From sequence record MZ189261.1: DNA of 64,000 bases. One strand, 5' to 3'. The translations under genes and the position numbers were made by a program. The notes beneath the pieces are model-generated. The model saw nothing but the letters and a program-made list of their open reading frames with translations, did not search any database and was not told where the DNA came from. This document shows, piece after piece, positions 1 through 64,000 of this stretch. This DNA comes from Escherichia phage S143_2. Position 1 is the stretch's first letter. Every line of letters starts with the position of its first letter.

Positions 1-2214
1 TTATTTGGCCGCTTCCACGGCCTTCATGAATTTAACGATTTGAGCGACCTGTTCTTTAGAAAGAGTACCACGTCGTCCCATGTATTCTGACACAATATGA
101 TAATTGGTTTCAAATTCAATAACCATTTTATCATCATTATCGTAAGCATTATCTTTAAGCTTATCGAAAATTTTAGCACACAATTCTAACTTCCTGTTCA
201 GGTCTCTGTTATCAGCACCTGCGAATCGATTCCATCCCCAACGATTATTTACTGTTGAAAGTTTTGCAAAATCTTTACTGATTTCTTTGTTCTTAGAGCT
301 AAAATACTTACTAAGGAAGTTAAGCTCTTCATTACGAGTAATATGATTCAAATAAGGCTGTGCTCTACGACTTGGTGATACATACTCATCATAATCCACT
401 TTATCAATTAGCGTAATATAGTCATTAATTGATTTTTCGAACAAGCATTCTACTTCACCAAGTTTACGAACTTTCTTAGCAATCTGTGGACGGACTACAG
501 TGAACTCTTTAATACCTGACAAATCAGCAATACGAGTCAAGAAACTAGAATCATAGTTCAACCAACCTTTATCTGCGTCAAGACATTCAGCGTTAGAACG
601 ATTACGAATTACAACATAACCTTGAATCTCATCAGCTTTACCTGCTGGAATAAAGAGATCTTCTGATACCCAAACATCGTTTTCATTCTTAAAGAACCGA
701 TGAGCACTTGGGGATTTAGGACGAGGCCCATTAGAACGAGTCTTGACTTCAATCCATGGCTTAACGATTTGTAAAAGCTCTGAAGTCTTGTACATGTTAA
801 TGTTGTCGCCATCAAAGATAACTTTAAGACGTTCCAGAAGTTTCATTGCATCTTCGTCTGTAGGGTCAACGAATAGTACGCTTTTACCAAAACCGCGTGG
901 AACTTTACCGTTTAATTTAACCTCGTCTTTAGACATTTCAATTGAATTAAGAGCTCGCATTAATGGAACGCGTCCCTTAACGTCGTCAATAACAATTTCA
1001 ACGTTTTTAATGTTAATGCCAATCAGACTGTTAATTGAAATGGTTGATGATGAGCTACCACTTTCACGAATACGACGAAGACGAGGGTCTTCAATGATAT
1101 CGTATACGACGCCAAGATTACACCACTCAGGCCCCATTTTAAAACGTTTGTACAACTCGGAATAAGTTAGTTGTTCTTTAGAGTATTTCAGTGATTCAAT
1201 ATTAGACCCAGCCTTTTCCATGTATTTACGAGCGGTATAGCCAAGAGAATCAATTTCACGGAACACATGACGTGGGTATTTACAATCAATCCATTTCTTA
1301 GAATCTTCAGCGAACAATTTAGCATCGATTTCTGCAACGCGTTTATGGATATTTGCTACTGTACGTTTATCAAATGACAATGCTTCACGAGACGGGGCTA
1401 CATCTAGTTCACCCATAGGGAATTTAATATAAGCTGTAGTGCATCGCGTCATCATCCATGTTTGTTCTTTAATAACACTTCCGATTGGATATACAATACC
1501 ACCATAAACAGCCATGATATTACCACGTTCACCCCATGGAGCTTCCTTGGCTAAATAAACATCATCGAATTCCGGGAAGTATTTGATATCTTTAACACCA
1601 CGAACTTCTGCAATGTCACCTAGAGGACGCATAACATAAGCAATTTCGGATGCGAACTTTTCAAAATCTTCTGGGTTAACAGGCACAACTACTTCAACGC
1701 CGGTCCGGTCATCAGGACCCATCTTATCTACGAAGGTTGGCTTAATTTGTGGGCCTGTGTCATCTTGGTAGATTACGTAACCACGAACTTCACCATTGTG
1801 ATAAGACGTAAGGTTAAACGTATCAGTATATGCTAATGGAGCTTTAGAGCCGAGCCCGAATCCACCAATGAAATCGTTACTCGATGTTTTAGTTGAAGCA
1901 AAATATGAGTTATAGATTCCTGGCTCTTCATCATTACCTCGAATGGTGAAATCACTCATACCCGGACCAAAGTCTCGAACTACAAAACGTGGGTCTAAAC
2001 GACCTGGAGCCTGAACAATAAACTTATCAGTGCAACCATTAAGAATTTGTCCATCAATACAGTTTGTGATTAATTCACGTACACAAGCCAATTCTTTGTT
2101 TGTATAAAGGTCATTAGACAAAATCTTATAAACTTTGCTATTGCCTTGAATAGTAAATGCTGTGCTCTTACCGCCTGAACCAATAATCGTTTCTTTAGCC
2201 GTTTCAATAATCAT
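1..2214 (-). CDS. rIIA: rIIA protein (complete, 737 aa)
   Basis: N-terminal GHKL-like ATPase motif (ELITNCIDG), length and position match T4 rIIA; stop codon at window position 1-3. Confidence 0.85.
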   Translation of the reverse strand: MIIETAKETIIGSGGKSTAFTIQGNSKVYKILSNDLYTNKELACVRELITNCIDGQILNGCTDKFIVQAPGRLDPRFVVRDFGPGMSDFTIRGNDEEPGIYNSYFASTKTSSNDFIGGFGLGSKAPLAYTDTFNLTSYHNGEVRGYVIYQDDTGPQIKPTFVDKMGPDDRTGVEVVVPVNPEDFEKFASEIAYVMRPLGDIAEVRGVKDIKYFPEFDDVYLAKEAPWGERGNIMAVYGGIVYPIGSVIKEQTWMMTRCTTAYIKFPMGELDVAPSREALSFDKRTVANIHKRVAEIDAKLFAEDSKKWIDCKYPRHVFREIDSLGYTARKYMEKAGSNIESLKYSKEQLTYSELYKRFKMGPEWCNLGVVYDIIEDPRLRRIRESGSSSSTISINSLIGINIKNVEIVIDDVKGRVPLMRALNSIEMSKDEVKLNGKVPRGFGKSVLFVDPTDEDAMKLLERLKVIFDGDNINMYKTSELLQIVKPWIEVKTRSNGPRPKSPSAHRFFKNENDVWVSEDLFIPAGKADEIQGYVVIRNRSNAECLDADKGWLNYDSSFLTRIADLSGIKEFTVVRPQIAKKVRKLGEVECLFEKSINDYITLIDKVDYDEYVSPSRRAQPYLNHITRNEELNFLSKYFSSKNKEISKDFAKLSTVNNRWGWNRFAGADNRDLNRKLELCAKIFDKLKDNAYDNDDKMVIEFETNYHIVSEYMGRRGTLSKEQVAQIVKFMKAVEAAK

Positions 2215-2226
2215 ATTTTTCTCTCA

Positions 2227-2427
2227 TCACAAGTTACGTTTAAAAATTTCTGCCACTTCAAGAAGTTCTTCTTTAGTAGCTGTATCGGTTTGTATTTTAT
2301 ATCGAATTTCTTTAAAGCGTTCTTTAAAGGCTTCAGCTGATTCGATATCAAAAAATCTTTGGATAAGCCGGAATTCCCGGAGCACAGCTTTATCAAAAAG
2401 TTCCAAGTCCACGTTATATGTTCTCAT
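2227..2427 (-). CDS. small protein downstream-adjacent to rIIA (rIIA.1-like)
   Basis: 66-aa ORF with GAAGAG SD; position equivalent to T4 rIIA.1. Confidence 0.5.
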   Translation of the reverse strand: MRTYNVDLELFDKAVLREFRLIQRFFDIESAEAFKERFKEIRYKIQTDTATKEELLEVAEIFKRNL

Positions 2428-2519
2428 AATATTCTCTTCAGTAGATTCCTAGGGCACTATTACTAAAGACCATATAATCTATCATCTTATGTGTAATAGT
2501 GCCTCAGGCTATTCAGGAT

Positions 2520-3620
2520 TTATGCTGTGAAGATTTTATCCCACATCGCAACAACTGCATCTCGGTTATACTTCTTCCATACTGCTTCAGCACGTTTAAC
2601 TCGAGCTTCGTATGTATCAGTGAATTCTAATACAGCTTTTGTGTAAAGCGCAACTACTTCTTTCTTAGGAGTAGAGGAATCAATTTCTACACGCACAGTA
2701 TCTGGGTCGTATTCAAATGTCGCATGAGGATAATCCTTAAAAACTAACTGGATTACAGGGACACCTTTAGAGATGGCTTCAATAGAACTATTCTCTACTG
2801 TACCTGTGTCAGGACAAGTATTAATAAGTGCTTTAGCTGTTTTAAGACGTTCCATGATTTCACTGTGTGGAGCATCAATAATAACAGGATATTTAGCTGG
2901 TGGTGCCCATTTGCTTGGACAGTATCCTACACCATTTTCGCCTAGTGCTTTAATTGCTTCAAGAGCAACATCAGTGCGACGCATTTTAGTGTCATAACGT
3001 TGTGCACTAATAATCAGATCAGTCGCCGGAAGAACTTCAGGTTTCTCATTCAAACAAATAACCGGATAATCTTCGGCTTCAAACAACGGATTTGCTCGCC
3101 AATAATCATAATCAATTTTGTCAGTCAGACCTGAAGTCATATAACAATATTTGCGTTCAAATTCACGGAAGGCTTTAGTAGGAGCATAACTCTTACCACC
3201 ATTCTTATGAATTTGAATAGTCTGGTCCCAAATTTGAACAATGCCACGAGATACTGGTTCAAATGGTGTTGCCATAAAATTCTTATGAACTTTAGAGAGA
3301 CCTGCGTCTTTAATTGCCTGAACGGTTAGTTTAGTCGGTTCCATAGTAACAACAAAATCGTATTCATGGATGCCGGCTAGTTCAACAATCTTACGAGCCA
3401 TAGTATAACTCATACCTAGACTGAATTTAGTCAGATGACCAACAGGATGATGTGTAACTTTCCAGTCACCAAACGTGTCATTATCAAAGCCGATATAATC
3501 AATATCAGCACCGATGGACACAAGATATTTCAACACATTTAAATGTACTGCTTCAAGGCCACCTTGTACACGGTCAGGATTAAATGGGACTGCGCGAGAT
3601 GGGATAAACATAACTTTCAT
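2520..3620 (-). CDS. GT-B fold glycosyltransferase (GT4-like), candidate DNA glycosyl/arabinosyltransferase
   Basis: N-terminal MKVMFIPS...GG Rossmann start and C-terminal E-x7-E motif (ENSSIEAISKGVPVI); sits between rIIA.1 and gene 39. Confidence 0.6.
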   Translation of the reverse strand: MKVMFIPSRAVPFNPDRVQGGLEAVHLNVLKYLVSIGADIDYIGFDNDTFGDWKVTHHPVGHLTKFSLGMSYTMARKIVELAGIHEYDFVVTMEPTKLTVQAIKDAGLSKVHKNFMATPFEPVSRGIVQIWDQTIQIHKNGGKSYAPTKAFREFERKYCYMTSGLTDKIDYDYWRANPLFEAEDYPVICLNEKPEVLPATDLIISAQRYDTKMRRTDVALEAIKALGENGVGYCPSKWAPPAKYPVIIDAPHSEIMERLKTAKALINTCPDTGTVENSSIEAISKGVPVIQLVFKDYPHATFEYDPDTVRVEIDSSTPKKEVVALYTKAVLEFTDTYEARVKRAEAVWKKYNRDAVVAMWDKIFTA

Positions 3621-3629
3621 AATTAAGCC

Positions 3630-3663
3630 TTATTAAAATTAAAATGAAGCTCCCGAAGGAGCT
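3630..3663 (-). terminator. UUCG-tetraloop hairpin plus U-rich tail after gene 39
   Basis: minus-sense aagctcc-ttcg-ggagctt followed by cattttaatttt. Confidence 0.5.
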
Positions 3664-5480
3664 TAGGACATCCATTCTTTACGAAGTTCAGAATCATCAC
3701 CCAACAACATTTCAAAGAGTTCTTTCCAATTTTCAGGAAGTTTAACTACGTCGTACACAGGGTTCTGAATCATTTCACGATATTCTGACTTTTCAAGGGA
3801 GCCCAATCCCTTGATGTATCGAATACTATGCTTAGGCAGTGTATCTTTAGCTTCTTCATACTCAGCTACAGTATAAAACCATTTTTGAGTTTTGCCAATT
3901 TGTGCAATAATTACAGGCGTTTTAACAAAGCGAATACGTCCTTGTTCAAACAATTCAGGCCAATTACTAAAGAAAGCAAGCAAAGCCGGATAAATACTTC
4001 CAAGACCGTCATGATCGGCATCGGTCATAATTGCAATATTACGATAGTTCGTATTCTCTGCCTTTTCACCAAGAATAAGACCTGTGATAGCACAGATATC
4101 AAAGAGCTCTTTGTTCTTCATCATATCAGCATATGACATACCCCAGCTATTCATCACCTTACCACGTAATGGGAATCCGCCGTGTAGTTCACGGTCACGA
4201 ACATCAATGAGATAACCAATTGCCGAATCACCTTCTGTTAAAAACAATGTCGTATCTGCATCTTTACCACATTGGTTAGCTTTAATATGCTTATGAACCT
4301 TAGCTTTAGTTGCCTTTTTAGCTGCTTTAGTTTCTGCAGCCTTTTCTGCTGCCAATTTACGAGCTAATGCTGCTTCAACAATAGGCATAATCAAAGCTTC
4401 ATTTTTAAGAAGTGCCTGAGCAATTTTCTTAGCATCTAATTGGATATGATTACGAATATCACCATACGTTGACGTTAAACGTTCTTTAGTCTGAGAATCA
4501 AAACGCATGTTGCTCATGTCTCTAATAAACATCAACATTGTGAGACATTCTTTAACACGAGCTTTAGTGACTTCAATACCCTTATATTTCTTTTTAATGC
4601 CGGGCAAAAGATGTTCGCAGATATCATCCATTACACATTCAACATGATGACCACCATTTTTAGTATGAATGTTATTCACATAAGTTAAATGACGGAAGCC
4701 GTCTGGTGATGTTGTGAATGCTATAGAGACTTTATCATTTTCTTGAATGATGTTATCTTCACCAAATTGTTTAGCAAATCGTTTAAAATTACCATCAACC
4801 TTTTTACCATTAAATGTGAACTTGATATCAGGATAAACGACTGCCAATGTTTGAAGTCGGTCTAAAGTAATATCTAAATAAATTTGAGATAAATTATGCT
4901 CTTCAAATGAAGAGAAATCAGGAGTGAAGATTACTTTAGTGCCTTTACCTTTAGATTTCTTAGAAGACCATGATTTGTTTTCCATTCCGTTTGAACAGTT
5001 AACAGTGATTTCATTTTCGCCATCTGACGTGATGCCTGTAAACAACGTAGAGAAGATATTAGTTAAACTACTCCCGACGCCGTTCATACCACCAGTCTTA
5101 CGTTCAGAGTCATCGCCAAAGTTACCGCCAGCCTTTGGAATAGTCCAGGCTGCTACAGGCCCAGGAATTTGTTCACCTGTTTGATCGGTAACTAAACCTT
5201 GAGGAATACCACGTCCGTTATCTTCCACCGAAACTTGATTATTTTTAATTTGCACATCGATTTTATTTGCAAACTTAAATGATGTACGAATAGCTTCATC
5301 AACCGAGTTGTCAATAATCTCATCGATTAATTTAACCAGACCGGGAACATATTCAACTTGTTGATATTTACCAAACAAAAAACGCTCGTGGGCTTCTTTA
5401 GCCGAAGATCCAATATACATACCACTACGTTTCTTAATATGTTCTACATCTGATAATACCTTAATTTCATTTTTAATCAT
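3663..5480 (-). CDS. 39: DNA topoisomerase II large (ATPase) subunit, fused gp39+gp60 form
   Basis: 605 aa, MIKNEIKVLSDVEHIKKRSGMYIGS start, GyrB-like; length matches the unsplit 39/60 form. Confidence 0.9.
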   Translation of the reverse strand: MIKNEIKVLSDVEHIKKRSGMYIGSSAKEAHERFLFGKYQQVEYVPGLVKLIDEIIDNSVDEAIRTSFKFANKIDVQIKNNQVSVEDNGRGIPQGLVTDQTGEQIPGPVAAWTIPKAGGNFGDDSERKTGGMNGVGSSLTNIFSTLFTGITSDGENEITVNCSNGMENKSWSSKKSKGKGTKVIFTPDFSSFEEHNLSQIYLDITLDRLQTLAVVYPDIKFTFNGKKVDGNFKRFAKQFGEDNIIQENDKVSIAFTTSPDGFRHLTYVNNIHTKNGGHHVECVMDDICEHLLPGIKKKYKGIEVTKARVKECLTMLMFIRDMSNMRFDSQTKERLTSTYGDIRNHIQLDAKKIAQALLKNEALIMPIVEAALARKLAAEKAAETKAAKKATKAKVHKHIKANQCGKDADTTLFLTEGDSAIGYLIDVRDRELHGGFPLRGKVMNSWGMSYADMMKNKELFDICAITGLILGEKAENTNYRNIAIMTDADHDGLGSIYPALLAFFSNWPELFEQGRIRFVKTPVIIAQIGKTQKWFYTVAEYEEAKDTLPKHSIRYIKGLGSLEKSEYREMIQNPVYDVVKLPENWKELFEMLLGDDSELRKEWMS

Positions 5481-5502
5481 GTTGTCTCCTCGTTATGAAG
5501 GT

Positions 5503-5529
5503 ATTCTATCATCCGAAATCTAAAGCAAA
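5503..5529 (-). promoter_or_regulatory. MotA-box middle promoter candidate for gene 39
   Basis: minus-sense TTTGCTTTA, 12 nt, TAGAAT, then GAGGAGA SD and ATG. Confidence 0.5.
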
Positions 5530-5546
5530 AAGGGCCGAAGCCCTTA
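5520..5546 (-). terminator. UUCG-tetraloop hairpin
   Basis: minus-sense aagggc-ttcg-gccctt followed by tttgcttt. Confidence 0.45.
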
Positions 5547-5969
5547 TTTAAATTTAATTTTCTGAAGTGCATCAATTGCAGCCAAACGCCCTTGTTCACT
5601 TTTAACTGTAATGACCACATCGCCTGATACGATCACCGAACCATCAACAAATTCTATAGAGCCTTTTTTGAAATCGACAGCTGTATCTGGTTCCGGAACT
5701 TCTTCAAAGAATTTAAATTCTGCACCATAAAGCAGAATATCACCTTGCATACTATGAATAGTTCGGCCATAATCGCCTACGGCTTCTACAGCAATCACCG
5801 AAACGCCGTAACCAATCATCTCTTCCACAATAAAATCTTTGGACAATAAAGTAGTATGCAGATTAGTATTAAGACGTTTACCAGTCGTATTAAGAATTCT
5901 CAAGAAATTATCTTCCTGTCCTTTGATAATACGATATTTCTTACCAACTTCAAAACCTTTAAAAGCCAT
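5544..5969 (-). CDS. hypothetical protein (141 aa)
   Basis: ORF track; compact spacing. Confidence 0.5.
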   Translation of the reverse strand: MAFKGFEVGKKYRIIKGQEDNFLRILNTTGKRLNTNLHTTLLSKDFIVEEMIGYGVSVIAVEAVGDYGRTIHSMQGDILLYGAEFKFFEEVPEPDTAVDFKKGSIEFVDGSVIVSGDVVITVKSEQGRLAAIDALQKIKFK

Positions 5970-5971
5970 AA

Positions 5972-6151
5972 TTAACCCTTCTTAAGTAAGTCGTAAAAAC
6001 CACCGTTCACATGTTTAGGAGCAGAAACCCGACGAGTAGACAGACGATGACATTCAGGGCAAACATCGTTTTCTCGTTCAGAAATTCTTTTAATTTTTTC
6101 ATATTCATGGCCACAATCTTCAGATTGACATTTATAGTCGTATAATGGCAT
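5972..6151 (-). CDS. small zinc-ribbon protein, FmdB-like (59 aa, below ORF-track cutoff)
   Basis: hand translation MPLYDYKCQSEDCGHEYEK...CPECH; CxxC...CxxC pattern; ATG 2 nt after upstream stop. Confidence 0.45.
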   Translation of the reverse strand: MPLYDYKCQSEDCGHEYEKIKRISERENDVCPECHRLSTRRVSAPKHVNGGFYDLLKKG

Positions 6152-6153
6152 TA

Positions 6154-6564
6154 TTATTCCTTAAAATGTGTTTTCAACATTTGATACAAAGACCATGCCT
6201 GGTCGTTATTTTCGATAGTAATCGTCATCACCGGAAATTCAGACAATTCACCAAGTTCACCAGAATCTTGCTCTTCAGACGCTTGATACGGATTTTCAAC
6301 TTCGTCAAAGAACTCTGCTTCATTCGTGGAGAGCCAGATAAAGTTTTCATCAAGGATATCACCGCCTGTTGCGTATCCAACCGTGCCAGTAGATGTTAAA
6401 ATTTTAGTAGGACGTCCGAGATGGTCAACATCTAAAATTTTAAAAGGTTCCATGCCAAGACGTCGTGCATAAATCCCATTATCAGTGTGGTCTTTAATAA
6501 ACTCTTCTTGGGCACGTTTATCTATAAATTGGTACCATGAGTTAACGCGGAATTTATTAGCCAT
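6154..6564 (-). CDS. hypothetical protein
   Basis: ORF track; start moved to ATG (MANKFRV) behind GGAAGGAAA SD. Confidence 0.5.
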
Positions 6565-6791
6565 TAGTAAGTTTCCTTCCAATAAGTTGTACCATTTTCA
6601 GTGATTTCACGGAAGATACCATAGATAGGCATTTCATCGCCGAGTTTTTCGTAAACGTAAACCACTTCGGTGTAGCATAAAAATTCGGTCCAGTTTTTCT
6701 GTACAACAACTAAATCAGGATTAAACAGAACATCTTCAAACTCATCGATGTTTGAATCAGTAGTTACGTTTTTAATGATTTGACGTTTCAT
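6564..6791 (-). CDS. hypothetical protein
   Basis: ORF track 6564..6836 trimmed to ATG (MKRQIIK) after AAGAGGAGAA SD; upstream part is a promoter element. Confidence 0.45.
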
Positions 6792-6810
6792 AATATTCTC
6801 CTCTTGTTTT

Positions 6811-6850
6811 GATAGGTCTATAGTATCATAGACCATAGTTGTTGTACATC
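6811..6850 (-). promoter_or_regulatory. early promoter with stem-loop (variant -35)
   Basis: gataggtctatagtatcatagacc inverted repeat around -10 TACTAT; -35-like TGTACA. Confidence 0.4.
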
Positions 6851-7373
6851 ATTTTAGCAAAATAAAATCAACTTGTTCTGCCAATGAACGTCTAAACATT
6901 AATTGACAACTTCCGAGGATGAAATCAGGTGCTTCATAGACCGCGATGTAGTATCCTTTAGCTTTCAAGAGTTCAACATCCACCTGGTCATCAAACCATG
7001 CATAAACCGCGTCAACACTTTCAAATCCAAAATAGAACCCTTGAGCCCAATCTTCACTCAATTCAAATGTGTGATCAATTCTATAGTATCTTAAGATATT
7101 TTGTTCAAGGAGTTTGTCTTCATTTACTGTAGGACGATTAGGGACATTATAGTTGTCGCCATGATGGTAGAAGTTACCTGAGAGTATTCCATGCTTATCA
7201 AGGAACTCCCATGTTTCTTCAGAGTTGTCGGTGCCCGACCAGCCGTATGGCGAGCGAGGTTCTTTATTCCAAGAGGTTTCCCAAATTCTGACGGCTTTAC
7301 CGTCTTCGATAGCAATTCCTGGTAATGATTCACGTTGAGTACAAAAACTACGTTCTACGCGGTAAACTAACAT
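6849..7373 (-). CDS. hypothetical protein (174 aa)
   Basis: ORF track. Confidence 0.55.
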   Translation of the reverse strand: MLVYRVERSFCTQRESLPGIAIEDGKAVRIWETSWNKEPRSPYGWSGTDNSEETWEFLDKHGILSGNFYHHGDNYNVPNRPTVNEDKLLEQNILRYYRIDHTFELSEDWAQGFYFGFESVDAVYAWFDDQVDVELLKAKGYYIAVYEAPDFILGSCQLMFRRSLAEQVDFILLK

Positions 7374-7377
7374 ATTA

Positions 7378-7428
7378 TTCTCCTCTGGTTGATATGGTTA
7401 TAATATCAAAACCGGAGGAGAAGTAAAC
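7378..7428 (-). promoter_or_regulatory. early promoter with stem-loop enclosing -10
   Basis: minus-sense GTTTAC, 17 nt, TATTAT; arms ttctcctccggttttg / caaccagaggagaa, second arm carries the SD. Confidence 0.55.
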
Positions 7429-7432
7429 AACT

Positions 7433-7852
7433 TTATGCAAAAGATGCTGGACAATATTTTTTGATTTGGAACTCAGGAACTACCATGAACTGTCCAGCGA
7501 AAACGATGTTATAAAGCTTAACACCATCTTCTACCCATTGGTCCGAAATAAAACCAGCAACTTGCTTAGTTTTCCACGGTGTTCCATCAGTTGCCGCAGC
7601 AATAGTGAATTCATGGTCTTTTACAACTAAAACAGACCTGCACAGTTTCCATTTGAACACACGTTCTTCTGGCTCAATGAATTGGCTTTTAACATAACCA
7701 ATGTTACCATCAACGTCACGAACTTTAACTTCGTTACGTCCAAAAACCGGATCACTCACAGAAAGAACTTCAACCAACTTCCCGGCAACTTTAGAGCGAG
7801 AAGCAACAGATACATATACGTAATCACCTGTAGAGAGATTTACAATATTCAT
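7433..7852 (-). CDS. KOW-like small protein, MotB-like paralog 1
   Basis: shares SRSK(A/V)AG(K/R)LVEV and GFISDQWVEDG.KLYNIVF blocks with next ORF; lies upstream of dexA as motB does in T4. Confidence 0.5.
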   Translation of the reverse strand: MNIVNLSTGDYVYVSVASRSKVAGKLVEVLSVSDPVFGRNEVKVRDVDGNIGYVKSQFIEPEERVFKWKLCRSVLVVKDHEFTIAAATDGTPWKTKQVAGFISDQWVEDGVKLYNIVFAGQFMVVPEFQIKKYCPASFA

Positions 7853-7861
7853 AATAATTCC

Positions 7862-8392
7862 TTAAGCTTTACGAGGAGACACATAGCGAGTGATTTCAGA
7901 TTCTTTAACAACTCGGAAGTCACCTAAGAATACGATATTGTATAACTTTTCGCCATCTTCAACCCATTGGTCACTAATGAAGCCACACATGGTATCAGTT
8001 GTGCTTGGATAACCGTATTCGTCGATGTAATCAAATTCTTTATCGGTTATAAATTCAACGCCTTTGCAAAGGGCCCATTTGAACTGTACATTAGGCTCAG
8101 TGGATTCACATACGTATCCATCACATGATTCAACTTCTTCAACAGAAGAAAAGTGTGCAGGTGCAACTTCTTCGCTTGAAGCAAATTGGACTCGTATATG
8201 TTTTTCCAGGAATTTAGGACTTACGTAAGCATACTGGGCATCTTGTCCGCCAAAACTGGGCATGATTCGAACTTTAACTTCTTTAACACGTCCCATGCCG
8301 TTAGTACGAAGCCCTGCGACTTCAACCAGACGACCTGCAGCTTTAGAACGAGAAGCAGGAGATACACGAAGGATTTCACCAATAGTAATCAT
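7862..8392 (-). CDS. KOW-like small protein, MotB-like paralog 2
   Basis: paralog of 7433..7852; ORF track start (TTG) trimmed to ATG (MITIGEILRV). Confidence 0.5.
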   Translation of the reverse strand: MITIGEILRVSPASRSKAAGRLVEVAGLRTNGMGRVKEVKVRIMPSFGGQDAQYAYVSPKFLEKHIRVQFASSEEVAPAHFSSVEEVESCDGYVCESTEPNVQFKWALCKGVEFITDKEFDYIDEYGYPSTTDTMCGFISDQWVEDGEKLYNIVFLGDFRVVKESEITRYVSPRKA

Positions 8393-8422
8393 ATTTTTTC
8401 TCTCTTTGTTTAAGTTGAATTC

Positions 8423-8452
8423 ATTATACTCCAACCATCCTTGGTTGTAAAC
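8423..8452 (-). promoter_or_regulatory. early promoter cassette class A
   Basis: minus-sense GTTTAC, 18 nt with caaccaaggatggttg hairpin, TATAAT; same cassette at 49593 and 50613. Confidence 0.55.
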
Positions 8453-8457
8453 TGGTT

Positions 8458-9135
8458 TTATCGCTGTTTTACACTTAACGGATCAGGATTCTCAGGGACA
8501 TCTTCAAGGCCAAGCGCATAACGCTGGGCATATTTTAACATCAAAATATCTTTAGCACAATCATGAATACTATCATGGGCAACGAATCCTTTTAGCGTAC
8601 CCATTGGTAATGGACACATACTTAATCCTCGTGTCAACGAGTAAGCTTCGATTGCCGTACGAATATCGCGTTGAGCCCAGAATTTAACCGGTTCTAATTT
8701 ATCAGTATCAATCTCTGGTTCAGGAACACCTTCATCACGATAGAGGTCACGAATCAAATCAACCAAGATCGGGAAGTCAAAGCTCATACCACGGCACCAC
8801 ATCTGTGATTTCCATTGGTCAACTTTATTAGCTCGACAATAATCTAAAAAGATTTTAATGCCTTCAAGCGTAGTGACATCGTCTTCAGACGGAGCCAAGT
8901 TTTTACGTGCTTCAGCCGATTGTTCTTTCCACCATTTCATAGTGGATTTAGCGAAAACTCGCTTCCCTTTCTGAGAAGCTAAATTAAATTTAATTCGCTT
9001 ACCTCGTTGAACAAGTTCTTCAAATGATTCAACAACTTCAGGGTCGGAATTATATGCAATAACCGCAAGGTCAATAACAGCCGCTTTTGATGTATTGCCG
9101 AATGTTTCAAAATCTATAATAACATCAGTGCTCAT
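8458..9135 (-). CDS. dexA: exonuclease A (DnaQ-like 3'-5' exonuclease)
   Basis: IIDFETFG exo motif, 225 aa, synteny with dda. Confidence 0.8.
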   Translation of the reverse strand: MSTDVIIDFETFGNTSKAAVIDLAVIAYNSDPEVVESFEELVQRGKRIKFNLASQKGKRVFAKSTMKWWKEQSAEARKNLAPSEDDVTTLEGIKIFLDYCRANKVDQWKSQMWCRGMSFDFPILVDLIRDLYRDEGVPEPEIDTDKLEPVKFWAQRDIRTAIEAYSLTRGLSMCPLPMGTLKGFVAHDSIHDCAKDILMLKYAQRYALGLEDVPENPDPLSVKQR

Positions 9136-9144
9136 AATTTTCTC

Positions 9145-10458
9145 TCAAATAAAATGGACGTCAAACCGACCACGAGTTGTGCCGACATACAATAACTGTT
9201 TAGCTAATTCTGAATCAGCGTAATGGATACACGGTGTATAAACAAAGGCCGTGTCAACAGACATACCCTGGGCCTTATGGAAGGTTGATACTGGTAGTGC
9301 CTTCACCTTAGTGAACATACGTTTAGCATCCCAGAATTCGCTCCATGGAGCTTTACCACCTTTATTCCAAAATTTGTATGTTTCTGCGGTCTTAGCCAAA
9401 AACAAATTGAACTTATAAAGCTCTTCTTCAGAAGAAATAACCTTTATATCTTCGCGGATGTATTCTTCATCATCCCCGTATGTTTCTACTGTAAGATTCC
9501 AGTATCGTATCATATATTCGCCTGAAACACCACGTGCTTTAACAAATGTAGACGTTTCTACAGCATCTCGAATACGAACGAATTGGCCGTTATTGAAAAG
9601 CATTTCGGTCATATTTTTACCATCTAGCTTATATGTCTTAGTAAATGGCTCTTGTAGAACAATGACTTCGTCTTTAATAAATGGTTTTTCTGTTTCAAGA
9701 AGTTTTCGGCGAATAATTGAATTTAACTTGTCCACCGACTTATTTGTGAATGCCATCATTCGATTTTCGAAAAGGTCTTCAGGAGTTTTAACGACGTTAA
9801 AATAGTTCATCATATACGATTTAAGGTCTGTATATCCATGAACACCGTGCCCATCAACTACTTTATCATAAATCCATTTCCCATTACGAATATCAGTCGC
9901 AACATCAATAATTGGTGCATTGCTACGTTTAACTTCTGTAAGGTTGCATTGCACGAAGTCTTTGTGGGTGAAGAAAGGACTTAGATACGCAGTTGATTCG
10001 CCTGGGTCTACCGGACGAATCTGGCAACGGTCGCCGATTCCAATTACTGTACACCATTTAGGGATACTAGCTAACATTATTTTAAACAGAGAACGGTCGC
10101 ACATTGACGCTTCATCAAATAACAGTACACGACACAAGGCTAAGTCTGGAACCTTTTTCTGTTCAAACAATACGTTTTCTTCGTATGTAGTTGGGTTGAT
10201 TTTAAGAATGCTATGAATAGTCGATGCTTCTTGACCAGCAAGTTTACTTAGAACCTTTTTAGCGGCATGTGTAGGGGCTGCTAAAATAATACCTGATTCT
10301 CCAGAAGAAATAAGGGCTTCAACGATGAATCTAGTAAGGGTTGTTTTACCTGTACCAGCAGGCCCATTAATAGTTACGTGATGTTTCTTTTCTTTAATAG
10401 CGTTCATAACAACGTTGAAGGCGTTTTTCTGGCCTTCAGTCAAATCATCAAATGTCAT
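9145..10458 (-). CDS. dda: Dda DNA helicase (SF1B)
   Basis: Walker A GPAGTGKTT, 437 aa, MTFDDLTEGQKNAF start typical of T4 Dda. Confidence 0.9.
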   Translation of the reverse strand: MTFDDLTEGQKNAFNVVMNAIKEKKHHVTINGPAGTGKTTLTRFIVEALISSGESGIILAAPTHAAKKVLSKLAGQEASTIHSILKINPTTYEENVLFEQKKVPDLALCRVLLFDEASMCDRSLFKIMLASIPKWCTVIGIGDRCQIRPVDPGESTAYLSPFFTHKDFVQCNLTEVKRSNAPIIDVATDIRNGKWIYDKVVDGHGVHGYTDLKSYMMNYFNVVKTPEDLFENRMMAFTNKSVDKLNSIIRRKLLETEKPFIKDEVIVLQEPFTKTYKLDGKNMTEMLFNNGQFVRIRDAVETSTFVKARGVSGEYMIRYWNLTVETYGDDEEYIREDIKVISSEEELYKFNLFLAKTAETYKFWNKGGKAPWSEFWDAKRMFTKVKALPVSTFHKAQGMSVDTAFVYTPCIHYADSELAKQLLYVGTTRGRFDVHFI

Positions 10459-10766
10459 CGTAAAGTCCCTGCAATTGGAATACTAACAATACGGCCTGTG
10501 TCCAGGATTCGTTGATACAATTTTTGCGTCTCCGCATCTAGTTTAACGTGTTTCATTTCAAGCTTATTAAACCAGAACTTACGCGGAGTTTCAACCATTC
10601 TTAGAACTCCCATTTTTAAATCTGTTTTATACTGTGTTTTCAAAGTATCGAAAACTTTATCTGCAATATCCTTTCTAAAAAATACTGCAGGACGATGCTC
10701 ATCAAGTGGAACCGGGACAGTAAATCCTTCCATATCTCGATAAACTATTGCATATACATAAACCAT
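10455..10766 (-). CDS. hypothetical protein (dda.1 position)
   Basis: ORF track; start overlaps dda stop. Confidence 0.5.
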   Translation of the reverse strand: MVYVYAIVYRDMEGFTVPVPLDEHRPAVFFRKDIADKVFDTLKTQYKTDLKMGVLRMVETPRKFWFNKLEMKHVKLDAETQKLYQRILDTGRIVSIPIAGTLR

Positions 10767-10768
10767 AA

Positions 10769-11515
10769 TTAACCTTTAATCAGTTGGAATAATGATGCGC
10801 TAAGTGGTAAGCCACGTTTCAATTTTAATTTACCAATGAAACCAATCTTTTCAAAACGTTGCAGACCTTGGATAACTTTATCATATGTATCGAAAAGCGA
10901 TTCAGCGTCAGTTAATTTAGTTTTAGTTTTCCAGTCAGAGCCTTTAAGAAGAACGTTGAGTTTAGTAAGTTCATGGCCTTCTGCTTGATGTGAGCCATTA
11001 ATGCGTGCTTTCAAAGCAACAATTCTAAGTTTAGATTCGTTAGATAAAGGTTGATTTTTCATCATGTTCGCCATATGCTTAACACGATTTTCACGTTTTG
11101 CTCGGATTTTTAAAATAGTACCATAAACCTTTTTAATTTGGGCCCATTTCTTCTCATCGAGATTAAGTTTCTCTACTTTACGGGCAGAAGGATTAGCAAT
11201 ACGTCTTGCAACAGCGTCACGTTTCTCAATAAGTTCTTCTAATGTTAAATCAGAACGAGCCGTGTTATATTTTTTCTTAACCGGGATAACATTACCTTTA
11301 ATGTAGCCGATATCGTTATTAAAACGTTCTAAGGATAATTTCTCACCTTCAACAGAGTTATTGAAAGATTCACCTGAGTAAGCGCAGACCTTTTGATCAA
11401 GAATGTTTTTAAGGTAATTAAAGTCTAAGTTAAAATCCTTAGAGCGTCTCTTCGCAGAAGCTCTGGTGTGGTCAAGACGACGATTGATTTTGTTAATTTT
11501 ATTATTTGATAACAT
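10769..11515 (-). CDS. hypothetical basic protein (Srd position); degenerate HNH-like motif
   Basis: 248 aa, CAYSGESF...NDIGYIKGNVIPV; synteny only. Confidence 0.45.
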   Translation of the reverse strand: MLSNNKINKINRRLDHTRASAKRRSKDFNLDFNYLKNILDQKVCAYSGESFNNSVEGEKLSLERFNNDIGYIKGNVIPVKKKYNTARSDLTLEELIEKRDAVARRIANPSARKVEKLNLDEKKWAQIKKVYGTILKIRAKRENRVKHMANMMKNQPLSNESKLRIVALKARINGSHQAEGHELTKLNVLLKGSDWKTKTKLTDAESLFDTYDKVIQGLQRFEKIGFIGKLKLKRGLPLSASLFQLIKG

Positions 11516-11555
11516 AATATTTTCCTCTGTCTTACGGACGTTAGGCCATTTAGCT

Positions 11556-11593
11556 GATAGGTCTATAATATCATGCCCTCAGGTAGTGTACAC
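11556..11593 (-). promoter_or_regulatory. early promoter element (variant -35 GTGTAC)
   Basis: gataggtctataata core, 17 nt, GTGTAC. Confidence 0.4.
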
Positions 11594-11666
11594 TCTTTTT
11601 CATAAAATGCTTTAATTTTTTATGTGTTATAATGGTTCTGAGTTCCATCCGGTTATTCCAATCCAG

Positions 11667-12275
11667 TCAGTAACCAACAATAGACAGATTCCAGATTGTA
11701 TAACGTCCATCTTGAATAATAGAATCTACACGCAGTGTAGTCCCTATAGGGAGCATAAATTCACATTCGTCAGATATAAGTCTAGCATTAGACCGTCTTG
11801 TCGCTTCAGGGAAAGCTCCATTGAACTCACAAGATGGCGCAGCCAGAATCATATTAAGCATATGTTCACGGAAGTTGAAAGCAAATGGTGCATCTTTGAT
11901 GCAGAACATATTAAATGTTCCGTAAAAATTATACGAAGCAAAGTTACGTGCTACACCGAACACTGGGCTGAAGCTCATTACTCTGTCAAATTTAATAATA
12001 CTACCAATGCCTTTATCATCGAGTGTGGCCATAGTTTTCTTAGAGATTCCACGATACATTGTCTCAGGAACAGAAGACGTCCAATTTCTACGAACGATTG
12101 AACTTAACTCCTGTTGAATACAGTCTGGCTTGTTTTCCATACATTGCCACAGTACACTTTGTTCAATGTCGCTGAATTGACTATCAATTTCGTACTGCAA
12201 TACATCTTGATATTCGGGGTTTTGAGCACGACGAACCATTTCTTCAATTTCACACTCGTTATACGGCATAAACAT
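11667..12275 (-). CDS. modA: ADP-ribosyltransferase, ModA/ModB-like
   Basis: R-S-E type motifs (MYRG, ECEF), 202 aa, position after the Srd-like gene. Confidence 0.6.
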   Translation of the reverse strand: MFMPYNECEIEEMVRRAQNPEYQDVLQYEIDSQFSDIEQSVLWQCMENKPDCIQQELSSIVRRNWTSSVPETMYRGISKKTMATLDDKGIGSIIKFDRVMSFSPVFGVARNFASYNFYGTFNMFCIKDAPFAFNFREHMLNMILAAPSCEFNGAFPEATRRSNARLISDECEFMLPIGTTLRVDSIIQDGRYTIWNLSIVGY

Positions 12276-12282
12276 TTAGGTT

Positions 12283-12333
12283 TCTCCTGTGGTTGATAAA
12301 AGTATAATATCATCGTCAGTAGAGTTTGTACAC
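12283..12333 (-). promoter_or_regulatory. early promoter element proximal to the ModA-like gene
   Basis: minus-sense TGTACA, 17 nt, TATTAT, then GGAGAA SD. Confidence 0.4.
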
Positions 12334-12424
12334 TAAAAATTCAACATTTTCAAATGAATGATTTTGTTAGGTATTCGCGTTCTTGAAGTTCAGATTGACA
12401 TGTCATGATAGACCTCCATTTAAA

Positions 12425-12462
12425 GATAAGCCTATCATAACACGAGAGGAGGGAATGTAAAC
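12425..12462 (-). promoter_or_regulatory. early promoter
   Basis: minus-sense GTTTAC, 17 nt, TATGAT, then GATAGGCTTATC. Confidence 0.45.
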
Positions 12463-12626
12463 TACTTTTTAAGCTTTCCTACTAAAGGTCCATCAGGACC
12501 TGGTTGTTCTAACATGAATAATGATGCTTTAAAAAGCAATGTCAACCCTTTCACCATTCGATACCATGTCTCAAAGTCTTTTTCCTTGATTTCTAGTAAG
12601 AATTTCTCTTTAAATTTCTCTTTCAT
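12462..12626 (-). CDS. small ORF (54 aa, below cutoff)
   Basis: ATGA start/stop overlap with upstream gene; hand translation MKEKFKEKFLLEIK... Confidence 0.3.
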   Translation of the reverse strand: MKEKFKEKFLLEIKEKDFETWYRMVKGLTLLFKASLFMLEQPGPDGPLVGKLKK

Positions 12627-12811
12627 TTCCAAGGACTCCATGGTGGAGGGTCGTCATAATAAGAGGCAAGGTCTTTCAGGGCTTCGACAGGTAAACTAAA
12701 GCCGTGACGTTGTATAATACTATCTAGTTCATCAACAAGTTCACTACGATGCACTTTAGGAGCCTCAACTTCGGGCTCATCAAACATACTCATCAAGTCC
12801 ATATTATTCAC
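12623..12811 (-). CDS. hypothetical acidic small protein
   Basis: ORF track. Confidence 0.45.
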   Translation of the reverse strand: MNNMDLMSMFDEPEVEAPKVHRSELVDELDSIIQRHGFSLPVEALKDLASYYDDPPPWSPWK

Positions 12812-13268
12812 CGAGATAAAAACTAGCAGGTTCAGAGAATGTTTCTAGCGCTACACCTTTTGTCTTAAAAAATTTCCAAATAGCTCGTTGCAAATGGACT
12901 AAATCTGCTAATGATGTAATAAAGTATTTTTTGGCAAAATACTTATGGTCTCGCTTTTCAAACAAGTCTAAACGCTTTTCAGGATTCACATAAACTGCAT
13001 TTTCCGTAGATTCATAACCTAAGTCCTTTATGCCTTCTTCAAGACTAAACGGAGAATTTTTAGAACGAGTAATAGCTCCAACTCGCTCTACACGAATTTT
13101 GTAACCTTTAGGAATCTGCAATTTGCAGAATTCTTCTACGATATATTGCGGATTATTTAGACTTTTGTTAATTAGAATAGCTATTTCTAGTGGAGTCTTA
13201 TCTTCCACTGGTATATGTTTAAATGACTTGGCTTCAAGCAAATACATTTTAAATAGCATAGCATCCAT
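12804..13268 (-). CDS. hypothetical protein (154 aa)
   Basis: ORF track. Confidence 0.55.
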   Translation of the reverse strand: MDAMLFKMYLLEAKSFKHIPVEDKTPLEIAILINKSLNNPQYIVEEFCKLQIPKGYKIRVERVGAITRSKNSPFSLEEGIKDLGYESTENAVYVNPEKRLDLFEKRDHKYFAKKYFITSLADLVHLQRAIWKFFKTKGVALETFSEPASFYLGE

Positions 13269-13447
13269 TATAATTTCCTCGATGGTTCACCCATATAAAG
13301 TTTTACAATACGTTCGCCTTCATCTTCGACGAGCTTTTCTTCATGTTTCTGGAATTCTTTAGCCATATTCTCTTCAAGAACATCCAGCCAATCTTCTGGA
13401 CCGACACCATCGTCCCAGCTTTTAAACCATTTAACTATCTTGTTCAT
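13268..13447 (-). CDS. small ORF (59 aa, below cutoff)
   Basis: ATGA overlap with upstream stop, TAATG overlap with downstream start. Confidence 0.35.
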   Translation of the reverse strand: MNKIVKWFKSWDDGVGPEDWLDVLEENMAKEFQKHEEKLVEDEGERIVKLYMGEPSRKL

Positions 13448-13630
13448 TCGCAGCTCCCTGAGCTTGAATCACAATCAGAATAACTTGACCCAGAATCACC
13501 AGACCAAGACGATACGTATGAATGATTATAACTTGAAGAGCTTGAAGCAGACTTTGGACGAATAACTTCTTCCATCATGCCGTCACCAATGTATTCCCAA
13601 GCCTTTTCACGTGTATCAGGAATAGGCATC
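13444..13630 (-). CDS. small Ser-rich acidic protein (start uncertain)
   Basis: ORF track 13444..13755 trimmed to internal ATG; overlaps next gene in another frame. Confidence 0.3.
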
Positions 13631-13645
13631 ATACCTTCGCCTGGT

Positions 13646-13873
13646 TTAACAGCAAACAACTTCTTCAGCATCGTAAGCATTAATTGTTCCTCGAACAAAA
13701 CGAACACCACCATCATCCCAACGGATTTCGGCATTAAATTTGACGTCTTCACCATCCATCATGAATGAGTGTACGACTACGTCGTCATAATATCCAAGAC
13801 CATATTTCAACGAAACTTCTTGAGCAATCAAAGCACCTAATGTGTTATTAGGTTTAATCCAACGATTTAACAT
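13646..13873 (-). CDS. hypothetical protein (75 aa)
   Basis: ORF track 13646..13942 trimmed to ATG behind GAGGAGAA SD. Confidence 0.4.
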   Translation of the reverse strand: MLNRWIKPNNTLGALIAQEVSLKYGLGYYDDVVVHSFMMDGEDVKFNAEIRWDDGGVRFVRGTINAYDAEEVVCC

Positions 13874-13879
13874 ATTGTT

Positions 13880-13930
13880 CTCCTCTTGAGTAAGTAATAA
13901 TATCTTAACACAGTTTTTAGTGGTTGTAAA
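13880..13930 (-). promoter_or_regulatory. early promoter
   Basis: minus-sense GTTTAC, 17 nt, TAAGAT, then GAGGAGAA SD. Confidence 0.45.
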
Positions 13931-13937
13931 CTGTAGA

Positions 13938-13966
13938 AACAAAAAAAGGAATCCCGAAGGATTCCT
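13938..13966 (-). terminator. UUCG-tetraloop terminator after soc
   Basis: minus-sense aggaatcc-ttcg-ggattcct followed by T7. Confidence 0.6.
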
Positions 13967-13974
13967 TAAATTAT

Positions 13975-14211
13975 TTAACCACTTACTGGTGTAGGGGTAA
14001 ACATTGCAGCGTTCTTAGTTTTCCAAGTTGCTGCATCAGAAACGACATCAGAATAAGCTGCCTTTTCTGATGGAAAGATTTGGTAATGAGAATCTGCAAT
14101 CCGATGTTCGTTTGAATAAATCTCAAACGGTACAGAAACTTCCATACCTTTAACTTCTTTGCCTTCACCTGCAGGATGCGTAAAGGTTTTGATATTAACG
14201 TAACCACCCAT
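13975..14211 (-). CDS. soc: small outer capsid protein Soc
   Basis: 78 aa, GYVNIKTF...HYQIFPSEKAAYS matches Soc. Confidence 0.8.
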   Translation of the reverse strand: MGGYVNIKTFTHPAGEGKEVKGMEVSVPFEIYSNEHRIADSHYQIFPSEKAAYSDVVSDAATWKTKNAAMFTPTPVSG

Positions 14212-14242
14212 AATTAACTCCTTTGTTGTTTAATTACAGGTG

Positions 14243-14250
14243 TATTTATA
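14243..14250 (-). promoter_or_regulatory. late promoter TATAAATA upstream of soc
   Basis: exact TATAAATA on minus strand about 30 nt before soc ATG. Confidence 0.55.
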
Positions 14251-14256
14251 ACTTAA

Positions 14257-14778
14257 TCAGTAACCATTATCCTGGCGTTCAAAGTTGTGTTGGTTTTTCA
14301 AGTAGTAAAGTTTAAAGATTTCTTCAGCAGAAAGACCCAGACCTTGGAACATGTTCAGAACGAAGTGCAGAATATCAATCATCTCAAATTTAATTTCAAG
14401 CTGGTCTTCAGGAGACAGTTCATCGATACGACGATTACGATATTCAGCATGTTGTGCTTTCCACGGCTTCCATACACTGCTGGCGGCTTTTTCACCATTG
14501 CTCATACCACCAAGTGAAGTCAGCAGTTCACGGAATTCATCATCAATATAATCTTTCTGATTACGCAGCCAATCAACAACGTCGCCTGCAGTGGCCAATT
14601 CATCAGGATGTTTGTTATGTTCAGGCTTGTCATTTGCCAAACGAACCTGTAAAGATTTCTGCATATCAAGCATTACCTGAAGTGGGTCTTTATCTTCGTG
14701 AATCAGAGCATTAAAATAAGCTTCTTCTGCTTTATCAACACCAGAAATAAGTTGTGAACATTCGTTAAAGTGTGCCAT
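14257..14778 (-). CDS. 56: dCTP pyrophosphatase (dCTPase) gp56
   Basis: MAHFNEC start, MazG-like, conserved LANDKPEH / ETAGDVVDW blocks; start set to ATG behind GGAAA SD. Confidence 0.85.
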   Translation of the reverse strand: MAHFNECSQLISGVDKAEEAYFNALIHEDKDPLQVMLDMQKSLQVRLANDKPEHNKHPDELATAGDVVDWLRNQKDYIDDEFRELLTSLGGMSNGEKAASSVWKPWKAQHAEYRNRRIDELSPEDQLEIKFEMIDILHFVLNMFQGLGLSAEEIFKLYYLKNQHNFERQDNGY

Positions 14779-14866
14779 TATTTTTCCTTTCAATTCAGTA
14801 TAAGAGAGTTAATTCTAACATTAATTTTATAAAGCGTAATAAATAATAGGTAACTAAGGAGATATT

Positions 14867-15064
14867 ATGTTTAAACTTCCATCGTTAATCAATGCTATTA
14901 AAGGCAATAAAAAGAAAACTGCTATCGCCGCAATAGTTGTAGGTGGCATTATTTCATGGAACTTCGGTATCGCACCATTATTAGTTGCTAATGGTATTAT
15001 AGTTCCTTCTGTTCCATTGGATACTGTAGTTGATTTAGCCTTTGCTATTATAGGGCTTGTTTAA
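14867..15064 (+). CDS. small hydrophobic membrane protein (only convincing plus-strand gene)
   Basis: AAGGAG SD 7 nt before ATG; two hydrophobic segments; fills the gap between genes 56 and 61. Confidence 0.5.
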   Translation: MFKLPSLINAIKGNKKKTAIAAIVVGGIISWNFGIAPLLVANGIIVPSVPLDTVVDLAFAIIGLV

Positions 15065-16083
15065 ATCTTCGAATAACGAGATAATCTCATTTTAGCATGC
15101 AACCCACTTGAAATATTCTGTTTCATATATTCTAAAATTTCTTGTGGTGTTGCATTTTCTTTCATTACCATATCATTCACATCCTTTGAACTCCATGGAG
15201 CTCGGTCCCAGAACATGACACGTTCGCCTGCATCAACTAATCGCTTCATGCGAGCTATAGTATCCGGATGCCTAGGTTCATTATCCATTACCCATACCCG
15301 ACGTTCTTTAAATGGTACCACATCTAAATCTATTGAGCCGCCTGTAATAGCGATTGCATTGGGTATGAATAAACTATCAATAGGGCCTTCCATTACCCAG
15401 ACGTCTCCTTCCTTAACACGTTCAACACCATAAATTTTTGTTGCAGACTCGAACGCTTTAATAGTGATATATTTCTGAGGAGCATCTTTACGAAGTGCAC
15501 GTCCTTGGAATGACTCAGCCTTCCCGTCTTTATTAAAAATAGGAATCACTAAACGTGGTTCGGGAATCTCTTTCTTATACGTACCAGGTTGAATCTTGTT
15601 GACCAATTTAGGCCATTCTAATGTGAACCATAATCTGTTCCACGATTCTTTAGGAATACACCGAGACTTAACATATTTCACAATAGGATGCTCTTCGGGC
15701 AGCTTGTCCAGACGAGAACAAGACGGCAAAGAATTTATAGTCTTTTTCTCCGGTTCTGGTTTATGTTCAGGAACCTTTTCAATCTTTGGTTCCATTCTAG
15801 CTTTTTCTTTACGAACTTCCATTAGATATTCGCGATAAAGCTCTTCATCATACTCTTTTAAGTATCCGGAAATTGTATTGTGGTATTGGCAATTATAACA
15901 ATGTACATTACCAGGAGTACCGCCATAATACCATCCGCGAGCTTTCATTGCATCTGTCTGGGAGTCGCCACAAACTGGACATCGAAATGTTAATTTAAAT
16001 GTGCTTGAATTATTGATTTGTCTAAAACGAGGTAGGTGAGAAAACGCGCGATAAGCAAATTCATTATCTATCCATTCAGCCAT
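15061..16083 (-). CDS. 61: DNA primase gp61
   Basis: zinc ribbon CPVCGDS...HCYNC, Toprim motifs (VMEGPIDSLF, VMDNEPRHPD), 340 aa. Confidence 0.9.
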   Translation of the reverse strand: MAEWIDNEFAYRAFSHLPRFRQINNSSTFKLTFRCPVCGDSQTDAMKARGWYYGGTPGNVHCYNCQYHNTISGYLKEYDEELYREYLMEVRKEKARMEPKIEKVPEHKPEPEKKTINSLPSCSRLDKLPEEHPIVKYVKSRCIPKESWNRLWFTLEWPKLVNKIQPGTYKKEIPEPRLVIPIFNKDGKAESFQGRALRKDAPQKYITIKAFESATKIYGVERVKEGDVWVMEGPIDSLFIPNAIAITGGSIDLDVVPFKERRVWVMDNEPRHPDTIARMKRLVDAGERVMFWDRAPWSSKDVNDMVMKENATPQEILEYMKQNISSGLHAKMRLSRYSKI

Positions 16084-16122
16084 AGTATTCTCCAGAGGCC
16101 TTAAATTAATAAGGCCATCTTA

Positions 16123-16590
16123 TCACAACTTATTAATATTTACTTTAATTCGCTTTCTTTTCTTGGAAGGAATTTGTTCTGGACCTTTATTTACTACTGC
16201 ACCTGTAGTTGTTCCTGATGCAATAGCTTGAGGGCTGCCACCTGAATCACCAGCAACCATATCCTCAAATAAAGGGAGTTCTTTAAATATTTCTTTCTGC
16301 TGTTCTTCCGTAATGTTATAGCGTGAAGCTACAGCACTCCAGGCAGACATCATTGAGGCCATTCCATTAAGACCTGGAACAGTGCTCATCATTCGCTTCA
16401 TTGAACGAACTGAAGCATGAAAAGGTGTATAAGCCGCTTTCTCTTCAGGAGTGGAAGGACGTTTAAGAACACTTCCACGTTCATCGATGATTTTGGCTTC
16501 GTATGCTTTCCATTCGGTAAAAGGTTTTTGCATTAGTCGAATAAACTTATATGCGTAAACAGAATCTATTGCAGTGTTAATAATACCCAT
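16123..16590 (-). CDS. hypothetical protein with basic C-terminal tail
   Basis: ORF track trimmed to ATG (MGIINT) behind AGGAGG SD. Confidence 0.5.
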   Translation of the reverse strand: MGIINTAIDSVYAYKFIRLMQKPFTEWKAYEAKIIDERGSVLKRPSTPEEKAAYTPFHASVRSMKRMMSTVPGLNGMASMMSAWSAVASRYNITEEQQKEIFKELPLFEDMVAGDSGGSPQAIASGTTTGAVVNKGPEQIPSKKRKRIKVNINKL

Positions 16591-16609
16591 AGGTACCTCC
16601 TGAGTATAT

Positions 16610-16807
16610 TTAATCAATTACAAAGATTGCTTTGTCACCATTTATATCCGTGACTTCATATGTAGTGCCTTCATACTGTGGAATATTCCAAATTACACCA
16701 TCATTAGCTTTTACGCTAATATGGCATTGGTGTTTTGAAACAACTTCGTAATCTTCAAAACTTGTAAAAACACTAATTTTAGAACCAGTGCAAATTGCAG
16801 TAGTCAT
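16610..16807 (-). CDS. hypothetical protein (65 aa)
   Basis: ORF track. Confidence 0.45.
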   Translation of the reverse strand: MTTAICTGSKISVFTSFEDYEVVSKHQCHISVKANDGVIWNIPQYEGTTYEVTDINGDKAIFVID

Positions 16808-16808
16808 T

Positions 16809-17468
16809 TTAACCTCGATTCATAAATGCATTAAATATTTGGTCATCAACAGAAATTTCTAATTCAGCTTCAATTGTTTCAGCCTTTTCTTCAGGTGGTA
16901 ATTCGTATCCACACACTACAATTTTTTCATCGATATCAAAATATACAGAAGCAATACGATTAATGTTATTTTCAGTTAAGTCTAAATCAACATCAACATC
17001 TTTTTGACCTTCACTTAAAGGATAACTAATACGGGTTATTTTATTATCTTTAACAAAGAGTCCACCAACATACTCTGTACTACGTTTGAAGTTTACACGT
17101 TTCCGAATTGAAAGATATGATGCATCTTTACCGTGAGCTCGGCTCATAGGACATAATGAATAGCTAGAATAAGAGATGTCAAATCCTACACCTTCAATAT
17201 GAGCCAACGTGTCATGATTAAACCAATTATAATCATATGCCAAATCCATTATATTGTAATATGTGAAAGGCACCGGATTAACATCATACGTTGTACCTTT
17301 AAAATCTGCCCAGGCAATGATTTCGTTATCTTTAACAATTACAAAAATTACACCAATATGATATCCGTTATTATTTTCGTTCGGCGTTATATTATAACAT
17401 TGTGCATTAGGAAATTTACCATATTTAAATGGCGCATTTTTGTGCATATAATAAATCATATTATTCAC
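16809..17468 (-). CDS. hypothetical protein (219 aa)
   Basis: ORF track. Confidence 0.55.
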   Translation of the reverse strand: MNNMIYYMHKNAPFKYGKFPNAQCYNITPNENNNGYHIGVIFVIVKDNEIIAWADFKGTTYDVNPVPFTYYNIMDLAYDYNWFNHDTLAHIEGVGFDISYSSYSLCPMSRAHGKDASYLSIRKRVNFKRSTEYVGGLFVKDNKITRISYPLSEGQKDVDVDLDLTENNINRIASVYFDIDEKIVVCGYELPPEEKAETIEAELEISVDDQIFNAFMNRG

Positions 17469-17754
17469 CTGTGATTTCGGTTACGATATCTTTGTTATCG
17501 AAATTAGGGTCACAATACAAAACATAATTGTACTGCATGATACCGCCAGACTTAAGTTGTTCAACAACTTTATTAACCATATTAGGACGGTCTCGTTTAG
17601 TGATGTTCATGATATCAGAGAAGATTTGTTGTTCAACATCTTCTTGATTTGCAGTCATTGACCACTCACAGAGGTCTTTATCATAACCTGCCGTAACTGG
17701 AGCTGGTGCACATGATACTGCGAGTAAGATTGCTGCCAATGATAACCTTTTCAT
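17461..17754 (-). CDS. sp: periplasmic protein with signal peptide, Spackle (Sp)-like
   Basis: 97 aa, N-terminal signal sequence; size and Cys pattern fit T4 Sp. Confidence 0.5.
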   Translation of the reverse strand: MKRLSLAAILLAVSCAPAPVTAGYDKDLCEWSMTANQEDVEQQIFSDIMNITKRDRPNMVNKVVEQLKSGGIMQYNYVLYCDPNFDNKDIVTEITGE

Positions 17755-17774
17755 TTTAACTCCTTAGTTGATTT

Positions 17775-17813
17775 GATAGGACTACTATACTATAGTCCAT
17801 CTATAATGTAAAC
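17775..17813 (-). promoter_or_regulatory. early promoter with stem-loop
   Basis: minus-sense GTTTAC, 18 nt, TATAGT; ggacta...tagtcc hairpin around -10. Confidence 0.5.
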
Positions 17814-17817
17814 AAGT

Positions 17818-18066
17818 TTATTCTTTTTCGCGAATAATAATTACTTGTTGAGGCTGTAGAGCAGATTTCTTTTCGGCAACGATAGACCAAATTAAAGTTC
17901 CAATCCAACCAACCATCGTCCAGTTAAAGAGTAAAGATACGAAGAAGATTGCTGTTGTGCTTTTTGTGCCACGAATAAGTGCGATTACCCAAGGCAACAT
18001 GTAAATGATGATTGAACCAATACCTGCGATTAAAACTGCTACTGAACTAGCTACGAATAATTCCAT
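17818..18066 (-). CDS. imm: superinfection immunity (Imm)-like membrane protein
   Basis: two TM segments, IALIRG...WT.VGW motif typical of the Imm family. Confidence 0.55.
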   Translation of the reverse strand: MELFVASSVAVLIAGIGSIIIYMLPWVIALIRGTKSTTAIFFVSLLFNWTMVGWIGTLIWSIVAEKKSALQPQQVIIIREKE

Positions 18067-18080
18067 GTTAATTTCCTCTT

Positions 18081-18124
18081 GATTTGTTATGTTTATAGTA
18101 TCTTGGTTTAACTTTAGTGTAAAC
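18081..18124 (-). promoter_or_regulatory. early promoter
   Basis: minus-sense GTTTAC, 18 nt, TACTAT, GAGGAA SD. Confidence 0.5.
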
Positions 18125-18127
18125 CAA

Positions 18128-18496
18128 TTAATTAAATTTGTTTAAACGTTCAATACACTGGATGTAGTTATTCGCGATTTGTTTCTGGGTAGGCTCTTTA
18201 CCAGTTGTTTCAACATAGCGAATGAATGCGATTTCAGTAGCCTGTAAGCAATGTTCTTTAACGCGCTGTTCTTTTGACATAGCTACAGTATCAGAATCAC
18301 GATAACGTTGAGCATGAGCATCAGCTTGAATCATTCGATTACCTACAGTAACCGGGTCTTCCACTTCAACTTTAGGTTGTTCATACTGTTTAACATTCGG
18401 ATTGTAAATCAGTTGGCCGACGTTATTAGGAATAAAGCCATGGGCACCACATCCTGTTAATCCAAATACCATTGCTAAAGCGATTAATTTTTTCAT
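18128..18496 (-). CDS. putative lipoprotein (122 aa)
   Basis: signal peptide with LTGC lipobox. Confidence 0.55.
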   Translation of the reverse strand: MKKLIALAMVFGLTGCGAHGFIPNNVGQLIYNPNVKQYEQPKVEVEDPVTVGNRMIQADAHAQRYRDSDTVAMSKEQRVKEHCLQATEIAFIRYVETTGKEPTQKQIANNYIQCIERLNKFN

Positions 18497-18502
18497 TTCA
18501 AT

Positions 18503-18554
18503 TTCCTCTGTAGTTGATAGAAAGATAGTAACACAGTATGTGGTGCTTGTAAAC
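18503..18554 (-). promoter_or_regulatory. early promoter
   Basis: minus-sense GTTTAC, 18 nt, TACTAT, GAGGAA SD. Confidence 0.5.
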
Positions 18555-18556
18555 AG

Positions 18557-18769
18557 CTATTTTAAACTTTTGCGAAATTTGCGTTTTTCTTGACGAATCT
18601 GTCGTTTAGTCGGACGTACAGCAAATTTAACGAAGTCCACTTTGCCGTGTGGAAACTTTTCAGATGCTTCACAGTCCATCATTAGTTCCCATCCTTCCAG
18701 AATAAGAGCTTTCCATTGTGTAGTTGATGCAAATTCGTATGTTGATGGTTTAAACACAGTTGAATACAT
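18557..18769 (-). CDS. small protein with basic C-terminal RPTKRQIR tail
   Basis: trimmed to ATG (MYSTVF); C-terminal motif shared with 46987..47157. Confidence 0.45.
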   Translation of the reverse strand: MYSTVFKPSTYEFASTTQWKALILEGWELMMDCEASEKFPHGKVDFVKFAVRPTKRQIRQEKRKFRKSLK

Positions 18770-18770
18770 A

Positions 18771-18962
18771 TTATCCTCTGAAATCAGCTTCAAAAACTTT
18801 CTCGTCATTAACAAATGCTTTAACTAATGCTTTGTTCACTTCAGCAAGTTGTACCGCAACCCACTCGATTTCTTCACGGTCACCTGATAACATGATATCT
18901 TTAGTGAACGTATTATCATTTTTAAACCAGCCAATAAAAGTAACTTTAGTTAATTTGCTCAT
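18771..18962 (-). CDS. dmd: Dmd-like antitoxin (discriminator of mRNA degradation)
   Basis: 63 aa, FIGWFKNDNTFTK...AEVNKALVKAF...FRG pattern; start trimmed to ATG (MSKLTK). Confidence 0.6.
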   Translation of the reverse strand: MSKLTKVTFIGWFKNDNTFTKDIMLSGDREEIEWVAVQLAEVNKALVKAFVNDEKVFEADFRG

Positions 18963-19276
18963 ATTTCCTCGCAAAATGCCCATTCAGCGTGATAAACTGT
19001 AGCACCTTTAGTATTATTCATTTGAACTACATCTACCGGAGAAATTACTCGATAGAGACGTGGTTCACCTCCATAAGAGCGTGCTGCTCGTCCTGCATAA
19101 ATCTTTGCTAAACCGATATCTTCGGTAAAGAATACACGATCCAAGTTTTTCTTACGTCCTGTTTCAGACAGAACTCCTGTTTCTTCAGGAGGACAAAGCA
19201 TGTTTTCGATGTTAGCTGAACTACTTGAACCGTGATAAAAAATCTTAAATTCTGCTTTACAATCGATGGTTTTCAT
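18959..19276 (-). CDS. hypothetical protein (105 aa)
   Basis: ORF track. Confidence 0.5.
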   Translation of the reverse strand: MKTIDCKAEFKIFYHGSSSSANIENMLCPPEETGVLSETGRKKNLDRVFFTEDIGLAKIYAGRAARSYGGEPRLYRVISPVDVVQMNNTKGATVYHAEWAFCEEI

Positions 19277-19280
19277 TTTG

Positions 19281-19331
19281 TTCTCCAGTAGTTGATAGGT
19301 CTATAATAACACAACTACTGGAGAAGTAAAC
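19281..19331 (-). promoter_or_regulatory. early promoter with perfect stem-loop enclosing -10
   Basis: minus-sense GTTTAC, 17 nt, TATTATAGACCTATC; arms ttctccagtagttg / caactactggagaa. Confidence 0.6.
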
Positions 19332-19706
19332 TTAAAAACGTAATTTAGATATATCTGCGTTGATTTCGTTTTGGTTTGCGTCGTATGCAATTAAACGAAC
19401 CGCTTTAGATGGGTCATTCAATGCATAGAAATGATGGAACATTGCTCGAACGATATCACCATTTACGAGTTCTACCTGGATAGGAGAACCTTTTTCGAGT
19501 TGGAAATGTTCATAAGCTTTGATGGTTCGTAGATAATCAAGTTTTTGATTTCCAGCTCCAACTATTTGTACGATACGTTTGCCTGTGTTTTCCATACGAG
19601 ATACAATAGTTTTAGGAGCAAGAATAACGTAGGTTGCCAGCGGAGAAACTACTTCAACAGTTGTGTTTTCGGTGATTGCAGTAAAAATTGCTTGAGACAT
19701 ATTCAT
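19332..19706 (-). CDS. hypothetical protein (124 aa)
   Basis: ORF track. Confidence 0.5.
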   Translation of the reverse strand: MNMSQAIFTAITENTTVEVVSPLATYVILAPKTIVSRMENTGKRIVQIVGAGNQKLDYLRTIKAYEHFQLEKGSPIQVELVNGDIVRAMFHHFYALNDPSKAVRLIAYDANQNEINADISKLRF

Positions 19707-19735
19707 AATGTTTTCCTCTTGGTTGGTGTAAGTTC

Positions 19736-19765
19736 ATCATATCATGCCTAGAGGAAGATGTAAAC
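19736..19765 (-). promoter_or_regulatory. early promoter
   Basis: minus-sense GTTTAC, 18 nt, TATGAT. Confidence 0.45.
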
Positions 19766-19767
19766 CC

Positions 19768-19794
19768 CGAAAGGAGACCGAAGTCTCCTTTTTA
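19768..19794. terminator. hairpin ggagac-cgaa-gtctcc after gene 41
   Basis: perfect 7-bp stem with tetraloop; T-run on plus side, weaker U-tract on minus. Confidence 0.4.
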
Positions 19795-21237
19795 TTAAAA
19801 TTTTAACTCATTGGCTAAGCTATCTAGGTCAGCCCGTGTTGTTTTGGCTTTACCTACGCGTTCCGTACGATTCACCTCTGCCTGACGCATCTGAGCACCT
19901 GCGTTTTCATTTACCGTGTTAGGTGTGTTCATTCCTTCTTGCTCAATCTCAATCCATTTCTGGTTGCCTTTACGTACACCCATCAGGAATTTATTCCATT
20001 TATTCTTATCACCATATCGTGATTTGATTTGTTTGATAAGTTGTTGTTCAGCTTGTGCAAGTTCTTCGGTTTCAATTACAGCCAACATGAAATCTGCCGT
20101 TGCCGGTAAACCTGCTGATTCTGCAATATCGCTCATGTTCATATCCGAAGCATCCCATGCTGCACGTCCTACTTGAGCTGCAGTCCATAGAACTGTTTCA
20201 GATTCTACTGCTAATGCACGAAGTTCTTCTGCGATAGCTTTAACTAATGTGTAGCTATTTTCAGTATAAACTCTGATACGACAAGACCCACAAATACCTA
20301 AGTAATCAACCATGATTACGGATGGCACAAAGTTCTTCTTAAGTTTTAACTCATTAAGCAATGCACGAAATGTATTAGCATTAGCTCCACCAGTAGGATA
20401 CTGTTTAACTACTAAACGTCCTAATGTGGATTTTGAACGCCATTTTTCCATCTTGGCTTTATATTCAGCATAAGATACGTTGCCATCATCGATATCATCG
20501 AGCGATACGTCAAGCATGTTTGCATCTATACGCTTAGCACAAACTTCTTCAGCCATTTCCATGGAAATATAAAGAACATTATGACCTGTTTGAAGATAAT
20601 CTGCAGCAAGTGAACAAAGGCCTAAAGATTTACCAACGTTAACACCGGCCATTAAAACATTCAGTGTACCGGTTTCAGCACCACCTTTAGTGATTTTATT
20701 CAAAATGTTTAATTTGAACGGGACCTTACGTGCTTTGTTCAGATAAGAAAGCCAGCGTGCTTCGTAGTCTTCCATCCAGTCATGTCCAACATAACTATCA
20801 AACGAAATTGAAAGTGCTTGACGCATAATATCAGGAATAGCTCCTACGTCAGGCATTTTCTTGTTACGTTGTTCTGGAGGTAATTCAGCATTAGACTGAA
20901 TCTCAATGATTTTGGATGTAGCATTATACATCGCTTTTTGCTGGACATATTTCTCAGTTTCTTTAACCAACCATTCGTGGTCTTCAGGAGTATCAGCCAA
21001 TTTTTCAATTAGGTCTGAAGTTCCTTTATATTCGACTTCAGTTAAAGAACTGTTATCTAAAGCCACCTTTAACGCATTGATAGACGGCATTGCATTATAT
21101 TCGTTAACGTGGCTCTTTATAATTTTAAAGACATTTTTTGCCGGTCCACGCTCAAAATACTCAGAATCCATATAAGGCCAGACCTTAGAAAAATAAGCCT
21201 GGTCGTATACTAGATGAGACAAAATAATTTCTACCAC
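19795..21237 (-). CDS. 41: replicative DNA helicase gp41 (DnaB-like)
   Basis: 480 aa, Walker A GVNVGKS, DnaB-family architecture. Confidence 0.9.
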   Translation of the reverse strand: MVEIILSHLVYDQAYFSKVWPYMDSEYFERGPAKNVFKIIKSHVNEYNAMPSINALKVALDNSSLTEVEYKGTSDLIEKLADTPEDHEWLVKETEKYVQQKAMYNATSKIIEIQSNAELPPEQRNKKMPDVGAIPDIMRQALSISFDSYVGHDWMEDYEARWLSYLNKARKVPFKLNILNKITKGGAETGTLNVLMAGVNVGKSLGLCSLAADYLQTGHNVLYISMEMAEEVCAKRIDANMLDVSLDDIDDGNVSYAEYKAKMEKWRSKSTLGRLVVKQYPTGGANANTFRALLNELKLKKNFVPSVIMVDYLGICGSCRIRVYTENSYTLVKAIAEELRALAVESETVLWTAAQVGRAAWDASDMNMSDIAESAGLPATADFMLAVIETEELAQAEQQLIKQIKSRYGDKNKWNKFLMGVRKGNQKWIEIEQEGMNTPNTVNENAGAQMRQAEVNRTERVGKAKTTRADLDSLANELKF

Positions 21238-21246
21238 GATAACTCC

Positions 21247-21588
21247 TTAAAAGAATTTAAATTTTTTCTTGGTCCGTTCATTAAAAGCTTGTTGTACTTG
21301 CATTGTAACACATTTTTCAACATGTGGTGCAAGTTCTGCTTTTCTGTCTTGGTCAAGAACTGCAAAGTCCATTACGATTTTACCATCAACCCAGTCTAGT
21401 TTTGTAATATAGACTATATGATGAGAACCATCTTCAAGTGTAATCAGAATCTCTTGAATGACATTTTCCATTGCTGAACGGATAATTTTAAGAGATTCAT
21501 TAAACACTCGTTCTTTGCGAATGTCTTCCCCTTCCGAAGAAGGGGATTCATCAACGATTTCTAGATTTAAATCATCAAGATTATTCAT
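21247..21588 (-). CDS. small protein at gp40 position
   Basis: ORF track; start probably at ATG overlapping the uvsX stop. Confidence 0.4.
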   Translation of the reverse strand: MNNLDDLNLEIVDESPSSEGEDIRKERVFNESLKIIRSAMENVIQEILITLEDGSHHIVYITKLDWVDGKIVMDFAVLDQDRKAELAPHVEKCVTMQVQQAFNERTKKKFKFF

Positions 21589-22753
21589 CGAAATCTTCCA
21601 TTTCGTCAAGGTCGTTTTCTATATCTGCTGCAGACGGAGCATCAGAAGTTTTAACCGGAACTTTAGTTGTTGCTTTGCAATTAATAAGGTCGTTAACAGC
21701 GTCATCAACTTCTTTAATAGAAGAGATAGCACCTAGTTTATATTTAGTTTCAATTGCATCTCGGAAAGGTTTGTGTTTAAACAAAGGTCCCCAGAATTCT
21801 ACACAATCAGTAGCTTTAGCACGCCACGATTTCTCTTCACGAATCATTTCGCCTGTTTCTTCGTCAAGGAATTCACGAGCATACCAACCGGCTTTAGGCT
21901 TAACCACAAAACCGATTTCAGTTGCCATTTCTAACAAGCCACTGAATGGGTCAATACCACCATCGAAATTAACCGTGATTGGGAAAGTAGATTTCTCTTT
22001 AACTGTACGAGATTTTTCTGCTTTCAACGTGAAATCATAACCGGTCAATTCTGTACCTTCTTTAACCTGACGTTTAGAGATAAAGAATACAGTGTTAGCA
22101 GAATAAAGAATACCTGTACCACCACCCATAATCTCTTTAGGATATAGTCCGCCGATTTCCATTGCTGTATGGTTGATTGCAACACATGGAATATCTTTAA
22201 TAGTCAGATAAGGAGTCACAATGCGGAACAGAGATTTAAGTGCCTTAGCACGAGACATATCACCTACAACTTTCTCGTTCAACGCATCTTCGGTTTCTTT
22301 CTTAGATGCAGTATTACCGATTGAATCGATAAAGATAATAACTTTATCACCACGTTCAATCGCGTCAAGCTGATTAGTCATATCAACTTTAAGTTGTTCG
22401 ACAGATTGAATCGGAGTATGAACTACACGGTCTAAATCAACACCCATTGAACGAAAATAAGATTCTGAAGCACCAAATTCTGAATCATAGAACAAACAAA
22501 TTGCATCTTTATATTTCTTCATATATGCTGCAACCATGGTCAGCCCAAACAACGTTTTAAAGTGTTTAGAAGGAGCAGCAAAAATAGTTAAGCCTGATTG
22601 CAACCCGGCATTCAGTGCACCACCTAATGCAATATTCAACATCGGAATACGAGTAGGGACTTCATCGCGATTATTAAACAACTTAGACTTAGTCAAGTCT
22701 GCAGTCATTTTAGAAGTAGAAGCTTTAATCAGACGAGATTTTAAATCAGACAT
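21581..22753 (-). CDS. uvsX: UvsX recombinase (RecA-like)
   Basis: 390 aa, RecA-fold P-loop region, acidic C-terminus. Confidence 0.9.
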   Translation of the reverse strand: MSDLKSRLIKASTSKMTADLTKSKLFNNRDEVPTRIPMLNIALGGALNAGLQSGLTIFAAPSKHFKTLFGLTMVAAYMKKYKDAICLFYDSEFGASESYFRSMGVDLDRVVHTPIQSVEQLKVDMTNQLDAIERGDKVIIFIDSIGNTASKKETEDALNEKVVGDMSRAKALKSLFRIVTPYLTIKDIPCVAINHTAMEIGGLYPKEIMGGGTGILYSANTVFFISKRQVKEGTELTGYDFTLKAEKSRTVKEKSTFPITVNFDGGIDPFSGLLEMATEIGFVVKPKAGWYAREFLDEETGEMIREEKSWRAKATDCVEFWGPLFKHKPFRDAIETKYKLGAISSIKEVDDAVNDLINCKATTKVPVKTSDAPSAADIENDLDEMEDFDE

Positions 22754-22806
22754 TGTATTTTTCCATAGGCATCATTATATTTTACTCATGTTTAAAAGAT
22801 AAGACG

Positions 22807-22834
22807 ATTATATACTAAGGGTTATACAGCATTT
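22807..22834 (-). promoter_or_regulatory. possible MotA-box middle promoter upstream of uvsX
   Basis: minus-sense TGCTGTA, 12 nt, TATAAT. Confidence 0.3.
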
Positions 22835-22853
22835 AAAAACTTTAAACAGGCTC

Positions 22854-23402
22854 TTAACGAGCCCATTTGATAATTTCTGTAATCAAATTATTACGTTCGC
22901 TTGCATTAAATCCTATAACTTTGTTAGCACCATCATGATTAAGTAATTGATACGTTTGGATTTTGTTATGAATTGCAAACTCTTCAAAATATGAAATGAC
23001 TGTATTAAAACCAAATGAAGACAAAGTAATAAGGTCGTCTTCAAAACTTTCAGTCATTTCGTTACGTGTTAAAATAATTGTGAACACATCATGGTTTTGG
23101 CAAAGACGAACATAATCCTGTTCATAAACGTCAAGAACCGAGTCCACATCTTGTCGAATACGTCCATAAACCCAGTTACTAATATATCCACGGTCTAACA
23201 GATAAATCTTAGTAGGGTCTAAATAATTCAACATCGTTTCGAAACAGCCAACTTCATTTCGAGACTTAACATCGAAACGTCCATCAACTGTTCGTTTAGG
23301 GAAATCAATCTTTACATATCTTTCACTAATTTCCATTATGTCATTAATGAAAGTTGTTTTACCAGCATTATCCGGGCCATCTACTAAAATAATTTTAGCC
23401 AT
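22854..23402 (-). CDS. P-loop nucleotide kinase, thymidylate-kinase-like
   Basis: Walker A DGPDNAGKTT and LLDRGYIS (DRY-like); 182 aa; at the bgt position. Confidence 0.5.
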   Translation of the reverse strand: MAKIILVDGPDNAGKTTFINDIMEISERYVKIDFPKRTVDGRFDVKSRNEVGCFETMLNYLDPTKIYLLDRGYISNWVYGRIRQDVDSVLDVYEQDYVRLCQNHDVFTIILTRNEMTESFEDDLITLSSFGFNTVISYFEEFAIHNKIQTYQLLNHDGANKVIGFNASERNNLITEIIKWAR

Positions 23403-23403
23403 T

Positions 23404-24303
23404 TTATTCCTCGATTACGACATCTTCATATTTAGGTATATTATACGGTGAAGAAATTAAAGCATTAAAGTAGATGAACTCACCAAGACCTGGATGGAAT
23501 ACTTCTTCAGGATTTTCGAAATATTGAATCTTCGGACGTCCTTTAAGAATTTGATAGTACTCAGTTTTAGTTGGTTTAAAAATTCGAATCAACGCTTCTT
23601 CAGGATACTTATTTCTGTCGAAGCTATTATTTGGATCGGTTATATAAAGCGGTTGGCCTAATTGAATTGCACATTCAACCACTTGTTCAAAACGATAGCA
23701 CGGGTCACTAATTCGAAATGGATGAAAAATACCATCTAGATGAATAGGAGCCAAATCACCTACAAGACGCTGCATGATGGAAGGACGTATAACTTTCTGC
23801 GTTACGATAATCTTATTACCATCTGCACCTGCGTTAACCAGCACTTCTTTTTGACGTTCATTCAACACAGTAGTTTGAAGTGAACGATTAACCGACAACA
23901 TATCAGTTTTTAAGAATTCGTCAATATAAAAACGTGGTTTATTAGGGTCTGCAGTGATATTGAAATTGAATTCCACATCAAAAGCGCCGTCATATCCGGT
24001 GATATCTGTGATTAGAAAATCACAATCATAATAAGCAATTAATGAATCAACCACAAATTCATTTTCAGACCAGAAATATTTACGAGTGTTATACGCGTTA
24101 TCTTTATACCATAATGGAACAAACTTAAATTCTGGGAAAAGACGTTCACATTCTTTAATATCAGATGCATTACGTGGATATGTAATCACATCACCAGGAT
24201 TAGCACGGTGCAAATGAAGTTGGAAGTTGCCATCCTTAAGGATAGCGTACTGTCCAGTTTCATAAGACCGCATACTCAAGATAGGTACGCGGAAAATAGC
24301 CAT
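23404..24303 (-). CDS. hypothetical protein (299 aa) at the bgt position
   Basis: start overlaps stop of gene 42 (TAATG); no motif recognised. Confidence 0.5.
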   Translation of the reverse strand: MAIFRVPILSMRSYETGQYAILKDGNFQLHLHRANPGDVITYPRNASDIKECERLFPEFKFVPLWYKDNAYNTRKYFWSENEFVVDSLIAYYDCDFLITDITGYDGAFDVEFNFNITADPNKPRFYIDEFLKTDMLSVNRSLQTTVLNERQKEVLVNAGADGNKIIVTQKVIRPSIMQRLVGDLAPIHLDGIFHPFRISDPCYRFEQVVECAIQLGQPLYITDPNNSFDRNKYPEEALIRIFKPTKTEYYQILKGRPKIQYFENPEEVFHPGLGEFIYFNALISSPYNIPKYEDVVIEE

Positions 24304-25019
24304 TAGTCAAGGAATCCTTTAACATAATCAAAATCACGTTCAAACACATGGGCACTTACCATGGTATGAGTATAATCACCAACTTCTACACCGCATTCGT
24401 TAGCGATATAATGAAGTAATTTTCCTTGGAGATAAAAATCCAACTGCATAACAACAGCACAGTTCTGAGAACGCATATGACAGTGGGTATAAAGCTTACC
24501 ATCACGAATATAATAAGTTACTGAGTCAGTACATGGATATTCAAGCGTTTCGTCTGAATCAAGCAAAGCCTGATCAGAACTTTCTAGAATTTGGAACACA
24601 ACTCTTCGAGAGTTAGGCTTCTCTTTAAGTTCTTTTAGAAGAGCTGGTAATTGGGCCGCAATGCGAGGACCATAGAAAGTGTTGAAGTTCGCCGGCAAAA
24701 CATCTGATTTTGGTTTAGAAATAAATTTAGCGACATTAGGATATGCCTTAAACGCTTCTTCTGCGTTGGTACCACCAGAAATCATAAACTTCCAGAAGTC
24801 TTCGGCATATTCATAAGAGATGCGGTTAATACGTGGGTCAGTCATTTTGAATGATGACGGAGTGTCAACAACTACTGTCATAGACCCAATTTCATTACAA
24901 CGTCCAATACGAGAATCAGTTACGAATTCCGGGTTTTCTAAAATTTCACGATTGACTGCTTTAAATGCGGTTTGAAAATCTGCGGCTTTGATATATTTCA
25001 TTGTGTTATGTTTTCCCAT
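24303..25019 (-). CDS. 42: dCMP hydroxymethylase-like (thymidylate synthase family)
   Basis: 238 aa; EYPCTDSVTYYIRD...MRSQN resembles the catalytic-Cys region of T4 gp42; synteny. Confidence 0.65.
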   Translation of the reverse strand: MGKHNTMKYIKAADFQTAFKAVNREILENPEFVTDSRIGRCNEIGSMTVVVDTPSSFKMTDPRINRISYEYAEDFWKFMISGGTNAEEAFKAYPNVAKFISKPKSDVLPANFNTFYGPRIAAQLPALLKELKEKPNSRRVVFQILESSDQALLDSDETLEYPCTDSVTYYIRDGKLYTHCHMRSQNCAVVMQLDFYLQGKLLHYIANECGVEVGDYTHTMVSAHVFERDFDYVKGFLD

Positions 25020-25038
25020 GTTTACCTCAATACAATTT

Positions 25039-25064
25039 ATTATATACTCAATTCGTAAAGCTTA
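25039..25064 (-). promoter_or_regulatory. possible MotA-box middle promoter upstream of gene 42
   Basis: minus-sense AGCTTTA, 11 nt, TATAAT, GAGGT SD. Confidence 0.3.
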
Positions 25065-25200
25065 TTTGAATTTCTTGACAATGTTGATATAACGTAAAGC
25101 TTCAGCATCGATACTTCCAAGAACACTATGAAGAAATGCATCAGCGTAGTATTCCAATTAAACAGGTTCTTTAATCACTTTAGCCGCTTTAGTTTCAAAC

Positions 25201-25221
25201 AGGCCCATCAGGGCCTTTTTA
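25201..25221 (+). terminator. plus-strand hairpin plus T5
   Basis: aggccc-atca-gggcct followed by ttttt on plus strand. Confidence 0.3.
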
Positions 25222-25297
25222 AGAATTTGTTCGATGCTGTTAATTTTCATAGCCAAAATCTCTTCGTTAAGTTGGTGGTTAAAAGTTTTTCTAGAAA

Positions 25298-26458
25298 TCA
25301 TTCTGGGTACCTCAAAGCGTCGTCAGAGTTAGTTATATCAATAATAGATATAGAATTTTCTGATAACCCATTTTTAGATAACTGACGTTTATAATATCTT
25401 TCACAATATGTACACGTCGTCCCGCAGATTTCATTAGCACAATCGAAATCCGGATGTTTGAACCACCTTTTTTCTAAAAAGCCATCTAACAAAGAGGTTT
25501 CAATATTTACCGTATGTGAAAACTCGGTCTCATTTTCAAGAGTGAAAATGGTCTCTAAAGGCTTCCACAATTCCAACAAATTACCTTCAAATTTTTCAGA
25601 AGCATAAGCTTCAAGAACTTTCAAAATGTAGTCTGTGCTACCTGTACGTCCTGAAACTTTGAATTGAGTGATACCGATATCATTATAAAGTTTCAAATCT
25701 TGAGGACGAACAAAACGAGTTCTCAACCAGTTAAATGGGTCTGTATCACGAGCTTTAATACAGTGCTGCATTGGATATCCATTTAAGGATTTGGCATCAT
25801 CTACTGTAACATCGGTGCTATGGAAAATATAGCAAGAGTCACGATAGCTACAATGTGTTGTATACCCTTTACCAGCATTAGAGCAGAATTCATTTACGAG
25901 AACTTCAAATATTATATTGTTCTTATTACAAAACTCTGCTGCACGCTTCAGGAAAGAAACTGAACGGTTCTTATGAATTCCACAGCAGACCTTTTTGATA
26001 TTATATTGGTCATGCAAGTATTTGATTTGAGTTACAGCATCGACATGTAGAATTGTTGAAACTTCAATCTCAATGTCTTTATTGACTTCACGAACAATTT
26101 CCATAACAACAGGGTTAGCGATAGTAATACGCCATACGCCTATTGACCAAAGATACTGAACATAATCCTGAATAGCTTTCTTCTTCCACTCAACTAGTTC
26201 TCTTTTTGAACCAGGATTTATCGTGTTGAGTGTATAGTTAAAGCAAATACCTAATTCGTTACAACGTTTAACGTAATCTTCTAACATCTTTTTGTCAACG
26301 TCGGGAAGCCTAAAATCAGGTCTGGCTGCTACAAAAGCCATTTCTCTTGTAGAGCCGTATACTTCGTTTATCAAGCTATTAGGATAAGTTTTATTGAGCT
26401 CTACGATTTTATCAAGAAGAGCTAAATCAAAATTCGTTCCGATTTTAAAGGTATTCAT
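25298..26458 (-). CDS. U32-like protein with C-terminal CX3CX2C cysteine cluster
   Basis: 386 aa; EVLVNEFC...C...C resembles U32 core; C-terminal CANEICGTTCTYC. Confidence 0.5.
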   Translation of the reverse strand: MNTFKIGTNFDLALLDKIVELNKTYPNSLINEVYGSTREMAFVAARPDFRLPDVDKKMLEDYVKRCNELGICFNYTLNTINPGSKRELVEWKKKAIQDYVQYLWSIGVWRITIANPVVMEIVREVNKDIEIEVSTILHVDAVTQIKYLHDQYNIKKVCCGIHKNRSVSFLKRAAEFCNKNNIIFEVLVNEFCSNAGKGYTTHCSYRDSCYIFHSTDVTVDDAKSLNGYPMQHCIKARDTDPFNWLRTRFVRPQDLKLYNDIGITQFKVSGRTGSTDYILKVLEAYASEKFEGNLLELWKPLETIFTLENETEFSHTVNIETSLLDGFLEKRWFKHPDFDCANEICGTTCTYCERYYKRQLSKNGLSENSISIIDITNSDDALRYPE

Positions 26459-26513
26459 TTTTGCATCTCGCGTTAATTGTTGCGATGGTTTTTTGCAGGT
26501 CTTACTTAAATTA

Positions 26514-26900
26514 TTATAGATTCGGTTTATATGATTTAAATGTTTCGAATTCGCCTTTATTCATAAGAGCTTTGAATTCGTCAGGACGCATAGCTTTGTC
26601 GTCGATAATCCAATCATATACTGGTTTATGTGTTAGCAAATTATGGTACTTCAATCCAATGTTTGCCAAGTTCTGAATCAGACTTGGGAGAATGTCAATT
26701 GCTATACGACCAGGACCGACTGACTTCATACCGCGAGCAGTGTAAAGCGTTATGGTATGCCCTGCATCATACAGGGCATTAATGGCAGACACCATTTCGA
26801 CGTCTGGTTTGAAGTTCACGTAATCACGATTGTTATTCCACTCTGTTATACAATCATCGACATCAAAACAAAGATTAAGCATGTTTTTTACACGGTGCAT
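26514..26900 (-). CDS. HAD-superfamily phosphatase-like protein
   Basis: FDVDDCIT near N-terminus, TLYTARG, WIIDDKA; start overlaps upstream stop. Confidence 0.45.
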   Translation of the reverse strand: MHRVKNMLNLCFDVDDCITEWNNNRDYVNFKPDVEMVSAINALYDAGHTITLYTARGMKSVGPGRIAIDILPSLIQNLANIGLKYHNLLTHKPVYDWIIDDKAMRPDEFKALMNKGEFETFKSYKPNL

Positions 26901-28585
26901 TAGATTCGTTCCCATTGATGAGTGATATCGCCACCGATTGGACGATAAGAAACACCAGTTTCTTTATCAGTTAGTACCCATTTACCAGGATTTTTTGTAA
27001 TCAGAGTAGCCGTTACAGGTTCTGCTACATCATAACTAATAGTGCCGTCCTGAAGTACACGGCCCATGTTACGTAATTGCTTAGTCAGAAGTTCCATACC
27101 TTTATAATATGCGGCTACCGCTTTAAGTGGATTATTCTTGAAATAACCACCTAATGCAATCCAGATAATTGCCACTGCCAAATGATGATACTCGTTAAAC
27201 GAACTCATCTTTCCATATTTGTAAACTAATGGATTGATGTTAATAGTCACATTACAAGTTGTTTCATCAATAGTAAACTGACCCCAGGTCGGATTAGCGT
27301 TGAATTCATCATAACCTGAAACAGCGTAAAGCACTTTAGCTTCATCATACAATTTTGGCCCGTAAATCTTGGTTTCACCAAAATATCCACGAGGGTCAAT
27401 AAACTTGACTTCGCCGTTATCAGTAATCATAGTATTACTGAAGTTCGGGTCACCATGAATAACAGAGTACTGTCCCTGAGAACGGTTATGATAACGAATA
27501 AGGTGTTCTAAAGCTTGTTTCAGCATTGGCTTCAGACGCCCAATCTTAGTGTAGTTCACATGTGTGATTTTACCAAATGAATCAATCAATGGTTGAATAC
27601 TTTCACAACGATCAATAACTTTCGTATAGAACTCTTTAGTGAAATCACGACGAACAGTTTCAGGACTTACAAAATAAGTGTCTGTGCTGAATTTCAGTGC
27701 GTCTAAAATTGCATCAACAATTTGTGGACGAGCAAGACTTGATTTGGATTTAATATATTCAAATGCCGGCTTACCTTTAATGCGTTCCATTTCAAAGTTA
27801 TTTTCATTAACAGAAACTAACTGAGGAACTGAATCTGATTTCACTTTAAGATACCATGAAATCTCATCTTTCTGAAGAGCTCGGCCCTGTTCGGTTAATG
27901 CGAATTTAGTTACAGTTTCTTCACCAATTTCAACTGCATTAAAACTACGATTAAGTTCACGAACTTCATGAGCTTTTTCAAGTTTAGGCATATCACCTAA
28001 ATCAATTAGATTCATAAGCTCTGATTTATTGAATGCGCTGCCGTAAAGGAATTCTACGAAATCGCGTCCTTTGCAGTATTCATGAATTTCCTCATCAGTA
28101 GAACCCATATAGAATTCCCAGTCTTTGAACTGATAAATTCCTACAACATTACCACCTGTTGAACCTACGTTAGTGATATTTTCACCGTCGAAATTATATC
28201 GACATTCGTCGCCCTTAACATAGATTGCGTTAACATTCCAAGACCATGAACCAAAATCAGGAATAATATCACACCAGTTAACAATTACATTATGGCCGTC
28301 TAAATCTTTGTGTAATTTAGCAAGAGCATAAGCGGAACCATACGCTTCATCAACTGTACGAATAGTCACATTGAACCCTTCTTGCTCACAATAAGCTCGA
28401 ACAGTTTCAGCAAATTTTGAATGAACTACTACAATAATTTCATCTGCGCCAAGGTCAGAATAAATTGTATACAAATTGCTCAGAATAGTGTCTTGTTTAT
28501 AGTTAACAAGCACCTTAGGAATATGATGCGTTATTGGATACAAACGAGTTGCCAGTCCAGCACCAAGAATAACAGCTTTTTTCAT
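26900..28585 (-). CDS. bifunctional sugar-1-phosphate nucleotidyltransferase (N) / sugar kinase (C)
   Basis: N-terminal MKKAVILGAGLATRLYPIT...PK NTase signature; C-terminal HGDPNFSN...IDPRG Brenner motif; 561 aa. Confidence 0.7.
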   Translation of the reverse strand: MKKAVILGAGLATRLYPITHHIPKVLVNYKQDTILSNLYTIYSDLGADEIIVVVHSKFAETVRAYCEQEGFNVTIRTVDEAYGSAYALAKLHKDLDGHNVIVNWCDIIPDFGSWSWNVNAIYVKGDECRYNFDGENITNVGSTGGNVVGIYQFKDWEFYMGSTDEEIHEYCKGRDFVEFLYGSAFNKSELMNLIDLGDMPKLEKAHEVRELNRSFNAVEIGEETVTKFALTEQGRALQKDEISWYLKVKSDSVPQLVSVNENNFEMERIKGKPAFEYIKSKSSLARPQIVDAILDALKFSTDTYFVSPETVRRDFTKEFYTKVIDRCESIQPLIDSFGKITHVNYTKIGRLKPMLKQALEHLIRYHNRSQGQYSVIHGDPNFSNTMITDNGEVKFIDPRGYFGETKIYGPKLYDEAKVLYAVSGYDEFNANPTWGQFTIDETTCNVTININPLVYKYGKMSSFNEYHHLAVAIIWIALGGYFKNNPLKAVAAYYKGMELLTKQLRNMGRVLQDGTISYDVAEPVTATLITKNPGKWVLTDKETGVSYRPIGGDITHQWERI

Positions 28586-28626
28586 GTTGTGGTCCTCATT
28601 GGTAAGTAGGAGTATTGTACACTATT

Positions 28627-28770
28627 CTAGTTAAAGCATTCATACTTTGCTTGTAGTCCAATCATAATCCATCCGGTTATAAGAGTCGGAATCATTACTG
28701 GAGCCGTTAAGCTCCAGTAGATAGTCATGACAAGCATCAATAGTAAAAGTCCTATTGTTATTGCTTTCAT
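28627..28770 (-). CDS. small hydrophobic protein (47 aa, below cutoff)
   Basis: ATGA overlap with upstream stop; hand translation MKAITIGLLLLMLVMTIYW... Confidence 0.3.
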   Translation of the reverse strand: MKAITIGLLLLMLVMTIYWSLTAPVMIPTLITGWIMIGLQAKYECFN

Positions 28771-29402
28771 TGTTCGCCTCGTAACATGGCACCTAGTGCA
28801 CCGCCAGGGTGGAACTTAAGGAAGTCATTAGAGGTAAATCCACGTTCAGACGAAAGGTTGATAGCAAACGTATCGATAAGCGCTAACAACAATGTAGTGG
28901 ACATAGTCGGAGCCAGAGAATTCTCATCAACCTCTACTGCGATGCCTGTACAGAAAGAGTAATCAAAAAGGGCTTCATTTTCTTGTGGAATGTCTGGGTT
29001 ACAATGCAACAGAATCTGTTTGACGTTCGGACGAATCATTTTAAGATGCTTAGCCACGCCTATCATTTCTTCAGTTTTACCAGAACGACTAATATGAATC
29101 AACACATCATTAGGCGCAATGAATCCTGCATCACCGTGAGAATAATGCCCGGTGTTCAAGTACATACTCGGGATACCAAGTGAAGCAAATGTCTCAGAAG
29201 CTTTAGTTGCAATATTAGCATTCTTACCCACACCTGTAATAATTACACGACTTTCATAATTACTAAGTCCAGGGCGTCGAAGAGTTTCTAGAATAGCATT
29301 ATAACGAGCAGGGTTTTGACTAATTACTTTGGCCATAGCGGCCAAAGAAGAAGCTTGTTTTATGATTGCGTCAATAGCGATAGTAATAGGAGTAGTTTTC
29401 AT
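28767..29402 (-). CDS. SIS-domain sugar-phosphate isomerase, KdsD-like arabinose-5-phosphate isomerase
   Basis: VIITGVGKN, HGDAG, APTMSTT, FHPGGALG motifs line up with the KdsD SIS domain; 211 aa. Confidence 0.7.
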   Translation of the reverse strand: MKTTPITIAIDAIIKQASSLAAMAKVISQNPARYNAILETLRRPGLSNYESRVIITGVGKNANIATKASETFASLGIPSMYLNTGHYSHGDAGFIAPNDVLIHISRSGKTEEMIGVAKHLKMIRPNVKQILLHCNPDIPQENEALFDYSFCTGIAVEVDENSLAPTMSTTLLLALIDTFAINLSSERGFTSNDFLKFHPGGALGAMLRGEQ

Positions 29403-29442
29403 ATTTCTCTCATTTAATTAGTTTACCGTCCATGTCATTATA

Positions 29443-32154
29443 TCAAAAATCGAACATATCGAACAGAGATGCTTTCTTCTCGTAATCGAGTTTCGCTGCT
29501 GATGTGAATCCTTCAAGTGGTTTAATAAATGTCTTCTCAAGGAGAACAGTGTAGTCCATCCAATGAAGTACATCGTCTTTAATTAAATCTGTGATTTCAG
29601 TGCCAGAAGGCCATGCGATACATTTATCACCGAATGGGTTTCCTTCACGTAAAGGCAGAACATATACTTTTTCACCTTCTACAACTTGCGGTGCATCGAT
29701 ATTACCTTTGATAGCCCGGTTATACGTCAGAATTCCACGAATATGGAATGGGCATTTGGGACCAGGGAATCCACCTACATCATATTTAGCAATGTTATTC
29801 GCAGAAGATACCGACGCGATGCTAATATAATTCAATTGACGGAATTCTTTTTCAAACTCTTTAAAATATTCTTGTAATGATTCTTCACCTTCTTGAAGCA
29901 TACGACGAATACATTCTTTAAGAGCTTTCTGTACTGCTTTAGGAGTCGAAGATTTCTGAGTCTCTAGACCCATGATTTTGAGTTTAGGCTCAGCGTAACG
30001 AGTACCTTCCATATCCCACACGTTTAATGCATAACGTTTCTTACCAGTCCAGAATCCACCAATACCTTTAGAACCGAGTGGAGGCCCAGCGATAGCTTCT
30101 CGGTCCATGAACATTAAGTGTTGTTTATTGTTCATGTATTCACACATTTCACGGAAACCTCTATCAATAGCTGGTTCCATACGTTCACGTGCAAACTTAT
30201 CTAAGAAGTCTACCCAATGGTTGGTATCACGGAATTTAGATTCACCAACCTTATCGATAATTTTATCAGCAGATACGTAAATAGAGTCTGTATCACCATA
30301 AAGAACGAAAGCTTCACCTTCCGTACCACAAACTTCATTCAGATATTCATTAACTTTACGTTCAATCCACTGTAAAGCCATTTGTCCGAATGTTGTGATT
30401 GCAGTAGCATTACGCAAATCATAATAACGGAACCAAACGTTGCCAAGTGCACCATAAAGTGAGTTGATAAGCAATTTACGGTTAATTTGGGCAGTCATAC
30501 CTGCAACTTCAGTACGTTGAGCTCTAAACAACATTTCATTAAGAGATTTAGCAGACAACTTTTTAATCTTTTCTTTAATCTCATCGCTGAAGTCGAAACG
30601 ATAATCAACATCTAATGGTTCGTCAACAGAAAGATTAGGATTATGCAATGCCTCTTTAATTATTTCACCATTACGTTGAGCTGCAAGCATGTAACCTTTA
30701 TGTTCTTTACGTTGATTAAAGACCTTAGTGATTTCAGTTGGAACTACACCATCACGGTCTTTATAATACATCATGCCGTTAGGAGAACAACTGTACACAT
30801 CAGAAGGACGTTCAGCAACAGCGTTAATATAATCATGCAATGGAGCTACTTTAAACGTTCCTGCTATTGTTTCTGGGCTAATATTCACTTGGCGAATAAT
30901 ACTTGGATACAGAGATGTAAGGTCGAAACTCATTACATATTTGTATCGATTTGGAATAGGTTCCTTAACAAAAGCGCCAGGATAAGGTTGAACCGGGTGA
31001 GAACGACCTTGTGGAATCACCTTGTTCTGCTCTTTAAGGCTATTAAAAATAATAGCATCCCATGTTTTAATTGGACTAAACACAGATTGAATCTGTATCT
31101 TAGCATAATAACCCATGTCCAAACTCAAGTTGATGAACTGACGCTTAGCATCAATTTGCAATACACGATACACGTCGATAATGTTATAAGAAATATATCG
31201 TTGGTGATTGCTTTCACGAAGCTTAGAAATAGGGCCGTCATATTTCAGTTTACCAACGTTCAATTCAAATTCTGAAATGTAATCCAGAGAATACGACGGT
31301 TGATTGGTAAAAGAGAATTTTTTGTAAAGGTCAATGTAATCAAGAACAGATATACCGAACAATGTAATGATTTCACGAGAACCATACATGTTTTCGATAA
31401 CTTTAACACGAGTTTTACGATGCGGTGATAAACGTTTCGCAGTAGATTCGCCAAAAATATTCTTGATTCGGTTATACACATACGGAATATCAAATGACTC
31501 AACGTTCCATCCAGTCAAAATGACAGGAGTTTTCTGTTGCCAGAAGTTGAGATATTCCATCAACAATTCTTTTTCGTTATCGAACGGCATATAAATGATT
31601 TTATCGATAATTTCGGATGGAACTTCATCACCGCCCTGTTCTTGAAGCTTAGCAGCGATTTCAATAGACCATTCTTCCACATTACCGTATGGAGAATTCA
31701 ATAGATCAAATACGTAGAACCTGTCGTCAATTGAGTCATAATGGGTGATAGCATCAATCGGATGTTTTGCTTGTGACGGCTCAGGGAACCCATCGGGAGA
31801 TGTTACTTCGATGTCGAAGTTAGCCACACGAATTTTTGTATGGTCGTATTTGATTTCATAGTTATAAGTGTCAGACAAATACGCCAATTTGAAATCGTCC
31901 ATGCCAAGTGCTTCAAGACCGATATCTTCCATGCGTTTAATCCATTGGGAGGCATCACGCATATTGGCGAACAACTTACGAGTACACGGCTTACCGTAGA
32001 TATCGAAATATTTCGTAGCCTGACTTTCCGGACAATGAGCAAACAGTGATGGTTTATATTCTACTTCACGAGTACGTTCACGGCCATTAGAATCGATGTA
32101 ACGTTCAAAAATTGAATCACCAATCTGTTCAACCGTTAAGTAAAATTCTTTCAT
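29443..32154 (-). CDS. 43: DNA polymerase gp43 (family B)
   Basis: 903 aa, exo motifs (FDIE), pol motifs (SLYPS, YGDTDS), MKEFYLT start. Confidence 0.95.
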   Translation of the reverse strand: MKEFYLTVEQIGDSIFERYIDSNGRERTREVEYKPSLFAHCPESQATKYFDIYGKPCTRKLFANMRDASQWIKRMEDIGLEALGMDDFKLAYLSDTYNYEIKYDHTKIRVANFDIEVTSPDGFPEPSQAKHPIDAITHYDSIDDRFYVFDLLNSPYGNVEEWSIEIAAKLQEQGGDEVPSEIIDKIIYMPFDNEKELLMEYLNFWQQKTPVILTGWNVESFDIPYVYNRIKNIFGESTAKRLSPHRKTRVKVIENMYGSREIITLFGISVLDYIDLYKKFSFTNQPSYSLDYISEFELNVGKLKYDGPISKLRESNHQRYISYNIIDVYRVLQIDAKRQFINLSLDMGYYAKIQIQSVFSPIKTWDAIIFNSLKEQNKVIPQGRSHPVQPYPGAFVKEPIPNRYKYVMSFDLTSLYPSIIRQVNISPETIAGTFKVAPLHDYINAVAERPSDVYSCSPNGMMYYKDRDGVVPTEITKVFNQRKEHKGYMLAAQRNGEIIKEALHNPNLSVDEPLDVDYRFDFSDEIKEKIKKLSAKSLNEMLFRAQRTEVAGMTAQINRKLLINSLYGALGNVWFRYYDLRNATAITTFGQMALQWIERKVNEYLNEVCGTEGEAFVLYGDTDSIYVSADKIIDKVGESKFRDTNHWVDFLDKFARERMEPAIDRGFREMCEYMNNKQHLMFMDREAIAGPPLGSKGIGGFWTGKKRYALNVWDMEGTRYAEPKLKIMGLETQKSSTPKAVQKALKECIRRMLQEGEESLQEYFKEFEKEFRQLNYISIASVSSANNIAKYDVGGFPGPKCPFHIRGILTYNRAIKGNIDAPQVVEGEKVYVLPLREGNPFGDKCIAWPSGTEITDLIKDDVLHWMDYTVLLEKTFIKPLEGFTSAAKLDYEKKASLFDMFDF

Positions 32155-32214
32155 TTAATTTCCTTTAGACGAGTTATTGTCTTTTGTTTGTTGATGAACT
32201 TATTATACTCCAAA

Positions 32215-32230
32215 TGGGACCGAAGTCCCA
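32215..32230 (-). terminator. UUCG-tetraloop hairpin after regA
   Basis: minus-sense tgggac-ttcg-gtccca, followed by a TATAAT for gene 43. Confidence 0.4.
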
Positions 32231-32235
32231 TTGCT

Positions 32236-32604
32236 TTAATTACCAATTGTATATTTTGCTTTCAAAGTCCAGTCATCTTTCTGTTTAAAAGAGATAACAC
32301 GGAAGTTATTAGTCAGGCTAAATAGATCTTCACGAGCAGAGTCTTCAATAACAATCAATCCCCAGTCTTCAAGCAACTGGGCAATCGAATCACGTCGCTG
32401 ATAGTCTTCACCATCAATATCAACCTGACGCCCGTCCATACGCAGCATTTCTTTAAAGTGGACGATATAGTACTTACCTTGCTTTTGGAGGATATGACAA
32501 GACTGGTAAAGGACTTTATCCTTGTTATTAGCGATGCCCATACGGGTCAAAGTCTCTTTGACTTTCAGAAAATCTTCAGGGTTCTTCAATTTAATTTCAA
32601 TCAT
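32236..32604 (-). CDS. regA: translational repressor RegA
   Basis: MIEIKLKNPEDFLKVKETLTRMGIANNKDKVLYQSCHILQK matches RegA. Confidence 0.85.
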   Translation of the reverse strand: MIEIKLKNPEDFLKVKETLTRMGIANNKDKVLYQSCHILQKQGKYYIVHFKEMLRMDGRQVDIDGEDYQRRDSIAQLLEDWGLIVIEDSAREDLFSLTNNFRVISFKQKDDWTLKAKYTIGN

Positions 32605-32606
32605 TT

Positions 32607-33170
32607 TTACCATTCCAATGCTAATTTTTTAAATTGTTTTTGTTCTTTCACATTTTTTGTAACTTCTTTGAGAAACTCATCAGTGACCATGGCCTTCAGT
32701 TCTTTAAGGACTATTGGCAACTTGTTATTTTTTTCAAGGAGCCTCTTATACTCGGTAGCATCATTCATGTTGATTGTGTAATGTTTCATCAACAGTTTGA
32801 TAACTAGTAACTCTGAAGTGTCTTCGACTAGTTTAGCCCATTTAGAGAATCGACGTCCACGCGGAATTGCAGCCATCATATAGTTGAAGTGCGCTTCATC
32901 ACTTAATTCAGAACCGACTAAGTTCATCATGTAAACGGCTGGCATACATTCTGGGAACTGGGATAATGAGTTCTCAACCATAAATTTTGAGTAGTCGACC
33001 TGAGCAATTGACATAGATTTCTTTTCATTAATAGCATTAATGATTTTAAAGAATTCATTCTCAGGTTTTTCTTTAAACATATCAGCACATTTTTGAATCG
33101 CATCGGCGTCATTAGACTTCCATGCAATTTGGTGCTCGTTAAGCCGGACGTCATCATCGAATAAGTTCAT
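32607..33170 (-). CDS. 62: clamp loader small subunit gp62
   Basis: 187 aa, between regA and gp44. Confidence 0.8.
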
Positions 33171-33171
33171 A

Positions 33172-34134
33172 TTATTTCCAAGTCAGTTCGCAGGTCAGTT
33201 GAAGAAGCATATACATAACATGTAATTCAATATTACTTGCTAATCCATGAAACTTATTGTTTTCGCCTGCAATTTCATAAAGCGAAATAATACTTTTACC
33301 AGGTGCAACTTGGTCATAACATTCTGAAACTAATTTATCGATGAACCATGAATAATCTGCGGCATATTTTGGAGCTAATGCACGAAGCTGTTTGATATCT
33401 TTGTTCTTCATTGCTTCGATAACATCAGAGACTGTGCCACGGTCATTAGTTACGATAGACAGAATACCTGCATCAAGAACACCTTTAGACGAGTACTGGT
33501 CTAATTGTCCAATTGTACGACGAAAGTCCGGGAAGTTCTTTTTAACCAGAGCTGCAACAACTTTCATATCAGCGATTTCGATATTTTCGTTCTTACAGAT
33601 TTCAACCATACGATGAATCATTTTCTTCATCATCGAGATTTTATCTTCTTCGGTTGGACGTCCGAATTCGATAACTCGACAACGACTACGTAATGGTTCA
33701 ATAATTCCATCGATGTTGTTAGCAGTAATAATAATAGAACAGTTACTAGAGAATTCTTCCATAAACGTACGAAGGTGACGTTGTGATTCGGCGAGGCCAC
33801 TACGGTCAAATTCATCAATAACAATAACTTTAGGCTTGCCTTCCATTGAGACTGAACGAGCGAATGCAGTTAACGGACCACGCACAAAATCAATCTTACA
33901 ATCAGAACCGTTGACGAACATCATTTCGGCATTGATATCATTACATAATGCTTTTGCTACGGTTGTTTTACCTGTACCAGGAGAAGGAGAGTGCAAAATA
34001 ATATGAGGAAGTTTTCCTTTAGATACTAAAGACTTGAATGTTTCATGGTCATACGCAGGCAGAATACATTCGTCAATGGAAGAAGGACGATATTTCTGTT
34101 CTAGAATGTGTTCTTTGGAATTGATAGTAATCAT
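33172..34134 (-). CDS. 44: clamp loader large subunit gp44 (AAA+)
   Basis: Walker [10 protein letters not shown], Walker B IVIDEFD, 320 aa. Confidence 0.9.
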
Positions 34135-34209
34135 GTAATTTTCCTCATTATCATTAAACTGGAGGATTTCTCCTCCATAATCGTATCACAATAAACGTAA
34201 AGCTTTGAC

Positions 34210-34896
34210 TTAGAAGTCGTGAGTAGAATCGGCTTCCATCGCAATAACATAACTTACTTGAGAGCTTTCAAACTTGGCTGCAACTTTATCACCAGCTCCC
34301 CACAACATTACTTTATAGTTACCTGGCTGGATTTTCATATTAGCCATATTGATTACGAAGTTAAAGTTGTTAGAACCATCATAATCGGTAAGAGTCAAAG
34401 AATACTTAGGACGAGTTAGTCCAGAATCTTCAACTTTATTATAGCCGTTGATAACAATTTTACCATCTTTATTTGTAATAGCAATTGTATCAATCTGAAG
34501 ACCACGTGAAACTCGAAGCAATTGTTGAAGGTCTTCAGCTTTAATTTCAGTAATCACAGAAGCCACTGGGAATTGAATTGGCTTATTAGGAAAAACAATG
34601 GTGCTCTTGTCAGCGGCAGGCCAATAAACCGTGGAACGTGTATCTGCAATTTTAATATTGCCATCGGTGTGCATTGAAATTTCAGCATCATCAGACACTA
34701 GACTCAAAATGCTTAAGAAGCTATTCAAATCATAAAGTGCTACGTCAAAATCAATTTCATCAGAGATATTTGCTTCCGCATAAGTGGTGCCATTAACTGC
34801 ACGAGTCATAATAAATTTACCTTGACTCAGCAGAATGCCTGAGTTAATAGAGGCAAAGTTTTTCAGAATAGCGATAGTATCTTTAGACAGTTTCAT
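34210..34896 (-). CDS. 45: sliding clamp gp45
   Basis: start at ATG (MKLSKDT); 228 aa; C-terminal ALEADSTHDF. Confidence 0.9.
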   Translation of the reverse strand: MKLSKDTIAILKNFASINSGILLSQGKFIMTRAVNGTTYAEANISDEIDFDVALYDLNSFLSILSLVSDDAEISMHTDGNIKIADTRSTVYWPAADKSTIVFPNKPIQFPVASVITEIKAEDLQQLLRVSRGLQIDTIAITNKDGKIVINGYNKVEDSGLTRPKYSLTLTDYDGSNNFNFVINMANMKIQPGNYKVMLWGAGDKVAAKFESSQVSYVIAMEADSTHDF

Positions 34897-34938
34897 TTTA
34901 TTTCCTTTCAAGACAATTCAAAGTTTATAACAAATTTA

Positions 34939-35355
34939 TTATGCAGCAACCATCTGCTTTTTAATAGCTTCAGGCAGTGATTCAATATATTCTGGAATTT
35001 TAGAAGCAACAATTTCGCCAGCTGCAATTAGTTGTTCGTCGGCATCAACACAGTAGAAATCTTCCAGACGCTCAGAACCGTCTTTATCAAGAACGATTTT
35101 TCCGCCAGCTTCAATAGAATCTTTATAGTGCTTACGCATCAGATGAATCCACATATCAGATACATCGTTATCAATAAAACCATAAATCATAAAACGAGTT
35201 TCTTGTGGCAAAGATTGGAGTTTTTTAGCACTTGCGTCATCACAATGCAGGACCCATGCTTTACGAACACGATTATGGTTATGTGGGTTAGCGTCAGTAC
35301 GGATAGAAGTAACTTTCAGATCAGCAGCAGTGAAACCTTTAGCAGTAGTAAACAT
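34939..35355 (-). CDS. rpbA: RNA polymerase binding protein RpbA-like
   Basis: 138 aa, position downstream of gene 45. Confidence 0.45.
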   Translation of the reverse strand: MFTTAKGFTAADLKVTSIRTDANPHNHNRVRKAWVLHCDDASAKKLQSLPQETRFMIYGFIDNDVSDMWIHLMRKHYKDSIEAGGKIVLDKDGSERLEDFYCVDADEQLIAAGEIVASKIPEYIESLPEAIKKQMVAA

Positions 35356-35367
35356 ATTATTTCTCTC

Positions 35368-35568
35368 TTATTCGTAGAAGTCGGTAACTGTCCATGCGGA
35401 ATTGCGATTAGACATTATTTTATTATACTCATCTTTAAAAGCAGATTTGAGCATTTGTTCAGTAACAATATGTTCTTCACCTGAAAACGTATTGGTCAAA
35501 ACATATTTTTTAATTTCAGGGACAACAAGAAGATGTTGTCCGGTTGAATACTCCATGTTGTTCTCCAT
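35368..35568 (-). CDS. hypothetical protein (66 aa)
   Basis: ORF track. Confidence 0.45.
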   Translation of the reverse strand: MENNMEYSTGQHLLVVPEIKKYVLTNTFSGEEHIVTEQMLKSAFKDEYNKIMSNRNSAWTVTDFYE

Positions 35569-35610
35569 TTAATTTGATGTGGTCATTATAACCACATCGT
35601 GTTAAAGCGT

Positions 35611-37299
35611 TTATGAAACAGTCATTACCGTAAATCGTCCAACTTTGCTCATCTGAAGATGTTGTCCATAACGTTGAGGGTCATGGTCTCGATGAGAGAT
35701 AATGAACACATTAGTATTTTGTAAACTTCCAAGAATGGTATCTATAGCCTTAACAGCCTCAGAATCGACAGCACCATCAAAAACCTCATCAAGAATCAGA
35801 GTGTTGATTTTAACACCAGAGACCTTTTCAGCAATATCTCGCCATGTAAACAACAATGCGATATCGATACGTGCCTTTTCACCTTGACTAAATGAAGCAT
35901 AACTAAAATCTTCACGACCACGTGATTTTATAGATTCATTGAATTCTTCGTCAATAGAAAACACGTAATCAGCTTCCATGATTTTAAGATAATAGTTAAT
36001 CTGCTTGTTGAACAGAGGCACATATTTTTTAATGATAGCACCTTTAATACCAGAATCTTTTAACATATCTGTGATAATACCACGATGGTATTTTTCAAGA
36101 ACGATATCAGATTTTGTTTTAATGATTTTATCAAGTTCTTTTTGAAGCAAAGCTATCTCATCAGCATGGTCGATAAATTCCGCCGAGGCTTGTTCTATTG
36201 CAGCTTTAACTTTCTTAGCTTTATCAATAGTGGCAATCATTGCTTGTTTTTTGGTACGAATATCAGATGCAAGGTCCTGTTTAGTCTTAACATTAGCTCT
36301 ATATTCGTCCACTAGGACACTCAGATTATCTCTGTGGCAGGTAAGTTGCTCGAATGAGTGATTACATTCATGAAGCTTATCGGTAATCTTAGAGACAATA
36401 GGATCACCCTGGTGCAACTGTGATGCACAAGTAGGACATGTACCACCATCATGATACATCTTAATAACTTTGTTATATGAGTCAATTTTAGATTTAATCA
36501 AGAATGCTTCTTGTCCGATCTTGTTGAACGCCTCAGTAGGGTCTTCGTCAAGAACGATATTAAGTAGACGCTCGTTAGCTTCTTCGATTTCTGCTTTTAA
36601 TGAACGAGCTTCTTTGGCTAGGTCGTCATACATATTCTGTAGACGCGCTACATTATCACCAGATAATTTCTTTTGACGTTCGATATTCTCGTTATAAATC
36701 TTAATTTGTTGGATAATACCATCTTTCTTGGCATCGAGAACTTGTCCCTGGGAATTAAGTTCTCGAACTTGAGACTTATTGATTTTATCCATTTCAGCGA
36801 GTGTGCCGACTTCTAAAAGGTCTTCGACAAGTTTTCTACGAGCAGGGGTGCTAAGAGCCATGAAAGGGGTATACCCTGCCGTCCCAAGCACAACGATTTG
36901 TTTAAAAGACGCGTATGACATTCCGATGCTACGTTCAAATTCTTCTTGGAAGTCACGACTGCTGGCAGATTCATCAAGACGAACACCGTCAACGGAGATT
37001 TCGAAAATATTGGGCTTTTGGCCACGTTTAATGAAGTATTTTTTACCATCGAATTCCATCCAAAGCTCAACTAAGAGCTCTTTCTTGTTCGTGCTATTAA
37101 TGATTTGCCCTTTCTTAACATCACGAAATGGTTTACCGAAAAGTCCGAAAGTAATGGCTTCTAACATCGTAGATTTACCACCACCATTTTTACCGGTGAT
37201 TAATGTCTTTTGGACTTTATCTAATTGGATATCAATAGGATTCCCACCTACCGACATGATGTTTTGATAACGAACACGATTTAATTTAAATGATTTCAT
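35611..37299 (-). CDS. 46: recombination endonuclease subunit gp46 (SbcC/Rad50-like)
   Basis: Walker A GKNGGGKST, coiled coil with CPTC hook, 562 aa. Confidence 0.9.
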   Translation of the reverse strand: MKSFKLNRVRYQNIMSVGGNPIDIQLDKVQKTLITGKNGGGKSTMLEAITFGLFGKPFRDVKKGQIINSTNKKELLVELWMEFDGKKYFIKRGQKPNIFEISVDGVRLDESASSRDFQEEFERSIGMSYASFKQIVVLGTAGYTPFMALSTPARRKLVEDLLEVGTLAEMDKINKSQVRELNSQGQVLDAKKDGIIQQIKIYNENIERQKKLSGDNVARLQNMYDDLAKEARSLKAEIEEANERLLNIVLDEDPTEAFNKIGQEAFLIKSKIDSYNKVIKMYHDGGTCPTCASQLHQGDPIVSKITDKLHECNHSFEQLTCHRDNLSVLVDEYRANVKTKQDLASDIRTKKQAMIATIDKAKKVKAAIEQASAEFIDHADEIALLQKELDKIIKTKSDIVLEKYHRGIITDMLKDSGIKGAIIKKYVPLFNKQINYYLKIMEADYVFSIDEEFNESIKSRGREDFSYASFSQGEKARIDIALLFTWRDIAEKVSGVKINTLILDEVFDGAVDSEAVKAIDTILGSLQNTNVFIISHRDHDPQRYGQHLQMSKVGRFTVMTVS

Positions 37300-37550
37300 A
37301 TGTATTCTCTTCGAATGAAGTCCTCTACATATTTTAACATGTCATCCCTATCAGCAAAATATTCATCTAGTTCTGCATACATAACAACACCTGGTGCGTA
37401 CTCACAGGTAACATACATTGTTCCAAAGAAACGAGGAGTTGATTCCTCGTAATTCTCAGTCCATTCAACGATACCAATATAACCGTCACCAATACTAAAT
37501 TCATGACGATGGATTTCATAATCAGTCTTCGTCATTATACGCGTCCTCAA
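37296..37550 (-). CDS. hypothetical protein (84 aa)
   Basis: ORF track. Confidence 0.5.
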   Translation of the reverse strand: MRTRIMTKTDYEIHRHEFSIGDGYIGIVEWTENYEESTPRFFGTMYVTCEYAPGVVMYAELDEYFADRDDMLKYVEDFIRREYI

Positions 37551-37779
37551 TACATGCTTCAGCCATTTTAAGAATAGAGCCAGGAGTATCGTTGTCCATT
37601 ATATTAAAGCTAAATTCGATAGCCCAGTCGGTGCAGACATGAACTGCTTTAACTTCATTGCCTTCAATGCGTAATGGCTCAATCCAATACTTGATAGTGT
37701 TCTCGAATCCATCATCATCTTTAATGTCCATTTCAACTTCAAGCCTGAGTCCAGCATTGTTAAATTCATCTAAAGTCAT
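37522..37779 (-). CDS. hypothetical protein (85 aa)
   Basis: ORF track. Confidence 0.5.
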   Translation of the reverse strand: MTLDEFNNAGLRLEVEMDIKDDDGFENTIKYWIEPLRIEGNEVKAVHVCTDWAIEFSFNIMDNDTPGSILKMAEACIEDAYNDED

Positions 37780-38795
37780 TGTGTTGCCTCAATATAAAGT
37801 TCGTTGGAATATTTGACCAGCGCTTCTCTGTCTTCGTCTGAGATATCTGGAATCGCGTCAATATATTCTTTAATGATATCTTGAAGTGATTTAATCTCGA
37901 TTTCCTGGTCGTCATCAGATTCAACACTGTTATCAACTTTAGAAACCATACGAAGAGAGTGAACTACTTTTTCAAGTTCAGATTCAAACTTAGTCAACTC
38001 TGAATCAATTTCTGATACTATAACACGTAAGGCTAGATTAGTATAATCAGAATAATTGATTTTGCCTTTAAACGGATAAGTGATTCGTCGATGCCATGTT
38101 GTTTCATTAGGAATAAATTCCATACGTTCAACATCAGTGTCAAATACCCAGAATCCGCGCGGGTCGTTCTCATCGCCTGCAGTAAGGGTCCATGGTGTCC
38201 CAATATATTTGACGTTAGCAGCTTCAGAGATTGTGTGGAAGTGGCCGGACCAGACTTGTTTATAGGTCTTTAAGAAATCAGGTTCAAGCCCATGAGACTT
38301 CATTCCTTTATAGAAATAAAAGCCATTCAGTTCCCAGTGCCCAACACAATAAGCGGCAGAAGAAGTCTTGATGTGCTCTAAGATTTCACCTGTATTTTCT
38401 TCACACATCCATGGAACGATATCAATCAGACATCCGTCAAAATCTACAGTAGTTGGATGCTCGTAAATAGTAAAGTTTTCAAATTGAGTTAACAATTCAG
38501 AAACAGTGTTAGGTGTTATTGTATTCTTAAACGCCATGTCATGATTTCCTATCGTGACATGAACGTGAATGCCTGCTTTAGAAATCATATCAACGATTTC
38601 ACGATTGAATTCCATTGTACGATGTGTTATTGCTTTACGGACGTCAAACCAATCACCGTACTGAATCCAAGTTTTAATCCCGTGTTTCTTAGAGTATTCA
38701 ATTGCTTGACGAATACCATCACGTTGAATATCTTGAACCCATGGGTCATCTTGTTTGACTCCGATATGGAAGTCGCCTAAGTGCAAAATTTTCAT
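37776..38795 (-). CDS. 47: recombination endonuclease subunit gp47 (SbcD/Mre11-like)
   Basis: MKILHLGDFHIG phosphoesterase motif I, GNHD, 339 aa. Confidence 0.9.
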   Translation of the reverse strand: MKILHLGDFHIGVKQDDPWVQDIQRDGIRQAIEYSKKHGIKTWIQYGDWFDVRKAITHRTMEFNREIVDMISKAGIHVHVTIGNHDMAFKNTITPNTVSELLTQFENFTIYEHPTTVDFDGCLIDIVPWMCEENTGEILEHIKTSSAAYCVGHWELNGFYFYKGMKSHGLEPDFLKTYKQVWSGHFHTISEAANVKYIGTPWTLTAGDENDPRGFWVFDTDVERMEFIPNETTWHRRITYPFKGKINYSDYTNLALRVIVSEIDSELTKFESELEKVVHSLRMVSKVDNSVESDDDQEIEIKSLQDIIKEYIDAIPDISDEDREALVKYSNELYIEATQ

Positions 38796-38841
38796 ATTAT
38801 TTCCTCATTAGTTAATTCATTCTATCATCCGTTTATAAAGC

Positions 38842-38872
38842 AAAAAAAAAAAAAGGAACTCCGAAGAGTTCC
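38842..38872 (-). terminator. strong intrinsic terminator (UUCG hairpin plus U13)
   Basis: minus-sense ggaactc-ttcg-gagttcc followed by 13 T. Confidence 0.7.
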
Positions 38873-39045
38873 TATCCACATAGTACACCGTACAGAGGCT
38901 CATTTGAACTTTTAAATCGAATGGGCTTGTATGTAATAGTTCCTTCGGCTTTAGCTTTATCATAAGACTCTTTAAAACGTCTCATTCTTTCTGCTTTGCC
39001 TTTACGGATTTTATCGAAATTTTCAGAGGTCAGGTCGTTCGTCAT
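38872..39045 (-). CDS. small ORF (57 aa, below cutoff)
   Basis: GAGAGGTGA SD before ATG; ends at the terminator hairpin. Confidence 0.35.
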   Translation of the reverse strand: MTNDLTSENFDKIRKGKAERMRRFKESYDKAKAEGTITYKPIRFKSSNEPLYGVLCG

Positions 39046-39087
39046 GCATAATCACCTCTCAGAAAATACCTAAATCGATTTCTCTCA

Positions 39088-39306
39088 TCATTTCCACCAT
39101 TTCTTAACTTGAAATGAATCAACCCATACGAGTTGTTTTGGGTCTGCCTTTACAATAGGTGGACAAATTTCTGTAATAGAACCGTCGTGATATTCCTTTT
39201 CAGAGATTTTAACACAAAGAGGACCTCCCAATTTAAGGGTGAACCCTGCGTTCAGCTTCAGACGTTTAAACTTTGTTTGAACTAGCGCCATTAATGATGT
39301 CCTCAA
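39088..39306 (-). CDS. hypothetical protein
   Basis: ORF track. Confidence 0.4.
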   Translation of the reverse strand: MRTSLMALVQTKFKRLKLNAGFTLKLGGPLCVKISEKEYHDGSITEICPPIVKADPKQLVWVDSFQVKKWWK

Positions 39307-39589
39307 TAGCCTGACGAGTAGTAACCCACTGGATTTTAATTAACTTGTCATTATATGGTTGTCGTAGAATATCCCGAGATTTCTTAATAGCATATTCGTA
39401 AGCTTCGAAGTTGTTTTGAATTGCTGCTTCTTGAGCATGAGCATAAAGACGGTTTAGTTCAAAACGATTCTTTTTAAGAATCTTTTCGGATTTTTTACGT
39501 GCTTCAGCTTCATTTTTCTTTTGGATTTCTTGTAGCATTTTAGCTACTGCATCTTCTGCTTCTTTATTTTCAATAATCTCGGTAGTCAT
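39266..39589 (-). CDS. hypothetical protein (107 aa)
   Basis: ORF track. Confidence 0.45.
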   Translation of the reverse strand: MTTEIIENKEAEDAVAKMLQEIQKKNEAEARKKSEKILKKNRFELNRLYAHAQEAAIQNNFEAYEYAIKKSRDILRQPYNDKLIKIQWVTTRQAIEDIINGASSNKV

Positions 39590-39590
39590 A

Positions 39591-39806
39591 TTATCTCATT
39601 AAATTAAAATAAAAACGTCCATCCTCTTCAATACAGAACTCATACTCAACCGGAGTCCCATTTATTGAAAATGACACGTCATGTGGGTTCAAAGGGTCGA
39701 TGTCAAAATTAATTTTAAATTCACGACCCAACAGTTTTACCAAATAAGGGATTGCTTCGTCAAAAGGTTCTTCTAAGTAGTTAGAGATGTCAATTGTCAT
39801 CCTCAT
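39591..39806 (-). CDS. hypothetical protein (start uncertain)
   Basis: ORF track 39591..39884 trimmed because it overlaps the gp55 end. Confidence 0.35.
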
Positions 39807-40347
39807 ATAAAAAATCCAAACTAGGCGAATCGCTAACAACTTCCTTCTTTTCAGCCCCAGGAGCTTTATAAGCGGATTCTTCATAATGCGTCATTTTATC
39901 GTAGATGTCTTGAATAAACGTTTCATCTACCAACGCTACCATATCATCGTCATGACTGTCGTAGACATTATGAACGAAGTAACTATATTTCTTTGCAACT
40001 TCCTTACGTTCTTTTTTGATACGTTGGACAAAAGCATTAAAACAAGCTCGAGTTATGTATGCATGTGGGTTATTGTACTTAGTTTCGTCGAAATTATGAA
40101 GTCCCTTAATAGAGGCTTCAATCCCATCTGCAATCATCTCCTGCTTCCAAGACTGGGTATATCCTGAAAAGTTGAAACGTTTGGACAGGCCTTCGGCGAT
40201 AAGCATAATTGCTAAACCGATGGTATCATTCTGACGAATAATTTTGTTTGGGTCTTTATTATTTAAGAGCTCCTTTTTCCACTCGATTATAGCGGCGAGA
40301 AGCTCTTTATTATTCACATAGTTATTTTTAGGTTTTTGTTCAGTCAT
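39790..40347 (-). CDS. 55: late-transcription sigma factor gp55
   Basis: 185 aa, sigma region-2-like block [24 protein letters not shown]. Confidence 0.9.
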
Positions 40348-40368
40348 AAGTACCTCTTAGCTCAATTC

Positions 40369-40412
40369 ATAGGTCTATTATATCATAATATTTAGAGACC
40401 TATCTTAAAGCA
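40369..40412 (-). promoter_or_regulatory. promoter region upstream of gene 55 with MotA-like box and palindrome
   Basis: minus-sense TGCTTTA then aggtct...agacct inverted repeat enclosing TATTAT/TATAAT. Confidence 0.35.
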
Positions 40413-40419
40413 CGAGATA

Positions 40420-40689
40420 CTATCGGAGCAAACAATAAGCCTGAAACACTTTTTCCATTAAACGTTTGAACTCATGGATATCGATATAAAGCTCAGTAAG
40501 ACCGGCATTATAAAGAAAATCTAAAAAGTTCTCATGTGTTTCGTTATAGTCGCCTTCGTTTAATTGAGATACATGAGTTTCCCAAAAACCAACACCTTTA
40601 ACGAATGGAAAATACGTGACTTTCATGTATTCGTCAACATAAAATTCGCCCAGCTTTTCTTCAGTTATACTGATTCGAGTTAATTTCAT
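40420..40689 (-). CDS. hypothetical protein (89 aa)
   Basis: ORF track. Confidence 0.45.
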   Translation of the reverse strand: MKLTRISITEEKLGEFYVDEYMKVTYFPFVKGVGFWETHVSQLNEGDYNETHENFLDFLYNAGLTELYIDIHEFKRLMEKVFQAYCLLR

Positions 40690-40913
40690 TCTAGTTCCTT
40701 TGCTGCTTCAAGAGCAGCATCCAGCGAATCAAATTGGTCAACGAAATCAATATTCAACGCATCGTCAACCGTAGCATATAACCACCATTGTTTGAATTCG
40801 TATTCTAGAATAAATCCAGGACCTTCAATCTGAGGAAGACCTAGACTATTTGTACCAACTTCGTAACCAGCTAGACGCAGGTCATTAATCAAAGTTTCTG
40901 TTAATACGCTCAT
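40686..40913 (-). CDS. hypothetical acidic protein (75 aa)
   Basis: ORF track. Confidence 0.45.
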   Translation of the reverse strand: MSVLTETLINDLRLAGYEVGTNSLGLPQIEGPGFILEYEFKQWWLYATVDDALNIDFVDQFDSLDAALEAAKELE

Positions 40914-40937
40914 TTTACCGCCTTAACAATTTTAAGG

Positions 40938-41243
40938 TCAACGAATTTTTTTCTTACGTTGATTTTTCATACGACGGATAGTCTTTTCAGAGATTTCATG
41001 TTTCTGATAAGCTTTAGATTCAACACCAAATGCAGCAACGTCAAATTCAGAAAGAATATATTGTACTAGAATTTCACGAATAGAATTACGTCCAATTTTC
41101 TGGTCGTGTTTTTGCATGATTTCATAAAGACGGAATTCCCACGCGTCAAGAACTTGAGGAGTAACAATATTGCCGGATTCCAGAAGAGCAACAACTTTAT
41201 CGAAAGCGAAAGAATTAACTACGTTTTTGATTTTAGTAGACAT
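40938..41243 (-). CDS. hypothetical protein
   Basis: ORF track trimmed to ATG behind GAGGAAA SD. Confidence 0.45.
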   Translation of the reverse strand: MSTKIKNVVNSFAFDKVVALLESGNIVTPQVLDAWEFRLYEIMQKHDQKIGRNSIREILVQYILSEFDVAAFGVESKAYQKHEISEKTIRRMKNQRKKKIR

Positions 41244-41274
41244 ATTATTTTCCTCGGTTATTTTATTATCCAAC

Positions 41275-41296
41275 GAGAGAATTATACTCATCTCTC
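41275..41296 (-). promoter_or_regulatory. stem-loop enclosing a TATAAT
   Basis: gagaga-attatactca-tctctc hairpin; minus-sense loop reads TGAGTATAAT. Confidence 0.35.
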
Positions 41297-41309
41297 AAGA
41301 GTTTGTATA

Positions 41310-41549
41310 TTATTTTTTAAGCATGAAAAGTAAGTAATTTGTATCACGTGGAGTAATATCAACACCCATATCAAAGATGCCTTTATAGATTGGGTATTTG
41401 TTTTCGGTTGTATCGAAGCTGAAACTATTTCCATCACAACTAACAGTAATAGCATCTGTTAAAATGTCATACTCAATCCTAACAATTGAATCCCCAATTT
41501 TAACGTCGAGGTGTTTTTTGAATTTGATAAAATCTAATTCTTGGGCCAT
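41310..41549 (-). CDS. hypothetical protein (79 aa)
   Basis: ORF track. Confidence 0.45.
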   Translation of the reverse strand: MAQELDFIKFKKHLDVKIGDSIVRIEYDILTDAITVSCDGNSFSFDTTENKYPIYKGIFDMGVDITPRDTNYLLFMLKK

Positions 41550-41612
41550 GATATTTTACTCATTTTAAGACGATAGGAAGATAATAACATGTCTTCCTAT
41601 CGTTGTACATTA

Positions 41613-41825
41613 TTAACCGAACTTTTTAGCGCCTTTCCAGCCTTCGTACATAACTGCACAAGTCAATAGTACAGCGTGCTGGCATTCTTTGTATTTGTAA
41701 ACCCAGAACCAGCGTAAGAAGTCTTCATCCTCAACGCCGTTGAGTTTCATATTGGCAAAGAATTCTGCACGTTCTTCACGAAGCTTTTGCGATAACATAG
41801 ATTCAGGATTCATTTTGTGTTCCAC
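41613..41825 (-). CDS. hypothetical protein (70 aa)
   Basis: ORF track. Confidence 0.45.
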   Translation of the reverse strand: MEHKMNPESMLSQKLREERAEFFANMKLNGVEDEDFLRWFWVYKYKECQHAVLLTCAVMYEGWKGAKKFG

Positions 41826-41951
41826 GCCCCATTTTCATCGATGAACTTAATCCAGTCATTTACAGACCATTTAGTTGTATCACCCTTTGGATTAACATTT
41901 AAAGTGTATAATCCCTGCTTAAAAAGCATTCGTTTGATATTCATAATTTCC

Positions 41952-42245
41952 TCAACTGTAACGATAACATTCGTTAGCTTTACGTTTGGCTTCAGTATGA
42001 GAAGTATTATAATCATACTCTTCTTTACTGTAAACATCTTTTTTCAACTTACGAACTTCTTTGCGGAGTTGTCGATTCATTTCGTTCTTGACTTCAGAAT
42101 CAACGCCTTTCATACGTTTCCATTTATCTGAGCGGAAGATGTTTTCAACCATGTCTTTGTGGCTAACACCGTCAGGAGCTTTACGCTTACCAAAATAGTC
42201 ATAATCACGAACTTTCAAATCTTTACGACGATATGTTTTACCCAT
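41952..42245 (-). CDS. hypothetical basic protein
   Basis: ORF track trimmed to ATG behind GAGGT SD. Confidence 0.45.
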   Translation of the reverse strand: MGKTYRRKDLKVRDYDYFGKRKAPDGVSHKDMVENIFRSDKWKRMKGVDSEVKNEMNRQLRKEVRKLKKDVYSKEEYDYNTSHTEAKRKANECYRYS

Positions 42246-42252
42246 AAGTACC

Positions 42253-42501
42253 TCAGAGGTTGATCGATACAACGCGTTTGATAAAATTCACTTCACTTAC
42301 TGAAAGGTCTTTAAGACCGATTGATTCTAAACGCTGAGTAAGCGTCAACATCGGGATATAATCCCAATGAGTTTTATTTGCTTGATAAGTACGAACGCCA
42401 TTAGCAATTTCAACATGCAAATCGGAAATGGTAATGAATACCGGATGCTCGTCATTAACTTTAAGGGTTAGAACAACCTTCTTTGAATCTAAACTAATCA
42501 T
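42253..42501 (-). CDS. hypothetical protein (82 aa)
   Basis: ORF track. Confidence 0.45.
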   Translation of the reverse strand: MISLDSKKVVLTLKVNDEHPVFITISDLHVEIANGVRTYQANKTHWDYIPMLTLTQRLESIGLKDLSVSEVNFIKRVVSINL

Positions 42502-42680
42502 GGCTTAATTTCCTTCGCAATTGAACAGAAGATACTACGGTCACAAAGCATTTCACCAATTTCTGGATATTTGATTGAACGGTACCAAACATCCAGGCTT
42601 GAAATTCTGGTTATCCGTACTGCATTACCATTGACAGAATAATACCGGTCAACCTTAATTTCTTTATCTTCAATTGTCAT
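42498..42680 (-). CDS. hypothetical protein (about 60 aa)
   Basis: ORF track 42498..42842 trimmed to ATG (MTIEDKEIKV); upstream part holds a promoter. Confidence 0.4.
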   Translation of the reverse strand: MTIEDKEIKVDRYYSVNGNAVRITRISSLDVWYRSIKYPEIGEMLCDRSIFCSIAKEIKP

Positions 42681-42694
42681 TTTGTTTTCCTCTA

Positions 42695-42737
42695 TAGCAG
42701 ATGGTTTAATCTTAACATATCTATCGAGGATGTAAAC
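42695..42737 (-). promoter_or_regulatory. early promoter
   Basis: minus-sense GTTTAC, 17 nt, TAAGAT, then GGAAA SD. Confidence 0.45.
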
Positions 42738-42811
42738 TGTTTTATGAAAAATATTTTTGATTTGAGAGGGGCACAAGGAGATAGTGAAGTGAAGATTCCA
42801 ATGGTTTATAT

Positions 42812-42848
42812 TAGAAATGAGATAAAGAAGACCAGGCGGCACCTGGTC
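42812..42848 (-). terminator. hairpin after the nrdH-like gene
   Basis: gaccagg-cggca-cctggtc, then U-rich on minus strand. Confidence 0.4.
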
Positions 42849-43170
42849 AATCTTCTATGATATCAGAGTCGTATCCTAATGAAATCAAGGACTTTTTAAA
42901 CTCTGCAATATTCTTTTGTTTCTTATCATTTAAAAATATGACAGGATAACGAATATTAAGTGAAGTGAATCCTGCACGTTTAGCAAGAGATACGATTAAA
43001 GGACGGTCGTATTCAATCTTACCATTATTAGTGAGGACTTTATAAAATGTATAAGGAGCATTGAGCTCCTTTAAAAGTTTTGTAACAGCATAACATCCTG
43101 GACAACGTCCTACTTCTTCAGGGATGCCATAGATTTCAATCTTGTTCTTTAAGTTCGAGTTTTGTTCCAC
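42847..43170 (-). CDS. glutaredoxin-like (NrdH-type) redoxin
   Basis: CPGC active-site motif; probable GTG start, overlaps upstream ORF. Confidence 0.5.
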   Translation of the reverse strand: MEQNSNLKNKIEIYGIPEEVGRCPGCYAVTKLLKELNAPYTFYKVLTNNGKIEYDRPLIVSLAKRAGFTSLNIRYPVIFLNDKKQKNIAEFKKSLISLGYDSDIIED

Positions 43171-43453
43171 GAGAAATAATTCCTTGGTAAGCCCAATAAG
43201 GAGGATTAACAGAATCCTCACCAGAGTTTTCTTCAGGAAAATAAACCTGGATAACGAAGCCGGATTCATCAAATGTAAAATAAACTGTAGGCAGTTCACC
43301 TAACAATTCGACACGAGCATTAATTTCTTCGAGATCTCGTTCACGTCCAGCCCAAAAACTAGGATTTAGATTACATTCGTAAAAATAATAGTCATTACCG
43401 AACATATCAAACCCCTTCCAACTCTCTACCACGTACCGCTCAAAACTAATCAT
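43136..43453 (-). CDS. hypothetical protein (105 aa)
   Basis: ORF track. Confidence 0.45.
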   Translation of the reverse strand: MISFERYVVESWKGFDMFGNDYYFYECNLNPSFWAGRERDLEEINARVELLGELPTVYFTFDESGFVIQVYFPEENSGEDSVNPPYWAYQGIISRGTKLELKEQD

Positions 43454-43455
43454 AA

Positions 43456-43671
43456 TTAAGCCTTTTTATCAAGAACAGAATTCAGTTTGTTAGTAATTTT
43501 GTCCAGACGCTCATTGAACTCACTAGAAGATAAACCCTTTTCTGGAGAAATTAAACTAATCACGAAAAATACACCAGTAAAAGGAATAAGAAAAATAGCT
43601 CCAACTGCCATAAACAAAAAGAACGTTACAGTTGTAAGAAAATCAGCTAAACCTTTACGAAATTTGTACAT
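43456..43671 (-). CDS. small membrane protein (71 aa)
   Basis: ORF track; hydrophobic core. Confidence 0.45.
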   Translation of the reverse strand: MYKFRKGLADFLTTVTFFLFMAVGAIFLIPFTGVFFVISLISPEKGLSSSEFNERLDKITNKLNSVLDKKA

Positions 43672-43781
43672 ATTTACCCTTAATTAACTAAGCATTGATA
43701 ATCATTAAACTATATTGCGAATAAAATTCTGGACCAAAACGAAAAATCATATCATTTATAGTATCCATAATGTAATTCAAT

Positions 43782-44252
43782 TTAATCATGTTTCCACACC
43801 CCATCGGTATTTGACCAAAGTCGCTGATTATCTGATCCTCGCCACAGCTTTTTAGTCGGAAGATTTTTCTCATACTTCCCATCAATAATAACATCAACAT
43901 ATTTAAGCATTTCTAGTTGTTTAATATCTTCAAACTTATATCCTGTCCACAACCAAATGCTTTTATTGGGATAAAGATTTTTTACTGTTTGAGCAATGCG
44001 ATGAATAACATCTCGGTTATCAGGATAGAGAGGGTCTCCTCCGGTTATAGTTAATCCTTCTATATAATCATTATTCAAACATTCAATCAATTGTTCTAGT
44101 GTTTCACCAGTGAATGGAATACCATTTCTAGCATTCCATGTTGATTTATTATAACACCCTTCGCATTTATGCAAACAACCCGTAACGAAAAGAACGACCC
44201 TGCAACCAGGGCCATTCACAAAATCGCAAGGATAAAATCTATCATAATTCAT
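43782..44252 (-). CDS. nrdG: anaerobic ribonucleotide reductase activating protein NrdG (radical SAM)
   Basis: CLHKCEGC (CX3CX2C), 156 aa, adjacent to nrdD. Confidence 0.9.
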   Translation of the reverse strand: MNYDRFYPCDFVNGPGCRVVLFVTGCLHKCEGCYNKSTWNARNGIPFTGETLEQLIECLNNDYIEGLTITGGDPLYPDNRDVIHRIAQTVKNLYPNKSIWLWTGYKFEDIKQLEMLKYVDVIIDGKYEKNLPTKKLWRGSDNQRLWSNTDGVWKHD

Positions 44253-46066
44253 TGGTGTTTAACCCTATGCATGATTTCTTTATTTTTGCCGAGATTAAAT
44301 CCGCGTTCGTTCGGATTTCCCAAATAACCACAAGTTCTTCTTATTGTGTTCATCTTTTTAGGGTCAGTTTCTCCGCAAACTGAACAAACAAATCCGTTTT
44401 CAGTAGGAGTCATTTCATGGGTACTTCCACATGTAAAACATTTATCTACTGGCATATTAACACCAAAATAATCTAAATGTTGTGCGGCATAATCCCATAC
44501 AGCCTCAAGACCTTTTAAGTTATTTTTCATATCAGGAAGTTCAACATAAGAAATGTGTCCGCCAGTCGCAATGAAATGATATGGGGCTTCGCGAGAAATC
44601 TTTTCAAACGGAGTGATATTTTCTTCTACTGAAACATGGAAACTATTAGTGTACCAGCCTTTATCAGTAACATCCTTTACACTTCCATATTTTTCAGTAT
44701 CAAGTTTACAGAAGCGATAACAAAGGTTTTCAGCAGGTGTAGAATACAAACTAAAAGCAAAACCGGTTCTTTCAGTCCACTGTTTAAGATGAGCATTCAT
44801 TTTAGTTAAAATTTCTTGTCCAATATCACGACCGACAAGAATATTCAATTCGTGAATACCAATGTATCCTAGGGACACTGAACTTCTACCGTTTTTAAAT
44901 AACTCAATTATATCGTCATCAGGTTTAAGACGAACCCCGAATGCACCTTCTTGGTAAAGAATAGGAGCAACAGTCGCTTTAACTCCTTTTAAGGAACTAA
45001 TTCTACACATCAAAGCTTCAAAACACAAATCCATTCGTTCATTGAACAATTCGGCAAATTTCTGTTCATTGAATTGTGTTCCAATATAAGAATCTAACGC
45101 AATGCGAGGAAGATTCAGTGTTACAACACCAAGATTATTGCGTCCATCAAGAATTTCATTACCAGTCGAATCTTTCCATACACTCAAGAAACTACGGCAA
45201 CCCATTGGAGAAACTGGAACTGAAGAACCAGTAATAGCTTTATTATTCTTAACCGAAATAATGTCAGGATACATTCTTTTGCTTGCACATTCTAACGCAA
45301 GTTGTTTAATATCATAGTTCGGATCATCTTTATAAAGATTAACACCTTCTTCAACGAACATAACAAGCTTAGGGAAAATAGGAGTTATTCCATCACGACC
45401 AAGGCCTTTAATGCGGTTTTTAAGAATTGCTTTCTGAATCATTCGTTCAGTCCAGTCGGTTCCTGTACCAAATGTAATTGTTACAAAAGGAGTCTGTCCG
45501 TTTGAACTAAAGAGAGTATTTACTTCATATTCATAAGCTTGGAATGCATCGTATACGTCTTTTTCTGTTTTAGATTGAGCATAATTCAACGCATCAGCGA
45601 TTTGCCATTTTTCTGCATCTTCAACATGTTTAGCGTATGTGCGTTTAACATAAGGAGAAAGAACTTTATCGACATTCGCAAATGTAGTTCCGCCATATTG
45701 GTGTGAAGCAACTTGTGCGGTAATTTGTGCCATAATTGCAGTAGCAACGCCAATAGATTTAGGCGTTTCAATTTGAGCATTGCCTAATTTAAATCCATTC
45801 TCAAGCATCCCCTTTAAATCGACTAAACAGCAATTAGTAAATGGAAGAGCAGGAGAATAATCAATATCATGCATGTGAATGATTCCGCTTTCATGCGCAT
45901 TCATAATAAAAGACGGGACCATATTTTTGGCAATGTGCTTAGACACAATACCAGCCATAAGGTCCCGTTGAGTTGGAAAAACACGAGAATCTTTATTAGC
46001 ATTCTCGTTTAAAAGGTCTTTATTAGTTTTATGAATTAATCCTTCAATTTCTTTTTCAATTTTCAT
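44249..46066 (-). CDS. nrdD: anaerobic ribonucleoside-triphosphate reductase NrdD (class III), uninterrupted
   Basis: 605 aa, C-terminal glycyl-radical motif RTCGYLG, Zn site CFTCGSTHE...CSVCG. Confidence 0.95.
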   Translation of the reverse strand: MKIEKEIEGLIHKTNKDLLNENANKDSRVFPTQRDLMAGIVSKHIAKNMVPSFIMNAHESGIIHMHDIDYSPALPFTNCCLVDLKGMLENGFKLGNAQIETPKSIGVATAIMAQITAQVASHQYGGTTFANVDKVLSPYVKRTYAKHVEDAEKWQIADALNYAQSKTEKDVYDAFQAYEYEVNTLFSSNGQTPFVTITFGTGTDWTERMIQKAILKNRIKGLGRDGITPIFPKLVMFVEEGVNLYKDDPNYDIKQLALECASKRMYPDIISVKNNKAITGSSVPVSPMGCRSFLSVWKDSTGNEILDGRNNLGVVTLNLPRIALDSYIGTQFNEQKFAELFNERMDLCFEALMCRISSLKGVKATVAPILYQEGAFGVRLKPDDDIIELFKNGRSSVSLGYIGIHELNILVGRDIGQEILTKMNAHLKQWTERTGFAFSLYSTPAENLCYRFCKLDTEKYGSVKDVTDKGWYTNSFHVSVEENITPFEKISREAPYHFIATGGHISYVELPDMKNNLKGLEAVWDYAAQHLDYFGVNMPVDKCFTCGSTHEMTPTENGFVCSVCGETDPKKMNTIRRTCGYLGNPNERGFNLGKNKEIMHRVKHQ

Positions 46067-46536
46067 TTTAAACTCTTTCTAAGCTGCTTTTTGAATGAAG
46101 CTATTAATTGTGTTTTAGTATCTGATTCATTATATTCAAATCCTCTTTGAAGCATCTCGGTCATCATTTCCTCTTTACCTAGTCTTGAGAACTCTTTAGT
46201 TTTGTCTGGAACAAAATTAGGATGGATATTATTATCAGAATAATCTTGTTTCAAATAAGCGAGAAGAGCTTCAAGCCATTCTAGGTAGTCGACATCACGG
46301 CCTTTAAGACCAGAACGGTTGAACTTATGCTTCATTTGACCTTCTGCTGCGTTGCACAGATTACAGAGTAATCCACGAACTCTACCGGCTTTTGGCCCGT
46401 TTAATTCATGGTCGTGGTCAAGATGGTTACCTTGAACATCAGGGTCTAATTCACGGTGGCAAATAGGACACTTACCGTTCTGTGCATCATAAAATTTTTG
46501 TTTTTCTTCTTTATATTTTGCGCCTGATAATAACAT
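46063..46536 (-). CDS. 49: endonuclease VII (Holliday junction resolvase) gp49
   Basis: 157 aa, CPICHREL...HLDHDHELNGPKAGRVRGLLCNLCN zinc/HNH-like core. Confidence 0.9.
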   Translation of the reverse strand: MLLSGAKYKEEKQKFYDAQNGKCPICHRELDPDVQGNHLDHDHELNGPKAGRVRGLLCNLCNAAEGQMKHKFNRSGLKGRDVDYLEWLEALLAYLKQDYSDNNIHPNFVPDKTKEFSRLGKEEMMTEMLQRGFEYNESDTKTQLIASFKKQLRKSLK

Positions 46537-46571
46537 GATAAACCCTTACCTTAAATAGATAAGGGTATTTA

Positions 46572-46985
46572 TTAACTTAAACGTCTTTCTAAATATTCAA
46601 TGTATTCTGCGGCTGCTTGCATCAGGTTACCTTCATAGCCGTCGTTATTTTCTTGTCCGGCTAATTTAGCTAAAGCATAAGAAATACGTTCACCTTCGAA
46701 TTCGCCAAGTCCACCATCACAAACTACTTGGTCAATTTCTTCGAGTTCATCTATTGAATGGGATTCCCAGAAGCACCAAAGAGAAGTATCACGGTCATAG
46801 ATGCAAAGTTTCTCACCTGTGTTCAACATCACTTCGATAATGCCATGGTCGCCATAACCATCTTCGGTAGTAGTACCAATTACCTTGATGATCGTATCTT
46901 TCTTTAATTCAGGAAACTTGACTTGTAGTTCTTCATCTTCTTTAACAATCTTGAACCATTTACCGCGAGTTTCAGAAATATTCAT
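46572..46985 (-). CDS. hypothetical protein (start uncertain)
   Basis: ORF track 46572..47123 trimmed to ATG (MNISETRG). Confidence 0.4.
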   Translation of the reverse strand: MNISETRGKWFKIVKEDEELQVKFPELKKDTIIKVIGTTTEDGYGDHGIIEVMLNTGEKLCIYDRDTSLWCFWESHSIDELEEIDQVVCDGGLGEFEGERISYALAKLAGQENNDGYEGNLMQAAAEYIEYLERRLS

Positions 46986-46986
46986 A

Positions 46987-47157
46987 TCAATATTCTCTAT
47001 AAAAGTTACGATGAGAACGTTTAGCTTTGCGAAGCTGACGTTTAGTAGGACGAACTGTAAATGGTTGTCCAGAGAAAAAATTCGGATCGGTTTTAATAAG
47101 CAAATACCAATCATGTTTGCCATTTTTTAATAAACGGTACAATAATTTAACTTGCAT
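46987..47157 (-). CDS. small protein with basic C-terminal RPTKRQLR tail
   Basis: trimmed to ATG behind GGGAAGAG SD; motif shared with 18557..18769. Confidence 0.4.
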   Translation of the reverse strand: MQVKLLYRLLKNGKHDWYLLIKTDPNFFSGQPFTVRPTKRQLRKAKRSHRNFYREY

Positions 47158-47285
47158 AATAATCTCTTCCCATTTCCATATCAATTAATTCATTTATTGA
47201 AGGTTCATCATAACACGTTTCTTCGTCGTTGTAAACTGTTTCAACGTCTGGCTCGACAGTCTCCCAACGAGCAGAATACCACGGT

Positions 47286-47642
47286 TTAACCCCGGAGTTT
47301 ATTGAGCTCTTCATAATCAATCCAGGATTCTAGCCCTGACGGTAGGTCACATTCAATGTTCCACAGAAGCTCTTCAATGGCTTGCAGGCGATTATATTCT
47401 TCAACGGTAATGGTAACCATTGGTGCAACCGGTTCTGCCTTTTTAACCATCATATCGTTCATCAGGACGTAAAGGTCATCACGAACGACAGTGTCGTTCC
47501 AACCCCATGATTTGGCTTCGTAAGCTAATGATGAAGGGAGCACATTTAAAACTTCAATAATAGTTGGAGCATCAGGACCAAGTTCATTGGCACAAACTTC
47601 GTATACATCTTGGAAATCTTTAAGATTTAATGAATATGTCAT
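47286..47642 (-). CDS. hypothetical protein (118 aa)
   Basis: ORF track. Confidence 0.5.
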   Translation of the reverse strand: MTYSLNLKDFQDVYEVCANELGPDAPTIIEVLNVLPSSLAYEAKSWGWNDTVVRDDLYVLMNDMMVKKAEPVAPMVTITVEEYNRLQAIEELLWNIECDLPSGLESWIDYEELNKLRG

Positions 47643-47902
47643 TTAAAATATTCTCGCAGTTGGTCAAATCCACCAATGTGACTTCCATCAGGAGCAAACA
47701 CTTGAGGCATAGTCAATCCGACTTGTGATTCACGTCCAAGCTTAACCAGAAGCTCAGCAATTTTCTCATCATCGAACACACCTTTTTCTGGCATAACATT
47801 AATGAATTCAAATGGCTGTTTCTTAACAGTCAGCAATCGTTTCGCATTATCACAATAAATGCATTTATGAATAGTAGAGTCGTACCCGTACACTTTAAAC
47901 AT
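47639..47902 (-). CDS. nrdC: thioredoxin NrdC
   Basis: MFKVYGYDS..HKC.YCDNAKRLL thioredoxin active site; 87 aa after trimming. Confidence 0.85.
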   Translation of the reverse strand: MFKVYGYDSTIHKCIYCDNAKRLLTVKKQPFEFINVMPEKGVFDDEKIAELLVKLGRESQVGLTMPQVFAPDGSHIGGFDQLREYFK

Positions 47903-48308
47903 TATTTTTCCTTTCATCGATTAAATATGCAATGCCAAATACAATACATGTAATAAAACCTGTGATACAGATAGAAACCAACAACACTGTACCAAAGAAC
48001 CAAATAAGGTTATCTTTAGTAGTTTGTTTGATATCCATCTCACGAATTTCTATAGCTATCGTATCACCTTTATTCAGAAGCGTATAAAACGATGGCGATA
48101 CACGCCTGTCAAAAACTCGTCCTTGCTCATCTTTATAGACTGCAATAAATTCTAATTTAGAATATTTTCCTGTAGATTGGCCTGAGATTAATTCCACTAC
48201 CTCCACAGGAATTACTTTAGTTTCCATGTAAGTATTCTGGCTGTTCCAAATGAACGGAACGATGGCAAAAACTAAAGCTGCAATAAAACAACGAAGGCTG
48301 TATCTCAT
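47895..48308 (-). CDS. membrane protein (137 aa)
   Basis: two hydrophobic segments. Confidence 0.5.
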   Translation of the reverse strand: MRYSLRCFIAALVFAIVPFIWNSQNTYMETKVIPVEVVELISGQSTGKYSKLEFIAVYKDEQGRVFDRRVSPSFYTLLNKGDTIAIEIREMDIKQTTKDNLIWFFGTVLLVSICITGFITCIVFGIAYLIDERKNNV

Positions 48309-48613
48309 TATAATGTTCTCTCAAATTTGTGGAAGCATTTACGGCATTTCAATTTCAAGTTATCGGTGGTCCAGTTAACCAGTTGGACTTGGATAGTTCC
48401 ACATTCCGGACATGGATGTTTTGCTGCCGATTTGGCAGCATTTTCACGTCGTTCAACCATTTTCATTATTTCGTTCCATGCCGGAGGAACGAACTCTTCT
48501 TCACCGTGGATTTTATCTCGCTGAACAAATTCAATCTTTGAACTATCGTCAATAAACTTAACCAAGCCATGATTAGTGCTCATATCAATATCCTCTAAAA
48601 GACGTAGTTTCAT
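48308..48613 (-). CDS. zinc-ribbon protein (101 aa)
   Basis: CPEC...CRKC. Confidence 0.5.
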   Translation of the reverse strand: MKLRLLEDIDMSTNHGLVKFIDDSSKIEFVQRDKIHGEEEFVPPAWNEIMKMVERRENAAKSAAKHPCPECGTIQVQLVNWTTDNLKLKCRKCFHKFERTL

Positions 48614-49563
48614 TATAACACCTCAATGGCATTTCGTAAGCCATCCGCTTTCGCATTCAGAGCTTTTAACGATTTAGTTTGTTCTGCAATCTGGGCTTCG
48701 ACTTCTTTCAGACGAGATTTGAGATATTCGCGTTCTTCTCTTAAGTTATCAACTTTTTCTGCTTTAGGCTCTTTAATAGGCTTAGGTTTATACGTATTAG
48801 GGTTCTTCAGCTTAATTTGAATACGAGAACTGAATAACATTGAACCATTATCTTCAGTTTCGCTGAACATTTCAACAACATCCATAGTCTGTAACATCAT
48901 ACGAAGTTTATAAGACAGCGAACGAACGGTTTTGTTGCGCTTATTAATTTCTTCGGCTTTCATGGTACCGAGATTACGTGAGTAGTAATAAGGAACCTGG
49001 ATATCAATTGACAATGATGCGTTACCATTACCAGTTGGTTTGAATACTGCAGTAACCCAATCTTTAACATGAACTTTATTTGTACGACCATCACCGCCTG
49101 TGAATAATTTACGTGAATGTTTAAAAAGCATATTCACTTGGTTATTGAATTCACAAGCAAATTTATCAGCAAATTTAGTTTCAGGAATGGTAGATAACCA
49201 ATCAGCCAAATGAGTCTTTTTAACATCGTTAATAATAGTAAATTCAACTAAATCAGTTTTAGATGTCACAGATTTAATAAAGCTCGGCTTCATAAAGTTT
49301 TTAATGTTATCACGAGCTACAGTAGAAGATAATAAACGAGAACGTTTGAACCATTGAAGCAGTGTCCCTAATGAATGAGAATACGCATTCTGAGTATCTT
49401 TACAGATATGATTTTCTTGGCCTGTGTATGTACCAAAATCGCGAAGAATACCACTTACTACAACTCGGTGTGGAACATCAAATCCTAATGAACCAGAAGC
49501 ACGTTGGGCATGAACGTTAGCGATAAGACCTGCAAAATAATCAATGTAATGTGAACGTGTCAT
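48613..49563 (-). CDS. hypothetical protein with C-terminal coiled coil (316 aa)
   Basis: heptad-rich C-terminal about 60 aa; first of three similarly built genes. Confidence 0.55.
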   Translation of the reverse strand: MTRSHYIDYFAGLIANVHAQRASGSLGFDVPHRVVVSGILRDFGTYTGQENHICKDTQNAYSHSLGTLLQWFKRSRLLSSTVARDNIKNFMKPSFIKSVTSKTDLVEFTIINDVKKTHLADWLSTIPETKFADKFACEFNNQVNMLFKHSRKLFTGGDGRTNKVHVKDWVTAVFKPTGNGNASLSIDIQVPYYYSRNLGTMKAEEINKRNKTVRSLSYKLRMMLQTMDVVEMFSETEDNGSMLFSSRIQIKLKNPNTYKPKPIKEPKAEKVDNLREEREYLKSRLKEVEAQIAEQTKSLKALNAKADGLRNAIEVL

Positions 49564-49592
49564 AATATTTTCCTCTCGTTAAGATAGAAAGA

Positions 49593-49621
49593 TTATACTC
49601 CAACCATCCTTGGTTGTAAAC
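49593..49621 (-). promoter_or_regulatory. early promoter cassette class A
   Basis: minus-sense GTTTAC, 17 nt with caaccaaggatggttg hairpin, TATAAT. Confidence 0.55.
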
Positions 49622-49625
49622 TGAT

Positions 49626-50585
49626 TTATGATTTTAATGCATTCATTGCGTTAAAAAGTTTAGAGTACTGCAACTGGAGCTTGGTAACTACTTGTTGAGC
49701 ATCACGAAGCTTAGCTTGTGCTTTGTCAAGTTCAACAGACAGTTGGTCCACAGTGGCTTTAATTTGATTATAATAGTAATCTTCGGCCGGAAGAAGGTCA
49801 TTAGAAACATTTAGTTTTACTGCAGACAGTTTGCACACATTTGGCAAACCTTTAAACATTGATTTACCCGAAGTAGAATAAGCACTTAGGACTTCGGCCT
49901 GTTCAATTGGGGTCCCAGTAAGCGATGCTTCAAACAATGCATTTTCCTTTTTAAGATTTTGATAGTATTCAGAGTCTTTGTGCCACCATGGCGCAGGAAC
50001 CTTTTTACCAATAGATACACGAGCCTGGATAGCGATATGGCCCTTATTCTTGATAGGGTCGATAATATTAAGCTCACGAGAATAAATTGCTTTAATCTGG
50101 TGAATATTATCACCTAACACTTCCAACGCTCGGTGGAATACACGAGCAACGTTATCATTCTTAGGTTTATACGTAAGAGTGAACTCGTTCTCACTGATAA
50201 CCATGATTTCCAACTTATCGTAAGTATATTTCAAATGTTTCATGTTAATTGCTTGAGGACGAATACGAGAAGCAATGGCCATCAGATTGTTAAGGTTATT
50301 CCGGAACTGCTTAGCGAAATATTGTCCTTCACCACCAATACAAAAATTACGAAGTTTCTGTTTGGCTAATAAACGGCTGAACTCACCATTTTTAATGAAC
50401 TCTTTAACGGGTGTGTTAGTAACGCATTCAAATTGAGTAAACTTACGAGAAGTAATCCCATAATACGAACAGATTTCCTCAATCTCTTCAGGAGTCTTTA
50501 CAGGCATACGGATAGGATTAGGACCTGGGGTATATGCGTTCGAGGTAAATTCTTTGATAAGTTCTCTACGTGTAATAAAAGCCAT
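49626..50585 (-). CDS. hypothetical protein with C-terminal coiled coil (319 aa)
   Basis: ORF track. Confidence 0.55.
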   Translation of the reverse strand: MAFITRRELIKEFTSNAYTPGPNPIRMPVKTPEEIEEICSYYGITSRKFTQFECVTNTPVKEFIKNGEFSRLLAKQKLRNFCIGGEGQYFAKQFRNNLNNLMAIASRIRPQAINMKHLKYTYDKLEIMVISENEFTLTYKPKNDNVARVFHRALEVLGDNIHQIKAIYSRELNIIDPIKNKGHIAIQARVSIGKKVPAPWWHKDSEYYQNLKKENALFEASLTGTPIEQAEVLSAYSTSGKSMFKGLPNVCKLSAVKLNVSNDLLPAEDYYYNQIKATVDQLSVELDKAQAKLRDAQQVVTKLQLQYSKLFNAMNALKS

Positions 50586-50612
50586 TTTATATTCCTCATG
50601 TTGAAAAATTTA

Positions 50613-50641
50613 TTATACTCCAACCATCCTTGGTTGTACAT
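50613..50641 (-). promoter_or_regulatory. early promoter cassette class A (variant -35)
   Basis: same ctccaaccatccttggttg core, TATAAT, -35 TGTACA. Confidence 0.5.
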
Positions 50642-51636
50642 CATTCCTTAAGAAGTTTTACTACCTGAATAAGATTAGCTCGTTCTGTTTTATTTTTACC
50701 GTTTAAGCCTGCTAATCGTGAGATTTCATCGTCAGTCTGTTGAATAGTTACATTAAGTTCGTTAATCAAAGCTTCAAAGTATTTGATTTGCTCAGCATGT
50801 TTTGATTCAAATTTCTGAACTGGAATAACGTCTTGGTTTAGTTCATCAATAAGGTCTTTAAGAGCATCTTCTTGGTTGATATCATATTCAACTTCTTTTA
50901 TTTCTTCAACGAGCTCGTCTTTATATCTAACGTCTTTTAGTCCTGGTGCTGGTCCTGAAATCTCTTCTTTAAGAGTACAAACATATCCAATACGATATCC
51001 AATGCCGTCTCGCTTGATATCAACTTCGTCAATAAATCCACAATGTTTAAGACCAGAGCCGATTAAGTCAAAATATCCTTGACGTCGTCCTTCAAACGTT
51101 ACACGAACTACTAAGACAGTTTTACCTGCAACCTTTTGAAGCTCACATTTATAAAAGTCTGTTGAACCTGAATAACGTGGATGAGTTTTAAAGTTCATCT
51201 GACGATCTAGGCCCATTTGTAAGCGTGCTGATACGGCCATAAAACGTGTTTGGTTCTCGTTAAGATGAGCAACAATCCATTTCAAAGGCATTTTACACTG
51301 TTCACGACCGAACAAATCAGTATATCCTAGATTACGCAGAATGTTGTTAGAGTTAATCATCGACAGAACGTTAAGTTTATTCAGCGCGCTGAAGATTCCA
51401 TCGGCCATTGATTTTCCGTAACCTTTACACGCTTTAATAAGCGCTCGCGGTAGATTAGTATAGATTTCAGACGGCATATGAAAATCAAATTTACTAGTCA
51501 GTAATTGATGAACTTGGATAGCAATTTGCTCATAATTAAGCGCTCTGCGATCATTATGGTCTTTAAACCACACTTTAATCTGTGAAGCACATAAACCGTT
51601 AATTTCATGTTTTACCGCATCAGATGTAATGCTCAT
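50641..51636 (-). CDS. hypothetical protein with C-terminal coiled coil (331 aa)
   Basis: ORF track. Confidence 0.55.
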   Translation of the reverse strand: MSITSDAVKHEINGLCASQIKVWFKDHNDRRALNYEQIAIQVHQLLTSKFDFHMPSEIYTNLPRALIKACKGYGKSMADGIFSALNKLNVLSMINSNNILRNLGYTDLFGREQCKMPLKWIVAHLNENQTRFMAVSARLQMGLDRQMNFKTHPRYSGSTDFYKCELQKVAGKTVLVVRVTFEGRRQGYFDLIGSGLKHCGFIDEVDIKRDGIGYRIGYVCTLKEEISGPAPGLKDVRYKDELVEEIKEVEYDINQEDALKDLIDELNQDVIPVQKFESKHAEQIKYFEALINELNVTIQQTDDEISRLAGLNGKNKTERANLIQVVKLLKE

Positions 51637-51698
51637 AACTATTTCCTCAGATTGAATTGGAACTCAAAACCATTATAACCCTTCCTTGGGTAAAGCGT

Positions 51699-52226
51699 TT
51701 ATGCGTGAACCGTCTTTAAACGTTCTTCAAATTTCCGAAGAGTACTAATACGTTCTGCTTTCTGTTTTGTATAGTTTGCAATACGTTCTGAAGTGAGAGC
51801 GTATCGTTCGTTTACTGTTTCTTTCATGAAGTCAGGGATTTCACGAGAAGCTTTAATTTCATCAAACTTATCGAGTACTGCCTGGTCTTCAGCGATTAAA
51901 TTTTCGTACATCTCGATATCTTTCTTGATAAACTCGATATCTTCCTGGGTTACTTTGGATAAACGAGATGCTTTATCCTTTTTGTACTGCTCGTTAGTTT
52001 CACGAGACCAGAATAATGTACGTTTTTTGTTAGTGTTTTTGTAGACTTCCACAATTCCAACTGAATCGATGATAGCAATCCAATTCCAGCGAGATTTGAA
52101 AATCTGACCTCCGTCCACGGTAATCTCGTTACCATAAGCAACGTCATTAAAGAACTTGCTTTGTGCTTCAGATTTAAATTTACCGTCGTTATAATTTACC
52201 AGGTTGAAAATATCTTTAGCGTTCAT
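51699..52226 (-). CDS. hypothetical protein (175 aa)
   Basis: ORF track. Confidence 0.5.
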   Translation of the reverse strand: MNAKDIFNLVNYNDGKFKSEAQSKFFNDVAYGNEITVDGGQIFKSRWNWIAIIDSVGIVEVYKNTNKKRTLFWSRETNEQYKKDKASRLSKVTQEDIEFIKKDIEMYENLIAEDQAVLDKFDEIKASREIPDFMKETVNERYALTSERIANYTKQKAERISTLRKFEERLKTVHA

Positions 52227-52244
52227 GTTTTACCTCCAGTAGTT

Positions 52245-52282
52245 GATAGGTCTATAATAACATAACCATAGACCTTGTAAAC
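52245..52282 (-). promoter_or_regulatory. early promoter with stem-loop
   Basis: minus-sense GTTTAC, 17 nt, TATTATAGACCTATC; aggtcta...tagacct arms. Confidence 0.55.
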
Positions 52283-52284
52283 AA

Positions 52285-52572
52285 CTAAAAGAAACTTTTT
52301 TCGGTATTTTTTCCACTGAACCAAACAGACTTCGGGATTTTTTGTAATTTTTCAGATTTAAGTTTCTCTTCCTGTTCTTTCTTATATACACTCTTGTCGT
52401 ACTGGAGCATCTCTATGGCATTCTTTTGCAAATGATCTAAGGTAATTAAGGCTTTAGTTTTTCCTTTCAAGGAAGAGTCCTGGCGAACTTCCTCGCTATA
52501 TTGCATCGTAGAACTAACCATACGATGTGCATACAGTTCGACTGCGGCTTTGATTTTTTGCATAAAATCCAT
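52285..52572 (-). CDS. hypothetical protein (95 aa)
   Basis: ORF track. Confidence 0.45.
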   Translation of the reverse strand: MDFMQKIKAAVELYAHRMVSSTMQYSEEVRQDSSLKGKTKALITLDHLQKNAIEMLQYDKSVYKKEQEEKLKSEKLQKIPKSVWFSGKNTEKSFF

Positions 52573-52710
52573 AACATATCCTCTTTGATTTGTACATCAT
52601 TATTTTTAAATATTTCTATGCCCTCAGTAAGTTCCTAGTGTCCTTCTTTGAGGTAAGCCATATGATTATTCATCTTTATGGCTTTTGTTACCTCAGGACT
52701 TCCTGTAAGC

Positions 52711-53712
52711 TTATTTCAGTAAAGTTACTTCAGAGATTTCCTCCCAACCATCTTTATCAGTTGAAATAAAATCTGCCACATAAAGAGCCGTACGTAATGA
52801 TACATTGCGAAGACGAGATACGTTAGCCTTCATCCAGGACAATGCTTTGTACGTTTCAGCATCAGTCAGACCACGTTTCTGCATCATGTCAGTAGATAAT
52901 ATTACATCTTCAACTCGAACCATAATCTCTTCATTAGAGTGTACTCCAAGATCGAGATATACTGAACGAGATACTAAAGCTTGAAGGTGAGGAGCAAGTT
53001 TCGAACCACGTTCTAACTCTTTATCAATATCAACGTTTGTAATGAAAACGATAGTACCTTCAAACTCAAATTCTTTATCAATACCCTTATCATCGAGATA
53101 AGATGACGCAGTGCTCCAACAAACTTTGCGTTTATCACCGGTATCTAATGCTGCTTTAAGAAGGTTCAAGATGTCCATATCCGAGAATACGTCAACGTCG
53201 TCGATTAAGAGAACGCTGTCTGCATCACGGTTGAGCCAAAGTTGTTCGTAAAGGCCAATACCAGAGATTTTACCATTAATACTTTTGTATTTGATGAAAC
53301 CATTATCATTAGCATTATTAAGTGCTTTATCCAGAGAATACGTCTTACCAATACCTGCTGCACCTGAAATAATGAGTGAACGAATTTTGCCATCGATAAT
53401 ACCATTCGTCATCATGTTCATTACTTTAAAGCGTTTGTTGATACGAGTTTTCATATCTTCAGTGCTTTCAACAACTGCAACTGGTGACGTCTCAACTCCT
53501 TCCATTACGATGTCTGATTTGAAGACCCATACTCCACGTTCAGAACCGTCAATCATAACGAAAATTTTACCATCACCTAAGTGGGAACATTCAGGATTAA
53601 GCTTTGCCGGGAACCAGGTCTTTGTGGCAACATAAGAACCAGAGATTTCGTTATTACGATAGATACCTTTTTTGATTTGAACGTTGAACATTTTATTCTC
53701 CAATTTACTCAT
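52711..53712 (-). CDS. P-loop ATPase (AAA-like) with N-terminal unknown domain
   Basis: Walker A GAAGIGKT, Walker B VLLIDDVD, 333 aa. Confidence 0.6.
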   Translation of the reverse strand: MSKLENKMFNVQIKKGIYRNNEISGSYVATKTWFPAKLNPECSHLGDGKIFVMIDGSERGVWVFKSDIVMEGVETSPVAVVESTEDMKTRINKRFKVMNMMTNGIIDGKIRSLIISGAAGIGKTYSLDKALNNANDNGFIKYKSINGKISGIGLYEQLWLNRDADSVLLIDDVDVFSDMDILNLLKAALDTGDKRKVCWSTASSYLDDKGIDKEFEFEGTIVFITNVDIDKELERGSKLAPHLQALVSRSVYLDLGVHSNEEIMVRVEDVILSTDMMQKRGLTDAETYKALSWMKANVSRLRNVSLRTALYVADFISTDKDGWEEISEVTLLK

Positions 53713-53720
53713 TTCGTTTC

Positions 53721-53758
53721 GATAGGTCTATAATAACATGTTTAAAGCAAAAGTAAAC
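53721..53758 (-). promoter_or_regulatory. early promoter
   Basis: minus-sense GTTTAC, 17 nt, TATTATAGACCTATC. Confidence 0.55.
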
Positions 53759-53760
53759 AA

Positions 53761-53979
53761 TTATTTGCGACGAGATTTTTTGGTAAGAGGTTGAAAGAAC
53801 ACTGCTTTACCGGCTGGGGTTAAGGTGACTCGTAATGCATTACCGATTCCTAAGGATGCTTTAACTAGACCTTTAGCTTTCAGTTCACCGAATGCTTGAC
53901 GTTGGTCTGCGTCACGAGTGTTAACCATAAGACCTTTATCACCTGCTTCACGAATCATTTCTAACATTTTGGTTTTCAT
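53761..53979 (-). CDS. small basic protein, possible DNA-binding
   Basis: ORF track 53761..54036 trimmed to ATG (MKTKMLEMI) behind GAGGAGAA SD. Confidence 0.45.
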   Translation of the reverse strand: MKTKMLEMIREAGDKGLMVNTRDADQRQAFGELKAKGLVKASLGIGNALRVTLTPAGKAVFFQPLTKKSRRK

Positions 53980-53998
53980 TTTGTTCTCCTCTTGTTTT

Positions 53999-54036
53999 GA
54001 TAGGTCTATAGTATCATATCCTAAAAGCATGTACAC
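53999..54036 (-). promoter_or_regulatory. early promoter (variant -35 GTGTAC)
   Basis: minus-sense GTGTAC, 18 nt, TACTATAGACCTATC. Confidence 0.45.
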
Positions 54037-54054
54037 TACTTTTTAAAAATATTT

Positions 54055-54083
54055 TAACCCCCTAAAGGGACCCGAAGGTCCCC
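54055..54083 (-). terminator. UUCG-tetraloop hairpin
   Basis: minus-sense gggacc-ttcg-ggtccc. Confidence 0.45.
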
Positions 54084-54087
54084 ACAT

Positions 54088-54369
54088 TTACTTATCGCAC
54101 TTAGCAACATAATTAGGCATATCACAGAATACGGAGCGAGTAACTACTCGGCCCTTTGACCATGCTTCAGTTGCTTGTCCGGCCGTGCTATTAATATAGC
54201 TTGATCTAATGTTCTCAATACCCTGAGAATGTGATGCATTTACCGAACCATTAGAAGGCCCAGAAGACTGGTTACCACCAGCTCCTGCACTACCACCAGC
54301 AGCACCCGTGGTAGCACCAACAGAGAATGCCATCATTACTGCGAATAAACCAATTACTAATTTTTTCAT
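54088..54369 (-). CDS. secreted Gly/Ser-rich small protein
   Basis: signal peptide MKKLVIGLFAVMMAFSVGA; exact late promoter just upstream. Confidence 0.5.
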   Translation of the reverse strand: MKKLVIGLFAVMMAFSVGATTGAAGGSAGAGGNQSSGPSNGSVNASHSQGIENIRSSYINSTAGQATEAWSKGRVVTRSVFCDMPNYVAKCDK

Positions 54370-54400
54370 ATTTACCTCAAGTTAATGGTTATTTATCTAC

Positions 54401-55390
54401 TTATTTATAGTAAGAATTATGATTTTCGAGATAGACTTGTTCAAGGAAGTCATCCCAGAAACTCATATCTACTTTTTGTTGCATACCGTTCTTGGCAGCT
54501 TGTTCTGACGCATGTTCAACTTGGTCAACGATATCTTCTAGGAATTCTTGTACAGTTTTAAAAGTATGTTTACCAAGCTTAACATCGAGAATAAATGGAG
54601 CATCCTGAAGTGGGTAAACCAGGTCGCCTGTTTTGTAAATTTCCAATAATTGAAGTCCACCACGGCATGCATGACTCAATGCTTTCCAGTCAATACCTTC
54701 GTTAGCTTCTGCTTTACGAGCACGTTCGCCATAGTTCTCTTCTAGTTTAACAAGGATGGCATTGAACTCTTTATTGGTTAACGTGTCTTGGAATTTACGG
54801 TCTAACAGATTATAGAATGTTTGCTTACCTGTTTTCTCGTTTTCGGTTTCAACCCATGAAGCAAATTCACCTACAGGCAGAACATTCTTCATATGTGATA
54901 AACGAATTACTGCACCATTATCAAAGTATTGTCCCCATTCATTAGAACGTTTAAGGGCTTGACGAAGAACAGCCAGTCGAGAACCCTTGACACCGTATTT
55001 AGAAGCTTGCTTACGGACATACCCTAAATAAGATTTCATGTTAGTGGTATAGAAACGAGACCTGTTATCTTGAATATACTTCCATACATCAGGCAAATCA
55101 GATTTAACTACTAGACTTGGTGGAGTGTGAAGCATATCTAATGCGACGGTTTCACCATCCGCAGCTAGTTTAAAGAAATATTTGAGACTATACAACTCAT
55201 GGTCCACGTCGTCTTTTGTGTTCTTAGAAGATGTGTTATTCGTGTTCTTGCTCATATGTTCTTTAACGTTACCGGTCAAAATATCACGAGCATGAGGGAC
55301 ATAAATTTCTTTAAAATCGACGTCAGATTCAGGAGTAGACGTTCCATAAAGGTGGCTACCAAAGTAGCCTTTCATAATTGTTTTCATCAT
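54401..55390 (-). CDS. nucleotidyltransferase-fold protein (Pol-beta superfamily)
   Basis: GS-x9-SDVD signature (YFGSHLYGTSTPESDVDF), 329 aa. Confidence 0.55.
   Translation of the reverse strand: MMKTIMKGYFGSHLYGTSTPESDVDFKEIYVPHARDILTGNVKEHMSKNTNNTSSKNTKDDVDHELYSLKYFFKLAADGETVALDMLHTPPSLVVKSDLPDVWKYIQDNRSRFYTTNMKSYLGYVRKQASKYGVKGSRLAVLRQALKRSNEWGQYFDNGAVIRLSHMKNVLPVGEFASWVETENEKTGKQTFYNLLDRKFQDTLTNKEFNAILVKLEENYGERARKAEANEGIDWKALSHACRGGLQLLEIYKTGDLVYPLQDAPFILDVKLGKHTFKTVQEFLEDIVDQVEHASEQAAKNGMQQKVDMSFWDDFLEQVYLENHNSYYK
54402..54409 (-). promoter_or_regulatory. late promoter TATAAATA
   Basis: exact TATAAATA on minus strand about 30 nt before ATG of 54088..54369. Confidence 0.5.
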
Positions 55391-55860
55391 TTAGCCTTAT
55401 ATTCAAGAGTAGGACAGACTTTTTCTTTACGAGCTTTAAGGTATTCACCTATTAATGATTTCTTACGTTCAATAGGCCCAAGTCCATTTTTAATTCGTTC
55501 TTGGTTTTGCGCAATGAGCTCAATTTCTTTATAATATTTTCTGTCGTTATATTTGTCTAACAGCCAAGACGGACCAATTATCAATCCGGCAGAAATAAAA
55601 GCCATGACTGCTACCATTAAAATGCCTACACCAATTGAGGCCGGAACTAATGTCCATAGACTGCTAAAAACAAAGAATTTAGTTAAAATTTCCTGGCCAA
55701 TGATTGTGACTGCTGCTAAAATCGCAAATACAATAATTGAAACAGCCAATACAGGGATTAACGTTTTCCAAAAATAAGCACACAACGTTTTCGGACGATT
55801 CCATGTACTATTGAACGCGGCATAAATTTTAAAGTGCCAAGAGTTTTCATTGATAATCAT
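55387..55860 (-). CDS. membrane protein (157 aa)
   Basis: two long hydrophobic segments. Confidence 0.5.
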   Translation of the reverse strand: MIINENSWHFKIYAAFNSTWNRPKTLCAYFWKTLIPVLAVSIIVFAILAAVTIIGQEILTKFFVFSSLWTLVPASIGVGILMVAVMAFISAGLIIGPSWLLDKYNDRKYYKEIELIAQNQERIKNGLGPIERKKSLIGEYLKARKEKVCPTLEYKAK

Positions 55861-55869
55861 AATAATTCC

Positions 55870-56400
55870 TTATTTCAAAGTTGGGATAATGGAATCGAGA
55901 TAAGCTTTAAGAGCTACAGCTTCGTCTTTGGTAAATGTAGTAACATGTGAACGTAAATCATCATTTTGGCGAATAGTTACGACATCACCATCTTCATAAG
56001 AATTCATGACTGCCAAAGTCGTGGTATAGTTTGGAGCTATTGGATTAATAATGTAAGCACCACGACTGATACCCCATTTAAGTTTAGCCTTTTCAGGTGG
56101 TTCGGATTCCAAGAATTCTTTCACCTTAGCAACGAATGTTTTCCAGTTATCGATAGAAAGGCATTTGTCTTCAGTTTCGATATTAGCACCGTTATAAAGC
56201 CCATGATAAAAACGAGCCTGAAGGTCTCCACCAATATTAATTGCCGATGCATGACCAGGCGGATTGAGTTTCAAAATCTCGTCTAGTTCCATAGGACAAA
56301 TAGTAATACCATCATCTTCCTGAGTCAGAACGTATACATTACCACGTTTTTCGATAGTCAAATCACCGAACAGTTCGGTTGTTTCAATTACAGTTTTCAT
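55870..56400 (-). CDS. hypothetical protein
   Basis: ORF track trimmed to ATG (MKTVIETT). Confidence 0.5.
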   Translation of the reverse strand: MKTVIETTELFGDLTIEKRGNVYVLTQEDDGITICPMELDEILKLNPPGHASAINIGGDLQARFYHGLYNGANIETEDKCLSIDNWKTFVAKVKEFLESEPPEKAKLKWGISRGAYIINPIAPNYTTTLAVMNSYEDGDVVTIRQNDDLRSHVTTFTKDEAVALKAYLDSIIPTLK

Positions 56401-56401
56401 A

Positions 56402-56581
56402 TTATTCACCAATTAAAGTTTCAACAAAATTCACCAAATCATTCTGACGAGAATCAACTTGTTTTTCATAAAAGTCTCCACAGTCATTTACTGCATGATA
56501 AGCTACATCATTTAAATCTGAATCAGCTTCACGTAAGTCATGGATAAGGTCCATCAATTTATTAGCTTGTTCACGGGTCAT
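56402..56581 (-). CDS. small acidic ORF (59 aa, below cutoff)
   Basis: hand translation MTREQANKLMDLIHDLREAD...; tight spacing. Confidence 0.3.
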   Translation of the reverse strand: MTREQANKLMDLIHDLREADSDLNDVAYHAVNDCGDFYEKQVDSRQNDLVNFVETLIGE

Positions 56582-56707
56582 TTTACCATACTCGTTTCAA
56601 TAAGATTCACTATGCCGTTTACCATGTTATAAGTAAACATCGGATAATTGTATTGTACTACAACATAAGCGATAAGCAAAAGTTTCATTTTGTTCTCCGT
56701 TTGTTTT

Positions 56708-56746
56708 GATAGGACTACTATAACATAGTCCTACCAAGATGTAAAC
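56708..56746 (-). promoter_or_regulatory. early promoter with stem-loop
   Basis: minus-sense GTTTAC, 17 nt, -10 in ggacta...tagtcc hairpin, GGAGAA SD. Confidence 0.5.
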
Positions 56747-56982
56747 TACCGATTGTGTTTTAAATGTTGATAAAGTTCTTCAACTTGTTTAGGGTCCAAA
56801 ACAATTAGGTCATTTTCTTGGCGAAGATAAATCCATCCCTTATCCCCAGGACCATTTTTACAAAACATCACCGTCGTCATATCGTCATCTTCAGCGCTTT
56901 CAGGTAAAAGTTCAAGTACACCGTCTTCAGATTTTCCAGTATAATCGTAAAGCATAATATCCTCACATAATCTCGTTAACAT
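56746..56982 (-). CDS. hypothetical protein (78 aa)
   Basis: ORF track. Confidence 0.45.
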   Translation of the reverse strand: MLTRLCEDIMLYDYTGKSEDGVLELLPESAEDDDMTTVMFCKNGPGDKGWIYLRQENDLIVLDPKQVEELYQHLKHNR

Positions 56983-57142
56983 ACATTTGCAATTCGGAGT
57001 GGGCTTCGGCCATCTTTTTCATAGCTCTGTTAATGTCGATGTCTCCATCTTCGCAACCATGAGCATTTTCCCAATCAGATACCGCATTAGCGTACTCTTC
57101 AATCAAAAACATTAACTTAGAAATTTTTTCTTTACGTGACAT
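56963..57142 (-). CDS. hypothetical small protein
   Basis: ORF track 56963..57211 trimmed to ATG (MSRKEK) behind GAGGAGAA SD. Confidence 0.4.
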   Translation of the reverse strand: MSRKEKISKLMFLIEEYANAVSDWENAHGCEDGDIDINRAMKKMAEAHSELQMYVNEIM

Positions 57143-57146
57143 AACG

Positions 57147-57198
57147 TTCTCCTCTAGTAAGTAAGGACTACTATAACACAACCTGAGGAGAAGTAAAC
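57147..57198 (-). promoter_or_regulatory. early promoter with stem-loop
   Basis: minus-sense GTTTAC, 17 nt, TATAGT; arms ttctcctc / gaggagaa. Confidence 0.55.
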
Positions 57199-57243
57199 TG
57201 ATAGATGCCAAAAAGCCCCAACCATAAGGAAGGGGCTAGTAAA

Positions 57244-57546
57244 TTAGATAGATGTAGGCTCTAATTTTATTTTCATGAACTCGGCAAATTGTCTGGCAGT
57301 TTTTATGCCTTGTTCATGACATTCAAATGCATCATCACAGGGGCTATTTTTGTAATGCTTTGCCATATACTTATAGAATTTTTCAGAATTCTCTACATTT
57401 TGAATTTCAAACAAAGTATATACGTTTTTAATCCCTGATTCCATAAAGTTATCAAAATATGGGTCGGTGTACGCAGTACCAACGATAGGAGTTGTTGCTG
57501 CAAAAAACCCCAGCATCGCCATGACAGCTATCGCTCTTAAGGCCAT
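57244..57546 (-). CDS. rI: lysis-inhibition regulator RI-like (signal-anchored)
   Basis: 100 aa, MALRAIAVMAMLG signal, DPYFDNFMESGI and conserved Cys pair; position upstream of tk. Confidence 0.55.
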   Translation of the reverse strand: MALRAIAVMAMLGFFAATTPIVGTAYTDPYFDNFMESGIKNVYTLFEIQNVENSEKFYKYMAKHYKNSPCDDAFECHEQGIKTARQFAEFMKIKLEPTSI

Positions 57547-57558
57547 ATAGGCCTCCTG

Positions 57559-57771
57559 TTAATTTTGGCCAGTATTTATTTTTCGCCTTTGGACGGCCTT
57601 AACATCTGTGAGGTATTTTTCCAGCTTGCGCTTGCGTGTATAATCAGCTTTAGAACCAGTTTGACGGATATCCTCGTTTAAATGAGAAATAGAATGTCCT
57701 AATTCTCTTCGGATTTCATCCAATTGGGCTACAGTAAGATTACGAAGTTGTCTTTCGTTTAATTGCTGCAT
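57559..57771 (-). CDS. hypothetical basic protein (70 aa)
   Basis: ORF track. Confidence 0.45.
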
Positions 57772-57798
57772 ATATACCTCTTGGTTAGATATTAGTAT

Positions 57799-58380
57799 TT
57801 ATAACAACCCTGTCAAATCATTCCAATGCTTCCGGCATAATGACACATATCTATCAGTATCACCAATTTCAATTTGACTGCCATCTGTAATTGGAAGTCC
57901 GTCTTCCGTGACTCTAGCTACCATTGTGGCCTTTTTACCACAATGACAGACACCTTTAAGTTCAACAAGCTTATCGGCAATAGCCATTAATGCTTGAGAA
58001 CCTTCAAATAGATTACCTTTAAAATCTGTTCGTAGTCCATATGCCATTACCGGCACATTGTATACGTCAACAATACGACTAAGTTGATACACCTTTTCAG
58101 TAGTTAAGAATTGAGCTTCGTCAACAAATACACAATGAATATCCTTTTGTGCTGCAGCCCATTTATAGAATTCAAAGATATCCATGTCTTTTGTAATTAT
58201 ATTGGCGTCCTGACGAATACCAATACGAGAGACTATTTCACCTTTTGAATCGCGAGTATCAATAGCCGGTTTAAGAACTAATACACCCATGCCACGTTCT
58301 TTATAGTTATGAGCGGCAGTAAGTAATGAAGCAGACTTACCAGCGTTCATAGCGGCATATGTAAAAATTAAACTAGCCAT
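57799..58380 (-). CDS. tk: thymidine kinase
   Basis: Walker A AAMNAGKS, zinc-ribbon Cys pairs, 193 aa. Confidence 0.9.
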   Translation of the reverse strand: MASLIFTYAAMNAGKSASLLTAAHNYKERGMGVLVLKPAIDTRDSKGEIVSRIGIRQDANIITKDMDIFEFYKWAAAQKDIHCVFVDEAQFLTTEKVYQLSRIVDVYNVPVMAYGLRTDFKGNLFEGSQALMAIADKLVELKGVCHCGKKATMVARVTEDGLPITDGSQIEIGDTDRYVSLCRKHWNDLTGLL

Positions 58381-58570
58381 AAGAGTCCTTAGTTAAATTT
58401 TCTAAATATGTTTCTAAATCATTTTCAGCTTTATCGATAGATTTTACTAATTCGTAGTATGTTTCAGCATCTCCATAATCCGAAGCCAATTCAAAAGATA
58501 AATCTCGTTCTAAACTAATAATTTCGCTGATTAAAAATCGTATTTCATTCTTTTGTTCGCGAGTAATCAT
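58373..58570 (-). CDS. hypothetical protein (65 aa)
   Basis: ORF track. Confidence 0.4.
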   Translation of the reverse strand: MITREQKNEIRFLISEIISLERDLSFELASDYGDAETYYELVKSIDKAENDLETYLENLTKDSYG

Positions 58571-58773
58571 AAGGAATTTATATAATCAATAAGTTCTTGT
58601 TCTTTATCGTCGAAATCTTTACACAGTTCTTCGTATTCGTCGGTATTAAAAGGACCGCATTCATCGCAAACTTTTTCCAATTCACTATTTTTATCCATAA
58701 CTTCGTGAATAAGAGAAAATAGTATGTCTTTTTGTTCTTTACTTAAACTCATAACCATGTAACCTTTAAGCAA
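58567..58773 (-). CDS. hypothetical acidic Cys-containing protein
   Basis: ORF track; start may be internal ATG. Confidence 0.4.
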   Translation of the reverse strand: MLKGYMVMSLSKEQKDILFSLIHEVMDKNSELEKVCDECGPFNTDEYEELCKDFDDKEQELIDYINSL

Positions 58774-58976
58774 TATTCTTCTACATGTTGTTTACGACCT
58801 TTCTTATCAATAAAGGTATATTCAACGAATGTTCCGATGTAGTCTTTATCTACATCATGTGGACTATTAATTGGACATTTAGTACGACAAATGCGTTCCC
58901 ATTGACGAATAATTACTGCTTTATTTTTAGGATCAAACGGATGTGGGTAATGCACATTCATAATAATGGTTCCCAA
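58749..58976 (-). CDS. hypothetical protein (75 aa)
   Basis: ORF track. Confidence 0.4.
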   Translation of the reverse strand: MGTIIMNVHYPHPFDPKNKAVIIRQWERICRTKCPINSPHDVDKDYIGTFVEYTFIDKKGRKQHVEEYCLKVTWL

Positions 58977-59455
58977 TCAACAATCACAATTTCTAGTTTA
59001 GTGGAATATGTATCAAGAATTTCTTCAATGATATCCCAGTTTCCACCACCTATACCTGCACCAATTCTTGGCATATAAATTACAGGCTTTGTTATCTTAT
59101 TTTTTCCGAATTCATTTAATTCTATTATACAATTCGTTAAAGCATAGTACTCAAAATTAGGTCCCGGCTCAAACTGTGTATAAAGATTAAAGCAATAAGC
59201 TTTATGGGTCTTAAAATATTTTTCATAAACCGAATAAGTCCCGAGTTTAGACTCGTCTCCGAATTCGGTTTGAAGTTTATCGGCTTCTAGAATTTTTGGA
59301 TAAGCCTTTGCTAATTGTCCTGCCACACCGGCGCCCATTGTATGAAAACAATTACACCCATGAGCTATATTATTACCTTTAGAAAACAGGGCGACAATAT
59401 CGCCCTTGATATAGTTTTTAATCACTTGCTGCAAGTCCTCTAGTATAAGAGTCAA
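58958..59455 (-). CDS. macro-domain protein (ADP-ribose binding/hydrolase fold)
   Basis: HGCNCFHTMGAGVAG and IGAGIGGG glycine-rich loops, 165 aa. Confidence 0.55.
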   Translation of the reverse strand: MTLILEDLQQVIKNYIKGDIVALFSKGNNIAHGCNCFHTMGAGVAGQLAKAYPKILEADKLQTEFGDESKLGTYSVYEKYFKTHKAYCFNLYTQFEPGPNFEYYALTNCIIELNEFGKNKITKPVIYMPRIGAGIGGGNWDIIEEILDTYSTKLEIVIVDWEPLL

Positions 59456-59765
59456 CTAGACGGTCCACCATAGAATTGCATGCTGCCTTATCTTTAGGTT
59501 CCGCCACCGAGCATTCTAATATTTGCCATTTTTTATAGTATCTTTTAATTAAGGTAGACGCCTTGAACCTACTAGACGCCCCATCTTTTTCTCCGTCTTT
59601 ATACGCATATAACAATTTTTGTGAAAAATCTACTTTACACTCTTGACTTTTACCACAATAATCAGACGCCGTTCTGTTTGTATACTCCGTTACATCAGTA
59701 TATGTAGTATTAGCAAGAGCGCTAAATGAAACCAAGCCAACTATTAAAGCCAACATTTTGGTCAT
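59418..59765 (-). CDS. secreted protein (115 aa)
   Basis: signal peptide MTKMLALIVGLVSFSALA. Confidence 0.45.
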   Translation of the reverse strand: MTKMLALIVGLVSFSALANTTYTDVTEYTNRTASDYCGKSQECKVDFSQKLLYAYKDGEKDGASSRFKASTLIKRYYKKWQILECSVAEPKDKAACNSMVDRLVDSYTRGLAASD

Positions 59766-60304
59766 TCTTTTATTTCCAGTAGTTTATTTGATTTAAGGTA
59801 ATTAGCCTTTTCTAGGACTTCAGAAGCATATTTACTTCCAGCACTTGTCTTCCATCCCGCATTATATGAGGATATAGCTTTTCTTATATCCCCGTTATGT
59901 ATATTTAACCAATAAGAAAATTCGATATAAGCCCATCTGGCTGAATTAGACCGCTTAGATAGCATTTTCTTAATTTGGGCATCAGTCATATTATAACCAA
60001 GCTGGTTAATTCTTGCCCTCATTGTTGGTAGATAATTTTGGAACATTCCATACGCATGGTGACCTTTCTTATTTTTAAGATTAATACCGGCAGATGATTC
60101 CTGCCATAGTATTGCGGCCATTATGTATCCAAGTCCTTTCTTATGCATATTTTCATGCGTTTTAAATTTTCCATCCTTAGAAAACTGTTCCCCAAACTGA
60201 TAAGCATAATTCAAGTTATCGAGTTGGACATTACTAAAAGTATGCTCGGAGCTATGTGCTGATAACGAAAGAGCAAATAGACCAGCGAGTAGTGCTTTTC
60301 TCAT
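59762..60304 (-). CDS. soluble lytic transglycosylase-like protein with signal peptide
   Basis: SLT motifs WQESSAG and GMFQ; 180 aa. Confidence 0.6.
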   Translation of the reverse strand: MRKALLAGLFALSLSAHSSEHTFSNVQLDNLNYAYQFGEQFSKDGKFKTHENMHKKGLGYIMAAILWQESSAGINLKNKKGHHAYGMFQNYLPTMRARINQLGYNMTDAQIKKMLSKRSNSARWAYIEFSYWLNIHNGDIRKAISSYNAGWKTSAGSKYASEVLEKANYLKSNKLLEIKE

Positions 60305-60312
60305 GTTTACCT

Positions 60313-60771
60313 CTAGATTTTAATCACTGCTTTAGAAGCTTTTCCTGGTAGTCGTTTACTGTTAATAATAGCCATTCTGCATTGAAGAGTCTTCATTTTG
60401 AATGCTGGATTTTCGCGACAAACTGTAAGTCCTAACCAAAGATTTCCATCAGTTATTTCTAAACGGCCTGGACGATATTCGACACCTTCGACAAAATCTT
60501 CATCAACATCTGGACGTGCCGGCATTGATAAAAATTCTGCAACTTCTTTAACATGATTTTTTACTTTACGAAATAATTCAAAAACGTAGTTCTCATCTAT
60601 TTCTCTCTGGATAGCACGATCTAAGAGATGTTGAGAATACTTGATATGAAAGCCTGGTAGTCCAAGAGACTTTGCAGCATCTTTTATACCGGCATTTATT
60701 TTGCGGAACTCCGTTTCAAAGATTCGACGGAGTTTATTACGGCGGATAAAAACGTCAGAATTGATAGTCAT
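60313..60771 (-). CDS. regB: endoribonuclease RegB
   Basis: 152 aa, MTINSDVFIRRNKLRR start and HLLDRAIQREIDE block match RegB. Confidence 0.85.
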   Translation of the reverse strand: MTINSDVFIRRNKLRRIFETEFRKINAGIKDAAKSLGLPGFHIKYSQHLLDRAIQREIDENYVFELFRKVKNHVKEVAEFLSMPARPDVDEDFVEGVEYRPGRLEITDGNLWLGLTVCRENPAFKMKTLQCRMAIINSKRLPGKASKAVIKI

Positions 60772-60777
60772 TTTGAT

Positions 60778-60828
60778 TTCTCCTCTAGTTGACAGGTCTA
60801 TAGTAACACAACTAGAGGAGAAGTAAAC
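60778..60828 (-). promoter_or_regulatory. early promoter with perfect stem-loop
   Basis: minus-sense GTTTAC, 17 nt, TACTATAGACCTGTC; arms ttctcctctagttg / caactagaggagaa. Confidence 0.6.
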
Positions 60829-60832
60829 TACT

Positions 60833-61048
60833 TTATTGATAAAATGGAGTTAAAGCCCAAGATTCTTTAGATACCATATCGGCGAAATGCCTCATCTCTT
60901 CGATTTGGCGACGACGCTGGTCAGCATAGTCTTCTTCGCCTTCTTCCTTACAATCTTCAAGGTCTTCTTCAAGATACTTTAAGTATTCACTACAAATTTT
61001 GTTGACCTTTTCTTGAAAGTCCAATAACCCAGTAATAGTAGAAGCCAT
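60833..61048 (-). CDS. hypothetical acidic protein (71 aa)
   Basis: ORF track. Confidence 0.45.
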   Translation of the reverse strand: MASTITGLLDFQEKVNKICSEYLKYLEEDLEDCKEEGEEDYADQRRRQIEEMRHFADMVSKESWALTPFYQ

Positions 61049-61314
61049 TAGTATTTTTCCTCAGGTCGAAATACTGCACGACATGCCCACATGCTGGCTT
61101 CTTTTAGATGTTGCTTAGCATACTTAAGAGCCTGCACTGCATCCATATCTTCTTTGGTTTGTTGCTCTGATTCATTTTCTTTCAAGATATATGCTTCTTC
61201 AATCAGAGCATCAAACATCAATCCAAGACGGACTTCTGCGTCTTTAATAGCGTTCACTTTACTGATTTTATCATCGGTATGTGGCTTGTAGCCTTTGATG
61301 TCTTCAATCGACAT
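61048..61314 (-). CDS. hypothetical protein (start uncertain)
   Basis: ORF track 61048..61482 trimmed to ATG behind GAGGAA SD. Confidence 0.4.
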   Translation of the reverse strand: MSIEDIKGYKPHTDDKISKVNAIKDAEVRLGLMFDALIEEAYILKENESEQQTKEDMDAVQALKYAKQHLKEASMWACRAVFRPEEKY

Positions 61315-61528
61315 AAGGAATTTCCTCATCGGTGGCAAGGTCATATTCGACCAATTGGATAGGCTCATTAATACCATATCCGCGTACAGTGATATCGGTT
61401 GACGGATATTTTCCAGTAATATCACCCGTTCTAAATGCTTCAATGAATGATTGCTCGCCTGAGCAACTAAACCAGGCGGCAAAACATTTTAAAACATCTT
61501 CAGACCCTTCTATAATCAATTTAGCCAT
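61304..61528 (-). CDS. hypothetical protein (74 aa)
   Basis: ORF track; GAGAG SD. Confidence 0.4.
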   Translation of the reverse strand: MAKLIIEGSEDVLKCFAAWFSCSGEQSFIEAFRTGDITGKYPSTDITVRGYGINEPIQLVEYDLATDEEIPYVD

Positions 61529-61890
61529 TATAGACTCTCAGTAAAGGTACGAGCTATAACGTCGCGCTGCTGTTCTGGAGTCAGAGAGTTAAAGCGAACT
61601 GCATAACCGGATACACGGATGGTCAGCTGCGGATATTTTTCTGGATGCTTAACTGCATCTTCCAGAATTTCACGACGCAGAACGTTAACGTTCAGGTGTT
61701 GACCACCTTCAATTTTAACTTTAGGTTGATGTTCAATTTCAATTTCACGGGCATTCAAACCGTAGAAAATTTCCGGGTCTACAATAGCGTCTTCTTTAAA
61801 AGTCTTAGAGACGATAATCCGGGCTTGAGTACCGTCTTCAAAATAAATAGTGCCTTTATGTGCACCTTCAAGAATTTGATATGCTTTCAT
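61528..61890 (-). CDS. autonomous glycyl-radical cofactor (GrcA/YfiD-like)
   Basis: C-terminal glycyl-radical motif RVSGYAV; 120 aa. Confidence 0.65.
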
Positions 61891-61896
61891 ATAACC

Positions 61897-62205
61897 TCAA
61901 TTAGAAAATAAATTTATCCAAGATTTTTCTTTAATCAAAAATGGGTCGGAATTAAACGCCATTAAACTTTGAGTGATTAATCCCTTAAATGGCCCATCAA
62001 TAAATTCCATTTTGAAATGCGGAATACTAGTCATCAACCGTGCATTAGGAGCAGTACAAAGAACCTGCTGCCCTGCGAACGGACCTTTAGTCAAACGATA
62101 TCGTTTAGGTTTAAAATGGTAAATCTCATAATTTTCTACAAGAGCCCTTTTATTGCATACTGGGCTGTTATAACAATACTCAAAAACTTCAATAGTGGTC
62201 ATCAT
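61897..62205 (-). CDS. hypothetical protein
   Basis: ORF track trimmed to ATG overlapping upstream stop (ATGATGA). Confidence 0.4.
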   Translation of the reverse strand: MMTTIEVFEYCYNSPVCNKRALVENYEIYHFKPKRYRLTKGPFAGQQVLCTAPNARLMTSIPHFKMEFIDGPFKGLITQSLMAFNSDPFLIKEKSWINLFSN

Positions 62206-62741
62206 TGCATTCCAATCACAAAAAATTGAGGACGAGCAATACCGCCGATGCAATATTTGCTTTTGCAGCAGTGCTGTACTGATTTAATATGGACATTGTA
62301 AATCTTATCCATATCAGGAGCTTTAATAGGCTCGTCAATTATATACAGAATACGAGAAAGCGTTAATCCACGGAATTTAGAACCTTCATTACCAATAAAA
62401 CTACGGACAGAATCAGTAAATAAACGGAATCGAATATCATCGCTAGAATAACGAGAAAATTCTTTTTTAATGTTGCCAGCAGAAATTTTAGCATAAGCTG
62501 AAGTATTAGAAAGAACAATAACTGTTCCACCATCGAGCAGCCAATTAGCGGCAAAATTAGTTACTGCAGTTGATTTACCAGATTGTCTGCCACCATCTAA
62601 ACGAAGTGTACAGTACTGCTTGAGTACGTCTTCAAATGGTGGGGCATAACCGTTCTTACAAATTTCTTCTACTCTAGCATCAGAATGGTGTGTAAAAGCA
62701 TTCATCAGGGATAGATAAGGTCCAGTTAAAAATGTTCTCAT
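62202..62741 (-). CDS. small P-loop protein (179 aa)
   Basis: Walker A GGRQSGKST, Walker B-like ILYIIDEP. Confidence 0.5.
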   Translation of the reverse strand: MRTFLTGPYLSLMNAFTHHSDARVEEICKNGYAPPFEDVLKQYCTLRLDGGRQSGKSTAVTNFAANWLLDGGTVIVLSNTSAYAKISAGNIKKEFSRYSSDDIRFRLFTDSVRSFIGNEGSKFRGLTLSRILYIIDEPIKAPDMDKIYNVHIKSVQHCCKSKYCIGGIARPQFFVIGMQ

Positions 62742-62914
62742 TTAGTTTCTCTTAAGGTTGGGGCCATTCCGTGGCACATGTTAGGTCCTTCGACTCGCTA
62801 TGTAAACCCATTACCGCACTTGGGCTCGACCTTATTACAGGTTGGAAAAGGTACATCACTCAGAGGACTCGACGTTCATAAGGAGAGGTTGCGTTTCCCT
62901 TTATTAGGCAAGAA

Positions 62915-63244
62915 TTATACTCTAGGCTTTTGAGCTTGTTTGGTATTGGATTCCCATGCGGCTTTGGTAATTTTGTTAGCGGCATAACCAAAGGCACTAG
63001 ATAGAACACCTTTAGAGTTGAATACATCCAATCCAATAAGTACACCGGCTGTGTTAAATTTAGGAGCAAAGTACGCATTAGTTTTAGAAAGAGCTTTTTT
63101 CAATTCAGGGTCTTGAACCAAGCCATCAAAAACGCCTTTACTATTTACTTTATATGTTACTTTGGGATTTTTAGCTTCTTCGATAGCAGCTTTCTGTTCC
63201 GCAGATAATGTAACTTCAGTGATAAACTCTTGATATGTTTTCAT
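62915..63244 (-). CDS. ipII: internal protein, IPII-like
   Basis: N-terminal MKTYQEFITE capsid-targeting consensus, basic, 109 aa. Confidence 0.6.
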   Translation of the reverse strand: MKTYQEFITEVTLSAEQKAAIEEAKNPKVTYKVNSKGVFDGLVQDPELKKALSKTNAYFAPKFNTAGVLIGLDVFNSKGVLSSAFGYAANKITKAAWESNTKQAQKPRV

Positions 63245-63282
63245 ATGTTTCCTTTAAATGTAAATAGGCCTAAGTATCGGCC

Positions 63283-63861
63283 TTAATTACCACGGGCTGC
63301 ATTAGCAACGGCATAAGCGTACTGAACATTAGCGTCTTTAAACGTACCTTTAGAGGTATCTATTTCTGCCTTAAAGCCGCCTTTAGCCATAACATCGGCA
63401 AATTCTTTACGGAAGGCCATTGCATCAAGACCTTTCCATGATGATTTATGCTTGGCAAATTCAAGACCTGCGAAGTTGACAGCTTTAGCCAATTTATTAT
63501 CAATGACCCATTTACCGGCTTTAGGCACAAACTTCGGTCCTTTTTGTTTAGAGAACAGTTTTAAATTCCAGCGACGAAGATCACTGTCGGCTTTAACAAA
63601 AGCTGCGTCTAAGTTACTAGCAACAACATCTTCAATATGAGCAAATTTAAGTCCGTCAACTTCAATATTTAGATCGTTACGCCAGCGAAGTCCTTCCCAA
63701 GCGAAGGCTTTAAAATCAGAAGCCTTTGTGGCTAGATATCGTTCAATTGGAGCAGTTTTAGGGTCAAAGCCGTTTCCACCACGATAAGTCCACTCGTCCT
63801 TATTAATGCCTTGAGCTTTTCCTGCAAAGGCCTCGGCGATAAATTCTTTATACGTTTTCAT
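63283..63861 (-). CDS. ipIII: internal protein, IPIII-like
   Basis: N-terminal MKTYKEFIAEA capsid-targeting consensus, basic, 192 aa. Confidence 0.6.
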   Translation of the reverse strand: MKTYKEFIAEAFAGKAQGINKDEWTYRGGNGFDPKTAPIERYLATKASDFKAFAWEGLRWRNDLNIEVDGLKFAHIEDVVASNLDAAFVKADSDLRRWNLKLFSKQKGPKFVPKAGKWVIDNKLAKAVNFAGLEFAKHKSSWKGLDAMAFRKEFADVMAKGGFKAEIDTSKGTFKDANVQYAYAVANAARGN

Positions 63862-64000
63862 TTTTGTTCCTATTGTTTTAATTTATGTTATTCTTTAGGG
63901 AAGTTTTTAGAGTATGCGTCGTAAAGTTTATTGCCGATGCGACGGAAGACTTTAGCTGCAAAACGGTTTTCAGGGTTTTTAATCATGATTTGCATCATGT

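Follow-up and report, generated by a model that had tools for sequence, protein, structure and literature searches.

A stand-alone glycyl radical protein, encoded by a strictly virulent phage at a distance from the genes of the phage's own class III ribonucleotide reductase, raises the question of which enzyme the protein would serve, and from where its coding sequence came. The DNA analyzed, referred to as the window, is the whole stretch of 64,000 nt from Escherichia phage S143_2 (MZ189261.1).

Location and Layout of the vs.6 Gene

The ORF listing of the window contains an ATG-start ORF at 61528..61890 on the minus strand, and this confirms the protein of 120 amino acid residues given in the preliminary description. 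The gene, its parts and its neighbors are as follows.

61528..61890, minus strand: vs.6 coding sequence for 120 aa and a stop codon; product an autonomous glycyl radical cofactor of the phage GrcA/Y06I type
61711..61890, minus strand: vs.6 5′ half (codons 1–60); phage-specific N-terminal region, to which bacterial GrcA is only remotely alignable
61531..61710, minus strand: vs.6 3′ half (codons 61–120); glycyl radical domain, corresponding to the host-like tract with 96% nt identity to E. coli grcA
61597..61617, minus strand: RVSGYAV motif (residues 92–98), read directly from the sequence
61895..61898, minus strand: Shine–Dalgarno sequence GAGG, 4 nt 5′ of the vs.6 ATG and overlapping the vs.7 stop codon (TGAGGTTATATG)
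61304..61528, minus strand: vs.5, 74 aa; its ATG shares a TAATG overlap with the vs.6 stop, and RB69 vs.5 is annotated at the same position
61897..62205, minus strand: vs.7, upstream neighbor on the same strand with a 6-nt gap to vs.6; extent according to the RB69 annotation (309 nt)

In the ORF listing, vs.7 runs from a TTG start over 61897..62253, with the end of its stop codon at 61897. The stretch from vs.5 to vs.7 is a tightly packed co-directional gene array, with the ATG/stop overlap and the short gap noted above, and vs.6 within it is a stand-alone ORF with its own start, ribosome-binding site and stop, enclosed between the stop of vs.7 and the start of vs.5, as is the case for GrcA/YfiD. 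The radical glycine in the window sequence is G95 (codon GGT at 61606–61608, minus strand). The protein had been said to end in RVSGYAV; the motif is present, but the wording was loose in that 22 residues separate it from the C-terminus.

The 2-kb surroundings of the gene were 97–99% identical to RB69-like T-even phages (Mosigvirus), with Shigella phage phi25-307 closest over this region (99.0%) and RB69 at 97.1%; by this identity, the window is that of an RB69-like T-even phage. The gene order in RB69 is vs.8-vs.7-vs.6-vs.5-vs.4-(ORF117)-regB, with nrdD and nrdG about 15 kb off, and the T4 arrangement is the same. According to the RB69 and T4 annotations, vs.6 occupies a conserved T-even slot between vs.7 and vs.5, upstream of regB, which is the position of the Vs.6 family, and vs.6 was conserved in six of six T4-like genomes (Nolan et al. 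2006, PMC1524935). The label “autonomous glycyl radical cofactor GrcA” is already used for it in RB69 and T4, as in hundreds of further phage genomes. The window gene is vs.6, a T4-family gene that is already known and annotated; in itself it brings nothing new, and this RB69-like phage has the standard T-even GrcA-like spare part.

Promoter-like and terminator-like sites between 59500 and 64000 were not above chance (9 against 13.9 expected and 5 against 3.6 expected, respectively), and therefore no transcription unit was definable from the scan. In the Rfam scan of 59000–64000, no family reached its gathering score. Upstream of vs.8 lies a non-coding spacer of 173 nt (62742–62914, minus strand) with about 44% GC in a genome of 37% GC, whereas the equivalent spacer of T4 (vs.8 to denV) has only about 26 nt. 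The 173-nt spacer folded less stably than its shuffles (z = +2.1), and no structured RNA was found in it.

Assignment to the Phage Vs.6/Y06I Clade

The proposed likeness to GrcA/YfiD proved to be far beyond chance. The protein matched Pfam Gly_radical (PF01228; E 1.8e-17, 64.2 bits against a cut-off of 22.2), the NCBIfam GrcA model TIGR04365 (E 1.8e-46, residues 18–120 aligned) and the solution structure of E. coli GrcA, PDB 6owr (E 1.4e-41, residues 21–120 against 27–127). The match to pyruvate formate-lyase (PFL) in the PDB (E 1.5e-26) covered PFL residues 696–759. The match to PHROGs phrog_1209 was full length (E 3.3e-62, residues 1–120 on profile positions 1–121), as for members of the Vs.6/Y06I family, and the best protein matches in the phage database were 99.2% identical (119/120). 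A label of pyruvate formate-lyase was considered and rejected: only positions 679–744 of the 744 in that profile were matched, with 88 bits against a cut-off of 994.

When the protein was aligned to E. coli GrcA, as the preliminary description had proposed, the last 60 residues, which form the radical domain, were identical at 59 of 60 positions, the sole difference being I75 in place of T. As in GrcA, the protein thus has a glycyl radical domain of the PFL type, in which both the RVSGYAV loop and the conserved glycine are found. The glycine on which the proposal depended is conserved: G95 was invariant in all 11 aligned phage and bacterial sequences, as was the whole RVSGYAV motif, and G95 and 48 other columns of the alignment do not vary across T4-like phages, T5-like phages and bacteria. 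At residue 75 (window 61667–61669, minus strand), the window has I (ATT), and E. coli GrcA, T4 and RB69 have T (ACT).

The full-length protein scored 157.5 bits with TIGR04365 and missed the equivalog cut-off of 170 bits, because its N-terminal 60 residues are divergent; the biochemically validated T4 protein scored still less (151.1), and E. coli GrcA scored 233.9. In the N-terminal region, the HMM and PDB alignments to bacterial GrcA reach residues 18–21, and few residues are shared (Q5, K29, D34 and R48). Relative to the bacterial GrcA equivalog, the phage clade is a divergent sister, and the protein was therefore filed in the phage Vs.6/Y06I clade (phrog_1209) and not as an equivalog. By its sequence kinship (TIGR04365/IPR011140), the window protein is assigned to the phage Vs.6/Y06I clade of GrcA-like proteins.

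Comparison with T4 Vs.6, E. coli GrcA, and PflB

The mention of a T4 homolog was borne out. T4 Vs.6 (Y06I, ORF 63.1) is the positional ortholog: it likewise has 120 residues, of which 111 are identical to those of the window protein (93%), its gene has the same neighbors (vs.7 and vs.5), and it belongs to the same phrog_1209 family. Seven of the nine substitutions fall in the N-terminal half, and the glycyl radical domains differ at 2 of 60 residues. At the nucleotide level, the 5′ half of the window gene is of the Mosigvirus type and 89% identical to T4 vs.6. As far as the two sequences indicate, nothing in these differences suggests a different function. We take Y06I to be the UniProt-style name of T4 Vs.6. 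This is consistent with the T4 tk-to-e region examined, in which no GrcA-like gene other than vs.6 occurs, and it also fits the old record X04567, “ORF 63.1 (AA 1–120)”.

PMC8683613, citing Wagner et al. (2001, BBRC 285:456), describes E. coli YfiD and T4 Y06I as spare parts of about 14 kDa: the PFL activating enzyme gives them their radical, and in complex with oxygen-cleaved PFL they return that enzyme to activity; according to the same paper, these two are the only biochemically validated spare parts. Since the gene is known and its biochemical activity is known for a close ortholog, the finding of a spare part at this locus is itself already known.

Like Vs.6, E. coli GrcA (YfiD) is a stand-alone protein of about 14 kDa, and RVSGYAV lies within the nearly identical C-terminal 60 residues. 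The N-terminal 60 residues of Vs.6 are strongly diverged from those of GrcA and are seven residues shorter. The gene contexts also differ: vs.6 is carried by a lytic phage, where it is one of the small early-region genes of a polycistronic array, whereas E. coli grcA is monocistronic and adjoins ung. By BLASTP, Vs.6 matched the C-terminal glycyl radical domain of E. coli PflB (residues 697–760) with 49 of 64 residues identical (77%, E 1e-32) and with the same radical loop, and this is the piece that a spare part replaces. The rest of the 760 residues of PflB, with the barrel and the catalytic Cys418/Cys419, is absent from Vs.6, which therefore cannot be a formate-lyase.

Putative Partner Enzyme of Vs.6

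The genes of the class III ribonucleotide reductase and its activase lie in the same window.

44249..46066, minus strand: nrdD, class III ribonucleotide reductase, 605 aa, glycyl loop RRTCGYLG (context only)
43782..44252, minus strand: nrdG, activase of NrdD (context only)

The start of nrdD and the stop of vs.6 are 15.5 kb apart, in agreement with the distance of about 16 kb stated before for nrdD and nrdG. The distance poses no puzzle, because vs.6 sits in the conserved T-even slot vs.8-vs.7-vs.6-vs.5-vs.4-regB.

Vs.6 had been proposed as a spare part for phage or host enzymes, and the two halves of this proposal fared differently. For the phage enzyme, it would mean that oxygen cleaves NrdD and that Vs.6, activated by NrdG, replaces the lost NrdD C-terminus. 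Both genes share a genome and both products use a glycyl radical, installed in each case by a radical-SAM activase; a role in nucleotide metabolism was also speculated upon from the shared Pfam domain (Nolan et al. 2006, PMC1524935), and spare parts for further glycyl radical enzymes are conceivable (PMC8683613). However, BLASTP of Vs.6 against the window's own NrdD gave no similarity, the best alignment (E 2.4) lying off the glycine loop, contrary to what would be expected around the radical glycine for a spare part of NrdD. NrdD has another loop motif, RRTCGYLG, followed by a different tail, and another activase, whereas the domain of Vs.6 is nearly that of host GrcA and 77% identical to that of PflB; a vs.6-like gene is also present in T5-like phages. 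We regard a direct repair of NrdD as very unlikely. For the host enzyme, the identities to PflB and GrcA uphold the proposal.

The RVSGYAV heptapeptide is the minimal substrate of the PFL activating enzyme (PFL-AE) and was crystallized in the active site of that enzyme (PMC10665898). Given the match to PflB, the lack of a match to NrdD and this use of RVSGYAV as a PFL-AE substrate, the expected client is PflB and the expected activase is PflA; judged from sequence, host PflB with host PflA is the likely pair, and not phage NrdD with NrdG. PFL is the cell's source of formate. Formate is the reductant of class III ribonucleotide reductases of the subtype that includes T4 NrdD (PMC4493059). Because PFL makes formate and class III reductases consume it, the link between vs.6 and NrdD is probably metabolic and indirect, via formate. 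As a functional tie between vs.6 and the anaerobic reductase of the phage, this metabolic reading is more sensible than direct repair.

Proposed Role during Infection

Taken as a whole, the explanation that Vs.6 acts as an autonomous glycyl radical cofactor of about 14 kDa, a spare part for oxygen-cleaved host PFL, is in our judgment very probable. During infection, the compact co-directional vs.8-vs.7-vs.6-vs.5 array would provide for the expression of Vs.6. Host PflA, a radical SAM enzyme, would then take a hydrogen from G95 in the RVSGYAV loop and leave a stable glycyl radical, a step described in vitro, in PMC8683613, for the 93%-identical T4 protein and presumed for the window protein. 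Oxygen would cut host PflB at the G734 radical, with loss of the C-terminal 25 residues, and the activated Vs.6 would dock where the PflB radical domain was lost and bring back PFL catalysis; the same paper gives this in vitro for T4 Y06I, from which it may be extended to the window protein. T-even infection shuts off host gene expression, and therefore host grcA can no longer be induced. The phage could benefit if the conversion of pyruvate to acetyl-CoA (with ATP via Pta-AckA) and formate were kept up under microaerobic, gut-like conditions. Formate would also serve as the reductant of the phage's own class III NrdD, and with formate in this role the link to nrdD/nrdG would be metabolic and not physical. 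The phage benefit and the link from formate to NrdD are what we infer; in the searchable literature, nothing specific was found on an in vivo vs.6 phenotype or on phage grcA.

A different role for the same protein would be that of a decoy or regulator, which competes with PflB, TdcE or GrcA for PflA, or binds intact PflB, so that fermentative flux is redirected or damped. Vs.6 has the exact PflA recognition peptide; its N-terminal 60 residues are phage-specific, kept among phages and diverged from bacterial GrcA, so that a phage-specific interaction may be made through them. Yet the T4 ortholog, as described in PMC8683613, restored PFL activity and did not inhibit it, and the domain that fits PflB is almost identical to that of the host, as functional replacement would predict. 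This role is therefore considered unlikely, and repair of host PFL is retained as the preferred role.

Host-like Tract in the 3′ Half of vs.6

The host-like tract was observed in Tequatrovirus and Mosigvirus phages (window 61531–61710, minus strand; L001:20733–20912; L003:5561–5740; L090–L095). Its boundary is sharp at codon 61, where GC3 passes from about 0.2 to about 0.4.

Compared with E. coli grcA, the first 180 nt of the window vs.6 had 13–60% identity in 30-nt sliding windows and a GC3 of 0.25. From codon 61 (GAAGGT..., EGGQHLN) to the stop, by contrast, only 7 of the 183 nt in the window were not those of E. coli grcA, and GC3 was 0.37. The tract differed from E. coli grcA at five positions in RB69, three in T4 and two to six in the IMG/VR relatives, and when E. 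coli grcA was searched by blastn against the phage collection, 486 records contained a tract with an identity of 95% or more, the highest being 99.5%. For the same 180 nt, the bacterial comparisons were as follows.

E. coli grcA against Salmonella grcA: 84% nt identity
E. coli grcA against Citrobacter grcA: 93% nt identity
E. coli grcA against E. coli pflB: 78% nt identity

Among codons for the same amino acid, 57 of 59 were identical between T4 and E. coli, against 34 of 58 between E. coli and Salmonella (Fisher p = 3e-7).

The two phages T4 and RB69 were also compared with each other. Their flanking genes vs.7, vs.5, vs.4, regB and denV are 69–79% identical; within vs.6, identity was 90% in the 5′ half and 97% in the 3′ half, and synonymous identity was 42 of 53 codons in the 5′ half against 56 of 58 in the 3′ half (p = 0.006). 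The recurrent differences from E. coli lie in the last three codons (tract positions 174, 177, 178 and 180), where the phages retain the state of the distant Slopekvirus Matisse, i.e., the ancestral phage state. Such a pattern would be expected to remain if conversion had affected only the inner part of the homologous segment.

The simplest reading of these comparisons would be that E. coli grcA sequence recently replaced the 3′ half of a resident phage gene, and they suggest a recent, possibly repeated, host-to-phage gene conversion patch in the E. coli T-evens. That the 3′ half is not merely an old host domain but has been recopied repeatedly from host grcA, by homologous gene conversion during lytic infection, is put forward only tentatively and is somewhat doubtful; the alternative is a single recent capture, followed by spread between phage genera. 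In either case, vs.6 is a clean mosaic, in which a 5′ half peculiar to phages adjoins DNA nearly identical to that of the host, in a phage that is strictly virulent, and it could be used to gauge how frequently T-even phages copy host sequence. If repeated conversion is true, vs.6 would be a natural, datable reporter of ongoing DNA flow from host to virulent phage.

A 3′ half with 96–99.5% nt identity to E. coli grcA and host-like GC3 might also be expected if vs.6 were a functionless passenger, a scrap of host grcA DNA gained by recombination and awaiting loss. The state of the gene speaks against this, as the ORF is intact, of equal length in hundreds of genomes and provided with its own ribosome-binding site, and the 5′ half is an old phage-specific sequence found across Straboviridae genera and recognizable in T5-like phages. 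Moreover, in the Slopekvirus, Krischvirus, T5-like and Aeromonas phages, which lack the host-like patch, the protein domain is kept and the synonymous sites have diverged, a pattern that, in a sequence comparison, is the signature of purifying selection. A passenger is thus extremely unlikely.

vs.6 Homologs in Other Phage Lineages

By tblastn, homologs were found in 1588 phage records, 1534 of them near full length; these records and the invariant alignment columns were counted as signs of selection on the vs.6 family. The T4-like phages among them infect Escherichia, Shigella, Salmonella, Klebsiella, Yersinia, Citrobacter, Cronobacter, Enterobacter, Morganella and Aeromonas, T5-like Demerecviridae also have vs.6 homologs, and IMG/VR adds jumbo contigs of 345–357 kb with GrcA-like genes. 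In a sample of 80 bacterial grcA genes, the copies of Slopekvirus, Krischvirus, T5-like, Aeromonas and jumbo phages had only 70–84% identity to any one gene, from which it follows that the phage family is old. The jumbo-phage genes (L114, L115 and L117) and the GrcA-like genes of T5-like Demerecviridae (L006), the latter adjoining tRNA genes, are fully adapted to the low GC3 of the phage, with values of 0.08–0.17 in the jumbo contigs. The occurrence in jumbo and T5-like phages with adapted GC3 likewise indicates a family that is old and widespread in large virulent phages of Enterobacterales.

A universal tracking of the host by the 3′ half was considered and rejected, since it holds only for the E. 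coli T-evens (96–99%) and weakly for Jiaodavirus (88–89%). The Jiaodavirus 3′ half had this 88–89% nt identity to Klebsiella/Pseudocitrobacter grcA in the 80-gene sample, which is without K. pneumoniae grcA. In the copy of Klebsiella phage pKp20, a Jiaodavirus (L004:601–963), and in that of L116, GC3 rises from 0.23 (5′ half) to 0.60 (3′ half), a jump parallel to that of the E. coli T-evens, and the Jiaodavirus copy carries the LLDAVEH signature as in Klebsiella/Salmonella GrcA; both features were counted in favor of the tentative reading of repeated conversion.

In one IMG/VR contig of 19 kb and 46% GC (L118), the GrcA-like 3′ half is 91% identical to Yersinia grcA and lies in an open frame of 168 codons; it could be another host-derived patch, or bacterial DNA within a “viral” contig. 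Three further IMG/VR “viral” contigs (L155, L158 and L163) carry the 3′ end of a full-length bacterial pflB and no stand-alone spare part, and in L163 the last 180 nt match those of E. coli pflB with 100% identity; these are probably bacterial flanks in prophage calls.

Among annotated phage records, the GrcA-like protein of about 120 residues is variously labeled “ribonucleotide reductase subunit”, “acetyltransferase-related protein”, “pyruvate formate-lyase” or “2-ketobutyrate formate-lyase”; examples are KM236244 (Stitch), MT833283 (Ace), HQ665011 (AKFV33) and ON185581 (EC104). These labels are a systematic and widespread mis-annotation of the spare-part protein.
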